A program made the translations under genes and the position numbers. The notes beneath the pieces are model-generated. The model worked only from the letters and a program-made list of their open reading frames with translations. It did not search any database and was not told where the DNA came from. Source: Acidobacteriota bacterium (GTDB taxonomy: Bacteria; Acidobacteriota; CAIWXX01). From it: a stretch of DNA of 64,000 nt. Shown here piece by piece: positions 1-64,000 of this stretch. Numbering within the stretch: position 1 is the stretch's first letter; every line of letters starts with the position of its first letter. Location: positions 1 to 64,000 of the forward strand of contig JBFMAF010000045.1 in NCBI GenBank assembly GCA_040755995.1, given 5' to 3'.

Positions 1-36
1 ACGTCGCGTCATTCGCTCTGAATTCCCACGGTAGTC

Positions 37-122
37 ACTCCCAACTCTCGACTGTCGACTCTCGACGCGAGGCGGGGCCAAAGCGGCCTGGCATGGTTCA
101 TCGGTCTGAGGCCCCGCCTCGC
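37..122. repeat. Heptamer tandem repeat (ACTCTCG-like x4, 37-66) followed by a perfect 13-bp inverted repeat (67-79/110-122)
   Basis: actccca actctcg actgtcg actctcg; gcgaggcggggcc ... ggccccgcctcgc; lies downstream of the ArsA-like pair on the minus strand. Confidence 0.7.
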
Positions 123-204
123 TAGTACATACGGGGGGCGGCCGGTAGTGCGAGGAGGAGTGTACCCGAGCTGTCTGCATAGCTGGGTCGTGGCCTCTGC
201 GCCT

Positions 205-1362
205 TCACACGGCTCCTCCTTGACCCACAACCTTCCTCTTGTGCGTCGTTGGTCCGAGGCCGCGCCTTCGCTTCCTGGCGACCCTGCCGGACTCGAGCGC
301 CTCGGCCATCCGGCGCAGGCTGTGCATGTCGTGAATGTCCTCTTCCAGGATCGGCAGCGCCGTCAAGGTAAGCCGGCGATCGATCGCAGCCTGGATGAGC
401 TGCGACTCACGCGAGGCGATGTCCTGGAAGCTGAGATAATTGCGCAGCAACGCGGCGGTCGGACCCTCAGGGTCGTCCGTGGTCGATTCCACGATCCTCT
501 TCCGATCCTCTTCCGCCAGCGCCGGCATCGTGTGAACGCGGTTGAGGATAAAGCCTGCGAAGTTCATGTCCCGCGATTCCAGAGTCGTCTGGAGGAGCGT
601 GGCTTCGCTTAGCGATGCCGCGGTCGGCGCCGCCACGGCGACGAATGCCACCTCACGCGACCGGAGCAGTTCCATCACCCGCCCGGATCGCTCGCGGAAG
701 CCGTCGTAGAGCGATGTGAAGGCTCGAAAGAAGTCGGAGAGGTCGTGGACGAACTGAAGGCCGAAGATGTGGTCGACAAACCCGACGACGCGGTCGGCTC
801 CCCGCCGGAGGAAGCTCAACGAGATCCTGCCGGCGGCGAAGTAGGGGCGAATGAGCCACTTGAGAATGCTCTCCTGCAGCATGTTCTGCATCCGGTCTGG
901 CGCATCGAGGAAGTCGAGCGCGTGCCTGGTCGGAGGCGTGTCGAGCACGATGGTCTCGAACTCGTTCCGCCCGTGCAACTCGTAGAGCTTCTCCATCGCC
1001 ATGTAGTTCTCCGTGCCCGCGATCTTCGAAGAGATTGTCTGGTAGTAGCGGTTGGAGAGAATCTGCTGCGCCACCTCCGCCGAGGCGTACTTGAGAATCA
1101 GGGCATCGAACGTGCGCTTCGAATCCAGCATCATGGCGGACAGATCGACACCTTCGAAAGCTATGCGCCGGGGCTCGTTGCGGAGCGACTCGATACCCAT
1201 GGCGGTGGCCAGACGGCGTGCAGGATCGATCGTCGCCACAACCGCCTTCTTGCCGTCCAGAGCCGCCTTCAGCGCCAGTGCCGCTGAGACAGACGTCTTG
1301 CCTACTCCGCCGCTCCCGCAGCAGATGATGACGGGGTGGCCGAGCAGCTCTCGAAGCGTCAT
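205..1362 (-). CDS. ArsA/Get3-family (anion-transporting ATPase-like) protein, second of tandem pair
   Basis: Deviant Walker A GSGGVGKT, switch I TIDPARRL, switch II LDTPPT, LNRV motif. Confidence 0.9.
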   Translation of the reverse strand: MTLRELLGHPVIICCGSGGVGKTSVSAALALKAALDGKKAVVATIDPARRLATAMGIESLRNEPRRIAFEGVDLSAMMLDSKRTFDALILKYASAEVAQQILSNRYYQTISSKIAGTENYMAMEKLYELHGRNEFETIVLDTPPTRHALDFLDAPDRMQNMLQESILKWLIRPYFAAGRISLSFLRRGADRVVGFVDHIFGLQFVHDLSDFFRAFTSLYDGFRERSGRVMELLRSREVAFVAVAAPTAASLSEATLLQTTLESRDMNFAGFILNRVHTMPALAEEDRKRIVESTTDDPEGPTAALLRNYLSFQDIASRESQLIQAAIDRRLTLTALPILEEDIHDMHSLRRMAEALESGRVARKRRRGLGPTTHKRKVVGQGGAV

Positions 1363-1420
1363 GCGCCCGCTCGCTCGCGTACGGCGCGGCTCGGACCGCC
1401 CGCGAATCGATAACGCGACA

Positions 1421-2380
1421 TCAGAGAGCCCTCCGGATCACCTCGGCCACGCGCTCGACCACGCGCGCGGGATCGCTTGAGTCGAACACGAAGGGGACCT
1501 GGAAGAAGGGACCGGAGAGATCGTTCGCCATCTTCTTCAAGTAGTGCTCATGCAGCTGCCTCCAGCGCATTTCCTCATGAGCACTCCCGTACACGTAAGC
1601 AGCGTGTTCCTCGTCGACGCCGATCCCGGCGAGGGCCGATCGCACAGCCCGCTGAACTCTGGTGGGATGGGCCAGAGCGTCCCCATAGAACCGCTTCGGG
1701 AGGATCGCGTTGACGACCACACCCGCCGGCTTCATCTGGATCTCGGCGGTAAGCATGTGGTGGAGCTCGATTGACTCGGCGACCGGCATCTCCTCGGGCA
1801 GCGTGACCAGCAGGAATGCGCTCCGCTGCGGGTCCCGCATGAGATCTACGAGCAACCGAGCCTTGGACGCGATCGGGCCGACCTTCAGCGTATTGACTAC
1901 CTCCAGCGGCGCCCGCAGCATGTTCACTGTCTGGCCGCTCGGGTAGCCGTCCACGACAACCAGATCGTATGCCTGCCTGCCGCGATGCTTCTCGTCCTGC
2001 AGTTTCCAGATTTTGCCGAAGGTCAGCAGCTCCTTGATCCCCGGTGCCGCGTCCACGAAGTACCTGTAGAAAGGATGCGCAGCGATCCGATCGGTGAGGC
2101 GCTTCACCGGTAGAACCAGATTCAAGTAGTCGCGCACCGCTTCACGGCCGGTGACATTGATCATCCAGATCCGCTCGGCCACCTCGGCGACCCCGTAAGT
2201 CGCCGCCGGCTTGCCGAATAGGCGTGCTGCACTCAGGCGCGCATCGAGCTCGACCAGCATCGTCTTCAATCCCAGGTGCCGGCTGGATACCATCGCGAGC
2301 GCCGCAGCAACGGTGGACTTGCCCACCCCACCCTTCCCCGTCACCAGGATCACGCGTCGCCGGAAAATCTCGCGCAACAC
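1421..2380 (-). CDS. ArsA/Get3-family ATPase, first of tandem pair
   Basis: VTGKGGVGKST, APGIKEL, VVVDGYPSG, VTLPEEMPVAESIE, VVNA; GTG start. Confidence 0.88.
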   Translation of the reverse strand: MLREIFRRRVILVTGKGGVGKSTVAAALAMVSSRHLGLKTMLVELDARLSAARLFGKPAATYGVAEVAERIWMINVTGREAVRDYLNLVLPVKRLTDRIAAHPFYRYFVDAAPGIKELLTFGKIWKLQDEKHRGRQAYDLVVVDGYPSGQTVNMLRAPLEVVNTLKVGPIASKARLLVDLMRDPQRSAFLLVTLPEEMPVAESIELHHMLTAEIQMKPAGVVVNAILPKRFYGDALAHPTRVQRAVRSALAGIGVDEEHAAYVYGSAHEEMRWRQLHEHYLKKMANDLSGPFFQVPFVFDSSDPARVVERVAEVIRRAL

Positions 2381-2385
2381 AGCAG

Positions 2386-2548
2386 ATGAACTATGAAGTA
2401 TGAAGCATGAAGAATGAAATCCGCGTTGAGGGGGCGGTGGTCGGCCTTATCATGCCCCGTTTCCCCCTCCTCCCTGTTCGCCGTCTCGCCGGGCCATGGC
2501 CTCCGTCAGTCGTTCGACTCCTTTCATACTTCACACTTCAGACTTCAC
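2386..2548. repeat. Pair of inverted heptamer tandem arrays (ATGAAGN x5 at 2386-2420; ACTTCAN x4 at 2521-2548)
   Basis: atgaact atgaagt atgaagc atgaaga atgaaat ... ctttcat acttcac acttcag acttcac; the arrays are reverse complements separated by 100 bp. Confidence 0.85.
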
Positions 2549-3328
2549 ATGCCCCGCTACTGTCCCATCCAGCAGCAGTCCCATATGCCCCATGAGGGGC
2601 ATTTCGATATTTCTGGCCCCCTCCAGAATCGACGCTGTATATGGAAAGACCAGGTTGTCGGCCCGTGTGTAGAGCGAGACGACACGGCAGGGAAGAGATG
2701 CCTCGTTGAGCCGGTTGAGGAATGGGCTGCCCGGCACCATGTCCCGGGCATTGCGCCCGGGCGCGATCCGCGCCAGCGGCGTGCCGTTGTGAGGGCTGCC
2801 CAAGGTAACCAGCACACCCACGCGGGCGGCGAGAGCAGGGTCTCTCAGAGCGGATCGAGCCACAAGGCCGCCCATACTGTGCGCGACCAGCGCAATGCGC
2901 CCGGCCGGGTGGGCTGCCATGATCCGCGTGAGATCCTCGGCCAGGTACTTCGACAGCTCGTCGATTGGGGCGAAGACCTTGGGGAGCGTGATGCCGTACA
3001 CCGGACGACTCAGGCGCAGTCGCCTTCGAAGGAAGCAGAAGCCGCTGGCGTCCATCGTGTAGCCGTGGCAGAAGACGACGGGTGATCCCGCCTCGCTCCG
3101 GTTGAACGCACGAACCCGACGGCGCAGCGGCCGGAAGAGGCGCATGGCCATGAACAGGGCAAAATGGTTGCTCTCGACGAGGAAGACGGCGAGCAGCCGA
3201 GCGGCCGGAGGGTTCCCGTCCGGATGTTTTTTTCGACAATAGTAGTAATGATACGCGAGCGTACCGCCGGTGTAGATGTAGCACCAGAGGTAGGGGAGCG
3301 CCACTACGAGGAGCGCGATCTTCCACAT
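2531..3328 (-). CDS. Membrane-anchored alpha/beta hydrolase (lipase/esterase-like)
   Basis: N-terminal hydrophobic segments, oxyanion HGY, nucleophile elbow AHSMGG, TLGSPHNGT, catalytic D (ADNLV) and H (GHMGL). Confidence 0.85.
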   Translation of the reverse strand: MWKIALLVVALPYLWCYIYTGGTLAYHYYYCRKKHPDGNPPAARLLAVFLVESNHFALFMAMRLFRPLRRRVRAFNRSEAGSPVVFCHGYTMDASGFCFLRRRLRLSRPVYGITLPKVFAPIDELSKYLAEDLTRIMAAHPAGRIALVAHSMGGLVARSALRDPALAARVGVLVTLGSPHNGTPLARIAPGRNARDMVPGSPFLNRLNEASLPCRVVSLYTRADNLVFPYTASILEGARNIEMPLMGHMGLLLDGTVAGHVKSEV

Positions 3329-3329
3329 C

Positions 3330-3683
3330 TCAGGCCGGAGGCCGGCGTTCTCCGTGTTCAGCAGTCACCGTCGTGTGTATCCCGCCCCGGACGTAGAAGT
3401 CCGCCATCACCCTCATGTAGCGTGGATGTGTCGCGTCCACGAGGTCCTCGAGTATCTTGTTGGTCACGGCTTCGTGGAACGCACCCTGGTTCCTGTACGA
3501 CCAGAGATAGATCTTGAGGCTCTTGAGCTCGACGCACAACCTGTCTGGCACGTAGCGGATATCGATCCTTGCGAAATCCGGCTGGCCGGTGCGCGGGCAC
3601 AGGCAGGTGAACTCGGGGCATTCCATGTGGATCTCGTAGTCCCGCTGCGGCGCGGGATTCTCGAATGTTTCCAGCGTGCTCAT
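3330..3683 (-). CDS. queF: NADPH-dependent preQ0 reductase (preQ1 synthase)
   Basis: [10 protein letters not shown] start, [34 protein letters not shown]; true ATG taken at 3683. Confidence 0.95.
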
Positions 3684-3715
3684 GCGTCTACGATATCCGT
3701 CCCACACGGCAGGGT
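3652..3715. repeat. Direct repeat copy 1 (queF upstream region plus first codons)
   Basis: 58/64 identical to 4818-4881 by manual alignment. Confidence 0.9.
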
Positions 3716-3741
3716 TTCGATCCAAGGCTTGGCGGTCTGTA

Positions 3742-4806
3742 TCATTCTTCGGCCTCCAGGCTCATCATGAGTTTCTCGATCCGCTTCGGCTGGGGCAGTT
3801 CCTTGGCCAAAGACTTTGGCAGGCGTTTCACAATGTGATAAGACGACACACCGATGGGCATATTGCTTTCGCGCAAAGCGTATTCGACTATGGCGCGGTC
3901 CTTGGTGCGGCAAAGGATCATGCCGATTGACGGATTCTCCTCTTTCATCCTCACCGTCTCGTCAAGAGCCGCAAGATAGAATTGCATCTTGCCTACGAAC
4001 TCGGGCTGAAACTCGCCGACCTTCAGTTCCACGGCCAGAAGGCACTTCAAGCCGCGATGGTAGAGCAAGAGATCAATGAAGTACTCCCGGCCGCCGATTT
4101 GCAGCCGGTACTGGGTGCCCACGAAGGCGAAGCGGCTGCCCATCGCCCGCAGGAACTGTTCGATCTTCGCCAAGATCACCCGCTCCATTTCTCGCTCGCA
4201 GTGCTCTTCCCCCAGCTCCAGGAAATCAAAGGTGTACTCATCTCTCACGGCGAGCTTAGCCTGATCCTTGTATCTTGCGGCCAGCGTCCTGTCGAAGTTC
4301 GTCTGGCCGCGCAGGGTCTTTTCGTACGTCTGGTTCTCGATCTGGAGTGCCAGGACATTCTTGGACCAGCCGAACTTCCGCGTCATGCGGATGTAAAACT
4401 CGCGTTCCAGCGGATCCCGGCAGCGCTGGAAGATGCCGAGATTGTGTGCCCACCCGATTGTTGCAGCCAGTGGTTGCAATCTTGGAGAGTCGCGGTACTC
4501 GACATAGAACTCCGCCATGTTGAAGAGGTTCCGCCAGGAGAAGCCGGCCACGCCTGGGAACTCCGTTTGCAGATCGGCGGCAAGACGCTTGACCACTGCG
4601 TCACCGTGGGAACCGGCGGCTTGACGTTCGGTGATCATTCGTCCGATGTCCCAGTAGAGGGTGACAAGCTCCTTGTTGACCGTCTTGAGCGCCTCATACT
4701 GGGCAGAACGAATGCGTTCCTTGATCTTTCCCAACAGCTGGCCGTAGCCGGATGGCAGACGGCTGAGCGATCTGACGGGAAGCGGCGCCCTAAGACCTCT
4801 AGTCAT
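3742..4806 (-). CDS. DUF1016/YhcG-family PD-(D/E)XK nuclease-like protein
   Basis: [68 protein letters not shown]. Confidence 0.92.
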
Positions 4807-4817
4807 GACTGCTCGGT

Positions 4818-4885
4818 GCGGGATTCTCGAATGTCTCCAACGTGCTCATGCGCCTACGATACCCGCGCCACACGGCAGGGTCAAG
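4818..4885 (-). promoter_or_regulatory. Direct repeat copy 2 with sigma70-like promoter and leaderless queF-derived mini-ORF
   Basis: Minus strand TTGACC-17-TATCGT, 6 nt, then ATG AGC ACG TTG GAG ACA TTC GAG AAT CCC GCA CCG ([12 protein letters not shown]) SSHD*; stop overlaps the DUF1016 start region. Confidence 0.7.
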
Positions 4886-4978
4886 GAAAAGGCAAAATGG
4901 GAGTGGGCTGCTGAGCTACTGAATGCTGCGCTTGACAATGTTGGATGGGGAGTGGTGTGATCGGCGGCGGAGGATCAG

Positions 4979-5851
4979 ATGGCCTGCAGCACCTTCCGCA
5001 TCGCGCACCTGTCTGATCTGCATCTGACACCGCGCGACGACGACCCGCGATCGGAGCCACGTCTATTCGGGAAGCTGAAGGGAATGAACGCCGCCTTCAG
5101 GCGGCTGGCACGTGCGCAGGAGGTACAGTCGGCAGATGCTCTCTTGATCACAGGAGACGTCACCGATCGGGGCGATCTCGCTACGTGGAGACACTTCTGG
5201 GAGACGCTGGACAAGGCCTTGCTGAGAGAGCGGACCATCGTCATCCCGGGAAACCACGACGTTTGTTGTCTCGGGCTTCGCCCGCCCGCGCCGAGCCGGA
5301 TGCAATCCAGCTGGCAGCGCATGGAACGGGGGCTTCGTCTTGCGAATCAGCCGACGCGGTTCCCCTGGGCGGCGACTCTGGGCGGCGGCCGGGCTGTCAT
5401 GTTCGCGCTGGATTCATGCAACGCCGGCAATACATCCTTCCTTACGAATGCAATCGGGGCGATCGGGCACTTTCAGCTCGAAGCGTTCGCGCGCCTGCTC
5501 AGGAAGCACCGCGACACTCCCATCAAGATCGTCGCGCTCCACCACAGCCCCAACATTCCGAGTGCGGAGACGGAGAGGAAGCGAGGGATGAACCCGATGA
5601 GCCGCTTCGAGCGCCTGACGTTGCAGGTGCCGGAAGCAGATCGAAGGGCGTTGCGCATGTTGTGCATCGCCGGCGGCGTCCGGCTCGTGGTGCACGGCCA
5701 TCTACATCGGGCCGAAGACCGGCGGGTTTCGGGGGTCCGCATCGTCGGAAGCCCGGCAAGCACAGAGCCCGGCGAGGACGGCCGTCTGCGGTATCTCTGC
5801 TACGAGCTGCGTGCGGACCAGCGCGTGCGCGTGAGACTCGCCGTGGCCTAG
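4979..5851 (+). CDS. Calcineurin-like metallophosphoesterase
   Basis: HLSDLH, ITGDVTD, PGNHD, LHHSP, HGHLH. Confidence 0.92.
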   Translation: MACSTFRIAHLSDLHLTPRDDDPRSEPRLFGKLKGMNAAFRRLARAQEVQSADALLITGDVTDRGDLATWRHFWETLDKALLRERTIVIPGNHDVCCLGLRPPAPSRMQSSWQRMERGLRLANQPTRFPWAATLGGGRAVMFALDSCNAGNTSFLTNAIGAIGHFQLEAFARLLRKHRDTPIKIVALHHSPNIPSAETERKRGMNPMSRFERLTLQVPEADRRALRMLCIAGGVRLVVHGHLHRAEDRRVSGVRIVGSPASTEPGEDGRLRYLCYELRADQRVRVRLAVA

Positions 5852-5959
5852 GAAGTGTGCGCCGGGACGCTGGCGAATGCATGAATGCGAACGGCCATTG
5901 AAGGTCGCGCGAGGTCGGCGTTGGGTTCCATTTCTCCGAACCCGAACCCCCGATCGGCC

Positions 5960-5988
5960 TTGACAGGCCACCGCCTTTCGCCTATATG
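5960..5988 (+). promoter_or_regulatory. Predicted sigma70 promoter upstream of the ABC-ATPase/DUF4276-like pair
   Basis: TTGACA-17 bp-TATATG. Confidence 0.55.
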
Positions 5989-6238
5989 AGCCTTATGACT
6001 CGGGTGTTGATCCGCCACTACATAGTCTGCTCGGCGTGGGACCTCCAAGGCAAGATGACAGATAGTGAGCTACCTGTGGCGCGTCCCGTGTTGCTGCTGC
6101 AGACGTGCGAGGAGCCGCGCAGACAGGAGTGGTGCCGCCCCCTCACGAAGCGGTTCAGCGCATCCAGGCAAGGCGTGTGCCCATGCGTTCCCCACGACCA
6201 TTCAGGTGGACTGTGCTGGAGCGCTCCGGAGAAACTTC

Positions 6239-7747
6239 ATGCTCACTAGATTGAAAGTCTCCGGCTTCAAGAACTTGGTCGATGTTGATGTCCGCTTCGG
6301 GCCATTCACCTGCGTGGCAGGGGTCAACGGTGTGGGCAAGTCGAATCTCTTCGATGCGATCAGGTTGCTCAGTGCGCTTGCTGATCGTCCTCTGGTAGAC
6401 GCGGCTCTGTCGGTCCGGGACGAGGGAGGCCGCACGACTGATGTTAGAAGCCTTTTCCACAGGGTCGCCGATAACTGGGCGACTGAGATATCCTTCGAAG
6501 CGGAGATGATCGTCCCTTACGAGGCCTGGGATGATCTCGGGCAGAAGGCCAGGGCGAGCATCACGTTCCTGCGATACTCTTTGACGCTCGCCTACCGCCC
6601 GGACAACGGCATAGGCTCACTGGGTTCCCTCGAGCTCCGTCGCGAGGAGCTTGAGCACATAAACCTGGGTGACGCCCCACAGCACCTGCGGTTTGAGCAC
6701 GAACCATCCTGGCGCAAGTCTGCCGTCAAGGGTCGCAGGACATCGCCCTTCGTATCCACGCGGGACAAGGAAGGGGGGCGCGTCATCGAGCTGCATCAGG
6801 ATGGGACTCACGGAAGGCCGCTTTCGCGACTGGCGGCCAATCTTCCGCGAACGGTCGTTTCGAGCGCCAACGCCGCAGAGAGCCCGACGGCACTGCTCGC
6901 ACGCAGAGAAATGCAGTCCTGGAGGCTGTTGCATCTGGAGCCGTCGGCGCTCCGCCGGCCCGACGAATTCAAGGCGCCGCCCAGGCTCGGCCTTGACGGC
7001 GCACATCTCCCTGCGACTCTCTATCACTTGGCGCACCGCCACAAGGAGAACGGATCCGAGGATTCCGCGGCGGAGGAAACAGCCAGGCGGGTCTGCGCCC
7101 GCGTCGCCAATCGCCTTGCTGAGTTGATCACCGACGTATACGAAGTTCGCGTCGACAAGGACGATCGGCGCGAGCTTCTCACCCTGGAGGTGAGCAGCCG
7201 CGATGGAACCTCATACCCCGCAAGAGCGCTCTCCGACGGGACGCTTCGCTTCCTGGCCCTTGCCGTACTGGAGTTGGATCCCGAGGCCCATGGACTCTTG
7301 TGCCTGGAAGAGCCGGAGAATGGCATTCACCCGGAACGCATTCCCGCAATGCTGCGGCTCCTCCAGGACATCGCATCGAACACGCAGGAACCCGTCGGGC
7401 CGGACAATCCATTGCGCCAGGTGATCGTGAACACCCATTCTCCGGCAGTAGTGGCCCAGGTTCCAGACGACAGCCTGTTGGTGGCTGAGCTGAAGGAAGG
7501 CATTCGCAACGACAGGCGGTTCGAACGAGTGTGCTTCAGCCCATTGCCCAACACCTGGCGCCACCTGGCATCCAGCGACGTCGTGCCGGTAGCCCGCGGG
7601 AAACTGCTCGCCTACCTCAACCCGATCCAGCCCCCGTCGTGTCCCGGACATGACGAGAGGTCCGCAGCGCGTGGGATTGCCGTACGGCGTGTCGCGGACA
7701 GGCCGGACGTGCAACTCATCCTCCCCTTCCCCTCCGGGGGCGAGTGA
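6239..7747 (+). CDS. Non-transport ABC-type ATPase (AAA_21/OLD/AriA-like)
   Basis: MLTRLKVSGFKNL start with GGAG RBS; Walker A GVNGVGKS, signature LSDGT, Walker B LCLEEPENGIHP, H-loop NTHSP. Confidence 0.88.
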   Translation: MLTRLKVSGFKNLVDVDVRFGPFTCVAGVNGVGKSNLFDAIRLLSALADRPLVDAALSVRDEGGRTTDVRSLFHRVADNWATEISFEAEMIVPYEAWDDLGQKARASITFLRYSLTLAYRPDNGIGSLGSLELRREELEHINLGDAPQHLRFEHEPSWRKSAVKGRRTSPFVSTRDKEGGRVIELHQDGTHGRPLSRLAANLPRTVVSSANAAESPTALLARREMQSWRLLHLEPSALRRPDEFKAPPRLGLDGAHLPATLYHLAHRHKENGSEDSAAEETARRVCARVANRLAELITDVYEVRVDKDDRRELLTLEVSSRDGTSYPARALSDGTLRFLALAVLELDPEAHGLLCLEEPENGIHPERIPAMLRLLQDIASNTQEPVGPDNPLRQVIVNTHSPAVVAQVPDDSLLVAELKEGIRNDRRFERVCFSPLPNTWRHLASSDVVPVARGKLLAYLNPIQPPSCPGHDERSAARGIAVRRVADRPDVQLILPFPSGGE

Positions 7748-8389
7748 GTGCGGGACCTTCGCTACACGCTGCTTTCTGATGGCAGCTCGAACCGGGCTCT
7801 ATTGCCTGTCCTCACCTGGCTGCTCCATGAGAATCTTCCAGAATACTCGGTTCAATCCGAGTGGGCTGACCTCGGTCGTCTCAGACATCCACCGGGATCG
7901 CTGGCTGAACGCATGCGAATCGCGCTGGACCTCTATCCATGCGATCTCCTCTTTGTGCATCGGGACTCTGAGGGAGAATCATACCAGGCGCGAGTCGACG
8001 AGATACGCAACGCGGTCGGCACCGCGAAAGGGCGGGGCGTGGTTCCCCCGGCCATATGCGTCGTGCCCATCCGGATGATGGAGGCCTGGTTCCTCTTCGA
8101 CGAGGGCGCCCTGCGACGCGCCGCCGGCAACCCCCACGGACGGATGGTTCTGGAGCTGCCGAGAATAGGGAAGATCGAGGCAATACCGGACCCCAAGAGC
8201 CTCCTACACGGACTGCTGCGCGACGCCAGCGGCCTTCGGGGACAACGAAGAAAGAAACTGCCCGTTGACGCCTGTGTGCACCGGATAGCTGAGTTGTGCC
8301 GTTCCTTTGCGCCATTGCGAGAGCTGACCGCCTTCCATTCGCTCGAAAGGGAACTGGCCAATGTGCTGAGCCAACAGGGATGGCGGTGA
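7748..8389 (+). CDS. DUF4276/RloB-like (TOPRIM-type) partner of the upstream ATPase
   Basis: GTG directly follows the ATPase TGA; LLSDGSSN, LFVHRDSE, VVPIRMMEAWFL, IEAIPDPK resemble this family; family name by recognition only. Confidence 0.6.
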   Translation: MRDLRYTLLSDGSSNRALLPVLTWLLHENLPEYSVQSEWADLGRLRHPPGSLAERMRIALDLYPCDLLFVHRDSEGESYQARVDEIRNAVGTAKGRGVVPPAICVVPIRMMEAWFLFDEGALRRAAGNPHGRMVLELPRIGKIEAIPDPKSLLHGLLRDASGLRGQRRKKLPVDACVHRIAELCRSFAPLRELTAFHSLERELANVLSQQGWR

Positions 8390-8602
8390 GCTCAAGCGGC
8401 GCGGGTGCACGCCAGGCGCGTCCATCGTTGGGCAATCGGGCTTCGTGCACCGCCTCCGAGGCGTCACCGCCGACCTGGTCCAGCGGGTTCGTCCTTCAGG
8501 GGCACCCCCGTCGGTCTGACGGCACGACGGACACCGATATCAACAAGGACTTCCGTGAGACCTACGGGGCATGCGTGATCAGATGCGGCAGCGAGTTGCG
8601 CC

Positions 8603-10765
8603 TTATTGCGTGATCCCCATCAGGTCGAGCACGAAGGCGTGGACCAGGGCGGTGTCGCGGTAGTGGCGCAGGCGGCCCGATGTCCCGCCGTGGCCCGCTT
8701 CCATGTTCGTGTAGAGCAGCAGCCGGTTCTGGTCGGTCTTCATCGCGCGCAGCTTGGCTACATACTTCGCCGGCTCCCAGTACTGCACCTGTGAGTCGTG
8801 CAGCCCGGTGGTGATGAGCATGTTCGGATACGCTTTCCTCTCGACGTTGTCGTAGGGCGAATACGAGAGCATGTACTCGTAGTATTCCTTCTTGTTCGGG
8901 TCGCCCCACTCGTCGTACTCGGCGGTGGTGAGCGGAATCGACGGATCGAGCATGGTGGTGATCACGTCGACGTAGGGCACCTGGGAAACCACACCCTTGA
9001 AGAGGTCCGGGCGCATGTTGGTCACCGCGCCCATCAGAAGTCCTCCGGCGCTGCCGCCGTGCGCGAATAGGCGGTCAGGCGATGTATAACGCTCCTTGAC
9101 CAGATACTCCGCGCAGTCGATGAAGTCGGTGAACGTGTTCTTCTTGTGCAGCAGCTTGCCGTTGTCGTACCAATCACGCCCGAGCTCCTGGCCGCCGCGT
9201 ATGTGCGCTACAGCGTATGCGAACCCGCGGTCCAGCAGCGACAGGCGCGCAACGTCGAAGTACGCGCTCATGCTCGCGCCGTACGAGCCGTAGCCGTAGA
9301 GCAGGAGCGGCGCGCGGCCGTCCTTCACGAATGACTTGCGGTAGACTATCGAAATGGGCACCTTGACGCCGTCGCGCGCCGTGGCCCACAGCCGCTCGGT
9401 AACGTAGTTGGCCGGGTCGAAGCCGCCGAGAACCTCGTCACGCTTCATCAGCGTCCTGGCGCGGGTCGCCATGTCGTAGTCGTATGTCGAGCTCGGTGTC
9501 GTCATGGACGTGTACACGTACCGCAGTGTCGTCGTGTCGAAAACCGGGTTCCTCGCAATGAATGCGGCATAGGCGGGCTCGCCGAAGTCTATGTAGTGCT
9601 CGCCGCCGCCGGCCCACGGGATCACCCGCAGATGCGTGAGCGCCCCCTTCCACTCGGAGACCACCAGGTAGTCGCGGAAGATCTCCATGTCTTCGAGGTA
9701 GACGTCGTCGCGGTGCGGGATGACCTCTTTCCAGTTCTCCCGTCCAGTGGCGCTGACCGGTGTCGACATCAACCGGAAGTTCTTCGCATGATAGTTTGTG
9801 CGGATGTAGAAGCGGTCCCCGTAGTGGTCGACGGAGTACTCGTGACCGCGCTCGCGCGGCAAGAACACCTTGAATTCGTCCTCGGGCTTGTCCGCGTCGA
9901 CGTAGCGATACTCGTTCGCGAGAGTATGCCAGCAGGAGATCATGATGAAGCGCTTCGACTTCGTCTTGAAGGCCGCGCATGAAAAGGTCTCGTCCTTCTC
10001 CTCGTAAACCAGCGGATCGTTCGCCGGATCGCTGCCCAGCACGTGCCGGTAGATGCGGTACCAGCGCAGGGTCTCCGGATCCTGCTTGGTGTAGAAGACG
10101 GTTCTGTTGTCATTGGCCCACGCAACGTTGCCGCTCACGTCGGACAGTACGTCGGGAAGGACTTCGCCAGTGCTGAGGTTCTTGAAGCGAACGGTATAGA
10201 ACCTCCGTCCTACTGTGTCCGTGGCGTAGGCCATGATGTCCTGGCCGGAGCTTACCTCGACGCCTGTGACCGAGAAGTAGCCGTGGCCGTTGGAAAGCGC
10301 GTTGGCGTCGAGCATCACCTGCTCTGCGGCATCCAGCGTCCCCCGCTTCCTGCAGTAGACGGGGTAGTTGCCGCCCTCGACGAAGCGCGTATAGTAGTAA
10401 TAGTCGTCCAGCTTGTACGGCACCGACGAATCGTCCTGCTTGAGGCGCCCGGTGATCTCGTTGTAGAGCCTTTCCTGGAATGCCTCGGTGTGCTTCATCG
10501 CGGCGGAGAGATAATCATTCTCAGCCTTGAGGTACGCCATTACGTCCGGGTTCGATCGCTCTTTGAGCCAGTAGTAGTCGTCGATACGTACGTGGCCGAA
10601 CTCCTCAAACCTGTGCGGGTCGACTTTCGCCACAGGCGGCCCCTGGACCGCCTCGGCTCTGGGCGGCGCGGCCGCCGGTTGAACCGGAGCCTTCGCAGCG
10701 CAGGCAGCCAGCGCCGCGACGAGTGCGACGAGAGCGTATAGGTTCCTCTTGTGCATTCCTCTCAT
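8603..10765 (-). CDS. ptrB: Oligopeptidase B (S9A), probable lipoprotein
   Basis: DDYYWL, LYGYGSYG, HIRGG, catalytic GGSAGG, GLHDSQV, AGHGG; lipobox LAAC. Confidence 0.93.
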   Translation of the reverse strand: MRGMHKRNLYALVALVAALAACAAKAPVQPAAAPPRAEAVQGPPVAKVDPHRFEEFGHVRIDDYYWLKERSNPDVMAYLKAENDYLSAAMKHTEAFQERLYNEITGRLKQDDSSVPYKLDDYYYYTRFVEGGNYPVYCRKRGTLDAAEQVMLDANALSNGHGYFSVTGVEVSSGQDIMAYATDTVGRRFYTVRFKNLSTGEVLPDVLSDVSGNVAWANDNRTVFYTKQDPETLRWYRIYRHVLGSDPANDPLVYEEKDETFSCAAFKTKSKRFIMISCWHTLANEYRYVDADKPEDEFKVFLPRERGHEYSVDHYGDRFYIRTNYHAKNFRLMSTPVSATGRENWKEVIPHRDDVYLEDMEIFRDYLVVSEWKGALTHLRVIPWAGGGEHYIDFGEPAYAAFIARNPVFDTTTLRYVYTSMTTPSSTYDYDMATRARTLMKRDEVLGGFDPANYVTERLWATARDGVKVPISIVYRKSFVKDGRAPLLLYGYGSYGASMSAYFDVARLSLLDRGFAYAVAHIRGGQELGRDWYDNGKLLHKKNTFTDFIDCAEYLVKERYTSPDRLFAHGGSAGGLLMGAVTNMRPDLFKGVVSQVPYVDVITTMLDPSIPLTTAEYDEWGDPNKKEYYEYMLSYSPYDNVERKAYPNMLITTGLHDSQVQYWEPAKYVAKLRAMKTDQNRLLLYTNMEAGHGGTSGRLRHYRDTALVHAFVLDLMGITQ

Positions 10766-10811
10766 GGTTCTTCTCTCCCAGTGTGTTCGGGGTGCATAGG
10801 TGGTGTTACTG

Positions 10812-10856
10812 AAATCCGCAATCCGAAATCAATCCCAAATCAGATCCGAAATCGCG
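10812..10856. repeat. Degenerate heptamer tandem repeat (AAATCCG-like)
   Basis: aaatccg caatccg aaatc aatcc caaatc agatccg aaatcgc. Confidence 0.55.
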
Positions 10857-10881
10857 CAGCTACGCTGCTCGTTTCGGCTGC

Positions 10882-11340
10882 TCATCGGCACCAGGGCGTG
10901 AAGAAGAGAATGTAGGCCGCCACCAGTTGCCGCACATCGTTGTTATACGGGCTCACCCGGCCGATGGTTGCACCCGCACGATCGCGGATGGTGCCGTCGG
11001 AGTCGATGCGGCCGGCGGTCGAACCGGTCCGATCGCGCAACGTGCCATCGCCGTCGATCCGGCCGAGCATGGAGCCGCCGGCGTCGCGGAGCACCCCGTC
11101 TTCCTCGACGGTGCCGAGGCGAGTCCCGCGGCCGTCGCGGACGTCCCCATTCTCTTCGATGCGCCCTATCAACGTGCCGCCGCTGTCCCGCACCACCCCG
11201 CTGGATTCGATCTCGGCGTAGCGCGCTCCACTGCGGTCACGCACCTCGATGTCGGGTGTCGCGCACGACCCGGGCCCGGCCGTTTCCAGCAGAGCCATCA
11301 CCGCCAGGATCACGATCGCTGTCCCGCGCAGTCCCATCAT
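10882..11340 (-). CDS. Secreted 17-aa-repeat protein (5-fold beta-flower-like)
   Basis: AAGGAGG RBS before ATG 11340, signal peptide, five G-x-[VLI]-R-D-x-x-G-x-x-[ILA]-G-[RT]-[IV] repeats, C-terminal hydrophobic helix. Confidence 0.75.
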   Translation of the reverse strand: MMGLRGTAIVILAVMALLETAGPGSCATPDIEVRDRSGARYAEIESSGVVRDSGGTLIGRIEENGDVRDGRGTRLGTVEEDGVLRDAGGSMLGRIDGDGTLRDRTGSTAGRIDSDGTIRDRAGATIGRVSPYNNDVRQLVAAYILFFTPWCR

Positions 11341-11384
11341 GTGGTACCTCCTTCGCGTCCCGGGAAGGCTCGCGCAGCCTCGGG

Positions 11385-12509
11385 CTAACCGTTCAGGATT
11401 TCCTCGTAGAATTTCTCGTATTTCGGCAGGATGCGCTCTGTAGCGAAGAGCGACTCGGCACGCTTGCGGCAGGCAACGCTCATCTTGTGCCATAGCCGGT
11501 CGTTCTTCAAGACGGTGATGGCGGCCTCAGCCATCTCCTGGACCTTGCCCATGGGGTGAAGGTACCCGGTCTCGCCGTGCGTGACGACCTCTGGCAGCCC
11601 TCCGACCCTCGATGCCACCGTGGGAACTCCGCAGCTCATGGCTTCCAGCGCAGCCAGTCCGAAGCTCTCCGTTTCGGAGGGCAGGAGCATCAGGTCGGCG
11701 CAAGAGAGCAGCTCCACCACCGACTCCTGCTTTCCGAGGAAGTGGACCTTTTCCTGGAGACGTTCGGCGCGGACCAGGCTCTCGATGCGGCTCCGCTCGG
11801 GCCCATCCCCCACGAGCAGCAGCTGGCTTGGCACCTTCTGCGCCACCTGCTTGAATATCATCACCACGTCGTCGATCCGCTTCACCGGCCGGAAATTCGA
11901 TACATGGATCAAGACCTTGTCGCCGCGCCGGGCCAGCTTGGGCCGGCAGTCAGTGCCCTCAAACCTGCGGTAGACGGTGGTGTTGATGAAGTTCGGGATG
12001 ACTCTGATGTCCTTCTTGACGTTGATCTCCTTCAGAGTGATGCGTTTGAGGTAGCGGGACACGGCCGTGACACCGTCGCTGCCTTCGATCGAGAATCGTG
12101 TCACCGGAAGGAACGTGCGATCACTCCCGACGAGCGTGATATCCGTGCCGTGCAGCGTCGTAACGATCTTGATCTTGTTTCCATGGATCTTCTTGGCTAT
12201 GTAGGCGGCGGCCGCGTGTGGGATCGCGTAATGGACGTGAAGCAGATCGAGTTTCTCGTACTGCGCAACCTCGGCCATCTTCGACGCGAGCGCCAGGATG
12301 TACGGCGGGTGTACGAACAGCGGGTAGCTGACGACTTCCACCTCGTGGAAGAAGAGACGTGGGTGGAAATGGATCAGGCGCTGCGGCAGGGCGTATGAGA
12401 TGAAATGGATTCGATGACCCCGCTCGGCCAGCTCCTTTCCCAGCTCGGTGGCGACAATACCGCTCCCGCCATACGTCGGATAGCAAGTTATCCCTATTCT
12501 CAAACTCAT
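11385..12509 (-). CDS. bshA: N-acetyl-alpha-D-glucosaminyl L-malate synthase (bacillithiol step 1)
   Basis: IGITCYPTYGGSGIVATELG, LHVHYAIPHA, TTLHGTDITLVG, HVSNFRPVKR, ESFGLAALEAM. Confidence 0.95.
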   Translation of the reverse strand: MSLRIGITCYPTYGGSGIVATELGKELAERGHRIHFISYALPQRLIHFHPRLFFHEVEVVSYPLFVHPPYILALASKMAEVAQYEKLDLLHVHYAIPHAAAAYIAKKIHGNKIKIVTTLHGTDITLVGSDRTFLPVTRFSIEGSDGVTAVSRYLKRITLKEINVKKDIRVIPNFINTTVYRRFEGTDCRPKLARRGDKVLIHVSNFRPVKRIDDVVMIFKQVAQKVPSQLLLVGDGPERSRIESLVRAERLQEKVHFLGKQESVVELLSCADLMLLPSETESFGLAALEAMSCGVPTVASRVGGLPEVVTHGETGYLHPMGKVQEMAEAAITVLKNDRLWHKMSVACRKRAESLFATERILPKYEKFYEEILNG

Positions 12510-12520
12510 TGTGGTACGCC

Positions 12521-14104
12521 TCAGTCTATCGTGAGCACAAGGTGATCGGCACAGGCGGCTGGCAGCGCGTCGGCGAGCTCGGCCAGGAAGGCCGGGCCGT
12601 ACTTGGCCAGGAAGTACACCCCCGCGGCGACCCGCTCCTGCAACACACCGCCCGGAAAGCAGCTCGAGCATGCGGCCTCCAGCCGGCGGCTCGTTGTCTC
12701 TTCCTTCTGATACCGCGCGCGGCTGAACTTGCTGCGGAGGTTGCTGATCTGATACACGACCTTCTCGCGGGCGGTGTCGATGGCACCAGTGAGGGTGGGA
12801 TCGACTTCGGCGGCGAGCGGAGAGAGAGCCGCCGCCACCGCCTCGATCTGATCGAGCGATGCCGCGAACAGGGCGTCTTCCGGGTGCGCGCCCTTCAACC
12901 TCTCGAAGATCGCCCTCGGGCCCTGAGCGAGTTCCGGTAGCGACAGCCCGGCCCCGGCCATGAACTTCGCAACGGGTTTTTCCAGAATCGTGGCGGCGGC
13001 GCGCGGGTACAGCACCGAAGGAACCATCCCGTGCGCCGCGAACAGCGCTTCCGCCTGTGCGAAGTAGGCGATCTCGCCGGGCCCCGTCACGGTCGCGAGG
13101 TTCGGCATCAGGAAGTCCTGCACCACCGGCCGCAATAGCACCTTCGGCGAGAACAAGTAGGGCCGGTCCATCCCCTGAGTGATGTCCTCGTCCGACTGGG
13201 CCAGGAAATACCTCCCGCCCTCAAACCGGACTCCCTGGCGTTCCCCGCTGCGCAACCAGAAGAAGTTGGGGTACGTCGTGCGGACCTGCAGATCATATCC
13301 CATAGCCTCGATCAGCTCGTCCCTCCGCGCGCTGCTCTCGACTATCTCGCCGGCGCGTTCCATTTCCTGCCGGAACACCGGCGCCGCCAGCTCCTTGATC
13401 CTCGGATCGGACGGATTGACGAGCACAAGTCCCGGAAACAGGTGCGTCCACCAGCGGCCGAACGCCTCGGCCCACGACACGCCCGGCTGGTAGATCGAGG
13501 CGAGGCGGTCGAGCAGATCGCGCGTGAACTCAGTGGAGGGCAGAGCCTCGCGCAGCCGCCCGTGCAACAGATCGATCTCCTGGGGTAGCGGCCGGTCTCC
13601 GACCGGCTCCCGGCTCTGCCGCGTGCCCTCCAGGTGGAGCGTCTGGACCTCAGGGCCGGGTACGCTCAAGTGATCGACCTCGGCCAGATCGTGGTCCTCG
13701 CCCTCCATCCAGAACACCGGCACCACACGCACGCCCAGCCGCCCGCTCAGCTCCGCGGCCAGACGCATCGCGGTGAGCGTCTTGTAGAAGTAGAAGAGGC
13801 AGCCGCCGAAGATGGACAGCTGCTGGCCCGTCGTTACTACGAACGTAGTATTATCGGAGATCGCCAGGGCGGCCTCAATCGTGGCCTCAGATGCGCCTAA
13901 CGCGCGATTCTGGTCCGCCAGAACCTGCGACAGGCGCCCGCGGCGCGGCGCCTGCCGGGCCTCCAGAATCTTTCTCCAGTCATCCTCCCGCCTGAAGTCC
14001 CACGAGAAGAGATCGCGGACGCGCTGGAAATCCTCGATGAGATCGACGTAGATGCGGTTGTACCCCGGCAGCGTGCCGAAGGGGACTCGATCTACGACTC
14101 TCAC
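12521..14104 (-). CDS. bshC: Bacillithiol biosynthesis cysteine-adding enzyme
   Basis: VVTTGQQ, VPVFWMEGEDHDLAEV, FSPKVLLRPVVQD, GPGEIAYFAQ, LQER; adjacent to bshA. Confidence 0.9.
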   Translation of the reverse strand: MRVVDRVPFGTLPGYNRIYVDLIEDFQRVRDLFSWDFRREDDWRKILEARQAPRRGRLSQVLADQNRALGASEATIEAALAISDNTTFVVTTGQQLSIFGGCLFYFYKTLTAMRLAAELSGRLGVRVVPVFWMEGEDHDLAEVDHLSVPGPEVQTLHLEGTRQSREPVGDRPLPQEIDLLHGRLREALPSTEFTRDLLDRLASIYQPGVSWAEAFGRWWTHLFPGLVLVNPSDPRIKELAAPVFRQEMERAGEIVESSARRDELIEAMGYDLQVRTTYPNFFWLRSGERQGVRFEGGRYFLAQSDEDITQGMDRPYLFSPKVLLRPVVQDFLMPNLATVTGPGEIAYFAQAEALFAAHGMVPSVLYPRAAATILEKPVAKFMAGAGLSLPELAQGPRAIFERLKGAHPEDALFAASLDQIEAVAAALSPLAAEVDPTLTGAIDTAREKVVYQISNLRSKFSRARYQKEETTSRRLEAACSSCFPGGVLQERVAAGVYFLAKYGPAFLAELADALPAACADHLVLTID

Positions 14105-14931
14105 GCCTTCTTGAACCCCGAGGACAGGGAACCGGTTCTGAATCCGTCGATATCCACTGTCACGTACTTGAATCCGATGTTGTGGAGCCCCTCGCTGATG
14201 CGTCTGCGGATGTCTCCATCGAGCGAGCGGCCCAGATCTTCCAGGCGCAGCTCGATCCTGGCGATTTCGCCGTGGTGGCGGATGCGCATCTCGAGAAAGC
14301 CGAGGCTCCTCAGCAGCTCCTCTCCCTTCTCCACCTGGCGGATCTTCGCCAGGTCGATCCGCTGGTTGAACGGGATCCGGGAGGAGAGGCAGGGCGACGC
14401 GGGGTCGTCGCTGGTCGGGAGGCCGTGCAGCGCGGAGAGCCGGCGGATTTCGTCCTTGCCGAGCTGGGCGTCGAGCAGGGGGCTGGCGACGCCACGCTCG
14501 GTCGCCGCGCGATGGCCGGGCCGGAAATCGCCGGTGTCGTCGCGGTTCATTCCGTAGGCCACCGCGGCGTACCCGCGGTCGCGGGCGAGCCGGTCCAGGA
14601 TAGAGAAGAGCTCTTGCTTGCAGAAGTAGCAGCGGTCGGGCGAGTTGGCCAGGTACTCCTCTCGCTGGAACTCGGCGGATTCCACGAGCTCATGCGGTAT
14701 GGAAAAACGCGCGGCGAATTCGGCGGCCTTCTGTTTCTGGTGCTCCGAAAGAGACGGGCTCACGGCCGTCACCGCGAGCATCTTATCGCCCAGCACACGA
14801 CGGGCAACGTAGGCAAGATAGCTGCTGTCGACACCGCCGCTGTACGCCACCAGAACAGAGCCGAGCGCCCTCAGGCGCTCTTCGAGCCGCTGCTCCTTAT
14901 CCTTCGCTGCAATATCGATATCGTCGGTCAT
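14101..14931 (-). CDS. larE: ATP-dependent sulfur transferase of the LarE family (CxxC-C type)
   Basis: PP-loop AYSGGVDS, RCYFCK, DFRPG, PCLSSRIP, RIRHHG, GFRTGS. Confidence 0.9.
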   Translation of the reverse strand: MTDDIDIAAKDKEQRLEERLRALGSVLVAYSGGVDSSYLAYVARRVLGDKMLAVTAVSPSLSEHQKQKAAEFAARFSIPHELVESAEFQREEYLANSPDRCYFCKQELFSILDRLARDRGYAAVAYGMNRDDTGDFRPGHRAATERGVASPLLDAQLGKDEIRRLSALHGLPTSDDPASPCLSSRIPFNQRIDLAKIRQVEKGEELLRSLGFLEMRIRHHGEIARIELRLEDLGRSLDGDIRRRISEGLHNIGFKYVTVDIDGFRTGSLSSGFKKA

Positions 14932-14940
14932 GCTTGCACC

Positions 14941-16140
14941 TCAGTGAGACGGATCGTCCAGGCGGAGGTATCGGACGGTTGCGCCGGCCTGGAGCGAGAC
15001 CTCGCCCTCGGGCAGCGCCAGCAGGCAGTTTGCCCTGGCGAGGTTCACCAGGTCGCTCGCGCCGACCATGGCGAACGGCTCGACCTCCACACCCTCCGCC
15101 GTGCTTCGCGCCCGCCCATGCAGGAAGCGCCGGCGAGCACCTTTCTTGAGAATCGGAGTCGCGAGTGAGCCCACGTGATATGGTGGGAGCGGCTCTGGGA
15201 CGCCGAGGCACGCGTCGAGATACGGTCGAACCAGCAGATGGTAGTCCACGACAACCGACGCGGGGTTTCCCGGCAGCGAGAACAACGCCTTGCGCCCGAT
15301 CTTTGCGAAGCGCACAGGTCTGCCGGGTCTTATAGCGACGCTGCGGAAATATACGCGAGCACCGATCGTTTCGATCGCCTTGCCGGCCAGATCGAAGTCC
15401 CCCTCGGCGGATCCGCCGGTCATGATCACGAGATCGCGATCCAGTGCCCCTCGCAGGGCCGGAACGATTTCTTCCACACTGTCGCGGGCGATCCCGACAT
15501 AACCGGCGTCCGCGCCGTTGAACTCCAGCAGGCCCAGCAGCGTGAATGCGTTGCTGTTTCGAATCTGCGACGGGCCGGGTGCGATGTTGTACTCGACGAT
15601 TTCGTCTCCTGTGGTGACAACCGCAACGCGCACCGGCTCGTACACGCGCACGGTCTGGCGGCCGAATGACGCCAGCAGCGCAAGCACGGCCGGAGTGATT
15701 CGCGTGCCCTTCGGCGCGGCAAGGCCGCCCTGCCTCAGCTCCCCGGCCCGCAAGGCTATGTTCCGGCCCCTCTCGATCTCGGCCACCAGCTCGACTGTGC
15801 CATCTGCGATCAGCACGTCCTCGCGCTTCACGACGGTGTCGGCACCCCGAGGCACGGGGGCGCCGGTCATGATTCGCACCGCCTGTCCCCGCTCCAGCGT
15901 GAACTCCGGCCAGTGACCCGCCGCGACGGTCTGAGGGAGCAGCGTGCGCCTGGCTCGACCATCCTCGGCTCTCACTGCCACGCCATCCACGAGCGCGCGA
16001 TCGAACGGAGGCTGGTCGCGGTCCGCCCTGATGTCCTCGCCGAGGGTCAGGCCGAGCGACTGGAGCAGCTCGGTCTCGACCGTGCCCTGGAGATCAGCGT
16101 TCTTCAGAACGACCTCCTGCGCCTCCTCAAGTTTCAACAC
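14941..16140 (-). CDS. moeA: Molybdopterin molybdotransferase (gephyrin-like)
   Basis: [43 protein letters not shown]. Confidence 0.93.
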
Positions 16141-16164
16141 CGGCCACCTCGCAGCGGACCGCCC

Positions 16165-16495
16165 TCACGCGGGCTCCACCACAACCGCCGTCCCGTAGCA
16201 AAGCACTTCGGTCACGCCCTGCATGATCTCGTTCGCATCGTAACGCACGCCGATGACGCCGTTGGCTCCCATGGCCCCAGGCGTGCTGGATCATCATCTC
16301 GAAAGCGTCGTTGCGCGTCTTCTCGCAGAGCTCGGTGAACATGGTGATGTTTCCGCCGACGATGGTCTGGAGCGACCCGGCGAGCGTTCCGAAGATGGAC
16401 CGGCTACGTACCGTGATACCGCGCACGACGCCCAGCGTGCGGACGATGCGATAGCCGTCAAGCGTGAATGCTGTTGTCGTCATTGAGTGATGCAT
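16165..16495 (-). pseudogene. YbjQ/UPF0145-family gene with a +1 frameshift (or sequencing error)
   Basis: Frame 1 gives [13 protein letters not shown]...MMIQHA; skipping one base near 16279 gives [37 protein letters not shown]; span is 331 nt = 3n+1. Confidence 0.85.
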
Positions 16496-16545
16496 GGCCT
16501 GCAATCTCCTTTCGTCGCCGGGAGGGCCTGCAGCCATCCGCGACC

Positions 16546-16590
16546 GACGCAATGACGCGGGGACGCGGAGACACGGAGAGACGGAGACGG
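16546..16590. repeat. Octamer tandem repeat (GAC[AG]CGGA-like)
   Basis: gacgcaat gacgcggg gacgcgga gacacgga gagacgga gacgg. Confidence 0.75.
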
Positions 16591-16603
16591 TGCGTTCCCC
16601 GGC

Positions 16604-17308
16604 TCAATGGCCGCGGGCATGCTTGCCCCCTCTGCCGCCTTCCATGTACTCCCCGCCGGCCGGGCAATGCGCGAGGAGCGGGCACTGGTCGCAGAGCGGC
16701 TTGCGGGCGTTGCAGATCTTGCGCCCGTGATCGATCAGCATGTTGCCGATGGCGATCCAGCTGCTCTTCGGGATCACAGCCATCAGGTCCAGCTCCACCT
16801 TCTCCGGGTCCTGCTTGTCCGAAAGCCCGAGCCTGTTGGCGAGGCGATGAACATGGGTGTCTACCACGATGCCGGTCGGCTTGCCCAGGGCATTGCCGAG
16901 CACGCAGTTCGCGGTTTTACGCCCCACTCCGGGCAGCTGCACCAGCTCGTCCATCGTCTCCGGAACGCGCCCGCCGTGTTTCTCGACGATTGCCTGGCAG
17001 CACCCCCGGATCGCTTTGGCCTTGTTTCGAAAGAAGCCGGTGGTCTTGATCAGCCGTTCCACGTCGGCCTGGGCGGCGCCCGCCAGGTCGGCCACGGTCG
17101 GGTACCTGGCGAACAGCTGCGGCGTCACCATGTTCACACGGACGTCCGTACACTGCGCCGAGAGGATCGTCGCGATCAGCAGCTGGAACGGATCCTCGTG
17201 CTCCAGCGCCGTGCTCGACTGCGGATAATGTTTCCTGAGCATCTTGAGTATCGCCCGGACTCGCCCGTTCTGCTGCGCCCCCTTCCTCGACATCTTCGCC
17301 TTCGTCAC
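16604..17308 (-). CDS. nth: Endonuclease III
   Basis: ILSAQCTDVRVN, HhH LPGVGRKTAN, VDTHVHR, Fe-S motif CNARKPLCDQCPLLAHC; start uncertain (GTG 17308 or ATG 17293). Confidence 0.95.
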   Translation of the reverse strand: MTKAKMSRKGAQQNGRVRAILKMLRKHYPQSSTALEHEDPFQLLIATILSAQCTDVRVNMVTPQLFARYPTVADLAGAAQADVERLIKTTGFFRNKAKAIRGCCQAIVEKHGGRVPETMDELVQLPGVGRKTANCVLGNALGKPTGIVVDTHVHRLANRLGLSDKQDPEKVELDLMAVIPKSSWIAIGNMLIDHGRKICNARKPLCDQCPLLAHCPAGGEYMEGGRGGKHARGH

Positions 17309-17309
17309 C

Positions 17310-19037
17310 TCAAGCCCCCTTTCTGCGAGCACGCGCAAACTCCTCGAACCCCTGGGCGTTTCTGCAGTTCAGGACGTCGTCAGCCTCGATCCACCCCTTG
17401 CGGGCGATCCCGTAACCATACCTCACGTCCCCGGCCCCCACGATACTGTGCGCGTCCGGATTGATCGAGATCGTGATGCCCATTTCCTTGGACTTCTTGA
17501 GGTAGCGCCAGTCGATGTCAAGGCGCTGCGGGTTGGCGTTCAACTCGATCGCAACGCGATTCGCTGCTGCCGCCTCGAGCACCCTCTCAGTGTTGATCTT
17601 GTACGGATCGCGCCCCAGCAGCAGACGGCCGCTGGGGTGGCCGAGGATCGTCGTATAGGGATTCTCGATCGCCCGGATGATCCGGGCGGTCATCTCATCT
17701 TCGCCCATGTTGAAGCGGCTGTGGACGGATGCCACGACGAAGTCAAACTGCTTCAGGATCGATTCGGCGTAGTCCAGCCCACCGTCCGCCAGAATGTCGC
17801 TCTCGGTGCCTTTGAATATGCGGATGCCGGGATACCGCTGTTGCAGCGCGTCGATCTCCTTCCATTGCCGCTCCAGGTCCGCAGGTTTCAGCCCCTGGGC
17901 GTAAGAGGCCGACTGGCTGTGATCGGAGATCGCAACGTATGCGTACCCAAGACCGGCCGCGTGCTGCACGACCTCTTCGACCGTGTTGACTCCGTCCGAG
18001 TAGTTGGTGTGAACGTGGACCAGGCCCACCAGCGCTCCCTCGCGGATCAATGCGGGGAGGGCGTGCGCCTCGGCCGCCTCGATTTCGCCCATGTCCTCGC
18101 GCATCTCCGGCGGAACCTCGTCCATCCCGAGAGCGGCGAAGATCTCTTTCTCGTCGCGGCAGACGAGTGACTTGTCGGTCTTGTCGAACAGCCCCCACTC
18201 GCTCATCTTCAGGCCCATCTTGATGGCGCGCTGGCGCATCGCGATATTGTGGTTCTTGCTGCCCGTCAGGTGGTGCAGGAGGAAAGCGTAGGACTCCGGC
18301 GGTACCACGCGCAGATCCACGCTGATCCCGTTCTTCAGTCGCACGTTCGACTTGGTGGAACCCTTCTCGAGCACCTCGTCGATCGAGTCGTGCGAACAGA
18401 ACACGTCCATGACCCGATCCGGATCTTGCGAGGCGGCCACCAGGTCGATGTCCTTGACAACTTCCTTGCGCCGCCGCAGGCTCCCGGCCACACTCGCGTT
18501 CTGCACGTGTGGAGAGCCGCGCAGCGCGTCGACCAGGGGCTGCGCCGAGTCCCAGGCGACGCTGAACAGATACTGGTTCGAGCTGCGCTTCACGAACTCG
18601 ATCCCCTTCAGTATGTTCTCCTGCGATTTCACACCGAACCCGGGCAGCGTGAGCAGGCGGTTCTCGTTGCAGGCGTATTCCAGCTCCGCGACACTCTTGA
18701 TCCCGAGCTTGTCGTACAGCACCTTCACGCGCTTCGGGCCGAGATTCGGAATCCGCAGAACCTCGAGCAGCCCCTGCGGCAGGCTGGCCTTGAGCTCTTC
18801 GTAGTAAACAAGCTTGCCTGTCTGATCGAGCTCGCGCACCTTCTTCGCGATGGACTCCCCCACGCCCTTGAGCTTCTCGAGGCGGCCGGGCGCCACAAGG
18901 CTCGGCAGGTCCTCCGGGGTCGACTCCAGCACGCGCGCAGCGTTCGAATACGACCGCGACTTGAACGGATTCTCGCCCTTCAGATCCAGGAGCGTCGCGA
19001 TCTCGTGAAGAATCTCGACAACCTGCTTCTTGTCCAT
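17310..19037 (-). CDS. polX: DNA polymerase X with C-terminal PHP domain
   Basis: GENPFK, AGSLRR, catalytic DID and VDLRVV, TGS; PHP motifs HVHTNYSDG, SDHS, GHP, NPDAH. Confidence 0.95.
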   Translation of the reverse strand: MDKKQVVEILHEIATLLDLKGENPFKSRSYSNAARVLESTPEDLPSLVAPGRLEKLKGVGESIAKKVRELDQTGKLVYYEELKASLPQGLLEVLRIPNLGPKRVKVLYDKLGIKSVAELEYACNENRLLTLPGFGVKSQENILKGIEFVKRSSNQYLFSVAWDSAQPLVDALRGSPHVQNASVAGSLRRRKEVVKDIDLVAASQDPDRVMDVFCSHDSIDEVLEKGSTKSNVRLKNGISVDLRVVPPESYAFLLHHLTGSKNHNIAMRQRAIKMGLKMSEWGLFDKTDKSLVCRDEKEIFAALGMDEVPPEMREDMGEIEAAEAHALPALIREGALVGLVHVHTNYSDGVNTVEEVVQHAAGLGYAYVAISDHSQSASYAQGLKPADLERQWKEIDALQQRYPGIRIFKGTESDILADGGLDYAESILKQFDFVVASVHSRFNMGEDEMTARIIRAIENPYTTILGHPSGRLLLGRDPYKINTERVLEAAAANRVAIELNANPQRLDIDWRYLKKSKEMGITISINPDAHSIVGAGDVRYGYGIARKGWIEADDVLNCRNAQGFEEFARARRKGA

Positions 19038-19050
19038 TGTGCAGAATCGG

Positions 19051-19079
19051 AATGTAGATCACAGGTGCGGTAAAGTCAA
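19051..19079 (-). promoter_or_regulatory. Predicted sigma70 promoter for the polX-nth-...-bshA run
   Basis: Minus strand TTGACT-17 bp-TACATT, 13 nt before the polX ATG. Confidence 0.55.
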
Positions 19080-19095
19080 CAAAGCGGTCCGGCGT

Positions 19096-19244
19096 TCCGG
19101 CGTACCGAGCCGCCATCGCGCAGACAGCGCCGCCGCCGCGAACGCGTCGGCCATCCACCTCCCGCGCGGCCTGGTGTGAGACGGCCACCGTCAGGCGACT
19201 TCCCGGGACTTGCGCCACGCAACAACCATGCATAGGATGCGTTC
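19096..19244 (+). repeat. Diverged direct repeat copy A containing a predicted promoter
   Basis: Aligns with 22997-23141; TTGCGC-17-TAGGAT at 19210-19238. Confidence 0.85.
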
Positions 19245-19320
19245 AAGAGGGTGGGAAGATGATCCATGCGCGGTCCGAGGGAACGGGCATCCACAGGTTC
19301 TGTTCGACACGGGAATTCAC

Positions 19321-19773
19321 ATGAAGAGGAGGATGGCCATCGTAGGTGCCGCCACACTGGTCGTTGCCGTCGCCCTGGTGATGTTCCACCAATGGGTGCA
19401 GACCGATGGGCGCCCGGGACTCCGTGGATTCCCAGAGCCGAGTCTCAGACAGGATGTGGTCCAAGAAGGGATGATCGTCCCGCTAGCTTCATGTGACACC
19501 AAGCCACGGATTCAAACTACCTGCGCGGCCACCTACCCGTCTCACGCACTCGGCACCGATGCCGGCGGCACGGTCGTCGTGAGCGTGCTAGTTTCAGAGA
19601 CCGGCGAAGTCATCGATGCAAAGGTAAGCAAGCCGAGCGGCTCGAAATACAGCTTCGACGAGGCCGCACTCGATGCTGCACGGAAGTACACGTTCGATCC
19701 TGCCGTGAAAGACGGCAGGCGCGTGAAGGTCTGGATCGACCTGCCGGTCTTTGACTTTCGACCACCGCGATGA
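19321..19773 (+). CDS. Short TonB C-terminal-domain protein
   Basis: N-terminal TM helix, YP...GTVVVSVLVSETGEV, FDEAALDAARKYTFDPAVKDGRRVKVWI. Confidence 0.85.
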   Translation: MKRRMAIVGAATLVVAVALVMFHQWVQTDGRPGLRGFPEPSLRQDVVQEGMIVPLASCDTKPRIQTTCAATYPSHALGTDAGGTVVVSVLVSETGEVIDAKVSKPSGSKYSFDEAALDAARKYTFDPAVKDGRRVKVWIDLPVFDFRPPR

Positions 19774-20150
19774 GGGGATGGATGATGCTGCTGAGGTTGT
19801 CCGAGTCAATCGAGTTGGTCGTCTTCGTGGCTGGGCTGGTCCTCTTGGGGCTGTGCGTGCGGGTCGCGCGAGAGAGCGAGAGAATAGCGATTCTGCGACT
19901 CGGTCGTCTTGCCGGTATTCGTGGTCCTGGGCTGGTATTCGTATTCCCAATCGTCGACAAGACCAGACGCATCGATCTTGATCGCGAGATCCCCGGTTGG
20001 CGGTCTCTGAGGAGTGATCAGCTGCCGGAGGTGATTCGACTGCGGCTCGTAGCCTCAGGATTCGGATGTTTAGGCAGTGTCAATCTCAATCGCTCTGGCT
20101 CTGGGCCTCCAGGGGAGGAACACCAGCGTTCCACTTGGCCCAATTCTTGA
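19770..20150 (+). CDS. Truncated SPFH/band-7-like membrane protein
   Basis: TM helix then ERIAILRLGRLAGIRGPGLVFVFPIVDK (stomatin-like N-terminus); far shorter than a full SPFH protein. Confidence 0.6.
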   Translation: MRGWMMLLRLSESIELVVFVAGLVLLGLCVRVARESERIAILRLGRLAGIRGPGLVFVFPIVDKTRRIDLDREIPGWRSLRSDQLPEVIRLRLVASGFGCLGSVNLNRSGSGPPGEEHQRSTWPNS

Positions 20151-21168
20151 TCATAAACCGGGTGACGGCGCTGCCGGCGCGATAGGCATTCTCGAGGGCG
20201 GCGCGATAGCCTCCATTATCGGCATGAATGGACTCGAGTGCAGACTGTCCGGGATACTGCTGATCGAAGTTGCTCGCAGCGCGCAGTATCATGACTCGAT
20301 CGAGGCCGACTAAGCCGGCCTTGCTCAGCCGGGTGAGCGCCGTCATCGTGCCACAATCCTCGGAACAGGTCATTCCGTAGGTCCCAGCGCCTGCTGTCCA
20401 CTGCTTCACCCACCAATCGGCCCAATCACTGGCCAGCTTTCCGTGTCGATACGTCGCGGTTGCGAGCACATCGGCCTTGAGCACGAATGGTGGGCGCCGG
20501 GCAGGTGTACCCTCGGGGTACCTGCCACGGTATTCCCGAATCGCTTCGCTGTCGAACAACTCGACGTCTCGCGACAGCCGGAAGGCCCATTCGGTCAGCT
20601 GCGCATTCAGGTGATACACCTCATGTCCGGCCCTCCAATTTTCGCACCACGGCTCGTCGCACCACATGCGGGATCGAGGGTGTTTCCAATTCGAAGGCAA
20701 CTCTCTGATGTCTATCTCCTGGTTGAGATCCGCATCCACGATCCATTCAGCCCAGGCAGCCGAACCCAACGTGGCGACATTCGGCGGTGTTCCCGCCGAA
20801 CCGGCGACCAGGAAGTAGGTGTTCCGAAGATCCAGCCGATCGGATAGCCCAACCGCCATCAATGATGCGGCGGCATTGGCGGGACCGACATCGGTGACTA
20901 TCAGGCAATGACCGGCGTCGTTGTAGGCGAGAGGACTGGCCACACCTGGGATCGACATCCGTCTGTTCAGGCTCTCGTGCTCAACCCACAACCGTGCCTC
21001 TCCATAATCGCCATCCGGCGCATCTATATCGCTCACCGCCACGATCGTCATGATCTTGATCGGAATCGCATCAGGGCCAGGAGAAGCCGGTTCAACTGGT
21101 CTGGGCAGCATTGCCCCGAATATCAGACCACAGATCAGCACGTTGCACAGCGCGGTTCTGCTCGTCAT
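20086..21168 (-). CDS. Purine nucleoside permease (NUP)-family secreted protein
   Basis: Signal peptide; NAAASLMA, DLRNTYFLVAGSAG, TLGSAAWAEWIVD, VYHLN, RVMILRAASNFDQ. Confidence 0.8.
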   Translation of the reverse strand: MTSRTALCNVLICGLIFGAMLPRPVEPASPGPDAIPIKIMTIVAVSDIDAPDGDYGEARLWVEHESLNRRMSIPGVASPLAYNDAGHCLIVTDVGPANAAASLMAVGLSDRLDLRNTYFLVAGSAGTPPNVATLGSAAWAEWIVDADLNQEIDIRELPSNWKHPRSRMWCDEPWCENWRAGHEVYHLNAQLTEWAFRLSRDVELFDSEAIREYRGRYPEGTPARRPPFVLKADVLATATYRHGKLASDWADWWVKQWTAGAGTYGMTCSEDCGTMTALTRLSKAGLVGLDRVMILRAASNFDQQYPGQSALESIHADNGGYRAALENAYRAGSAVTRFMIKNWAKWNAGVPPLEAQSQSD

Positions 21169-21189
21169 GTAAGATCCCCTTTCCAGTCA

Positions 21190-21394
21190 CGGAGGCGGCC
21201 GCACCCGTCCATGGCGGTCTTCAGGGAGGCGACATCCTCGACGTCTCCACGCACGACTTCGAAGCCCGCGCCAAGGGCCGCAGTGGCCTTCTCTGGACTG
21301 CGGCTGAGGACGCGCACCGGGAAACCGTCCGAGACGAGCCGACGGGCTCGCCGAGCATCCCCGTGGCCCCGATCACGAGAACCCGTTCTACCAT
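21190..21394 (-). pseudogene. Frameshifted, truncated NAD(P)-binding Rossmann (SDR/NmrA-like) gene remnant
   Basis: GGAGGAG RBS, MVERVLVIGATGMLGEPV, then in another frame RLVSDGFPVRVLSRSPEKA...FEVVRGDVEDVASLKTAMDGC; similarity stops just before the NUP gene. Confidence 0.8.
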
Positions 21395-21440
21395 GAATGA
21401 CTCCTCCCGAGCCGATGCTGAGTGGCAGCTCGTCGAGCTA

Positions 21441-22763
21441 TTATGGAAGCGGCGTGTCTCGCGCCACCGTCTGCGGATACCCCACAGGGCGGATCAAGGG
21501 CCGGCGCGTCTCGACCAGGCGCTCAAGGAAGCGGGCGGCGGTGGATGGTCCGTCGGTGCGTGCGAGAGCCGCCGCGATCTCCAGCGCTCTCTGCTTGAAG
21601 CCGTCCTCCTTCAGCAGGCGCGTGACCTTGGCGGCGATCTCCTCGGAGGTGGATCGAGCCAGGTCGGCGCGCAGCCCTGCGCCAAGGGCGACGACTCGAC
21701 TGGCGTTATCGCCCTGTTCCCCGCCGACCGGCAACACCAGGAGAGGTCTGCCCGCCGCGAGGGTCTCGTTGACGGTGTTGTTGCCGCCATGGCTCACGAC
21801 CACGTCCACGTGCTTGAGCACCTCGATTTGAGGGACGGAGCGGTAGAGCAGCACGTGGGAGGGCGGCGCACTCTTTCGCAGGCGACTGAACGCTCCGCCA
21901 GCGCTCACCACCACCTGGCATGAACCGTCCGAAAGGGCTCTGATGATCCTCGCAAACGCCTGCGGCTTTCGGTTGAATACTGTCCCCATGGACACGTAGA
22001 CCCTCGGCCTGTCCGCAAGCAGTTGCCCCGTGTCAAACGGCGGGCCGGCCTCGTCGCCCCTGCCTGCGAAGCAGGGGCCGATGTAGTAGGAAGTTGGCGG
22101 CAGAGGATCTCGCGGAGCCTCGCTGGCTTCGGCGGTCAGCACTAGGGTCAGCCACGGCGACTGCGGGCGCGTCAGGAATCCGGGCTCGGACAGCGGCAGT
22201 CCCAGCCGCCGGCGCGCGCGCCCGATCGACCGGTCCACCCACTGCTCCAGCGTGTCCAACGCCCGTCGGTAGCGCTCCCCCTCCGCTCCCAGCGGTTCCC
22301 CGATCGGGAGCCCGCTGGCGAACGGCGGGATGCCAGGGCCGCGGAAGCTCAGACCGGCATGGTAGATCAGGGCGTACGGGATGCCGCGCGTCTCCGCCGC
22401 CAACCCCGCACCGATGTAAGCGAAGTCGCAGACCACTGCATCGGGTCTCACGCGTCCGATGATTCCTTGGAAGGCTCTGCCGGTGAGCCTCAACCCCGAG
22501 TAGAAGGCGTGAGCTGCGAACCAGGTCTCTCGAAAATCGCTCAGAAGCGGCACCACGATCATCTTCATCGAAACCAGCGCAATCGGCAGGCTGCGGATGT
22601 TGATGAACTGGAAGCCGGCGGTTTCCACGTAGCGCTGCATCGGCCCGGGAGCGAAGCCTGCGAAGACGACTTCGTGGCCACGGGAACGCAACTGGCGTCC
22701 GATCGCCAACATGGGGTTGATGTGACCCCTGGCGGGTTGTGCTGCGAACAAGTAGGTACTCAT
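21441..22763 (-). CDS. GT1-family (MGT/UDP-glycosyltransferase-like) glycosyltransferase
   Basis: GHINPML, RPDAVVCD, VYVSMGTV, VPQIEVL...VVSHGGNNTVNETL..G.P, GEQGDNA. Confidence 0.9.
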   Translation of the reverse strand: MSTYLFAAQPARGHINPMLAIGRQLRSRGHEVVFAGFAPGPMQRYVETAGFQFINIRSLPIALVSMKMIVVPLLSDFRETWFAAHAFYSGLRLTGRAFQGIIGRVRPDAVVCDFAYIGAGLAAETRGIPYALIYHAGLSFRGPGIPPFASGLPIGEPLGAEGERYRRALDTLEQWVDRSIGRARRRLGLPLSEPGFLTRPQSPWLTLVLTAEASEAPRDPLPPTSYYIGPCFAGRGDEAGPPFDTGQLLADRPRVYVSMGTVFNRKPQAFARIIRALSDGSCQVVVSAGGAFSRLRKSAPPSHVLLYRSVPQIEVLKHVDVVVSHGGNNTVNETLAAGRPLLVLPVGGEQGDNASRVVALGAGLRADLARSTSEEIAAKVTRLLKEDGFKQRALEIAAALARTDGPSTAARFLERLVETRRPLIRPVGYPQTVARDTPLP

Positions 22764-22996
22764 CGCGTCTCCCTATCTCCGTCTGCCGCCGGTTTGGTGC
22801 CTCACGGATTCGACATGCCGGGTTATGGAACGATGAGGATGCCGGCCGATGCCGAGGTTAGGGCCAACCTGCCGAAGCCGCGTGGCGCGTCGGGCCAGCG
22901 TGCAGCCAGTGGTCATTACGTGGCGGTTCCAGCTGCGCATCGGTGGCTCCAGCTGGCTACTATAGACCGGCGAGCGCCAAGGACACCAGGCCAATG

Positions 22997-23141
22997 TCCG
23001 GCGTACCGAGCTGCCATCGCGCAGGAAGCGCCGCCGGAAAGGCGCGGACTGTGCATTCCCACGTGGCCTGGCCTGAGAGGCTGACTGCCAGGCGCCCTTC
23101 CGGGACTTGCACCTCGCGGCGACCATGCATAAGATGCCTTC
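22997..23141 (+). repeat. Diverged direct repeat copy B containing a predicted promoter
   Basis: Aligns with 19096-19244; TTGCAC-17-TAAGAT at 23107-23135. Confidence 0.85.
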
Positions 23142-23155
23142 GATCCAGGTACGCC

Positions 23156-23195
23156 TTCCATTGCCTGACTGAAATGGATATAATTCCATTTTAGT
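23156..23195 (+). promoter_or_regulatory. Promoter with an inverted repeat centred on the -10 box
   Basis: TTCCAT-17-TATAAT; actgaaatgga TATAAT tccattttagt (10/11 inverted repeat). Confidence 0.65.
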
Positions 23196-23218
23196 TAAAC
23201 CGTTTTGGAGTGACTTCC

Positions 23219-24382
23219 ATGACAGGACAGATCAGACGGTTGCTGCAAATCGACTTGCCGGCGGGGCAATCGGCCTTCCTGTGGGGGCCGCGGAAAACAG
23301 GCAAGACCACCTATCTCCGCCATGCGTTTCCGAAGAGTCTGGTCTACGATCTCCTGGACACGGAGCTCTATCTTGAGCTGACGAAACGGCCGCACCTGCT
23401 TCGCGAGCAGCTCGTGGCCGCGAGTCCGCACCAGCTTGAGCATCCGGTCATCATCGACGAAGTCCAGAAGGTGCCGCAGCTGCTGGACGAGATTCATTGG
23501 CTCATCGAAAACAGGCGGGTTCGCTTCATCCTCTGCGGCTCCAGCGCGCGGAAGGTCAAGCGCGGAAGAGCGAATTTGCTTGGCGGCCGCGCGTGGCGCT
23601 ATGAAATGCATCCGCTTGTCTCCGCCGAGATTGGGAGCCTGGATCTGCTTTCGGCCCTGAACCGGGGCCTTCTACCCGCTCACTTTCTACAGCAGGACTA
23701 CTCCAGATCGCTGCATGCCTACTTGCGCGACTACCTCAAGGAAGAGGTCTTCGAGGAAGGCCTGACCCGCAACATCCCCGCGTTTTCTCGGTTCTTCGAT
23801 GCCGTGGGGTATTCGCACGGCGAGCTGACCAACTACGCGAACATCGCCCGCGACTGCGGCGTGGATTCCAAGACGGTCAAGGAGTACTACCAGATTCTGG
23901 TGGACACGCTGCTCGGCACCATGATCGAGCCATTCAAGAGACGGCAGGAGCGCCAGGTAATCTCCAGGGCCGGAAAGTTTTATCTCTTCGATGCCGGGGT
24001 CGCCGGGGCGATCACTCGGCGGCACCTGGCCGCGGAGAGAGGAGAACAGTTCGGAAAGGCCTTCGAGCACTTCATCCTGATGGAGATCCTTGCGCACCGG
24101 TCATACCGCGACCTCGGCTACGACGTCAACTTCTGGCGGACCAAGGCGGGGCAGGAGGTCGATTTCGTACTGGGCGGAGGGGAGGTGGCCATAGAGGTGA
24201 AGGGCGCGTCCCGAGTCGACTCCACCGAGCTGAGGTCCCTCCGCGCCTTCGTAGATGTTCAACGTCCCAAGAAGGCCCTGGTCGTCTGTGCCGAAACACG
24301 GCCGCGCATGTACGACGGCATACAGGTGCTGCCGTGGCGGCTGTTCCTGGACATGTTGTGGGGCGGGAAGATCATCGCCTGA
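23219..24382 (+). CDS. AAA_14 ATPase with DUF4143 (PD-(D/E)XK-like) C-terminus
   Basis: GPRKTGKTT, IIDEVQKVP, LCGSS, LGGRA, KFYLFDAG, FWRTKAGQEVDFVL..IEVK. Confidence 0.9.
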   Translation: MTGQIRRLLQIDLPAGQSAFLWGPRKTGKTTYLRHAFPKSLVYDLLDTELYLELTKRPHLLREQLVAASPHQLEHPVIIDEVQKVPQLLDEIHWLIENRRVRFILCGSSARKVKRGRANLLGGRAWRYEMHPLVSAEIGSLDLLSALNRGLLPAHFLQQDYSRSLHAYLRDYLKEEVFEEGLTRNIPAFSRFFDAVGYSHGELTNYANIARDCGVDSKTVKEYYQILVDTLLGTMIEPFKRRQERQVISRAGKFYLFDAGVAGAITRRHLAAERGEQFGKAFEHFILMEILAHRSYRDLGYDVNFWRTKAGQEVDFVLGGGEVAIEVKGASRVDSTELRSLRAFVDVQRPKKALVVCAETRPRMYDGIQVLPWRLFLDMLWGGKIIA

Positions 24383-24649
24383 GCAGAGGCATATCGAGGC
24401 CGCCCGGCTCTATGCCATGGCGTGCCGCGGCCGTGCCGGGAATCTACAACGCTTCCGGCAGCGGGAGCGTGGGCCGATCGCGGCGTTCAAGGGCTTCGAA
24501 ATCGCTCGGAGCTTGCGGTCGCAAGTCCGGGCGGCAGCCTCATCGACCTCCGGTCGCCGTCGTCGTCGTCGTTGCACCGCGGGAGAACTCGGCCGGCGTT
24601 TGTGCTACGATTGGAGGTTCGACGGAGGATACTTCGAGGAGTCTGGTGT

Positions 24650-26332
24650 ATGACAGAGTCGGTTGCGAGCGCCCCGGTCCATTTCATCAAGGACATCATC
24701 AACGAGGACTTGCGAACGGGCAAGCACAGCCGGGTGCATACGCGTTTCCCGCCCGAGCCTAACGGCTATCTGCACATCGGCCATGCGAAATCGATCTGCC
24801 TGAACTTTGGGCTGGCCAACGAGTACCACGGCAAGTGCAACCTCAGGTTCGATGACACGAACCCCTCGAAAGAGGAAGTGGAGTATGTCGAGTCCATCAT
24901 GGATACGGTCCGATGGCTGGGATTCGACTGGGAGGACCGCTGCTTCTACGCGTCCGACTACTTCGAACGTCTCTATCAGTACGCAGAGCACCTGATCCAG
25001 CACGGCAAGGCGTTCGTCTGCCATCTTGGCGCGGACGAAATTCGCGAATACCGAGGCACCCTCACGGAACCGGGCAAGGATAGCCCATATCGAAACCGGC
25101 CGGTCGAAGAAAGCCTCGACCTGTTCCGGCGCATGCGGGCAGGTGAGTTCCCAGACGGCCACTGCGTGCTGCGCGCCAAGATCGACATGACATCGGGCAA
25201 CATCAACATGCGCGACCCGGTCATCTATCGCATCCTCCGCGCGTCTCACCACCGCACAGGCGACGCCTGGTGCATCTACCCGATGTACGACTACGCCCAC
25301 CCCATATGTGATGCGATCGAAGGAATCACGCATTCGATATGCACGCTCGAATTCGAGGACCACAGGCCTTTCTACGACTGGCTGCTGGATCAGCTCCCCG
25401 TCCCCTGCCATCCTCAGCAGATCGAGTTCGCCCGCCTGAACCTCACGTACACTGTGATGAGCAAGCGCAAGCTCCTCCAGCTGGTTCAAGGAGGACACGT
25501 GGCCGGATGGGACGATCCGAGGATGCCCACGCTGGCTGGCATGCGCCGGCGCGGCTTCACGCCGGAGGCCATACGGGACTTCTGCGAACGGATCGGCGTC
25601 GCAAAGGTGAATAGTACGGTCGACTACGCATTCCTCGAACATTGCCTCCGCGACGACCTGAACCGGCGCGCCCAGCGGGTCATGGCGGTCCTGCGCCCCT
25701 TGCGCGTCGTGCTGGAAAACTACCCGGAAGGGCGCGTCGAGGAGCTGGACGCGGTCAACAACCCCGAGGACCCGGCAGCGGGCACCCGCAAGATCCCGTT
25801 CAGCAGAGTGTTCTACATCGAGCAGGATGATTTCAAGGAGATCCCGCCCAAGAAGTTCTACCGCCTCTCCCCTGGCCGGGAGATCCGGCTGAAGCACGCG
25901 TACATTATCAAGTGCACCGGCGTCGTGAAGGACGAGAAGGGTGAGATCGTGGAGCTGCGATGTACTTATGATCCCGATTCGCGGGGCGGCGAGGCAACGG
26001 ATGGGCGCGTGATCAAAGTCACTGCGCACTGGGTTTCAGCTCCACACGCGATCGATGCGGAGGTGAGACTCTACGACCACCTTTTCACCGTCGATGACCC
26101 CGGGGAAGCCGGCGACTTCGCCGCGTGCATCAATCCCGCCTCGCTGGAAGTGCTCCGGGGATGCAAGGTCGAGCCAGGCCTTGCCTCCATGCAGCCCGGG
26201 TCCTTCTGCCAGTTCATGCGCCAGGGCTACTTCTGCGCCGACCTGGTCGACCATGCGCGCGAGCACCCGGTGTTCAACAGGACCGTGTCGCTCAAGGACG
26301 AGTGGGCGAGGATTCTGAAGCGGACGGAATAG
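24650..26332 (+). CDS. glnS: Glutamine--tRNA ligase
   Basis: [53 protein letters not shown]. Confidence 0.97.
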
Positions 26333-26387
26333 GGTGAGTAGGAGACCGTATTGCGATTGATATCCGACGGCGCGGGTGCGCACGAAC

Positions 26388-26433
26388 CGGAGACGCGGAG
26401 AGGCGGAGACACGGAGACGGAGAAACGGAGAGA
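26388..26433. repeat. Octamer tandem repeat (CGGAGANN)
   Basis: cggagacg cggagagg cggagaca cggaga cggagaaa cggagaga; same family as 16546-16590. Confidence 0.75.
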
Positions 26434-26523
26434 GGCCGAGTACATGGTCAGAGCGCGATCGAGTCCGACAATCCCGCCGCAGGGCGAGCTCGCAGATTAG
26501 ATGCGGCGCGGCCAAGGTGAGAT

Positions 26524-28002
26524 ATGAGTGAAGTACGGGTCCGATTTGCGCCGTCGCCCACGGGACACCTGCACGTGGGAAGTGCTCGCACCGCCATATT
26601 CAACTGGCTCTTCGCGCGCCATCACGGCGGCGCATTCATCTTGAGGATCGAGGACACCGACCGCACGCGTTCGAGCGACGAGTACACGCGGTCGATTCTC
26701 GACGGGATGCGATGGCTGGGGATGGATTGGGACGAAGGACCTGAGATCGGTGGCGGGTTCGGGCCGTACTTCCAGGCGCAGCGGCTGCATCTGTATCGAG
26801 AGGCCGCCGAAGGCCTCGTCCGGGAGAGGAAGGCCTATCGGTGCTTCTGCACGCCCGAGCGGCTGGATGCTCTGCGCGAGCAGCAGCAGGCGGCGAATCT
26901 GCAGACCCGATACGACGGGCTCTGCCGCGAGATCTCGGCAGAGGACGCCGGGCTGCGAGTGGAGCGCGGAGAGAAGTGCGTCATCCGCATGAAGGTGTCG
27001 ACCGGCGAAGTCATAGAATGGAATGACCTCTGCAAAGGGACAATCTCGATCACGACCGAGCTGCTCGATGACATGGTGCTCCTCAAGTCCGACGGGTTCC
27101 CAATGTACAACTTCGCCGTAGTGGTGGACGACGCCGGCATGAAGATCACCCATGTGATCCGCGGCGAAGACCACATCTCGAACACTCCCAAGCAGATCCT
27201 GACCTACCGCGCTCTCGGGTTCGAGCCGCCTTTTTTCGGTCACATCCCTATGATCCTCGGCACCGATCGCTCCAAGCTCAGCAAGCGGCACGGTGCCACC
27301 AATGTGATCGAATACGAGAAGGCGGGCTTCTTGCCCGACGCGTTCTTCAACTTCCTCGCTCTGCTCGGCTGGTCGCCGCCTGATGAGCGGGAGTTGCTGA
27401 AACGCGAGGAGATTGTGCAGCTCTTCAGCCTGGGTCGCGTGGCCGCTCACGGCGCGATCTTCGACATCGAGAAGCTCAAGTGGATGAACCTTCAGTACAT
27501 CAAGACGGTTACAGGCGAGGGTTTGCTGAGTCGTTGCGAGCCTTTCCTGCAACGAATTCCGGGATATCCGGGCGAGTATGAGCGGCGCGAGCTGCTGGAA
27601 ATGGCGTCGCTCTTCCGCGAGCGGATGAGCACGCTGCCCGAGATCACTCACCTGGCCTGGTACTTCTTCAACGAGCCGGACTCCTACGACGAGAAGGGAC
27701 TCAAGAACGCGCTCAAGACGCCGAACCTCGATGCTGTCATGGCGGAGCTTGCCGGGGAGCTCGAGATGCTCGACACGTTCTCGCACGAGCGCATCGAGAA
27801 GGCGATTCGCACGGTGGCGGAACGCCGCGGCATGGGGGCCGGCAAGGTGATCCATCCGGCGCGTCTCGCCGTGAGCGGTCGCAGCGAGGGGCCGGGGCTG
27901 TTTGAGATGATCCAGGTCCTGGGACGGGAGCGATGTCTGAGGCGCATACGCGCATTTGTCGAGCGACGGCCTTGGGGCCAGCCGCACGGCCACGCAGCCT
28001 GA
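26524..28002 (+). CDS. gltX: Glutamate--tRNA ligase
   Basis: RFAPSPTGHLHVG, LRIEDTD, HVIRGEDH, KLSKRHG, LLGWS. Confidence 0.97.
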   Translation: MSEVRVRFAPSPTGHLHVGSARTAIFNWLFARHHGGAFILRIEDTDRTRSSDEYTRSILDGMRWLGMDWDEGPEIGGGFGPYFQAQRLHLYREAAEGLVRERKAYRCFCTPERLDALREQQQAANLQTRYDGLCREISAEDAGLRVERGEKCVIRMKVSTGEVIEWNDLCKGTISITTELLDDMVLLKSDGFPMYNFAVVVDDAGMKITHVIRGEDHISNTPKQILTYRALGFEPPFFGHIPMILGTDRSKLSKRHGATNVIEYEKAGFLPDAFFNFLALLGWSPPDERELLKREEIVQLFSLGRVAAHGAIFDIEKLKWMNLQYIKTVTGEGLLSRCEPFLQRIPGYPGEYERRELLEMASLFRERMSTLPEITHLAWYFFNEPDSYDEKGLKNALKTPNLDAVMAELAGELEMLDTFSHERIEKAIRTVAERRGMGAGKVIHPARLAVSGRSEGPGLFEMIQVLGRERCLRRIRAFVERRPWGQPHGHAA

Positions 28003-28021
28003 GATCGAGGGTTGGCAGGCG

Positions 28022-28564
28022 ATGCCCGGACACGTGCACTTCAAACACCCCGTGTCGAGCTTCACGTACTGCCCGCGGTGTGCGGTGCCGCTCGCCTTGG
28101 AGAGCCACAGCCATCGCGTGCGCAAAGTATGCCCTGCGTGCCGGTTCGTCGATTTCCACAATCCGGCGCCTGCCGCCGGAGCTGTCGTCGTCGAGGATGG
28201 GAAGCTGCTGCTCGTGAGACGCGCGCACGATCCGTTCAAGGGTGACTGGTGCTTCCCGGCCGGATTTGTCGAGTGGGATGAATCGCCGCGGGAGTGCGCC
28301 GAGCGCGAGGTGAGGGAGGAGACTGGTCTGGAGATCGCCGCGAAGGAGATCTTCAACGTCTACTCAGGCTCGGACGACCCGCGCACCAACGCAATCCTGG
28401 TGCTCTACTTCGCGGAGGTCACCGGAGGAAACCCGGTCGCGGGCGACGATGCGTCTGAGATCCGCTTCTTCGGCGCGGGGGAGATACCGCAGGAGATCGC
28501 CTTCGAGGCTCACCGGCGGGCTATCAGAGACCTGAGGGAGCGATATCCCCGCTCATTGAAGTGA
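28022..28564 (+). CDS. Nudix hydrolase with N-terminal zinc ribbon
   Basis: CPRC...CPAC; Nudix box GFVEWDESPRECAEREVREETG; GDDA. Confidence 0.92.
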   Translation: MPGHVHFKHPVSSFTYCPRCAVPLALESHSHRVRKVCPACRFVDFHNPAPAAGAVVVEDGKLLLVRRAHDPFKGDWCFPAGFVEWDESPRECAEREVREETGLEIAAKEIFNVYSGSDDPRTNAILVLYFAEVTGGNPVAGDDASEIRFFGAGEIPQEIAFEAHRRAIRDLRERYPRSLK

Positions 28565-28799
28565 CGAGTGCGCAACGGCGCGGGCAGGTATGGGCATCGG
28601 CCAGCGATCGCGGATACCGCGACCGCAGGGTCTCGTCCGGCTGGAATCGTCTCCTCGTTCTGATAAAGTAAGAGTCGATATCGGGGTCGAGAAGCGCGGG
28701 AGGGACGGGGTTGACCGGAGTGAACCGCATGCGAACTGGGACCATAAGTGGGCGCGCCTGGTCCTGCGACGTGGCAAGTCGCACTGAAGGGGCACAAGC

Positions 28800-30119
28800 T
28801 TGAGCGCTGATCGAGCGGCGGGAGCTGACCCGCACCCGCGCAGGCTCGCCTGGTTGCGGCGTTTCTGGGAACGGGAGGCCAGGCGGCACTTGCCGCCGGG
28901 CTTCGATCTTCAGGGCGTCATGGGGGGGAGCACAGGGACGACTTTCCCCGCGTTCCTCACCATCATCGCCCTATCCATCGGAGCCTGCATCGTGGCGGCC
29001 GCCTGGGCGGCGCTCGTCCTCGATTGGCCTGCGACCATTGGCGTTATCGGCGTAGTCGTGGCGAGCGTGACTATTCCGCACCTCCTGTCCGAGCTCGGTG
29101 TCTACCGCTCGGTGCTCCTGGTGAGAAGTCCGGATCGGCTTATCGTGATCGAGCGCGCCGGGTTCGACCGTCTTGTAGCTGCACGCGCGTACTCTCTGCC
29201 ACTCCGAGTGGCGCTGAGGTGGGAAGGGGCAGGGACGCTCGTGTTCGGAGATGAGCGTATTCACGTGCACGTGCCACAGGTCAGCCGGCCATATCTAGCG
29301 ACGGCACTGGACGTCCAGCCTATGGCAGCCCCAGGCGCGGGACCTGCCTTCGAGGACATCACGGCGCAGACACCCCGCGGCACGATCTGGCACACGGTTC
29401 ATGTCGCAGGCATCCTGTGGGTCATCGCTTCGCTTTGGTTTATCATAGCATGTGGCGTCGCCGGGCTGGGGTGGCCCGCGAGTTGGCCGATGCCGTTGGC
29501 CTGCCCAACAGGTGTTGTGGCCGACAGCGCAGGTCAGATCGCGGTGCTGCTGCAGGCATATGGGCGCGTTCAGATCTACGACACCGATGGGCGCTTCGTT
29601 CGCGGTCTGAACATCGCGAATGGGGGCCGAGGTGCGCTGATCGCTGTCGACACGCTGGACCGACTCTGGGTGTACTGCGAGGGAGGCGGAGCTCTGCAGC
29701 GGTACGCGCCGGACGGCGGAAGATCGGGGCAGTGGATCTATGTCACCCCGGCGGCCCCCAGGCGAATACGTCTTTGGCCGGGCGGAAACGCAGGTATCGA
29801 TCGCACCACCCAGTTGACCATGAAGGGCCAGGGCGGACCGGTCCAGCTGGGAGGCATGCTGTTCACAAATGAGCGGTCGTCGGTCGACTTCGTCGACGCG
29901 AGTGGCGCTCGCTACGAGCTGCCGGGCCCGCACTGGCTCCCGTGCGTGCGCAGGAACGGAGGAGACGCACGCGCGCTTACGCTCTGGGGTCCATGGTGGC
30001 TGATCCCGATCGGTTTCCCCCTGCCGGGGCTCCCTGCGGGCCTGTCGCTGGCGGTGCTCGGCTACTATGCAGCGCGTCATAGGTCCACAACAGATTTGAC
30101 GAGTAGACGCAGTGTATGA
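28800..30119 (+). CDS. Hypothetical multi-pass membrane protein with NHL/beta-propeller-like region
   Basis: About 4 hydrophobic segments; PTGVVADSAGQIAV..GRVQIYDTDGRFV and IAVDTLDRLWV resemble NHL repeats; start uncertain. Confidence 0.6.
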   Translation: MSADRAAGADPHPRRLAWLRRFWEREARRHLPPGFDLQGVMGGSTGTTFPAFLTIIALSIGACIVAAAWAALVLDWPATIGVIGVVVASVTIPHLLSELGVYRSVLLVRSPDRLIVIERAGFDRLVAARAYSLPLRVALRWEGAGTLVFGDERIHVHVPQVSRPYLATALDVQPMAAPGAGPAFEDITAQTPRGTIWHTVHVAGILWVIASLWFIIACGVAGLGWPASWPMPLACPTGVVADSAGQIAVLLQAYGRVQIYDTDGRFVRGLNIANGGRGALIAVDTLDRLWVYCEGGGALQRYAPDGGRSGQWIYVTPAAPRRIRLWPGGNAGIDRTTQLTMKGQGGPVQLGGMLFTNERSSVDFVDASGARYELPGPHWLPCVRRNGGDARALTLWGPWWLIPIGFPLPGLPAGLSLAVLGYYAARHRSTTDLTSRRSV

Positions 30120-30260
30120 CGCGCTGTATTCGCGGGGATGGCCTCAGGCCTTGCATCTGCGGCCATTCGGCCGCGCAAGGCCTGAGCCCTCCCCACGTAC
30201 CCCACCGGGGGAGACCTCCGCGCGAGGCCTCCCCCGGAACCCCCACGCGCATACAGCGCG
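30120..30260 (-). other. Branched intergenic hairpin element (structured ncRNA or REP/MITE-like)
   Basis: Outer stem 30120-29/30251-60, arm 1 30131-30197, arm 2 30205-30237; A-C mismatches on + read as G-U on minus. Confidence 0.6.
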
Positions 30261-30358
30261 ACTTGCGTCGCGCCGTATATCGCACGCGGCGCGTCACTCG
30301 CTGAATTGTCGACACTCGACACCGGTCTGTGTAGGATATGGGCGAGAACGGAGTGAGT

Positions 30359-30847
30359 ATGGGAATCAGGTTGTTCATCACCGGCGGCACGTTCGACAAG
30401 GAGTACGACGAGATACACGGGCGACTGTACTTCGCAGACACCCACATTCAGGAGATGCTGCGACTCGGGCGCTGCAGATACGAAGTGCAGGTGCGGACAT
30501 TGATGATGGTCGACAGCATGGAGATGACCGACGCGGACCGGTTGGTGGTTATGGAAAACTGCCGGCAAGCCGCCGAGGATCGCATCGTGATCACCCACGG
30601 CACTGACACCATGGCCGACACGGCACGGATCCTGGGAGAAGCGCGACTGCCCAAGACGATCGTCCTCACTGGGGCGATGGTTCCGTATGCCTTCGGAAGC
30701 TCCGATGGGCTCTTCAATCTGGGAAGTGCGCTGGCCTTCGCCCAGACATTGCCTCCAGGGGCCTACATCGCGATGAACGGATGCTGTTTCTGTTGGGACA
30801 ACGTCAAGAAGAACAAGACCCTGGGGGTTTTCGAGAGTATCTGGTAG
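30359..30847 (+). CDS. Asparaginase N-terminal-domain protein
   Basis: FITGGTFDK, VDSMEMT, ITHGTDTM, LTGAMVP, YIAMNG. Confidence 0.9.
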   Translation: MGIRLFITGGTFDKEYDEIHGRLYFADTHIQEMLRLGRCRYEVQVRTLMMVDSMEMTDADRLVVMENCRQAAEDRIVITHGTDTMADTARILGEARLPKTIVLTGAMVPYAFGSSDGLFNLGSALAFAQTLPPGAYIAMNGCCFCWDNVKKNKTLGVFESIW

Positions 30848-30940
30848 GGGCGCAGGGCTCGCGCCCGCTTGGTCGACGCCCGTGTTGCGCTTCACGTGCA
30901 AGTAGCGGATGGAACGGCGTTCGCCGGTTCGCGGGCTGCG

Positions 30941-30969
30941 TTGACAGGGCATCCGCCTTCCACTAGAAT
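30941..30969 (+). promoter_or_regulatory. sigma70 promoter of tRNA-Gln
   Basis: TTGACA-17-TAGAAT followed by GC-rich tcggccc. Confidence 0.75.
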
Positions 30970-30978
30970 TCGGCCCGT

Positions 30979-31052
30979 TGGGAAGTCGTCCAACGGCAGG
31001 ACACATGGCTCTGGACCATGGTATCGGGGTTCGAATCCCTGCTTCCCAGCCA
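30979..31052 (+). tRNA. tRNA-Gln (anticodon CTG)
   Basis: Acceptor tgggaag/cttccca, D arm gtcc/ggac, anticodon arm catgg-ctCTGga-ccatg, T arm with ttcgaat, encoded CCA. Confidence 0.96.
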
Positions 31053-31396
31053 AACACCCGCAGTCGAGGTGAGTTTCGCACGTCTGGATATGACGCAGGG
31101 GTCTCGCGAAGAGTCAGACAACCGGTCCCGCGTGAGCAGCGCGCCTGCACTCACGCAGGTTGTGTACACTTGGACGAAGGGAGGTCGTTCTTCGCACAGT
31201 GCTCCACAACCCCGCGCCAGTTCCAGGCGATATTGACATGACTAACACACGCTCCGCTCCACTGGTTGCATCTCGTAGTGGCAGACATGGACGTGAACAA
31301 TGTCACTTGCTGCGGTCAATTGGTCACGGCTGGAACCGCCGCGAATGCAAGGGCTTTGTCGCGGGATTGCAGATCCATTCACGACCTTTGACGCTA

Positions 31397-31424
31397 TTGA
31401 CTTTGTGCGCATGTATTCTATAAT
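31397..31424 (+). promoter_or_regulatory. Predicted sigma70 promoter of the receiver-kinase-TonB gene
   Basis: TTGACT-16-TATAAT. Confidence 0.6.
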
Positions 31425-31458
31425 GTCGGACGTTGGAACAGTGAATCCCGGTTAAGCA

Positions 31459-34400
31459 ATGCTAGACAAGACAATTCTCCTCGTCGATTACGAGCCCAAG
31501 GGCCTTGCCTCGGTAAAGAGCTATCTCGAGGGGCTTGGCTTCGCCGTGGAAACCGCGACCGATGGCTCTATCGCGCTCACGAAGTTTTTCGAGAAGCGCC
31601 CGGACATGGTCGTGCTGAGTCCCATGTTGCCAAAAATCCACGGGTTCGATGTCTGCCGGCAAATCACGCAGAGCCCCGAAGGCAAGGACGTGCCGGTCAT
31701 AATCGTAACGGCCGTGTACAAGGGCAGCAAGTATCGGAACGAGGCCATACATTCGTGCGGAGCGCGCGCCTATTTCGAGAAGCCATATGCAGAGGACGAG
31801 CTGACCGACAGCATCTTCAAGCTTCTCCATCTCAAGCGCGAGAAGCCGGCGGCGAAGCCGGCGGCCGCGCCCCGCGAGAAATCGATCGAAGACATGCTCC
31901 CGGATCTCAAGGCCGATAGGACCATTCCATTCATCAAGAAGTCGGATGTCCTGGCCACGCTCCATCTTGAAAAGCAGAAGATCGCGGCCAAGCCGCCTGA
32001 ACCGCCCAAGGCGCCCGAGCCCAAGCCCGCCGAAGAGAAGTTCGTCACCTCGGAGGACATTTTCGGAGAAGTGATTGAGAGCTTCGAGGCGCCGAGGAAG
32101 GGGCCACCGGCCCCGCCCGTACAGGCTCCGAAAGAAGAAATCGTGACTCCGCCGCCGGTACCCAAGCCGGTGCCGATAGCTGCGCCGCCTCCGCCACCGC
32201 CGCCAAAGGTCGAGCCGCCCCCGCCGCCCCCGAAGCCGCCTGCTCCGCCAAAACCTCAATTGGAAGTCAAGCCGGAGCCGAAGGCTCCGCCGGTAGTGCC
32301 GGTCCCTGAGCCGACAGTTCGCATCCCCACTGCTCCCAAGCCTGATATCGGCGCGACGGTCCGGGTCGAAGCTGCTGATGAAATGGCGAAGCTGGACCTG
32401 AGCATGAAGAAGCCCGCGGCTCCAGCGCCGCCAAAGGCGGCTCCGCGCGACGAAATGGAGAAGAAGTTGGAGGAGACGCTCTCGGGGCTGAGCCTCGGGG
32501 CGAAGCCTCGCGCGCCGCGCCCCGCCCCGGCTCCGCCCAAGGTCGAGCTGCCCAAGATCGAGGTGCCGCGGCCGGCGCCAGTTGTGGCGGCCCCGCCGCC
32601 TCCTGCAGTTGAAGCACCAAAGGTGGAGCCGGTCAAGATCGAGCCGCCTCCTTCGCCACCGCCTCCACCACCTCCGGTAGTCGAGGTGCCGAAGATCGGG
32701 GTGCAGAAGGTTGAGATTCCACGGCCTGCGCCGCCTCCACCGGTGGTCGAGCCGCCGAAGGTTGAGGTGGTTCGCCCGGCGCCGCCGCCGGCAGTCGAGC
32801 CTCCCAGGTTCGAGCCGCCGCGCCCGACCGCTGCGGCCGCGCCTGTTCTCGATGCCGCACCGAAGGTCGAAGTGCCGCGTCCTCAGCCGGTGGTTGCGGC
32901 GCCCCCGCCGCCTCCGCCTGTGGCTGAGCCCCCGAAAGTTGTTGAGCCGCCGCGGCCCGAGCCTAGGTTCGAGCCTCCTCCAAGACGCGAGGACAGGCCG
33001 CGTGCTGTGCCGGGCAAGTTTGGAGACTACGTACTGCTGGAGAGAATTGCCACTGGGGGCATGGCGGAGCTGTATCGGGCGAAGCGAAGCGGGCCCGAAG
33101 GTTTTGAGAAGATCCTGGCCATCAAGCGGATCCTGCCGCACCTCTCGGACAACGAAGAGTTCGTGACGATGTTCATCGACGAAGCCAAAGTGGCGGCGCA
33201 GCTCAACCACCCGAACATCTGCCACATTTACGACCTGGGCCGGCTGGAGGACTCGTACTTCATCGCGATGGAGTTTGTTCTGGGCCGGGACTTGCGGGCG
33301 ATCATCAAAGAGGCCGACAAGCGGGGCAAGAGTGTTCCGTACGACCTCGCGGCATACGTGGGGGTCAAGGTGTGCGGCGCGCTCGAGTATGCTCACCGCA
33401 AGCTCGATTACCACCAGAATCCGCTGAACATCGTACACCGCGACGTGAGCCCGCAGAACGTGCTGCTCTCGTATGAGGGCGAGGTGAAGTTGGTGGATTT
33501 CGGCGTGGCAAAGGCCGCTTCGAAAGCACACCACACGACGCACGGAGCCTTGAAGGGCAAGATCCTTTACATGTCTCCCGAGCAGGCCTGGGGCAAGACC
33601 ATCGATCACCGCAGCGACATATTCTCGCTCGGGTCGGTGCTCTTCGAGATGGCCACGGGCAAGAAGCTGTTCCTCGGCGATAGCGAGATCTCGACACTCG
33701 AAGCGGTTCGTCACGGCAAGGTGATTGCGCCTTCGAGCATTCGGAAGGATCTGCCGAAGCCCTTCGAAGAGATCATCATGAAGGCGCTCAAGCAGAAGGC
33801 CGAGGATCGCTACCAGAGTGCTGGGGAGATGCAGAAGGCACTCGAAGGGTTCCTCGAGCATGCCGGCCTGCGTCCCGGGCCCCAGGATCTCTCGGAATTC
33901 ATGTGGGCGCTTTTCGCTGACGAGATGAAGGCAGCCGGCCTCCAGATCGAGCCGCGCAAGGTGGCTGCGCCCGCGCCGCCGCCACCGCGTGCTCCCGAGC
34001 TGACGATCAAGGTCGAGAAGCCATCGGTGAAGGTACCTCCACCGAAGGTGATCGGGCCCGCCGAGAAACCCGCCGCTCCTCCGACTCCTGCGCCCCCTCC
34101 GCGCGTCGAAGCGCCGCCGAGGGAACCGGTTGTAGCGAAGCATGCGGAGCCCGAAGTCGATTTCAAGCCCATCCTAGACACTGGCCTGCACACGGGTTAC
34201 CAGAGGGTGAAGAAGCGCCGGATGGGGATCATCGCTGTCATCGTGGCGGTGGTTGCGGTGGTCGGAGCGGTGGCCGTCTACCTGAGCACGCGTCCTGAGA
34301 AACCTGTTGCGGTGGTGCCCACGCCGGCTCCACAGCCGCCTCCCGTGGCCGCACCAACTCCACAACCGCCTCCCCAGCAGGCGCCGGTCGAGACTCCGAA

Positions 34401-35004
34401 GCTGACACCGGAAGAGGAGGCCGCGCAGAAGGCGAAGCTCGAAGAAGAGCGTAAGAAACGGGAGGAGGATCGGCTGAAGGCGCAGGCGGCCGATTTGGAG
34501 AAGAAGAAGGCGGAGGAGGAGGCCGCGAAGCAAGCCGACGCGGCGGCGAAGGCCGCTGCGGATGAGCAGGCGAGGCTGGAAGAGGAGGCGCGCAAGAAGG
34601 CTGCGGACGAAGAGGCGGCCAGAAAGGCGGCTGAAGATGCCGAGAGGGCGCGCCAGGAACAGCTCGCCAGGCAGGCCGCCGCAAAGGCCGAGGTGAAGGA
34701 GGGGGACATAATCCCCATCAACCAGGTAGACACCAAGCCCGTGCCCGTTTCTCGACCCATGCCGGTTTATCCCGAAATGGCGAAGAGATCGAACGTCCAG
34801 GGCACGGTGAAGCTCAGCATCCTGATCTCCGAAACAGGCAGTGTGGCAGAAATGAGGGTGCTCTCCCCCACGGGCGGGAAGATGGATATCCTGAATGAGG
34901 CCGCCAAGTCCGCGGTGACGCGATGGAAGTACCAGCCCGCCACAAAGAACGGCAAGAGAGTCAAAGTCTGGACGAACGTCGACATTCCGTTTGTGCCTCG
35001 ATAG
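31459..35004 (+). CDS. Fusion: atypical receiver + Pro-rich linker + Hanks Ser/Thr kinase + TM + coiled coil + TonB C-terminal domain
   Basis: REC ILLVDYE..VVLSPMLPKIHG..IVTA..FEKP; kinase GGMAELY, AIKRI, HRDVSPQN, DFG, YMSPEQ; TM IIAVIVAVVAVVGAVAVYL; TonB_C YPEMAK..GTVKL..WKYQPATKNG. Confidence 0.9.
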   Translation: MLDKTILLVDYEPKGLASVKSYLEGLGFAVETATDGSIALTKFFEKRPDMVVLSPMLPKIHGFDVCRQITQSPEGKDVPVIIVTAVYKGSKYRNEAIHSCGARAYFEKPYAEDELTDSIFKLLHLKREKPAAKPAAAPREKSIEDMLPDLKADRTIPFIKKSDVLATLHLEKQKIAAKPPEPPKAPEPKPAEEKFVTSEDIFGEVIESFEAPRKGPPAPPVQAPKEEIVTPPPVPKPVPIAAPPPPPPPKVEPPPPPPKPPAPPKPQLEVKPEPKAPPVVPVPEPTVRIPTAPKPDIGATVRVEAADEMAKLDLSMKKPAAPAPPKAAPRDEMEKKLEETLSGLSLGAKPRAPRPAPAPPKVELPKIEVPRPAPVVAAPPPPAVEAPKVEPVKIEPPPSPPPPPPPVVEVPKIGVQKVEIPRPAPPPPVVEPPKVEVVRPAPPPAVEPPRFEPPRPTAAAAPVLDAAPKVEVPRPQPVVAAPPPPPPVAEPPKVVEPPRPEPRFEPPPRREDRPRAVPGKFGDYVLLERIATGGMAELYRAKRSGPEGFEKILAIKRILPHLSDNEEFVTMFIDEAKVAAQLNHPNICHIYDLGRLEDSYFIAMEFVLGRDLRAIIKEADKRGKSVPYDLAAYVGVKVCGALEYAHRKLDYHQNPLNIVHRDVSPQNVLLSYEGEVKLVDFGVAKAASKAHHTTHGALKGKILYMSPEQAWGKTIDHRSDIFSLGSVLFEMATGKKLFLGDSEISTLEAVRHGKVIAPSSIRKDLPKPFEEIIMKALKQKAEDRYQSAGEMQKALEGFLEHAGLRPGPQDLSEFMWALFADEMKAAGLQIEPRKVAAPAPPPPRAPELTIKVEKPSVKVPPPKVIGPAEKPAAPPTPAPPPRVEAPPREPVVAKHAEPEVDFKPILDTGLHTGYQRVKKRRMGIIAVIVAVVAVVGAVAVYLSTRPEKPVAVVPTPAPQPPPVAAPTPQPPPQQAPVETPKLTPEEEAAQKAKLEEERKKREEDRLKAQAADLEKKKAEEEAAKQADAAAKAAADEQARLEEEARKKAADEEAARKAAEDAERARQEQLARQAAAKAEVKEGDIIPINQVDTKPVPVSRPMPVYPEMAKRSNVQGTVKLSILISETGSVAEMRVLSPTGGKMDILNEAAKSAVTRWKYQPATKNGKRVKVWTNVDIPFVPR

Positions 35005-35038
35005 ACATACCATTTTACAAGGAAGGGGATGTGATCTG

Positions 35039-35281
35039 ATGCCGCTTTCAAAGGACCAGCAAGCCTTTTACCAGAAGACGATGGAGTGGACCCGCAAGGA
35101 GATCGCCGACATCGACACCCAGATCGAGGAAGAGCTCGCTCGCGTGAAGGAGCGGCTGGCGGAGCTCCAGAATGCCAAGAAGGCAGCCAGGCAGATTTAC
35201 GACGGCGCGACCGCCCGCCTGGGAGTCGAGAATGAGCTCGAGAAGGCCGAGCAGGCGCAAGAGAGCGGAGGCGGCAGCTAG
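35039..35281 (+). CDS. Small coiled-coil hypothetical protein (80 aa)
   Basis: Purine-rich RBS, heptad pattern IADIDTQIEEELARVKERLAELQNAKK, typical codon use. Confidence 0.75.
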   Translation: MPLSKDQQAFYQKTMEWTRKEIADIDTQIEEELARVKERLAELQNAKKAARQIYDGATARLGVENELEKAEQAQESGGGS

Positions 35282-35424
35282 TCTAGGACCGTTCAGCAGT
35301 CCCCGCTCAGACTGCCACAGTCCCGTCATTTCACAGCGCGCCTTTCATCCTGACCAGGACGCCCGTGGCCGCAGACGGCGTTCGGCCGCTGCACGGCGTT
35401 CCAAGGAGGCAAGTAGCGAACATA

Positions 35425-35617
35425 GATACTTGAGTTGAGTCCACGCCCGGTGTGAGGGAAGTCCGTCGACGCGGACGCTGCCCCGCAACTGTATGCGGCG
35501 ATGAAAGCCGGCGCGAGGCCACTGCTCGCCAGGAGGCGAGTGGGAAGGCCCGGCGAGTAAGATGACCCGCGAGCCAGGAGACCTGCCGGGATACTGGAAG
35601 AAGAACCTCGAGGGAGG
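35425..35617 (+). ncRNA. Cobalamin riboswitch 1
   Basis: AGGGAA, ctgccccgcaactgt, gccactg, gggaaggc, B12 box agccaggagacctgcc, then cct-cgaggg-agg hairpin; upstream of btuF. Confidence 0.92.
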
Positions 35618-35625
35618 AGACAAGA

Positions 35626-35654
35626 GACCCAACCGCGAGGTTGGGTTTTTTTTT
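35626..35654 (+). terminator. Intrinsic terminator (riboswitch expression platform)
   Basis: gacccaacc-gcga-ggttgggtt with a 9-T run. Confidence 0.88.
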
Positions 35655-35843
35655 CGAAGAAATATGGTGATCGGTCACAAGCAAGGGCCGGTGCTGGCGG
35701 CCCAGATTCGACTCCGGACTCGGCGATTCGAGCCCCGAGTTGGGACAGGCGCGGGTGCCGTTCTGCTATGGTGGCTTAGCTTCACGGTTCCGCGTATGGG
35801 TTTCGGACCCGGCCGATCACGCAAGTCGTTCCTCGAGGGAGGC

Positions 35844-36764
35844 ATGAATCCGGTGCGCCGTTTCAGTCGCTTCGCGGCTTTCATCCTGCTCTTCATACTT
35901 GCATCGTGCTCGAAACCTGAAGCACCGACCGTTGGATCCAGCGTCAGAGATCAGCTCGGCCGGACCGTTCCGCTCAAAGGAGCTCCCAACAGAATAGTAT
36001 CGCTCGCGCCCAGCAACACCGAGATCCTTTGCGCCCTGGGCCTCAGCGATTCCATCGCCGCGGTCACCACATTCGACAACTATCCTCCTGAAGCCTTGCT
36101 GAAACCGAAAGTTGGAGGATTCTCGGACCCGAGCGTGGAACAGATCATCTCGTTTTCACCCGACCTGGTTCTGGCGGCGCCGATCCATGAAACTCACCTC
36201 ATTCCGCAGCTCGAAGCCAAGGCAATCACGGTCCTCGCGCTCGCACCCAGGACTCTGGAAGATGTTCTACATGCGATATCGCTGGTAGGCCAGGTCACAG
36301 GAAGATCGGAGCGAGCCCATGAAATCGTCGCTGGCATGGAGAAGCGGATCAGGGCAATCACCGAAAAGACAGACAAGATTTCGCCGGACAAGAAACCGAA
36401 GGTCGTTTATCTCGTATGGCACGAACCGCTGATGGTATCAGGGAGCGGTACGTTTCATGATGAGCTGATCAGAAAGGCCGGAGGCACGAACATAGCGGCG
36501 AATGTCCGCGAGTACGCATTCATCAGCCTCGAAACCGTCGTCAGGGAGAATCCCGACATCATCATGGCTGGAGTGAAGATGGGCGAGGGCCGGGACGCCC
36601 CGCTGAAATTTGCCCGGACCGACCTCCGGCTGAGAGACGTTTCTGCTGTCCGGAAAAACCAGGTCTTTGGAATCGACAGCGACATATCGAGCCGCGCGGG
36701 CCCAAGAATCGTGGATGCCCTCGAGCAGTTTGCGGGGCTCATACATCCGGAGTCATTCAAATAG
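35844..36764 (+). CDS. btuF: Cobalamin ABC transporter substrate-binding lipoprotein
   Basis: Lipobox LASC, RIVSLAPSNTEILCALG, PSVEQII...PDLV, SRAGPRIVDALE; riboswitch context. Confidence 0.88.
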   Translation: MNPVRRFSRFAAFILLFILASCSKPEAPTVGSSVRDQLGRTVPLKGAPNRIVSLAPSNTEILCALGLSDSIAAVTTFDNYPPEALLKPKVGGFSDPSVEQIISFSPDLVLAAPIHETHLIPQLEAKAITVLALAPRTLEDVLHAISLVGQVTGRSERAHEIVAGMEKRIRAITEKTDKISPDKKPKVVYLVWHEPLMVSGSGTFHDELIRKAGGTNIAANVREYAFISLETVVRENPDIIMAGVKMGEGRDAPLKFARTDLRLRDVSAVRKNQVFGIDSDISSRAGPRIVDALEQFAGLIHPESFK

Positions 36765-36769
36765 CCATC

Positions 36770-37864
36770 ATGAACAGGAATGCGCGACACGCCTCGCATG
36801 CGGCTGGCGGTGTGTCTGGGGCGGAGCGAGCGATACCCTGGGGGAACAGGCGATGTTCGATAGTTTGTCTTGCATTCGGACTGTTGTTCATCGTCCTCCT
36901 GGCACTGGTGGTCGGCAGTGTCCCGATTCCGCTCGCCACCACGATCAAGATACTTTTCTCCAAGCTGCCGTTTGTGCGTGTCGAGCCCGCGTGGCGGGCT
37001 GGTACTGACATAATCATCACGGAGATTAGGATGCCGAGGATCATGATGGCAGGGCTCGTGGGCGCGGCGCTGGCCGTTGCGGGTGCGGCATATCAGGGCC
37101 TGTTCCGGAATCCGCTTGCAGACCCCTACCTCATCGGTGTGGCTCAGGGATCGTCGCTCGGAGCCGTGGTCGGCTTCATGCTGCCTGTCACGGGGAGGGC
37201 GCTGGGAACTGGCATCATCCCGCTCTTTGCGTTCGCCGGAGCGCTTGCCGCCACCGCCGTCGTCTACCTTCTGGCAAGGCAGGGAAAGACGCTTCCTGTG
37301 ACAACGTTGATTCTGGCTGGCGTCGCCCTGGGATCGCTGCTGACATCAATCATGTCCTACCTCATCATCTCCTCCGGCGACAAGATGCACAGCATCGTGT
37401 TCTGGCTCATGGGCAGCTTCTCGCTCACCCAGTGGTCAGACGTACGGATGATATTCGGATATATTGTGATCGGGACCGTCGTCATTCTGATCTTCGCTCG
37501 CCCGCTGAACGTGATGCAGCTCGATGACGAGCAGGCGCAGCAGCTGGGGGTCAACGTGGAGAAGATGAAGCTGATACTCCTCGGCGCCGCCACGCTGATC
37601 ACCGCCTCGGCCGTCTCGTTCGTCGGTGCCATTGGATTCGTGGGAATCATCATTCCACACGCCGTGCGGCTGATCTGGGGAGCCGACTATCGTTTCCTGC
37701 TGCCGTTGTCGGTGCTTTCGGGCGCGATATTCCTCATCCTCACAGATCTCATTGCCCGCACCGCGCTGTCGCCGGCCGAGATACCCGTGGGCGTAGTGAC
37801 GGCGCTTTTCGGCGCTCCGTTTTTTCTCTACATCCTTAGAAAAAAGAGGAGGGTCATCTTCTGA
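36770..37864 (+). CDS. btuC: FecCD-family ABC permease
   Basis: IRMPRI, QGLFRNPLADPYLIG, GAIGFVGIIIPH, EIPVGVVTALFGAPFF. Confidence 0.88.
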   Translation: MNRNARHASHAAGGVSGAERAIPWGNRRCSIVCLAFGLLFIVLLALVVGSVPIPLATTIKILFSKLPFVRVEPAWRAGTDIIITEIRMPRIMMAGLVGAALAVAGAAYQGLFRNPLADPYLIGVAQGSSLGAVVGFMLPVTGRALGTGIIPLFAFAGALAATAVVYLLARQGKTLPVTTLILAGVALGSLLTSIMSYLIISSGDKMHSIVFWLMGSFSLTQWSDVRMIFGYIVIGTVVILIFARPLNVMQLDDEQAQQLGVNVEKMKLILLGAATLITASAVSFVGAIGFVGIIIPHAVRLIWGADYRFLLPLSVLSGAIFLILTDLIARTALSPAEIPVGVVTALFGAPFFLYILRKKRRVIF

Positions 37865-38697
37865 TGGCTGTAGATATCGAGCTGCAGGGCGTGTCGCTCG
37901 GATACCGCGGCCGCCTCGTCCTCACCGGCGTCGATTTCACCGTGGGCGCAGGCGAACTGGTAGGCCTTATCGGGCCCAACGGATCGGGCAAATCGACGAT
38001 CATCCGCGCCCTTACGCGGATAATCGCGCCGCTCAAAGGCAGAGTACTGATCGCCGGCCGCGACGTCTTGGAGATCCCGCGGCAGGAGCTCGCCCGGCTG
38101 ATCGGAGTGGTCCCTCAAATGCCGTTGCTCCCCAGCGCGTTCACAGGGCTTGAGATCGTGCTGATGGGACGAAATCCGCACCTTGGTCTTTTCGAACATG
38201 AAGGGTGCGGCGACGTCGAGATCGTCTGGAAAGCCATGGATTTGACGGGCACGCATGAGCTTGCCAGGAGGAGCGTGGGTGAGCTGTCGGGCGGGCAGAT
38301 ACAGTCGCTTCTGATCGCACGCGCGTTGGCGCAGGAGACCCACGTAATATTGCTGGACGAGCCCACGGCAAACCTCGACATCGGGCGCCAGATCGAGATT
38401 CTGAACCTGATCAAGAGACTGTGTCGCGAAAAGAACCTGGCGGTGCTCGCTGCAGTTCACGACCTCAATCTGGCGTCGCAATATTGCGATAGGCTGGTTC
38501 TCATCGGTGACGGTGTGGTGTGTCGGGAGGGCACGCCGTCGGAGGTCCTCACGGCTGAAAACATCGGCACGGTCTATGGCGCGCACAACTGTGTTTACAC
38601 ACACCCAAGAAACGGGCTCCCCGTGGTGCTCGCAACAGGCAACGGCCACACTGCAGCGGACACTGCATACAGACCCGGCGAACGGATGGATTCATGA
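37864..38697 (+). CDS. btuD: ABC transporter ATP-binding protein
   Basis: GPNGSGKST, LSGGQ, ILLDEPT, VHDLN. Confidence 0.88.
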   Translation: MAVDIELQGVSLGYRGRLVLTGVDFTVGAGELVGLIGPNGSGKSTIIRALTRIIAPLKGRVLIAGRDVLEIPRQELARLIGVVPQMPLLPSAFTGLEIVLMGRNPHLGLFEHEGCGDVEIVWKAMDLTGTHELARRSVGELSGGQIQSLLIARALAQETHVILLDEPTANLDIGRQIEILNLIKRLCREKNLAVLAAVHDLNLASQYCDRLVLIGDGVVCREGTPSEVLTAENIGTVYGAHNCVYTHPRNGLPVVLATGNGHTAADTAYRPGERMDS

Positions 38698-38824
38698 CGG
38701 CCGGAATTGAGAGCAGTCATCTGCTACGACATGTCCAAGTGGCAGAGCAGCTGACGCCGAAGAAGACATCGAGCGCATCTATTGCGCGCATACAAGGAGG
38801 TGCATGGGAGGGAATCAGGGATTC

Positions 38825-39026
38825 TGTTGTCAGAGGTGGTGTTCCGGAACATCGGAAGGAAGTAGAAGCTTCCGCCGCCCCGCGACTGTGATCGGGACGA
38901 AAGCCGCAATATGGCCACTGTCCGGAAGGATGGGAAGGCGCGGCGAGTAGGATGAACGAGAGCCAGGAGACCTGTTGCCGGTGCACACGACAGATCATTC
39001 ATTGCGGTCTTCGAGGGAAGAAAACC
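38825..39026 (+). ncRNA. Cobalamin riboswitch 2 (probably translational)
   Basis: ccgccccgcgactgtga, gccactg, gggaaggc, agccaggagacctg, then tctt-cgaggg-aaga hairpin over the btuB RBS. Confidence 0.9.
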
Positions 39027-41051
39027 ATGAATCATTCAGGAACATTTGCGCGGACTCTTACTATTGCTCTCCTTTTCTCGGGCCCCATCTTATTCAGATC
39101 GTCGGCCGCGGCTGACGAGTCGATACGCGCCGGTCAGACTCAGCCATCCACATCATTGGGGCAGACTGAACCGGCAGCGACAAACGACGGACAGGGCAAG
39201 GGCGGAGTCGTTATCCCGAACCCCGTCGAGGTGGTGGTGACGGCGACACGCACCGAGCTGCCTACCCGAGAAGTAGCCAGCTCCACAACTGTCATAAGCA
39301 GTGCTGAGATCGATCAGAAGCAGGCGAACAGCGTCGTGGAGGCGCTGCGCAACGTCCCGGCGCTCGATGTCGTCCAATCCGGTGGGCCAGGGCACCACGC
39401 ATCCGTCTTTATCCGCGGTGCCCAGCCGGAACACACTCTGATGCTGATCGACGGCATCGAGATGAACGACCCGAGCTCGGCGGGGCGCACCTATGACTTT
39501 GAACAATTGACGACGGACGACGTCGATCAGATAGAGATTATCCGAGGGCCGCAGAGCACGCTGTACGGCTCGGATGCTATCGGCGGCGTCATCAACATAA
39601 TAACCAGGAAAGGCGACGGCCCGATGAGCAGCTCGGTTTCGGCCGAGGCCGGGTCGTTCGACACGTTTCGAGAGAAGCTGCGAGTGAGCGGCAGCAGCGG
39701 CGCATTCAACTACTCGCTCGGCGTGTCCCGGACCGATTCTCAGGGCATATCTGCGGCCGACGAGTCGCTCGGCAATCCGGAAAAGGACGGACTCGGCAAT
39801 ACGAGCGTGTCTACGCGCCTCGGACTGTCGGCCGCCGCCAATCTTGATCTGGATGTTTTCGCGGGTTTGACAGATGCTACTACAGATGTAGACACCTACG
39901 GGGGGAGCGGCGGAGACGATCCCAACAGCTTTGTCTATTACAGGCAGTGGTATCTGCGCACACAGGGGACACTCAGATTGGCGGGCGGCACATGGGAGCA
40001 GAAGTTCGGCGTCTCTGTGTCCGAGCACTTCCGGCACTACTACGACGACGTAGATGCGCAGCACCCCTATGACCGCAACGACACCACCTTCAGCGGACGG
40101 ATAATCAAGGCCGACTGGCAGTCCAACCTCTATTCTCGCGACATCAATACAATGACGATCGGCGTCGAGTCAGAGGATGAAAGAGGCCGGTCGCATTATT
40201 ACTCGGAAAGCATCTGGGGCCCTTACAGTAGCACCTTCGACGCGGTCTCGGCCCGCACATCCGGCGTCTTCGTGCAGGACCAGGTGAAAGTCTGCGGCGC
40301 ATGGCTGACCACTCTGGGTGCGAGGCTGGATGACCACAGTGAGTTCGGATCGAAGCTCACGTATCGGATCGCATCGGCATACCTGATCCCCGCCTGGGAC
40401 AGCAAGATCAAGGGCACGTTTGGGACCGGCTTCAAGGCGCCATCGCTCTATCAGCTCTACTCGCAGTATGGCGACACGTCATTGAAGCCGGAGTCCAGCA
40501 TGGGCTGGGACATCGGATTCGAACAGTACCTGCTTCATGAGACGCTGGCGGCGGGTGCCACCTATTTCCGGAACAGGTTTACGAACCTGATCGAATACGA
40601 CAGTGCCACGTCGAAGTACGGGAATGTTCTTCAGGCGGATGCAAGCGGCGTTGAGATCTTTGCGTCGGTCGATCCGGGTGAAAAGCTGAGCTTCAGGGCC
40701 AGCTACACGCTGACAGATACAAGAGACGGGTCGACGGGCAGGCCGCTTATCCGCCGCCCGCGCCATAAATTCGGGTTTGATGTGAACAGCCGCCTGAATC
40801 AGCGCGCGAGCATCCATGTCAGCCTCATCCATGTCGGGGAGCGGGAGGACAACGACAGCTCCACCTGGCCGTCGATTCCGGTGACCATGGATGCGTACAC
40901 GATAGTGAATGTCGCGGCCAAGTACAGGATTGGTAGAAACATCCGGCTATTCGGACGGATCGACAACCTGTTCAATAGCGAATACGAGGAAGTCTACGGC
41001 TATGGGTCGCCCGGCATATCAGCTTCTTGCGGTGTCGGCCTGGCCTTCTGA
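39027..41051 (+). CDS. btuB: TonB-dependent cobalamin receptor
   Basis: Signal peptide, EVVVTATR, plug IRG..HTLMLIDG, IEIIRGPQSTLYGSDAIGGVINIIT, NLFN, C-terminal F; riboswitch upstream. Confidence 0.9.
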   Translation: MNHSGTFARTLTIALLFSGPILFRSSAAADESIRAGQTQPSTSLGQTEPAATNDGQGKGGVVIPNPVEVVVTATRTELPTREVASSTTVISSAEIDQKQANSVVEALRNVPALDVVQSGGPGHHASVFIRGAQPEHTLMLIDGIEMNDPSSAGRTYDFEQLTTDDVDQIEIIRGPQSTLYGSDAIGGVINIITRKGDGPMSSSVSAEAGSFDTFREKLRVSGSSGAFNYSLGVSRTDSQGISAADESLGNPEKDGLGNTSVSTRLGLSAAANLDLDVFAGLTDATTDVDTYGGSGGDDPNSFVYYRQWYLRTQGTLRLAGGTWEQKFGVSVSEHFRHYYDDVDAQHPYDRNDTTFSGRIIKADWQSNLYSRDINTMTIGVESEDERGRSHYYSESIWGPYSSTFDAVSARTSGVFVQDQVKVCGAWLTTLGARLDDHSEFGSKLTYRIASAYLIPAWDSKIKGTFGTGFKAPSLYQLYSQYGDTSLKPESSMGWDIGFEQYLLHETLAAGATYFRNRFTNLIEYDSATSKYGNVLQADASGVEIFASVDPGEKLSFRASYTLTDTRDGSTGRPLIRRPRHKFGFDVNSRLNQRASIHVSLIHVGEREDNDSSTWPSIPVTMDAYTIVNVAAKYRIGRNIRLFGRIDNLFNSEYEEVYGYGSPGISASCGVGLAF

Positions 41052-41081
41052 TCAAGATCGATCCGCGCGGGCAAGCACAGA

Positions 41082-41894
41082 ATGCAATACGTTCTCAGCG
41101 GTGGAACCGGCAGGGGCCTGAAAGGGCGGTTTCCATTCAGACTCGGCACGACGTCCTACATTCTCCCAGCCGATATCGTGCCGAACGTGGAGTACCTGGC
41201 GCCCATGGTCGACGACGTCGAGGTCCTGATATTCGAATCTGATGAGATCTCGAGCCTGCCGGACACTGCGGCTATCGAACGGCTGGTCGAACTGGCGCTT
41301 CGGCACCACCTGACCTACACGGTGCACCTGCCGCTGGATATTGATTTGGGAGCCTGTACCGATCGCCGCCAGGCGGTTGGGAAATGTCTGCGCGTGATCG
41401 ATCGTGTGGCGCGCATCCGTCCATTCGCGTATGTGCTACATCTCGAGCCCCCGGACCGGCGCGCGCATGCGCCTGACGAGACGGCCGAATGGGTCCAAGC
41501 AGCGGACGAGTCGGTCGGCGAGATAGTCGAATCGATCGGTGATCCGGGATTGCTCTGCGCTGAGACCGTTGCGGTGCCGTTCGAACGGATCGAAGAAATC
41601 ATAGTCAAGCACGGGCTCTCGATATGTCTGGACATAGGACATATGGCGCTGCACGGATACGCTCTGGATGCATGCCTGAGACGCTGCTTCGCGAAGTGCC
41701 GTGTGATCCATCTCCATGGGCTGAATGATGGGCAGGATCACAGGCACATCAAGCTGCTGGACCGGGCCTGGCGCGAGCTTCTCATGGACTATCTGTATGC
41801 GGACGCCGGCAGGGAGCGAGTCCTGACGATCGAGGTCTTTGCGCAGGAAGATCTCGACATATCCCTGGATGAAATGAGGACCCACATCAGATGA
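41082..41894 (+). CDS. cbiR: Cobamide-remodelling phosphodiesterase (AP endonuclease 2 fold)
   Basis: FRLGTTSYI, YTVHLPLD, CLDIGH, IHLHG..DH, LTIEVF; coupled to cobU in a B12 operon. Confidence 0.8.
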   Translation: MQYVLSGGTGRGLKGRFPFRLGTTSYILPADIVPNVEYLAPMVDDVEVLIFESDEISSLPDTAAIERLVELALRHHLTYTVHLPLDIDLGACTDRRQAVGKCLRVIDRVARIRPFAYVLHLEPPDRRAHAPDETAEWVQAADESVGEIVESIGDPGLLCAETVAVPFERIEEIIVKHGLSICLDIGHMALHGYALDACLRRCFAKCRVIHLHGLNDGQDHRHIKLLDRAWRELLMDYLYADAGRERVLTIEVFAQEDLDISLDEMRTHIR

Positions 41895-42421
41895 AGAAGG
41901 TCACGTTGATCACAGGTGGATCGCGCAGCGGCAAGAGCCGGTATGCTCAGACGATTGCAATGCGATACGGCGGCACAAGGATCTTTGTCGCCACTGCAGA
42001 GCCGGTGGACGAGGAGATGCGCGCGCGGATCAGGAAGCACCAGGCCGAGCGGGCCGAATTGTTCACCACTATCGAGGAGCCTTACGACATTGGTAGTGCA
42101 ATCGCGTCCTTGCCTCCTGGAACAGATGTGGCTATTGTCGACTGCCTGACAGTCTGGCTCGGCAACTTGATGTATCGAAACGAGCGATGCGATGTGACCG
42201 CACCGCCGATCCAACGGCTGCTCGGTATCCTCGATGATCCGCCCTGTGATGTCATCTTGGTGACGAACGAAGTCGGAATGGGTATCGTGCCTGATAGCGA
42301 GATGGCCCGTCGATACCGGGATTTGGCCGGACATCTGAATCAGGCGGTCGCGCAAAAGGCGGATCGAGTCGCCTTCATGGTCAGCGGTATACCCGTCATG
42401 ATCAAAGGAGAAAAGGATTGA
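41891..42421 (+). CDS. cobU: Adenosylcobinamide kinase/guanylyltransferase
   Basis: [41 protein letters not shown]. Confidence 0.95.
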
Positions 42422-43476
42422 ATCTCGTTGAGACTACGATCAACGCTATAGCCCCAGTGGATCGATCTCTGTGCGCGCCGATTCAGGCACACCTCGACAA
42501 CCTCACCAAACCACGAGGGAGCCTGGGGCAACTGGAATCGATCGCAATGCAGTTTTGCGTCGCCGCCGGCACGCAGCGCCCGCGCATCGGGAGGAAGGTC
42601 ATCTATTCATTCGCCGCAGATCATGGGGTGACTGATGAAGGGGTATCAGCCTTTCCGAAGGCTGTGACGCGACAGATGGTTGCGAACATGCTGAACGGCG
42701 GCGCCGCCGTCAACGTGCTCGCGCGTCACGTGAACGCCGAAGTGCGCGTGGTCGATGTGGGCGTCGACGACCCCCTGCTCGATCTGAACGGCTTGATTCG
42801 GAGAAAGGTGCGCTCGGGGACTCGGAATATGGCCAGGGGCCCGGCGATGACCGAGCAGGAGGCGAGGAGTGCAGTGGAGGTCGGCATCGAGCTCGCGATT
42901 GGAGCTATCGCCGAGGGCGCCGGACTGCTGGGGACCGGCGAGATGGGCATAGGGAACACAACGCCTTCATCGGCGATTCTCGCCACGCTCCTGCCATGCG
43001 ATGTTCCCGAGGTCACCGGGCGGGGCACCGGCATCGATGATGTGACACTGAAACGAAAAATCGAGGTGATCCGGAGAGCAATCGATGTCAACCGCGGCCT
43101 GCTTGACACCCCGTTCGGCGCTCTCGCGGCCGTCGGCGGGCTGGAAATCGCGGGCATCTGCGGATTGATCCTGGGCGCCGCATCGCGGAGGATCCCTGTG
43201 GTGGTCGATGGCTTCATTTCATCGGCGGGAGCGATGGTGGCCACGAAGATGTGTCCGCATGTCACTGGCTACCTTTTCTACAGCCATAGATCGAACGAAG
43301 CGGGGCACTCGGTTTTTCTCGACAGGTGTGGCATTCGCCCCATTCTGGCGCTGGATATGCGGCTCGGCGAGGGCACCGGCGCGGCACTGGCGATGTCTGT
43401 AATCGAAGCAGCCATAAAGATCTACAATGAAATGGCGACGTTCGATTCAGCCGCAGTGTCGAGGAAAGAGGAATAG
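42418..43476 (+). CDS. cobT: Nicotinate-nucleotide--dimethylbenzimidazole phosphoribosyltransferase
   Basis: [43 protein letters not shown]. Confidence 0.95.
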
Positions 43477-43479
43477 ACG

Positions 43480-44259
43480 GTGCTGCGAGGGCTGGTGACC
43501 GCTCTCCGTACTCTGACTGCGGTGCGGATTCCCGGACGCGACGCCGAGAGCCTGGCGGATTCGCTGCCGTGGTTCCCGGTGGTCGGCGGGCTGATAGGCG
43601 TCACTCTCGTGCTCGCCGCGCGCCTGTCGCTCTCTGCTTCACAGAGCTGGACGGATGGAGCCTCGGTCGTCACGCTCGCTGTCGGCGTCCTCCTGACCCG
43701 CGCCCTGCACCTGGACGGACTCGCGGACTGGGCCGATGGATTCGGTGGAAGCAGGAACCGCGAGCGTGTGCTGGAGATCATGAAAGACCCGCGAACAGGT
43801 ACCTTCGGAGTGATTTCACTGATCGTGATTCTGCTAGCCAAATTGATCGGCTATTCACGAATCATATCAGCCGGCTCTTTTCATTGGATGATCTCGGCGT
43901 GCATCGTTTCGAGGGCGATCCAGGTGGAGCTTGCTGCGAGCCTTCCGTACGCACGAACCGGTGGGGGCACGGCGCAATCGTTCGTCTCGGGCGCGCGCGA
44001 ATGGCATCGCATTTCTTCAGCGGCGGCCGCGCTGCTGCTGGCAGCTGTGTGCAGCGGTGTGGCCGGCACGCTGCTCGTGGCCTGCGGCTGGATCGCGGCG
44101 CGTGTACTGGCGACCTGGTTCCGGCGCCGCGTCGGCGGGATCACCGGCGATCTGCTGGGCGCTTCCAGCGAGCTCGTGGAGACTGGGATCCTGCTTGTCT
44201 GTGCCGCAACCGATCTTTGGCTGAGCCGTCTCACGATATGGAGCGCACCATGGCACTGA
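43480..44259 (+). CDS. cobS: Adenosylcobinamide-GDP ribazoletransferase (cobalamin synthase)
   Basis: FPVVG, ALHLDGLADWADG, IMKDPRTGTFG, GGITGDLLGA. Confidence 0.94.
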   Translation: MLRGLVTALRTLTAVRIPGRDAESLADSLPWFPVVGGLIGVTLVLAARLSLSASQSWTDGASVVTLAVGVLLTRALHLDGLADWADGFGGSRNRERVLEIMKDPRTGTFGVISLIVILLAKLIGYSRIISAGSFHWMISACIVSRAIQVELAASLPYARTGGGTAQSFVSGAREWHRISSAAAALLLAAVCSGVAGTLLVACGWIAARVLATWFRRRVGGITGDLLGASSELVETGILLVCAATDLWLSRLTIWSAPWH

Positions 44260-45785
44260 CAGGCGCTCGATGCCTTGCGATCCTCGGCACCGGGTCCGAT
44301 GCCGGCAAGAGCGTCGTTGTCACGGCGCTCTGCCGGATCTTCAGCGACATGGGATTGCGAGTCGCTCCGTTCAAAGCCCAGAACATGTCGAACAACTCGT
44401 ATGTCACACCCGATCGCGGCGAGATAGGCCGCGCTCAGGTAGTGCAGGCCGAAGCGGCCCGCGCACCGCTCCACGTCGACATGAATCCAGTGCTACTGAA
44501 GCCGAGCAGCGATACGGGAGCGCAGATCGTGCTGCACGGCAGGCCGTTGGCAAATCGGGAAGCCGGCGAGTATTTCAAGGACACGGCCTTTCTGTTCGAA
44601 AAGGCCCTGGGCAGCTTGAACCGGCTTCGTGCATCCTACGATTTCGTCGTGCTGGAGGGAGCCGGATCCTGTGCGGAAGTGAATCTCCTGAGCATGGACA
44701 TCGTCAACATGCGAATGGCGGCGGCCGCTGATGCGCCCGTCATCCTCGTGGCCGACATCGACCGAGGCGGCGTATTCGCACAGATCATCGGCACTCTCGA
44801 CGTGCTTCCGCCCGCGGACAGCGCGCGGATCCGCGGCTTCATCATCAACAGGTTCCGCGGCGATGCGGCCCTTTTCGAGGAAGGAATCAGATACATAGAA
44901 GAACGCACGCAGAGGCCGGTCCTGGGACTCATACCGTATTTCCATCACATCGAGATCGACTGCGAAGACGGGATGTCCATCGACACGCTCATCGATCCGC
45001 CTGGCGGTCCCGATGCGCGCCGGATAAACATCGCCGTCCTGCGGCTCCCCCACATCTCCAATTTCACGGACTTCTCCCCGCTGCAGCGCGAGCCCTCCGT
45101 TGCGTTGCACTATCTGATGCGGCTGCGGCCGCTCGTTGACTACGATGTCGTCTTCCTTCCGGGCACAAAGAATGTGCGGGCCGACCTGGAGTGGATGAGG
45201 CGCGAACATTGGGACAGTGCGATCCTGGATTATTCGAAGATGGGCGGGAGAGTGGTCGGAATCTGCGGAGGATACCAGATGTCGGGGAGGCTCATCCTGG
45301 ATCCGAATGGCATCGAGGGTAACCCTGGCGATACTCAAGGGCTCGGATTGCTCGACATCCGCACGACTATCATGCCGGAAAAGAAGCTGGAAACGTGCTC
45401 GGGCGTATGGATCGCCGATGATACGCCCGTGGAAGGCTACGAGATCCACATGGGGATCACTGATCGCCTGACGAACATCCCGCATATCATCCGGCTGCAG
45501 ACCCGAAGTTCCGTGGCATCGTCCGGCCTCGACGGCTCGCGATCCAGCGACGGAAGGATATGGGGCACATATCTGCACGGGCTTTTTGATGGGCCGGAAT
45601 TCCGCAGCGTATTCCTGAAGTCCATTGATCGGAGGGGTGTGTTTCAGCCAAGCGGCTCGATCGCGCTGCACGAATCGCTCTACAAGCAGCAGCAATACGA
45701 CCTGCTGGCGCAGCACTTCAAATCGCATCTGGACATCGCGGCACTGATGAAGATCGCAAGGATCGGCATCACACCGGCCGTCTGA
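44250..45785 (+). CDS. cobQ: Cobyric acid synthase
   Basis: GTGSDAGKS, PFKAQNMSNNS, MNPVLLKP, EGAGS, ADIDRGG, ISNFTD, GICGGYQM, GYEIHMG, GTYLHG. Confidence 0.95.
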   Translation: MALTGARCLAILGTGSDAGKSVVVTALCRIFSDMGLRVAPFKAQNMSNNSYVTPDRGEIGRAQVVQAEAARAPLHVDMNPVLLKPSSDTGAQIVLHGRPLANREAGEYFKDTAFLFEKALGSLNRLRASYDFVVLEGAGSCAEVNLLSMDIVNMRMAAAADAPVILVADIDRGGVFAQIIGTLDVLPPADSARIRGFIINRFRGDAALFEEGIRYIEERTQRPVLGLIPYFHHIEIDCEDGMSIDTLIDPPGGPDARRINIAVLRLPHISNFTDFSPLQREPSVALHYLMRLRPLVDYDVVFLPGTKNVRADLEWMRREHWDSAILDYSKMGGRVVGICGGYQMSGRLILDPNGIEGNPGDTQGLGLLDIRTTIMPEKKLETCSGVWIADDTPVEGYEIHMGITDRLTNIPHIIRLQTRSSVASSGLDGSRSSDGRIWGTYLHGLFDGPEFRSVFLKSIDRRGVFQPSGSIALHESLYKQQQYDLLAQHFKSHLDIAALMKIARIGITPAV

Positions 45786-45854
45786 AAGGAGCCGCAGGCG
45801 CGGATTGGGCTACAGCGCTTTACTCGCTGACCTGCTGCTGTTAGTATTCGCTGG

Positions 45855-48200
45855 ATGCTTCGGATCCGCGTGGCGAAATTCAATGCGCGGAAGCTGATTC
45901 CGAGCCGGCGGGTGCTGAAGTACGTGCTGATCGTACTGGCATTCGCAGTGGTCGTCTCGGTCGGATCGCTCGGCGGCTTCTTCCTCGCGTACCAGAGGGG
46001 TCTGCCGCGCGTTCAGGCGATCGAGGACTACCGTCCGTCGCTGATCACGGAGATCATTACCGAGGACGGTGTGGTGACCGGGCAGTTCGCCCTGGAGCGA
46101 CGCATCCTGATCCGGTACGAAGACATGCCGCCGGTTCTGAGGAATGCGTTGTTGGCGGCCGAGGACCCCCGATACTTCACGCATTGGGGGATCGATCCGA
46201 TCGGGATCACGCGCGCATTCATCAAGAATCTCATCGCGGGGCGTGTGGTCGAAGGCGCGTCGACCATAACGCAGCAGCTCGCCCAGATGCTCTTCGTCGG
46301 CAGGCAGCCGACGTATCGCCGGAAGATCGAAGAAGCGATGCTGTCGCTGCAGATCGAGAAGAACTACACCAAGGAGCAGATCTTCACGCTCTACGCGAAC
46401 CAGATCTACCTCGGGCACGGCGTCTATGGTGTAGAGGCCGCATCGGAGTTCTACTTCAACAAGCATGCGAAAGAGGTGACGCTGCCGGAATCGGCGATGA
46501 TCGCAGGGCTGGTGGCTTCTCCGGGCAGGTTCTCTCCGATCACCAACCCGGGCGAGGCCCTGCAGAGGCGAAACCACATTCTGTCACGGATGCGGGACGA
46601 GAAGATGATCTCGGCCGAGGAATGCACGGCGGCGCAGGCAACGCCCATCTCGATCTCAAAACCGCCCCGCGAGACCTCGGCCTCGGCCTACTTCAACGAG
46701 GAGATAAGGAAGTTTCTGGAGGAGAGGTTCGGGAGCCAGCGGCTGTATCACGAGGGGCTGATCGTCCAGTCGACGCTGAACGAGGAAATGCAGAAAGCCG
46801 CCGTGGTTGCGTTGCGGAAGGGCTTGCGTGATCTGGATAAGCGGCAGGGGTTCAGGAAGATCACCGAGAACTGGCTGAAGCAGGGAGGCCAGTTGGAGAC
46901 CTTTCACGATGCGGACTGGGACCAGCCGTTCCGAGAGGGAGACATCGTCCGAGGGCTCGTGACTGACGTCTCCGACAAGGCCGCGCACATCAAGCTCGGG
47001 ACTTACACCGCAACTCTCGATCCGTCGGGCATCAAGTGGACGTACCGGACGGCGATCCGCCAGGTGCTCACCGCCGGCGATGTCGCCCCCTTCCTCATCC
47101 ATCAGAAAGACGAGAGCACTCTCACCTGCAAGGTATCATTGGAACAGGTGCCGCGAGTCGAAGGCGCGCTGGTGGCGCTGGAACCTGCCACGGGCGAGGT
47201 CAGGGCGATGGTGGGCGGCTATGACTATAACCAGAGCAAGTTCAACCGCGCCACGCAGGCGTTGCGGCAGGTGGGGTCCGCCTTCAAGCCGTTCATCTAC
47301 TGTGCGGCGATCGACTCCGGGCTGCCGCCGCCGATGCTTCTTCTGGATGCCCCCGTCACGTTTTTCGACAAGTGGACCGGCACACCATGGACGCCGCACA
47401 ACTACGACCAGAAGTACAAGGGCATGGTCACGATGCGGCGCGCGCTCGAGCAGAGTCGCAACGTACCGACTGCCCGGCTGCTGGACAAGATAGGCGTTGA
47501 CAAGGCGGTGGAGCTCGCCAAGCGCTTCGGCATCACCTCAAAGCTCCATCCCTTTCTCTCCCTCTCGCTCGGTACCTCCGAGGTCACTCTGCTCGAGATG
47601 ACATCGGCATTCTCGGCCTTTCCCAACCAGGGGGTGCGGGTGGAGCCGCGGTACATCCGGATGATCAAGGACCGGCAGGGATCGATACTGTATGAGACGC
47701 ATCTGGAGGCGCATGAGGTGGTCCGCGCCGAGACGGCCTTCGTGACGCTGAACCTCATGCGGGGTGTCGTGGACCGCGGTACAGCGACGCGGGCCAAGGT
47801 TCTGAAGCGACCGCTGGGCGGCAAGACCGGCACCACCGATGATTACTCCGACGCCTGGTTCATCGGCTACACGCCGTCTCTGTGCGTGGGCGTATGGGTC
47901 GGATTCGACACCAAGAAGACGCTCGGCAAGAACGAGGTGGGCGCTCGCGCCGCCCTCCCGATCTGGGTGGACTTCATGGGGCATGTGATGAAGGACAAGC
48001 CGATCGAGCAGTTTGCAGTCCCGCCGGGAGTCGCCTTCGCAAAGGTCGATCGGCTGAGCGGCTTCCTGGCCACACCCATGTGCACCGATACGATACTCGA
48101 GTGCTTCATCAAGGGCACCGAGCCGAATCGCTTCTGCGCCGACGAGGACCACAGGCTCACCGTGACCGCGCCTGACACCGAGGACGAGGAGACTGAGTAG
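45855..48200 (+). CDS. mrcA: Class A penicillin-binding protein 1A
   Basis: TM, transglycosylase ED.R...H.G, GASTITQQ, RKIEE; transpeptidase SAFK, SRN, KTG. Confidence 0.93.
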   Translation: MLRIRVAKFNARKLIPSRRVLKYVLIVLAFAVVVSVGSLGGFFLAYQRGLPRVQAIEDYRPSLITEIITEDGVVTGQFALERRILIRYEDMPPVLRNALLAAEDPRYFTHWGIDPIGITRAFIKNLIAGRVVEGASTITQQLAQMLFVGRQPTYRRKIEEAMLSLQIEKNYTKEQIFTLYANQIYLGHGVYGVEAASEFYFNKHAKEVTLPESAMIAGLVASPGRFSPITNPGEALQRRNHILSRMRDEKMISAEECTAAQATPISISKPPRETSASAYFNEEIRKFLEERFGSQRLYHEGLIVQSTLNEEMQKAAVVALRKGLRDLDKRQGFRKITENWLKQGGQLETFHDADWDQPFREGDIVRGLVTDVSDKAAHIKLGTYTATLDPSGIKWTYRTAIRQVLTAGDVAPFLIHQKDESTLTCKVSLEQVPRVEGALVALEPATGEVRAMVGGYDYNQSKFNRATQALRQVGSAFKPFIYCAAIDSGLPPPMLLLDAPVTFFDKWTGTPWTPHNYDQKYKGMVTMRRALEQSRNVPTARLLDKIGVDKAVELAKRFGITSKLHPFLSLSLGTSEVTLLEMTSAFSAFPNQGVRVEPRYIRMIKDRQGSILYETHLEAHEVVRAETAFVTLNLMRGVVDRGTATRAKVLKRPLGGKTGTTDDYSDAWFIGYTPSLCVGVWVGFDTKKTLGKNEVGARAALPIWVDFMGHVMKDKPIEQFAVPPGVAFAKVDRLSGFLATPMCTDTILECFIKGTEPNRFCADEDHRLTVTAPDTEDEETE

Positions 48201-48208
48201 TCGGAGAG

Positions 48209-49969
48209 CTACCGGTCCAGCTTGATGTGCAGCTCGCCCAGCTGCTTCGCGTCCACGGGCGACGGGCTCTCAGTCATCAGGCACAGAGCCGACGTCGTTT
48301 TCGGAAACGCGATGACATCGCGAATCGAGCTCTCGCCGGCGAGGATCATGCAGATCCGGTCGAACCCAAGCGCGATGCCTCCGTGCGGCGGAGCGCCGTA
48401 CTCCAGTGCGTCCAGGAAGAAACCGAACCTGAGGCCCGCCTCGACTTCCGAAAACCCGAGGGCCTTGAACATCGCCTGCTGCATCTCGGGGCGATGAATA
48501 CGGATGCTGCCGCCGCCGATCTCGGTGCCGTTGAGCACCAGGTCGTATGCCTTCGCCCGCACCTTCCCCGGTTCCGTTTCGAGCAACGGGAGGTCATCCT
48601 CATGAGGTGACGTGAACGGGTGGTGGCACGCCACCCACCGGTTCTCTTCGGGGCTCCATTCGACCAGTGGAAAGTCGTACACCCACAGGAAACCGTACGC
48701 GTTGGCCGGAACGAGGTTCTCGCGCCGCGCGATGGACAAGCGCAACGCGCCGAGAATGCGCGAGACGTCACCTGGGGGGCCGACTTGCAGGAAGGCGCAA
48801 TCGCCCTCGGCCGTGCCCAGCCGCGCTGCCATGCCGGCCAAAATCTCCTGGCTCAGCTGCTTCTGAACGGGCGACTGGAACGCGCCTTCCTTGCGCTTGA
48901 TCCAGATCAGCCCTTTGGCTCCGAGCCTCCTGGCCTCCTCCTCGATCGTCTGCAGCTCTTTGCGCGAGTAGTTGGCGCCGCCCGGGACATTGAAGCCCCG
49001 TGTCACCCAGCCTTCCGCCGCGGCCTGCTTGAACAAGGCCGCCTCCGTATTTTCTACAATCGTAGATAAATCGGCGATCTTCATCTCGAATCGAGAGTCG
49101 GGCTTGTCCGAGCCGTAGCTCGCCATTGCCTCGGCGTAGGTCATACGAGGGAACGGCGGGCGCACATCGATATCAGCCAGCGCGAACACCTGCTGTATCA
49201 TGGGTTCGATCAGGGCGAAAATCGTCTCCTGCGTCGGGAAGCTCATCTCGATGTCGACCTGGGTGAACTCGGGCTGGCGGTCCGCGCGCAGGTCCTCATC
49301 GCGGAAGCAGCGCACGATCTGGTAGTAGCGGTCGTATCCCGCGATCATGAAAAGCTGCTTGAAGAGCTGCGGGGACTGCGGGAGCGCATAGAACATTCCG
49401 GGGTTGACGCGGCTGGGGACCAGGTAGTCCCGCGCACCTTCAGGTGTCGACTTCGTCAGGAACGGTGTCTCGAGCTCCAGGAAGCCCTGCCCGGCCAGAT
49501 AGTTCCGAATCGTCAGCGCGGCCTGATGGCGCAGCTTGAGGTTGGCCTGCAGGCGCGGGCGGCGCAGGTCCAGGTACCGGTACTTCAGGCGCGTGTCATC
49601 GGAAGCCTGTGGCGGGTCGTCGATCACGAAAGGCGGGGTCTTGGCGGTGTTGAGAACCTGGAGATCCGTCGCGACGACCTCGATCGCGCCGGTCGCCATG
49701 TTGGGATTCACCGCCTGGCGTCTCTCGACGACACCGCCCACCTGCACCACGTACTCGCTCCGTACGTCCTTGGCGGCCCGGTGAAGGTCAGGGTGCTTCT
49801 CGGCATTGAAGAGCACCTGGCAGATGCCCGAGCGGTCGCGCAGATCGATGAACGTGAGCCCGCCCAGCTCGCGGCGGCGGTGGACCCAACCGGCAAGCGT
49901 GACGGTCTGGCCAACGTGATCTAGGGAGAGCGTGCCACAGTAGTGAGTTCTCTGCGTGGTCGGTTGCAT
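48209..49969 (-). CDS. aspS: Aspartate--tRNA ligase
   Basis: [56 protein letters not shown]. Confidence 0.97.
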
Positions 49970-49980
49970 GATCCCTCTCC

Positions 49981-51204
49981 TCAGACCTCAGATTCGGGCA
50001 CCAGTCGCTGCTCGCCTGTCACCATATCTTTCACCTTAACGACACCGTCGCGCAATTCATCCGGGCCGAGCACGTAGACGGTCGTAGCGGCCATCCGATC
50101 GGCCTCCTTGAACTGCGACTTCAGCTGCTTGAGCGGATTCCCGACGGCCACAGCGAGCCCTCGATCGCGCAGGCGTTCGGCGAGCGCGGCGGCCCGCCGG
50201 AAGCCCTCGGGCTCCATGTGAGCCACGTAGTATTTCGGGCGTGAACCGGCCGTGACCTCCGGCAATGCCATGATGAGCCGCTCGATCCCCATCGCGAATC
50301 CGATTCCTACCAGGTCCGGGCCGTCCAGGTCCTTCACAAGTCCGTCGTAGCGGCCTCCTCCCACCAGCGCGTTCTGGGCGCCGAGCGAATCGGAGGTCGA
50401 GGCGAACTCGAAGGCCGTGCGGGTGTAGTAGTCGAGACCGCGCACCAGCCGCGGATACACCTGGTGTGGGACGCCGAACTCGTTCAGTTTCGCGACGAAC
50501 CCCTTGAAGTGCTCATCGCACCCGGCGCACAGGTGCGCGGTGATAGGCGGCAGTGTTGCCAGGGTGGGCTGGCAGGCTTCCTGCTTGCAGTCGAACACGC
50601 GCAAGGCGTTCCGGTCGCGCCTGCGGCGGCAGTCGTCGCAGAGCTGGTCGAGCACGGGCGCAAGGGATGCCTTCAAGACCTCGACGTATGCGGGGCGGCA
50701 CTCGTGGCAGCCGACGGAGTTCACTCGAACCTCGTAAGCGTCGACTCCAAGTCGGGTCATGAAGCGCCCCAACATCAGCACGATCTCCGCGTCTATGTAC
50801 GGGCCCGCGTCGCCGAACGCCTCCACACCGATCTGGTGAAACTGGCGATAGCGTCCCTTCTGCGGGCGCTCACGACGGAACATCGGGCCGATGTAGTAAA
50901 AGCGCATGGCCCCGCGCTTCTCATGCAGCTTCGCCTCGATCAGGGCGCGCACGACGCCTGCCGTGTTCTCCGGGCGCATGCTCACCGCCTGATGCGAGTC
51001 CTCGAACGTGTACATCTCCTTCTCGACGATATCGGTGGCTTCGCCGATCGAACGCGCGAAAAGCTCGGTTGGCTCCAGTACCGGCGTCCGGATCTCCCTA
51101 TAAAGATAGCTCTCGAACACCTCGCGCGCGGCGACCTCGACGCGTCTCCACACATCGATCTCGTCGGGCAGAATATCCTTCATGCCCTTCACGGCCTTGA
51201 TCAT
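49981..51204 (-). CDS. hisS: Histidine--tRNA ligase
   Basis: [41 protein letters not shown]. Confidence 0.97.
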
Positions 51205-51828
51205 CGCATGCTCTCCATCATGAATCCCAAATCATAACAGGAAACAGTGCGTGCGCAACACTGGCCCGTTCCCGCGTTCCCACCGTTCCGGCACGGCCCG
51301 CCTCCACGCAACATCCTGAGCGACGGGGGCGATAGTCGCCCGCGGATAGCTCAACCCAGGTTCGGAGCTGTCGGCCAAATCCGATCCGGCAAGAGGCTGC
51401 ACATGTGTCGGAATGTGCTCGCGCTCATGGAGCCAGCGTGTGGTTCTACTACGAGTTCCAAACGAAGGGGATTCGAGCCGGGTTCAACCGGCCTCTGGTG
51501 GCGCAATCCCTGTCCATGGCATCGCCTGGGCTGGCAATTCGTGGGGAGAGCAAGCAGTCGCGGCAATCATGCAGCAACAAGTGGGTCTCACTGATCGTGA
51601 GCGCGGCGCGCTCTCGCAACGCGCCGCACTGCAATCATTCAGGCCCATCTACTCACAACGGCGTGCCAGCATTCTCCAAGACAGCGGAGGGTACCATCCA
51701 GCATCAGCCCTACATCTCGAACCGGTACCCTCCCTGCCCCACCCGAAACTCCCGCGGGATGGTCACGAGGGCAGCCCAGGCGACCTCCAGGAACCACGGC
51801 CAGGGTTCTGCAAACTCCACTTCGTTAT

Positions 51829-53025
51829 CTAGCGCTTGAAATCCGCAGCCTCCTGCTGAGTTATGGTTATGTACAGGAACGGATCATTCGGCGTGTTGTA
51901 GGTGCGATAGCGCCCATAGTCCTCCACCGGCTCTATTTGATCAGCCTCCGTGAAGTCGTTGAAGGTCGTGACGGAGATGTATGCCCCGGCGCTGGGGTTG
52001 CCATCCCAAGCAAGATGTGTATCCGTCCAAGCAGTGCGATAGTGGTCCGCAGAGCGCTCCACTCTGCGGGGATTGTCCGAGAATTCGCTGGGATCGAAGC
52101 CCGGCATAACGGTTGGTATGGCGATTGCGGGGGCGTGACTGATGACCTTGGCGATCCACTCCTTGTAGGCCCAAGTCTCATCATAGCCTCTCGCCCATAG
52201 AAACAACCCGTCAGCCGCGCGCTTCACGATCTTCCGGGCTACATCGACCGAATTGTCTTTGAGGAAGCCTTTGAACTCAGGAGTGCCGTTGGATATGATG
52301 AGGGGAGGCGCTCCACCTCCGTATTTCGTTCTGTTATTCCTGACCTGATTGAACACCCCTGCAAACGTGGCATCCTCGCCCGCGCCTGTGTTCCCAAAGT
52401 GCATGAGCACCGGGCGCCCACCGATCCTCCAATAGCAGGAATCGTATGTAACAGCGGGGTTGTACGCGTATTTCTGCAAGATGTAGTAGAACTGGTCCTC
52501 CAGCGTCCCAGATGCCACTGAATCCTGGTCTCGCAAGATCGCCACCTTCAATCCTTTTGCCATCGCCTCCTGCATTATCTCAGGCATGAGCTCGTCGGGC
52601 AGGCGCTCTGGAGTCTCGGGAGCGCCGCGGTCCTTCCGCCCCCACCAAGACACCACGACGACATCGATGTTGGCGTCTGCCATCCATTTCATGTGCCACT
52701 TGATGCTGGTTCTCCATTTCACCCGGCCGTCACTGTCGACGGCACGATAGGTAGTAGCCGGTGTGCTGGTGTACGGGCCGAGCAAGGGGTAGTACGGGCT
52801 GGCGATGTCCTCCGGCGGGTAGTGCCGGTGCGGGTCGTTCCCGTTCCACTTAGACCAGCGCCCATCCACGGGCTTTGCCCTGTACCAGGGAAAATAGAAT
52901 GCCAACACCTTCTTGTCAGTGGTCTGCCCGGTTGCTTCATTCGGTGGTTCGGCACTGACCGTGACCAGAGGCCACGCAAACACCACCATCGCCACAGTCG
53001 CCAAGAGACGGATTCGTGAGTTCAT
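51829..53025 (-). CDS. Secreted GH99-like (endo-alpha-mannosidase-like) glycoside hydrolase
   Basis: AAAGGAG RBS, signal peptide, VLAFYFPWY, YYPLLGPY, IDVVVVSWWG, MPGFD, TTFNDFTEADQIEP. Confidence 0.75.
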   Translation of the reverse strand: MNSRIRLLATVAMVVFAWPLVTVSAEPPNEATGQTTDKKVLAFYFPWYRAKPVDGRWSKWNGNDPHRHYPPEDIASPYYPLLGPYTSTPATTYRAVDSDGRVKWRTSIKWHMKWMADANIDVVVVSWWGRKDRGAPETPERLPDELMPEIMQEAMAKGLKVAILRDQDSVASGTLEDQFYYILQKYAYNPAVTYDSCYWRIGGRPVLMHFGNTGAGEDATFAGVFNQVRNNRTKYGGGAPPLIISNGTPEFKGFLKDNSVDVARKIVKRAADGLFLWARGYDETWAYKEWIAKVISHAPAIAIPTVMPGFDPSEFSDNPRRVERSADHYRTAWTDTHLAWDGNPSAGAYISVTTFNDFTEADQIEPVEDYGRYRTYNTPNDPFLYITITQQEAADFKR

Positions 53026-53196
53026 GGTTGCTCCTTTGATGAATTTGAATATGCTGTTCTTGGGCGTGCCACCCTGCGCGGTAGGCCAGAGCGTCTGGTA
53101 TACACGGGATTGGGAAGCCGGCGCAGCAGTCCAGTTGCACAGGCTCGAGCTGGATGCAGGCGTTCGGCCGAAAGCGCTTCTTGGAGGGTTGGCCAT

Positions 53197-53540
53197 CTAC
53201 CGACTGCCTCCGGGAGCACCGCGGCGTCTGCGACGAGCTAGTGCTACCGGCCTCTTGGCCCCGGACGCTTCTCTGTGAGCTGTGTGCCTGGGGCTCGATT
53301 CTGCGCAGGCACCCTCGATTCCAAGCGCCCTGCGAAACAACGGAATTGGATCGCAGTCGAGTGTACGGATGAGTTCGACGAATTCGATTACATCCAGTCT
53401 GCGTTCGCCAAGCTCGTACTTGGACACATAGGACTGGGGTCTACCCAAACGTGCAGCCAACTCACGCTGGGAGAGTCGCGCGGATCTCCGCGCTTCGATG
53501 AGAAGAGCCCGGAATGGGAGTACGCGCCCGACTTGATCAT
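53197..53540 (-). pseudogene. XRE-family HTH regulator, frameshifted near its 5' end
   Basis: MIKSGAYS in one frame; [45 protein letters not shown] in another frame with no start of its own; C-terminus looks run-on. Confidence 0.7.
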
Positions 53541-53748
53541 GGCATAGATTCCTCTCCCGAGTCCCCTACCACAACTGGCTGCCTGAACCCAAAATCGGTT
53601 CAACCAGGATGCCGCGAATACGCTCGGGTTGGACGAGAACCGCGCGGGGTTCGGCAGCTAGTAGCACGCTCAGGGTGTCCGTAGCTCGGCTGCATCCTAC
53701 TTACATTCGTGGCCATGGATATGCTATGAATGGCGGGGGTCAACAGGC

Positions 53749-55734
53749 TTGAGCAACAAGTCGGATGGTAGGCGGGGCAGAGGACTCTTTCTGTTAGCTG
53801 ACTGGGTTCTGATCGGGTTATCGGCTCTGGTCGCTGCGTGCATCGTGCTGGTGCTGTGGAGGGGCGGTCTCAGATTCGACCTGCACGGTACTCCGGTCGG
53901 TTTCGCGACCGCGACTGGAGCTGTTTTGGTCCTGCTGGGTCTCCTGCTCTCCAGATTGTTGCTCCACGCACTGCCGCCGGGAAGACGCAGGCTTCTCCCA
54001 CCCGATTCGTCACTCCTCTTCCTCCTGTCTCTCGGGATCTACCTCTCGAACGGCTCTACCCTGGGAACAGGCGACACGCTACCCGCGCGCTTTCTGCCCA
54101 TGAGCATTCTGCGGGACGGAGATTTCTATTTGGACGAGGCGGTGCCGCTGTTCAAGGCGGGTCCACTCCACGCACTGCGCTTCGTCGAGGCCACCGGCAA
54201 GGACAAGCCTGTCCTGGGCGGACCCGCGCTGGCGGGGCGTCCGGGAGTCCACTATGTCTCCGACTATCCTGTTGGCGCACCGGTGCTCGCTGTCCCCGTC
54301 TACCTTGTCTCTGGCTTGGGCAACGTGACTCTCGAAAGTCCGCTGTTGGAGGAATTGGAGAAACTGGCCGGCTCGCTCATGATTGCGCTGTCGGTCCTAG
54401 TCCTGCACCTGTGCCTGAAGCGGGTCACCAGCCCAACTTGGGCTGCCCTCGTCTCAGTGGCGTACGCTTTCGGGACCAGCAGCCTCAGCGTGAGCTCTCA
54501 GGCGCTCTGGCAACACGGCCCAGCTCAGTTGTGCATCACGGCGAGTCTCTATTGTCTGGTTCGCGGTCGCTCGGAACTGCGCTGGATGGCGTTGGCCGGG
54601 GCTCCCCTTGCGATGGCTGTTGTGTGCCGGCCGACGAATGCCCTGCTGTTCCTTCCGGTCGTTGTGTATCTACTCCTGAGCTACCGGCGCTGCTTCCTTC
54701 CCTTTGTGGCCTGGTGCCTCCCTCCAGTGCTGTTCCAGCTCTGGTACAACTACACCTACTTTCACTACCCGTTGCGCACTCAGTACTCTGGGAGCTCGGT
54801 TGATCTATGGAGCGGCGAAATCATACCCGCCCTCGCGGGCCTGCTATTGAGTCCGGGCCGCGGCCTTCTGGTTTACTCCCCCATATTCATCCTCTCGTTG
54901 TGCGGGACCGTTGCCGCGGCTCGCAGACCCCCTGACTTCATGGTGCTCGCGTTGGGCTCTGGTGCTCTGCTGGTGATAGCGCTTCACAGCGCTTGGAAGG
55001 TGTGGTGGGGCGGCCTGTGCTACGGGCCGCGCTTGCTCGCTGACATCACACCAATCCTGGCCTTCTGCATGTACCCCGTGGGAGCCGTCTTGGAGCGTCG
55101 CACAAAGGTGCTGCTACCCATTGTCGTGTCACTGCTCGCATGGTCGGTCTGCGCGCATTCGATCGGGGCGTTCTGGGACGACGGGCGATGGACTGGGTAC
55201 TCGATTCCGGGTGGCCTCTGGTCGTGGTCCGACAACCCGCTGGTCAACCCTCCGCGAGAGATCCTCAACCGCTTCCTCATTCGATACCGGCACCTCCCAA
55301 CGAGTGCGGGGTCCGCAGAGTACCTCCGGGCGCACTATGAAATCGAGAGCGCCGCACTTCGCGGCGTCGTTGGAAAGGTTCCCGAGCTCACACTGCGGGC
55401 GAGTAACACGGGGCCCGTCGTGTGGCTCGCCTGGCCCAAGGCAGCGAAGGGAACCGTCTCGTTCGAGTGGGAGATGTTGGCGGATGGAAAGCGGATCGGG
55501 GGACAAGGTGGGAGGATTCCGCTTCGACATGACGTCTTCCCTGGGGAGTCGTATGAGCTGACGGCCCCGATCGTTCTGGAGCACCCCGGCATCTACACCC
55601 TCCGCGTCGGGCTCAGGTGCGAGGGAGAGTTCTCGCTTGAGGCACTCGGGATCGCCCCCGCCGAGATCCCCGTGACGATCGACGAGCCGCGCAAGCCGAG
55701 CAGGCGGAACCGGCAGAGCAAGCGCGAGGAGTGA
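53749..55734 (+). CDS. Polytopic membrane protein, GT-C-like glycosyltransferase with C-terminal Ig-like domain
   Basis: About 12 TM segments; GDTLPARFLP, SDYPVG, SQALWQH, RPTN, SPGRGLLVYSP, WWGG..YGPR; tail ASNTG..W..DVFPGES..PGIYTL; start uncertain. Confidence 0.65.
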   Translation: MSNKSDGRRGRGLFLLADWVLIGLSALVAACIVLVLWRGGLRFDLHGTPVGFATATGAVLVLLGLLLSRLLLHALPPGRRRLLPPDSSLLFLLSLGIYLSNGSTLGTGDTLPARFLPMSILRDGDFYLDEAVPLFKAGPLHALRFVEATGKDKPVLGGPALAGRPGVHYVSDYPVGAPVLAVPVYLVSGLGNVTLESPLLEELEKLAGSLMIALSVLVLHLCLKRVTSPTWAALVSVAYAFGTSSLSVSSQALWQHGPAQLCITASLYCLVRGRSELRWMALAGAPLAMAVVCRPTNALLFLPVVVYLLLSYRRCFLPFVAWCLPPVLFQLWYNYTYFHYPLRTQYSGSSVDLWSGEIIPALAGLLLSPGRGLLVYSPIFILSLCGTVAAARRPPDFMVLALGSGALLVIALHSAWKVWWGGLCYGPRLLADITPILAFCMYPVGAVLERRTKVLLPIVVSLLAWSVCAHSIGAFWDDGRWTGYSIPGGLWSWSDNPLVNPPREILNRFLIRYRHLPTSAGSAEYLRAHYEIESAALRGVVGKVPELTLRASNTGPVVWLAWPKAAKGTVSFEWEMLADGKRIGGQGGRIPLRHDVFPGESYELTAPIVLEHPGIYTLRVGLRCEGEFSLEALGIAPAEIPVTIDEPRKPSRRNRQSKREE

Positions 55735-55822
55735 ACGCCCCTCTCCTCCGCCCGTCTCGCCACCGCCGCAGCCGCGCGGCCGTGGGCCAGCGTGGGCCAG
55801 CCCGCGCAAATGCCCGTCGCCC

Positions 55823-56308
55823 TTACGCTCGCTGGCGCTTCCAGGCCTCGTAGACCTTGTACATCTGCTGGATGTGGCCCGGCACGTGGCGCTCGTAGGT
55901 GTCGAGCCACTGCTCGAGCGTCATCGTGCCGCGCTCCGAGTGCTCCATCGTCAGGCTCCACGCCGAATCGGGTAGCGTCTTCAGGAGCTCGTATGTGGAC
56001 TTGCGGAGGAGGCGGAAAAGCTCGAGCGCGTCCTTTACGCTGCGGGTAGGATAGTTCACAGTGCGCGCCCAGAGGTCCTGATCATAGGCCATGACGGTCT
56101 TGCCGGGTTCCGCAAGGGCCGTACGGCATCGGATGTATCCGTGGACCTCGCTGTCCGCCAGATGAAAGACGATCTCCTTGATGCTCCAGCTATCAGGCGC
56201 CGGCTTGTACGACCACATGTCTGCCTGGAAGCGAGTGAGAATGGCTTCCAGTGCCTCGGGCGCGCTGCCGTATGCCTCGATCTTCAGGCTGAGTTCGTCC
56301 TTGTTCAT
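55823..56308 (-). CDS. DinB-family protein
   Basis: WSIKEIVFHLADSE, YDQDLWA, RHVPGHIQQ; GGAGG RBS. Confidence 0.9.
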   Translation of the reverse strand: MNKDELSLKIEAYGSAPEALEAILTRFQADMWSYKPAPDSWSIKEIVFHLADSEVHGYIRCRTALAEPGKTVMAYDQDLWARTVNYPTRSVKDALELFRLLRKSTYELLKTLPDSAWSLTMEHSERGTMTLEQWLDTYERHVPGHIQQMYKVYEAWKRQRA

Positions 56309-56391
56309 TAGCTCACCTCCAGATCAGCCCCCTGCCACGACTCTCTTCTTGCTCGCAACGATTTCTGCGCCTAAGGCCACTCGGCGCGACA

Positions 56392-58383
56392 TCACTCGAC
56401 TCGGAACGTGTCCTCTTTCTGGATCGTATACTTCTGCTGATCACCCAGCCGGCACTTGACCTTCCACGTGAGCGTCACGGGCACAGCGTAGTCAGGGCTG
56501 CCGAGAATACCGATGACGTATTCGTACCGGCCGGGCTGCTCCTCGTTGATCATATAGTATGCCTCGTAGCCTCCCCACCCGTGGTCCGATGGGAAGAAAA
56601 TCTTCAAGCGAGGGATCAGGAAGTACCCTGGGCTGGCGTTGTCCACCTTGATCGTGGCGGTCATGGCCACCCAGGTGCCCGGCTTGAAGCTCTCGGCCTT
56701 CCCGCCCACCTCGAATGTGTCAAAGTCGAAATGCCGCGTCTGCAGCGTCTCAATTGTGGCCACAGCGGACTTGTTGCCGGGATCCTCACCCGACAGCCCT
56801 CGGTCCTCGATGATCCCGTTCAGCGCGCCGAGGTCGGCATCATGGTAGAGGGCCTTCTCTGCCTCGAGCAGCCCGTCCCTGAAATCGAAGAAGTCGGCGC
56901 GCGGGCCGAGGCGCGTGAGCGCATCGAAGAGCAGCGATACGGCCTTGTCAGGGCCCAGCGCCCGTCGCATCTCCCAGTACAGCCCGCCGAAGATCAGCCC
57001 CGTGTAGTGCGACTCAGCTTGACCATACTCCGGATCCTGGACGTCGTCCGGATATCGGTTGCGGTTGTCGATGTTGCGTCCGACGAACTTCCCCGACCCG
57101 CGATAGCTCAGCGCCCACTCGCCCATCTTGCTGTTGCCGCTCATCTGGCCCGCCACCGAGTCGCTGAACCCCTCATGGATCGCTCCCGAGTACACGTGCT
57201 CGTAGTGCATGATCAGGCCCCTCTCGATCCTGTCGAGCACCGCATGGCCGTACTCGTGCCAGATGACGTCGGCGTCCATTCCGAAGTTGTGGAACTCCTC
57301 GCCGGAGCCGAACACCAGGACGCCAGTGGACGAGTAGCGGTAGTCACGGGTGTAAAAGGCGTTGTCGTATCCCTTCGAGAGATCTTCCGGATCCTGCACG
57401 TTGACCACCACCGGAATTGTGCCGTTCACCGCGTTAGTGAGCTCGTTTGCGACCAGGTAATCGTGGAGCTGCGTGACGTGGTAGTACCCCATGACCTCCG
57501 CAAAGCGTTTGTCCGCCGGTTCGTAAACGTAGCGGTCGCTGTCGCTCGCCGCGGTAGTGAACCGTGCCATCTGAAACCCGTTCAGGAACGTCGTGTTTCC
57601 GTTCGCGTTGTATGTCTGGACCCAGCTTCCCTTGAGGGTGGAGCTGTTGCCAAGGTGAAGGAGATCGACCTGGACCGGGCTCTTGGTCGTCTTCGGGTTC
57701 TCGGCGTATACCTGACCTCTGCCCGTGACCTCGTCCAGTGCGAGCCTTTTCACGAAATACGTCGTTCCAGGTTCCTCCGCCGAGACCAAGAACAGCCACG
57801 TCCCATGCCGCGTCAGCGCTTCGGTCTGCCAGCACAGGCGCAAGCGGTCGTCGACCTGGTGATAGACCAGCTTCGATGCAGCAGGGTATTCACCACCCCC
57901 ATACATGGCATCCAGGAACCTGAGCGCCGACTGTTCGGATTGTGCCGCGCTGACCACAGGGTCTTTGACGCGGGGCAGTCCGGGTACTCTGTAGGCCTCC
58001 ACCGCATCTATGCTGCCATCCGCCAGCACGTGAACCGAGACCTGCGCATCCAACAGGGGTATGCCTCCGTACCTGAGCTCAAACGGAACCCGGATGCCGG
58101 ATGGCCCCCTGACGCCCGGAAGGCGGACGACTTCGAACCCAGGGCTGCCGATGAGCACCGGTGCAGCCCAGCTCATGTAGCGCTCGGCAATGCCCACCGC
58201 CGCACCGGCGCAGGTGGGAGAAATCGGACCTGAGAGGCGCAGCCTCTTCCCTTCTGCACCGACTACCACCTTGACTCCATCCAGACCTTTCATCAAGTGT
58301 TCGATAGTGGCCGATGGCGAGCCGATTCCCAGGATCAAGGGTGAAATCACAACCAGAATCAATAGAATTCTTCTCACGCTCAT
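56392..58383 (-). CDS. Secreted zinc metallopeptidase (M36/M4, fungalysin/thermolysin-like) with propeptide
   Basis: Signal peptide, FTP/PepSY-like pro-region, DNAFY, DADVIWHEYGH, AIHEGFSD, ESHYTG. Confidence 0.85.
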   Translation of the reverse strand: MSVRRILLILVVISPLILGIGSPSATIEHLMKGLDGVKVVVGAEGKRLRLSGPISPTCAGAAVGIAERYMSWAAPVLIGSPGFEVVRLPGVRGPSGIRVPFELRYGGIPLLDAQVSVHVLADGSIDAVEAYRVPGLPRVKDPVVSAAQSEQSALRFLDAMYGGGEYPAASKLVYHQVDDRLRLCWQTEALTRHGTWLFLVSAEEPGTTYFVKRLALDEVTGRGQVYAENPKTTKSPVQVDLLHLGNSSTLKGSWVQTYNANGNTTFLNGFQMARFTTAASDSDRYVYEPADKRFAEVMGYYHVTQLHDYLVANELTNAVNGTIPVVVNVQDPEDLSKGYDNAFYTRDYRYSSTGVLVFGSGEEFHNFGMDADVIWHEYGHAVLDRIERGLIMHYEHVYSGAIHEGFSDSVAGQMSGNSKMGEWALSYRGSGKFVGRNIDNRNRYPDDVQDPEYGQAESHYTGLIFGGLYWEMRRALGPDKAVSLLFDALTRLGPRADFFDFRDGLLEAEKALYHDADLGALNGIIEDRGLSGEDPGNKSAVATIETLQTRHFDFDTFEVGGKAESFKPGTWVAMTATIKVDNASPGYFLIPRLKIFFPSDHGWGGYEAYYMINEEQPGRYEYVIGILGSPDYAVPVTLTWKVKCRLGDQQKYTIQKEDTFRVE

Positions 58384-58556
58384 CTCCCGCAGTAGGTTCA
58401 TGATAATGCACGCCTTCCCCAAAATCCAGCTGCCTACCTCTTCCCAATCCGGCGCCAATGCATTCGTGGTAACGATCACCGACCCACCGGATGACCGCGG
58501 TCACTTCAAATCTCAGGCCTCTTGGTAGATAATATAGGGGTGGAGAAATCTTCCTG

Positions 58557-60278
58557 TTGAGCGAGTACATCGTCGCCTGTTGGAGCTGCACGGGCGAGTA
58601 CGACGCCGTCAGCGCCGTCTGGTGCAATTGCGATTCCCGCAATCCGACCAAGCTCTGCCCCTACTGCCTCCGCTGTTTCTGCAGCGCCTCGCCGGAATTC
58701 GCTGACAATTTCTGGAAAAATGCCCCGAATGAGCTGCTCGAGGAGAAGTACTCCCTGAACAGCACAAAAGCACAGCTCGGTCACATACTGGTTGCGGGTG
58801 GATTGATCACGGTCGCGCAGCTCGTCCGAGCCGCCGCGCTATCGAAGGCGACCGGGAAGAAGCTTGGTGAGGCCTTGGTTTCATTGGGGCTTGTGACCGC
58901 CGAGCAACTCGAGCAGGCCCTCGCGATGCAGAAGCCGGCGGGCGGCTCGGCCGCGGTGAAGGCGCAGGCCGCGCGCGCGTCGGCGGGCAGCTCCGCTGCC
59001 GTGGCAGGGCCCACCGGCCTGCCCGGCGGTCGCGTGGAGGCAGGCGAGTCTGTCCAGTCTCCGTCGCCGCTTTCCTCCTCGTCTCCCGATCTGGTCAAGG
59101 ACACGCTCAACAACCTGATGCTCGCAGCCCTCAAGCGCCATGCCTCAGCCCTGTACATCGAGCCGTCGGAGGAGGAAGTGGTGGTCCGAGTGCGGATCGA
59201 CGGGGTCTTGTTCAAGCTCAAGACGCTGCCGGCCGCGTGGCAGCCGCAGATCATGGAGAGGGTGAAGCAATGGGCCAGGCTGCAGGCCTCCGAGACGCGG
59301 ATGCCCCAGACCGGGCGGATGAGCCTTCGCGTGGGCGAGCGCACGTTTGACATGATTGTGCAGACGCTGCCGTCGGCGCAGGGGGAAGGGGCGGGTCTGC
59401 GCATCATCAATCGTGAGTTGCTCAAGCAGAATCTGTCCGCGCTAGGGTTTGAAGAGCGAGACTACACCAATTTCATCCGTGTCGTAGACGGTACTCACGG
59501 GCTCGTCGTCCTGAACGGGCCGCTGTTCAACGCTGTGACTGAGACCGCCTACTCCGTGCTGAATCACCTCGTGTTGAAGAACAGGAAGGTGGTTTCGCTC
59601 GAATCGCCTATCACATCGGCGTTGACCGGGGTCAACCAACTGGAGATCCAGGAGAGCCGCGGATTCGATTTCGCGCAAGCTCTGAAAACCATTTTGAATT
59701 TGAGCCCTGATGTGATATTTCTTGGCGACATACCCGATGGCGAGACACTCAAGTTGGCGTCGCGGATGGCTTCGGCGATTCAGGTGTTCGCCGCTCTGGA
59801 TTGTTCGAATGCATTCCAGGTGTTCGAACGGCTGAAGATGCTTTCCGGGAACGCGGCTCATCCGCTTGCGGCTTTGCAGCTCGTTGTCAGCCAGCGCGTT
59901 ATCCGCCGCAATTGCCCCCACTGCATCGAAAGAAAGGCCAACACGCCTTCGCTTGCCTCGGAGATGGGGCTGTCTGGAGACGAGATCCACCTCGTCCCCG
60001 AGGTGGCGCGCGGAAAGGGATGCTCCAACTGTAACGACCTCGGATACTCGGGGCGGAAGATACTGTTCGAGACGCTCGTGGTGGACGACGAGGTCCGCAA
60101 TGTACTCACCTCCGGCGGTGGCCAGGAGGACTTCGAGCACGCGGCGGCTGCCCAGGACTTCCGGTCGCTCAGGATGCTCCACCTTCGCGAGGTGGCGAAG
60201 TTGGCGACGAGCCCGGAGGAGTTCATCCGATGCGCGTATCCTCGCCCGTTGCTGAGGCGAATCTATAGGGTAAAATAG
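58557..60278 (+). CDS. PilB/GspE-family protein with degenerate ATPase motifs, N-terminal 8-Cys domain and MshEN (paralog 1)
   Basis: TTG start; CWSC..WCNC..CPYCLRCFC; LGHILV..GLIT / KLGEALV..GLV; VRVRIDGVL, PQTGR; Walker A position GPLFNAVTET; SQRVIRRNCPHC..GCSNC..GYSGR. Confidence 0.85.
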   Translation: MSEYIVACWSCTGEYDAVSAVWCNCDSRNPTKLCPYCLRCFCSASPEFADNFWKNAPNELLEEKYSLNSTKAQLGHILVAGGLITVAQLVRAAALSKATGKKLGEALVSLGLVTAEQLEQALAMQKPAGGSAAVKAQAARASAGSSAAVAGPTGLPGGRVEAGESVQSPSPLSSSSPDLVKDTLNNLMLAALKRHASALYIEPSEEEVVVRVRIDGVLFKLKTLPAAWQPQIMERVKQWARLQASETRMPQTGRMSLRVGERTFDMIVQTLPSAQGEGAGLRIINRELLKQNLSALGFEERDYTNFIRVVDGTHGLVVLNGPLFNAVTETAYSVLNHLVLKNRKVVSLESPITSALTGVNQLEIQESRGFDFAQALKTILNLSPDVIFLGDIPDGETLKLASRMASAIQVFAALDCSNAFQVFERLKMLSGNAAHPLAALQLVVSQRVIRRNCPHCIERKANTPSLASEMGLSGDEIHLVPEVARGKGCSNCNDLGYSGRKILFETLVVDDEVRNVLTSGGGQEDFEHAAAAQDFRSLRMLHLREVAKLATSPEEFIRCAYPRPLLRRIYRVK

Positions 60279-60284
60279 AGGAGC

Positions 60285-62135
60285 ATGGCAGAGTACATCA
60301 TCCAGTGCTGGAATTGCCTGGGCGAGTTCGACGTTTTCTCGGCAGTCTGGTGTGGGTGCGACCCAAAGAATCCGACCAAGCTCTGTCCATTCTGCCTGAA
60401 CTGCTTCTGCAGCGCATCGGCCGAGTACAAGGGGCTGTTCTGGAAGAACGCGCCGCCGCAGCTTGCAGAAGAGCGCGCCACCCTGAACAAGTCCAAGGAC
60501 CTGCTGGGCGACCTGCTGGTCAGATCCAAGAAGATCACTACCGACCAGCTCTTGCAGGCGCTGAAGCAGCAGAAGGAGAGCGGGGAGAGACTCGGCGAGG
60601 TGCTCATCGGGATGGGATTCATCACAAAGGACGACCTCGACGTGATCCTCGCTCAGCAGCACAGGACCCTCACGGCTGACCTCAAGAACAGGAGAGCGGA
60701 TGCGTCGCTGGTCCAGAACCTCGGCCTCGATTTCTGCTTCCAGCACGTGGTACTCCCGATCGAGCGCGAGGTGTTGCCGAACAAGACGTTGACCACCATG
60801 GCCATGTCGAATCCGCAGAACGTAGCCGCGATAGAGTACGCGCAGAAGCGCCTGGGTTCGCAGATCGTCCCGATGTTCGCCCCAGCCGACGAGATCGTCG
60901 AGCAGCTGAATGCCCTGAAAGCTCAGGGGATCGGCGTGACTGGTCCAGGGGCGGTGGCCCCAGGCGACCTGGCGGGACTGAACGAGCAGAGAATCAAGTC
61001 GACGATGAACAACCTCATCGCGACGGCTCTCCAGACGGGCGCCTCCGATCTGTACCTCGAGCCGGGCCCCGGCGAGATCTCGGTCCGCGCCCGCATCGAC
61101 GGCGTGCTCTTCAAGATGCAGCCGGTCCAGCGGGACGCCGAGGAGGCTCTTTTCGCCCGGATAAAGCTGCTGGCGAAGTTGAATCCGCAGGACCGCGGGC
61201 TGCCCCAATCCGGCAAGATCATGTTCAAGTCGTCGGCCACCAACTACGAGCTCCAGGTGCAGACGTTCCCGACACCGGCCGGCGAGAGCCTGAATCTCAG
61301 GTTCTTCGACAAGAGCCGGCTCGTTAGGCCCCTGAATGAGATCGGGCTGAATAGCGTCGAGCTGACCTATGTTCAATCGGCCACAACTGAGCAGCAAGGA
61401 CTGATCATCGTGAGCGGGCCGCTCTTCAACGCGACTCCCACCACCATGTACTCGCTGCTGCAGAGCCTGGTTGCAGAGGGACGGCGGATCGTGACGATAG
61501 AGAACACGGCACAATGCGCGCTCGGTGGGGTCACGCAGATGGAGCTGCGGCCGGCTGAGGGAATCGGATTCGAGAAGGCCATAGGCGCCGCGATGAGCCT
61601 GGAGCCGCAGATCGTGGCCATATTTGACTTCAACGATGTGGAGATGGCGAGGGCCGTCGCCAGGCTGGCCAATTCACTCCTCGTCCTCGTCGAAGTGGAC
61701 GCGAGATCTTCGACTCTGGCCATCCCTGCCATGTCCGCCCTCGGATACCCGCCGGATGTCCTCGCCCGTCATCTGCGACTCGTGGTGAATCAGCGACTGG
61801 TGCGCAAGCTTTGCCCGCACTGCCGCGAGCAGATTCAGCCCACCGACTCGCTGCTGGCGGATCTGGACCTGTCCGAAGAGGCTTCAAAGCTCCCGCTCTA
61901 CAAGGCCAAGGGTTGCTCACGGTGTCACAACATCGGTTATTCTGGACGGATCCCGATGTACGAGGTCATCTATCCGGTCGACTCCATTCGCGAAGCGGTG
62001 GCATCAAAGGCGCCGGCCGCCGAGCTCGAACGCCTGGCAACCCGCATGGGCCTCCTCACGCTCGGCCAGAACTGCCTCAACAAGGTCAGCGAAGGCCTCA
62101 CAACCCCGGACGAGTACCTCAAGGCCGGGTTTTGA
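60285..62135 (+). CDS. PilB/GspE-family protein with degenerate ATPase motifs, N-terminal 8-Cys domain and MshEN (paralog 2)
   Basis: GAGGAG RBS; CWNC..WCGC..CPFCLNCFC; LLGDLLV / RLGEVLI..GFI; AMSNP, GASDLYLEP, RIDGVL; Walker A position GPLFNATPTT; NQRLVRKLCPHC..GCSRC..GYSGR. Confidence 0.87.
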   Translation: MAEYIIQCWNCLGEFDVFSAVWCGCDPKNPTKLCPFCLNCFCSASAEYKGLFWKNAPPQLAEERATLNKSKDLLGDLLVRSKKITTDQLLQALKQQKESGERLGEVLIGMGFITKDDLDVILAQQHRTLTADLKNRRADASLVQNLGLDFCFQHVVLPIEREVLPNKTLTTMAMSNPQNVAAIEYAQKRLGSQIVPMFAPADEIVEQLNALKAQGIGVTGPGAVAPGDLAGLNEQRIKSTMNNLIATALQTGASDLYLEPGPGEISVRARIDGVLFKMQPVQRDAEEALFARIKLLAKLNPQDRGLPQSGKIMFKSSATNYELQVQTFPTPAGESLNLRFFDKSRLVRPLNEIGLNSVELTYVQSATTEQQGLIIVSGPLFNATPTTMYSLLQSLVAEGRRIVTIENTAQCALGGVTQMELRPAEGIGFEKAIGAAMSLEPQIVAIFDFNDVEMARAVARLANSLLVLVEVDARSSTLAIPAMSALGYPPDVLARHLRLVVNQRLVRKLCPHCREQIQPTDSLLADLDLSEEASKLPLYKAKGCSRCHNIGYSGRIPMYEVIYPVDSIREAVASKAPAAELERLATRMGLLTLGQNCLNKVSEGLTTPDEYLKAGF

Positions 62136-62166
62136 GCCGACGGCCCGCGAATAGGCCGGCGCCCAG

Positions 62167-64000
62167 TCAGTCCCCGGGCTCGGCCGCCTGTTGCAGCCTG
62201 AGCAGCCCTTTGTCCTGTTCCCTCAGCAGTGCTCTTCCATCAGGTCCGACGCGAACAACTTTGGACACAGCCTTCACCTCCGCTGCGCCGGCCCGTTCCT
62301 GGACGAGCAGAGACACGAGCTGCAGGGCGCACCAATTCTGATCGTACACGTCGCCTTCGCTCATGCCCTTTCGCAGCACATCCTTGAGGCCTTCGATCGG
62401 ATAGGGGACGATCCAGTTGCGATGGAGCCGGACATGATCGAGGAGCTGCTCGGCTTTGGTCCTGCTGGGAGCACCATCGAGACCGATCGCCCCCCACGCA
62501 GCGTCCTCGCGCGGTGCAGTCACGAACGGAAGGATTCTCAGTCCGTACTCCCGCTGCTCCTCGTAGGAGAGTGGAAATGACGCCGGGTCGCCGAGAAAGG
62601 CTCTCAGCTGAAGAGCCGGCCCCATCGGCAGATATGCATTCGGCAGCGCGGAAAATTTCAACCGCAGGGAATTCAACAACTCACCGTACTCGTTCAGACC
62701 GATTGCCTCACCCTTCGCCCACCCGGTGTACTTCTGAGCCATCAGGAACTGGCTTGAATAGGCGGCCGAATCGGAACCAAACAGGAAGGACAGAGGGACC
62801 GAGGATCCCATGAACATCCGCCTGCCTGCGATGTAGTGCAGCCGCGGGTAGTCCATCACCTCGGTGCCCAGGTGGGCAAAGCCGGATACCAGGTACCCCG
62901 ATGGGAAGATCTCCCGCAGCAGAATGGCATCGATCGATGGCATGTCTATTTCGCTGAGCGACTCCTTGACCTTGGGATTGGACTCGATCACTCGTGCGGC
63001 ACGGCCGATCTCTGCGGCTCCCAACGGCTTGTTCGAGCAGACGAACAGCAGGTCACCTGGGGCCATCATGAAAACCCGCACCTCGCGGAACTCCTGCCGA
63101 ATTGTGTTCATGATGATCCCCAGCATCTCCGTGTCCGCAAGATACACGTGGACCCACTGGGCCAGAATGCCGTCATCCGTGAGATGGTTCTTTGCGAGCT
63201 GATAGAACTCCTCCGAGAAGAGCAGATCCACTCCAGTCACCCACAGATTGGACGGCTCGGATGTGATCACATCCCACTTCTTACCGCCCCTGCCGATGAC
63301 CCGGAACGCGTCGGCAACGTGGATGCGCACTCTCGCGTCTTTTTCGATGCCGTGCGCGAAGTCCCTGAATGAGGGCAGCGCGCGAACTACAGTCTCCGAG
63401 ATCTCGGCCACGTCTATGGTTCCCGCGTCCGAGTACAGAGCGAGCTCGCCCGCCGTCACCCCGGTGCCGAGCCCGATGACCATGATGTTCCTTCTTGCCG
63501 CCGCGAACAATGCCGGAACATGCGCCGATAGCTTCAGGGTGTACATGTCGCCGATCGTAGACGAGTCTGACTTGCCGTTGATGACTATGCTCAAAGGTCT
63601 CTTCTCGGCTCCCCGCAAGGGCGCCCCCTCGATCACAGTCACCGACCCGGTGGGTCCGTCGCCCGCGAACTTCACGTTCAGCCCTCTGAGGTACTCCTCG
63701 AAGAAGCGGTCGGGGCCGTCGTAGGAATGCGCCATCGGTGAGTGCTGGAGGAACGTTCCGATCGCGAAGTGATTCCGGTTGTACATCGGAGCGAAGACGA
63801 CGCAGATGACGGCGACGGCCGTCACAATGCTCGCAGCGGCCACCGACTTCCTGGAGACAAACCATGCGGTACAGAAGGTGGAGCAGGATGCCAGCAGAAA
63901 AGCCGCCGTGAATACGCGCGCGTTGTCCAGGAAGTAGAAGAAGGCGATTCCTCCGATCAGGCTCCCGAGAAGGCTGCCGAGTGTGTTGCAGGAGAAGAGG
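62167..64000 (-). CDS. Fused membrane (MFS-like)/spermidine synthase-like protein, 5' part outside the window
   Basis: Frame open to the window edge (NTLGSLLGSL), INGKSD, VIGLGTGVT, VAEIS, ADA, WDVITSEPSN.W, LFSEEFY, G..AQW. Confidence 0.85.
   Translation of the reverse strand, partial: LFSCNTLGSLLGSLIGGIAFFYFLDNARVFTAAFLLASCSTFCTAWFVSRKSVAAASIVTAVAVICVVFAPMYNRNHFAIGTFLQHSPMAHSYDGPDRFFEEYLRGLNVKFAGDGPTGSVTVIEGAPLRGAEKRPLSIVINGKSDSSTIGDMYTLKLSAHVPALFAAARRNIMVIGLGTGVTAGELALYSDAGTIDVAEISETVVRALPSFRDFAHGIEKDARVRIHVADAFRVIGRGGKKWDVITSEPSNLWVTGVDLLFSEEFYQLAKNHLTDDGILAQWVHVYLADTEMLGIIMNTIRQEFREVRVFMMAPGDLLFVCSNKPLGAAEIGRAARVIESNPKVKESLSEIDMPSIDAILLREIFPSGYLVSGFAHLGTEVMDYPRLHYIAGRRMFMGSSVPLSFLFGSDSAAYSSQFLMAQKYTGWAKGEAIGLNEYGELLNSLRLKFSALPNAYLPMGPALQLRAFLGDPASFPLSYEEQREYGLRILPFVTAPREDAAWGAIGLDGAPSRTKAEQLLDHVRLHRNWIVPYPIEGLKDVLRKGMSEGDVYDQNWCALQLVSLLVQERAGAAEVKAVSKVVRVGPDGRALLREQDKGLLRLQQAAEPGD

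Follow-up and report, generated by a model that had tools for sequence, protein, structure and literature searches.

Why would a bacterium keep two adjacent relatives of the pilus motor ATPase PilB if both lack the residues that hydrolyse ATP? This question is raised by a gene pair in the window analysed here, a stretch of 64,000 nucleotides from an Acidobacteriota genome (contig JBFMAF010000045.1, positions 1 to 64,000), in which all features described below lie on the plus strand. As originally predicted, the pair consists of two intact open reading frames 6 bp apart, namely gene A (58557-60278; TTG start; 573 aa) and gene B (60285-62135; ATG start; 616 aa). The spacer (60279-60284) has the identical length in all three genomes of the source organism's own family (G000, G001 and G002), and we infer from it that A and B are translationally coupled. 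The orthologs of A start with GTG or ATG at the identical codon position. A weak sigma-70-like site upstream of A (58505-58533; 9 of 12 positions matching) is a consensus match only, and a promoter and terminator scan around the pair gave nothing informative. From the N- to the C-terminus, protein A comprises a domain with eight cysteines (8-Cys domain; 58557-58736), a weakened MshEN_N motif, a low-complexity Ala/Ser/Pro linker (58932-59081) that stands where MshEN_C would be, a dead PilB core and a basic amphipathic tail ending in RRIYRVK (60228-60275), which is kept in all six A-clade proteins. Protein B, in which an 8-Cys domain (60285-60464), MshEN_N, MshEN_C and a dead PilB core follow one another, has no such tail. 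The source genome encodes intact pilB-pilT-pilC, pilM-N-O and mglAB, with its pilus machinery on other contigs (C28, C52 and C55), as well as 15 GGDEF matches above the cut-off. Within 20 kb around the pair, we detected neither homologs of PilB, PilT, PilC, GspF, PilMNO, secretin or MglAB nor a prepilin motif, in agreement with the earlier claim that no pilin, PilC/GspF or secretin gene is nearby.

Both proteins carry a PilB/GspE-type core without catalytic residues (A, N2D+CTD, PF00437, 59094-60227; B, 60984-62120), and every motif reading in the original prediction proved correct. At Walker A, GPLFNAVT in A (59517-59540) and GPLFNATP in B (61416-61439) stand in place of GxxxxGK[TS]; the Asp box reads ESPIT and ENTAQ, Walker B reads LGDIPD and IFDFND, and the His-box histidines are gone. 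The positions of the Asp-box Glu (E357) and the catalytic Glu (E395) are occupied by Thr and Asp in A and by Gln and Asp in B, those of H413 and H420 by Ile and Asp in A and by Leu and Asp in B, and of the Arg fingers R271 is lost (Ile in A, Gln in B) and R286 is kept in both. Retained in both proteins, again as claimed, are RIDG, PQxG, QRxxR and an intact tetra-Cys zinc motif (A, C453, C456, C489 and C492, 59913-60032; B, C510, C513, C544 and C547, 61812-61925), together with R455, which is reported to make the contact at the open/apo interface of Geobacter PilB (PMC5424180). Against TIGR02538 and TIGR02533, A scores 262 and 261 bits and B 278 and 263 bits, below the cut-offs of 675.65 and 630.25, while the source genome's own PilB scores 787, above the cut-off. 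An AlphaFold model of B (pLDDT 92) superposes on PilB 5TSH in Foldseek with a TM-score of 0.92-0.93 by target and an rmsd of 1.9-2.1 Å; the N2D+CTD fold was found by model in B and by sequence only in A. When the A core and the B core were predicted as a complex, the score was 0.14 against a mark of 0.32, a result that we counted on neither side of the question of a hetero-oligomer.

One reading of such losses is that the genes are recently decayed motor duplicates, and a frameshifted locus in one genome (G284, 86% complete; 1 of 40 loci) as well as some heavily eroded distant paralogs would fit it. We therefore turn to the family as a whole, for which 181 sequences with Cys domain and core were reduced by a length filter (three removed) to 178 aligned and, without duplicates, to 168 non-redundant cores. 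The Walker A Lys K331 is kept in a single one of these 168 cores (Ala is commonest at this position, 39%), E357 in 2, E395 in 14, H413, H420 and R271 in 2 each and T327 in none, whereas K331, T/S332, E357, E395, H413, H420 and R271 are each kept in 72/72 active PilB/GspE controls. The scaffold persists, with the RIDG Arg and R455 in 162 cores each, E353 in 165 and each zinc Cys in 167; overall, RIDG, R455 and the zinc tetra-Cys are kept in 93-99%. The loss is hence selective for catalytic residues, extends over 35 clusters at 50% identity that lack nearly all of them, and is accompanied by intact reading frames and a dN/dS of about 0.09-0.20 where dS was measurable. Because of this low dN/dS, the original conclusion of selection rather than decay holds, and recent decay, refuted by dN/dS and the family-wide residue counts, strikes us as extremely improbable. 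In a core-only tree, the family forms one side of a branch (SH-aLRT 98), although this was a quick tree with flagged long branches that does not tell PilB and GspE apart as the parent. By sequence comparison, A and B are confirmed as members of a conserved pseudo-ATPase family of Acidobacteriota. As anticipated, our literature search, which covered the open literature and not subscription journals, found no prior description of it, and databases mislabel its proteins as 'PilB' or 'TadA' motors.

The hexamer GPLFNA shared by A and B had itself been taken as a sign of selection. Selection is borne out by dN/dS, but the hexamer varies within the family: there are 67 different versions in the 178 aligned cores, GPLFNA is confined among them to the source genome's two genes, and the orthologs of B carry GPLFNG and those of A GPLFNS, GPLFNF, GPHFNS or GPMFNS. 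Since the orthologs carry other hexamers, the identity of A and B at this site is in part coincidence. As a clade marker GPLFNA was rejected, the Ala of the hexamer being found in the source genome only. The pair does not appear to be the basic unit either, contrary to what had been assumed, as the tandem arrangement was found in the source organism's own family alone (3/3 genomes) and a lone copy is present at most of the 40 family loci that we read.

The predicted c-di-GMP motif of MshEN was recovered in both proteins, which score 53.4 (A) and 63.3 (B) against NF053729 (cut-off 38). In A (58770-58931), motif 2 is intact, and motif 1 begins with Gln but no longer ends in one, its terminal Gln being replaced by Ser or Ala in 6/6 A-clade proteins; this motif is thus without both Arg and Gln, the two-Gln signature is incomplete, and c-di-GMP binding by A may, to judge from these residues, be absent altogether. 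In B (60501-60659), Leu occupies the motif-1 Arg position and Lys is found where motif 1 should have its turn Gly, while both Gln and the Leu clusters are kept in 5/5 B-clade proteins, and an MshEN_C subdomain follows (PF05157; 60675-60923; 40.3 bits, cut-off 23.1). Among the other family members (n=157), one motif Gln persists in 97% and the other in 96%. For Thermus PilF, it is reported that Leu at the first motif position (K167L) leads to a higher affinity (2 nM) and that loss of one Gln lowers the affinity 77-158-fold (PMC11731258); PilF tolerates Leu, the residue found in B, at this first position. The pair therefore looks specialised, with a predicted high-affinity c-di-GMP site in B and a weakened site plus the conserved basic C-terminal tail in A.

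The 8-Cys domain of A (C8, C11, C23, C25, C34, C37, C40 and C42), which is predicted to adopt a two-metal fold, was absent from the original prediction and is better conserved between A and B than any other part (63% identity, against 32% for the core). Among 390 distinct domains, seven of the eight Cys hardly vary and C, D or H is found at the fourth ligand position, so that these residues behave like metal ligands; the domain is a candidate carrier of the metal or redox response proposed earlier. Of its 384 matches in all, 150 were among the matches listed and 99 of these proteins were scanned, of which 55 contain REC (two of them also GGDEF-EAL), 23 a PilB core, 6 MshEN alone, 1 GGDEF alone, 1 EAL alone and 13 no family. 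It directly precedes a GGDEF domain and canonical receivers; 69 of the 73 receivers parsed have the phospho-acceptor Asp. At most 4 of 27 domain members matched any one Pfam family (best E 0.0014), and the best hits had E-values of 0.065 in a PDB sequence search and 3.2 in Foldseek; fold comparison gave VIA as best match (Z 3.1) and a RanBP2 finger at Z 2.2 (rmsd 1.4 over 30 residues). These searches thus returned no clear sequence or fold match, whether to RING/FYVE/PHD, to RanBP2 or to zinc ribbons among the known zinc-finger families, which does not prove a new fold. Could the domain be the real sensor, of zinc, an Fe-S cluster or thiol redox, with MshEN and the dead core carrying or amplifying its state? 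Its ligand pattern, its place before receivers and GGDEF and its conservation between A and B speak for this. Small Cys domains are, however, often structural protein-binding modules, the conserved surface aromatics (Y, W, F, FW) fit a binding patch, and the conservation of the MshEN Gln would be unneeded in a mere carrier, and we regard such a sensor as rather improbable. In any case, this signalling domain, which receivers and c-di-GMP enzymes also carry, has no name so far.

The explanation that we favour, at roughly even odds, is that A and B are PilB-derived, nucleotide-free c-di-GMP receptors or scaffolds without the ATP-hydrolysing residues. This reading draws on the family-wide loss of catalysis, the retained fold and scaffold residues, purifying selection, the MshEN motif, the spread of the Cys domain among signalling proteins and the absence of the core from some genomes. 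The N-terminal 8-Cys and MshEN module would read the c-di-GMP signal, bound tightly by B and weakly by A, with metal held by the 8-Cys domain. The dead core would provide an oligomeric platform free of nucleotide, in which a bulky residue at the Gly328 position would block the P-loop and the ring would form in the open (apo) state. The output might concern surface behaviour (pilus polarity or biofilm) via a partner protein, a route modelled on apo-PilB signalling exopolysaccharide in Myxococcus, where PilB K327A is reported to signal EPS and to be dominant (PMC5544727). A PilB-like ring is not assured, since several further residues invariant in active PilB/GspE are lost in the family as well (for example R430, T411 and G412). 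We also counted against the receptor or scaffold reading the degenerate motif 1 of A, the mostly housekeeping flanking genes and two further observations: four of 40 loci with pilB-pilT-pilC and one with an active PilB tail-to-tail point to the motor, and one member, P0179, keeps GxxxxGKT and Glu at 395. That member also bears on the idea that the core binds a nucleotide non-canonically (e.g. ADP or phosphate) as an energy-state sensor, for which the basic residue at Arg finger 286 (163/168), E353 and the kept P326, G330 and T334 could be cited. Kept P-loop residues can be structural, though, and with K331, E357 and R271 lost and the Gly328 position bulky in 162/168 cores, this seems very unlikely. 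In a bolder and doubtful version of the receptor reading, A and B are retired pilus motors that are translated together and assemble into a hetero-ring devoted to apo-PilB signalling, in which A's tail would be the membrane anchor, B would give the nanomolar c-di-GMP site and a docking N1D, and the 8-Cys domain would wire the ring to the receiver/GGDEF network; if true, nature would have its own equivalent of the Walker A mutant made in Myxococcus.

The genomic distribution bears on a further rival, a c-di-GMP-switched brake or gate on the pilus motor, with dead subunits either joining PilB rings or filling the PilM/PilC socket. Of 72 genomes with a match, 71 are real carriers (G107 was removed; E 2.8e-4, internal stop), and all 71 have MglA by our reading of two tables; because PilB above the cut-off (243/301 genomes) and MglA (205/301) are common in the phylum and the co-occurrence is confounded by kinship, it is no test of function. 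Different families have different flanking genes, most of them with housekeeping roles (hisS-aspS, gcvTHP, hem, selA). A conserved operon partner was rejected on this ground, and one recurrent uncharacterised neighbour (L089:8241-9533) matched no family. In family f19, pilB-pilT-pilC-pilS-pilR follow downstream of the dead-core gene in the same orientation, separated from it in G088 by no more than selA and one uncharacterised gene, and the tail-to-tail active PilB is in G128. Together with the retained RIDG, R455 and pore residue D398 (124/168), the whole PilB N1D kept by B, the PilB of the source genome and the PilB inhibitors CpiA, Tip and Aqs1 (PMC11656802), these arrangements would suit a brake. 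Yet 35 of 40 loci have no match to pilus reference proteins and four of the five others come from one family; E400 is E or D in only 68/168 cores and R430 is lost; and no dead core was found in three genomes (G149, G188 and G278; 92-94% complete) that retain PilB together with Cys+MshEN, which some relatives keep alone. Moreover, end branches measure 0.15 to >3 in the dead family and about 0.06-0.2 in PilB, whereas a protein tied to PilB as its obligate partner would be expected to change as slowly as PilB's surface does. The several-fold faster evolution of the dead core and its loss from these three genomes make a brake on the genuine motor unlikely, and less probable than the receptor or scaffold reading.

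With PilB (Geobacter metallireducens 5TSG/5TSH, TIGR02538) and T2SS GspE (TIGR02533), A and B share the N1D-N2D-CTD layout, the fold, RIDG, R455 and the tetra-Cys zinc motif; they differ in lacking the Walker A Lys, E357, E395, the His box and R271, in their extra 8-Cys domain and in the absence of a pilus operon here. Walker motifs, catalytic Glu and Arg fingers are called completely conserved in PilT-like ATPases in PMC5424180, a rule that this family breaks across many families of one phylum with the scaffold kept, and its dead catalysis shows the database motor labels to be misleading. A and B share the tandem 24-residue motif with the MshEN receptors V. cholerae MshE, Thermus PilF GSPII-B and Chloracidobacterium PilB, and B also has MshEN_C; the known receptors sit on active ATPases, whereas here the ATPase is dead and the first half-site of A is degenerate. 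Within this one gene pair, a c-di-GMP site predicted to be strong can be compared with one predicted to be weak. The Walker A Lys is likewise lost in M. xanthus PilB K327A, the apo-locked form for which nucleotide-free signalling has been proposed (PMC5544727). That protein is an engineered point mutant of a motor, while ours is a natural, dedicated paralog family, with EPS/Dif output by analogy only, and would provide natural, stable material on how nucleotide-free PilB signals apart from its motor role. CpiA, Tip and Aqs1, the model for a brake, are described as PilB-binding inhibitory peptides or proteins rather than dead PilB paralogs (PMC11656802). Finally, FimX, which acts on PilB, and LapD are also retired enzymes serving as receptors or adaptors, but as described in PMC10333796 and PMC11656802 their dead domains are GGDEF and EAL, whereas here the secretion ATPase itself has been retired.

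Genes A (window 58557-60278, 573 aa, TTG start) and B (window 60285-62135, 616 aa) are intact ORFs separated by 6 bp. In a profile search, both matched PF00437 and B also matched PF05157; both fell far short of the PilB and GspE cut-offs and exceeded that of the c-di-GMP-motif profile NF053729. Positions were given Geobacter PilB numbering, with the PilB of this genome as the anchor, and R271, R286, T327, E357, E395, D398, E400, T411, H413, H420 and R455 matched the residues given in the accessible part of PMC5424180. In the mapped alignment, K331, E357, E395, H413, H420 and R271 were absent from A and B, and RIDG, R286, E353, R455 and the tetra-Cys motif were retained. Re-reading the sequence bore out the motifs of the original prediction, namely a PilB/GspE scaffold stripped of catalytic residues. 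The AlphaFold model of B (pLDDT 92) superimposed on PilB 5TSH with a TM of 0.92-0.93 by target.

None of the 120 top-ranked homologs listed for B had the Walker A Lys. We pooled listed homologs, Cys-domain proteins (described below) and fetched loci into 181 sequences with an N-terminal Cys domain and a core, of which 178 were aligned (168 non-redundant; 35 clusters at 50% identity). Among the 168, catalytic residues were retained at E357 in 2, E395 in 14, H413, H420 and R271 in 2 each and T327 in 0, and the check for orthologs with a canonical Walker motif found the Walker Lys (K331) in a single core. Scaffold positions persisted (RIDG Arg and R455 in 162 each, E353 in 165, Arg/Lys at 286 in 163, each Zn Cys in 167), and 162 of the 168 cores carried a bulky residue at the Gly328 position. 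All 72 active PilB/GspE controls retained the seven tested catalytic positions. One family member, P0179, has an intact GxxxxGKT; it is otherwise highly diverged, without E357, the His box, both Arg fingers, RIDG and R455. Between orthologs from the own genome and two others of its taxonomic family (G001 and G002), A had a dN/dS of 0.20, taken from the single pair that could be measured (the other two were saturated); for B it was about 0.09-0.15. Selection rather than decay, as originally argued, is thus upheld by family-wide catalytic loss, scaffold retention and low dN/dS, and on this pattern we rejected recently decayed motor duplicates as extremely improbable. The proposed clade signature GPLFNA did not hold, since the Walker A region takes 67 hexamers across the family (GPLMNG being commonest), with Ala seen in this genome only. 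In one sampled genome, G284, the family gene (L166:5422-7291) is split by a frameshift, either an assembly error or a pseudogene.

A quick tree of the cores alone (95 rows, long branches flagged, compatible with either PilB or GspE as the parent) placed all 42 family rows together to one side of a branch with SH-aLRT 98. In it, A and B fell into separate, deeply split clades, and the duplication is therefore old. Named homologs were labeled Acidobacteriota (Vicinamibacteria, Thermoanaerobaculia) and Ca. Fischerbacteria. The own genome contains one more degenerate PilB-like gene, its third, outside the window (L050:9128-10867, G000:C10); this gene has no Cys domain, reads AASPTASRK in the Walker A region and retains the tetra-Cys; its orthologs, found in 7/41 genomes that all carry the Cys family too, form a separate long-branch clade.

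Residues about 3-60, overlooked in the original prediction, form an unnamed domain with the pattern C-x2-C-x10-W-C-x-[C/D/H]-x6/8-C-x2-C-x2-C-F-C-x9-F-W (63% identity between A and B). Seven Cys were near-invariant in 390 distinct domains, with C/D/H as the fourth ligand, and we infer that two metals are bound. The predicted fold (pLDDT 94) had no clear match in Pfam, PDB sequences, atlas or fold searches. That the domain serves as a metal or redox sensor strikes us as improbable. It occurred in 384 representatives at 50% identity and in 71/301 sampled phylum genomes (72 minus one spurious match); A and B are its sole carriers in their genome. Partner domains, scanned in 99 of 150 listed proteins, comprised a receiver in 55 (2 with GGDEF-EAL), the PilB core in 23, MshEN only in 6 (some possibly fragments), GGDEF only in 1 and EAL only in 1; 13 had no family. 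In G149, G188 and G278 the gene stops once Cys+MshEN are complete, and a genome-wide search found no dead core, although it did find PilB- and GspE-like matches; of all parts the N-terminal module is therefore the most constant, whereas some lineages can do without the core. Stand-alone Cys+MshEN proteins, about 225 aa long and lacking an ATPase core, were seen at L163:5279-5974, L164:5727-6434, L165:5359-6222 and L026:7986-8657. Two Cys-domain+receiver units in tandem occur in large proteins (L039:7591-11115; P0122-P0137, P0277-P0305) that, where named, are mostly from Thermoanaerobaculia; the L039 protein also has a membrane segment at its N terminus and a long, coiled-coil-like run of charged sequence. 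Other fusions are found in P0204, P0195, P0233, P0178 and P0181, where the domain is joined to GGDEF alone, follows GGDEF-EAL, or sits between a PLP-dependent enzyme domain and a downstream receiver.

The tandem arrangement was found near hisS-aspS in 3/3 own-family genomes, each with a 6-bp gap; the gene was single in the other loci read, and two genomes had an unlinked, eroded second paralog (L159:825-2435, L160:5975-7642) with mainly the tetra-Cys motif left. All five B-clade members retained both MshEN Gln and had Leu at the first motif position, and B itself has MshEN_C. All six A-clade members had Gln at that position, lacked the motif-1 Gln, and carried an Ala/Ser/Pro linker in place of MshEN_C and a conserved basic amphipathic C-terminal tail. 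According to the accessible part of PMC11731258, Thermus PilF bound more tightly with K167L (2 nM), and its affinity fell 77-158-fold when a single Gln was changed to Glu; MshEN_N alone suffices for c-di-GMP binding according to PMC5013675. Given these clade differences and precedents, B is predicted to be a tight c-di-GMP receptor, whereas A is predicted to bind weakly or not at all and may serve as a membrane anchor.

The pair is flanked on one side by an M36/M4-type metallopeptidase gene (window 56392-58479, minus strand), which also adjoins it in G001, and on the other by a membrane-fused spermidine-synthase-like gene (window 62167-64000, minus strand). Between hisS and the pair, window 51829-56308 holds genes for a GH99-like hydrolase, a PMT-type glycosyltransferase and DinB and a short XRE-like HTH ORF (window 53197-53460, judged by eye); this set was missing at the corresponding place in G001 and G002. 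A predicted lipoprotein (L089:8241-9533), without a family match in the profile search, recurred beside selA and the dead gene at 4 loci in two families. The own genome encodes pilB-pilT-pilC-pilS-pilR, a gspF-gspE-secretin cluster, pilM-N-O and mglB-mglA, and 15 of its GGDEF matches exceed the cut-off, all of these being off the A/B contig; the mglB-mglA pair (L052:715-1818) is of the Myxococcus type, and the genome has four MglA-like matches. PilB and MglA are very common in the phylum, so their co-occurrence is not discriminating (the unpublished G025, counted in these tallies and among candidate active controls, is the sole basis of no claim). Among 40 family loci (mean 16.5 kb), pilB-pilT-pilC lay within 4, all from one taxonomic family; one other had an active PilB tail-to-tail, two more a prepilin motif and 33 none. 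Coordinates placed pilB about 10-12 kb from the dead gene in more genomes of that family with linked pilB-pilT-pilC. The tail-to-tail ATPase (L168:2591-5416) has a long N-terminal extension resembling the DUF4388 protein of its genome. This one-family synteny, together with the retained interface residues, would suit dead proteins acting as a brake on PilB, but the core evolves fast relative to PilB and is lost in some genomes, and we consider a brake unlikely.

The best-supported reading, to which we give about an even chance, is that the A/B family are retired motors that serve as c-di-GMP receptors or scaffolds. Catalytic and nucleotide-sensing residues are gone and the P-loop is probably filled; non-canonical nucleotide binding by the core is very improbable. 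The Arg of the open, nucleotide-free interface is retained, so that the core would be expected in the apo state. For M. xanthus, the accessible part of PMC5544727 proposes that nucleotide-free PilB signals EPS and describes the PilB K327A mutant as a dominant gain of function; for an acidobacterial PilB, that of PMC6957770 describes c-di-GMP and ADP sites in communication. Our literature search found no description of the A/B family, nor did the accessible parts of the reviews PMC11656802 and PMC10333796 and the paper PMC4316618. The A/B family falls outside the PilB/GspE motors; in its mode of working it would resemble the degenerate-enzyme c-di-GMP receptors.
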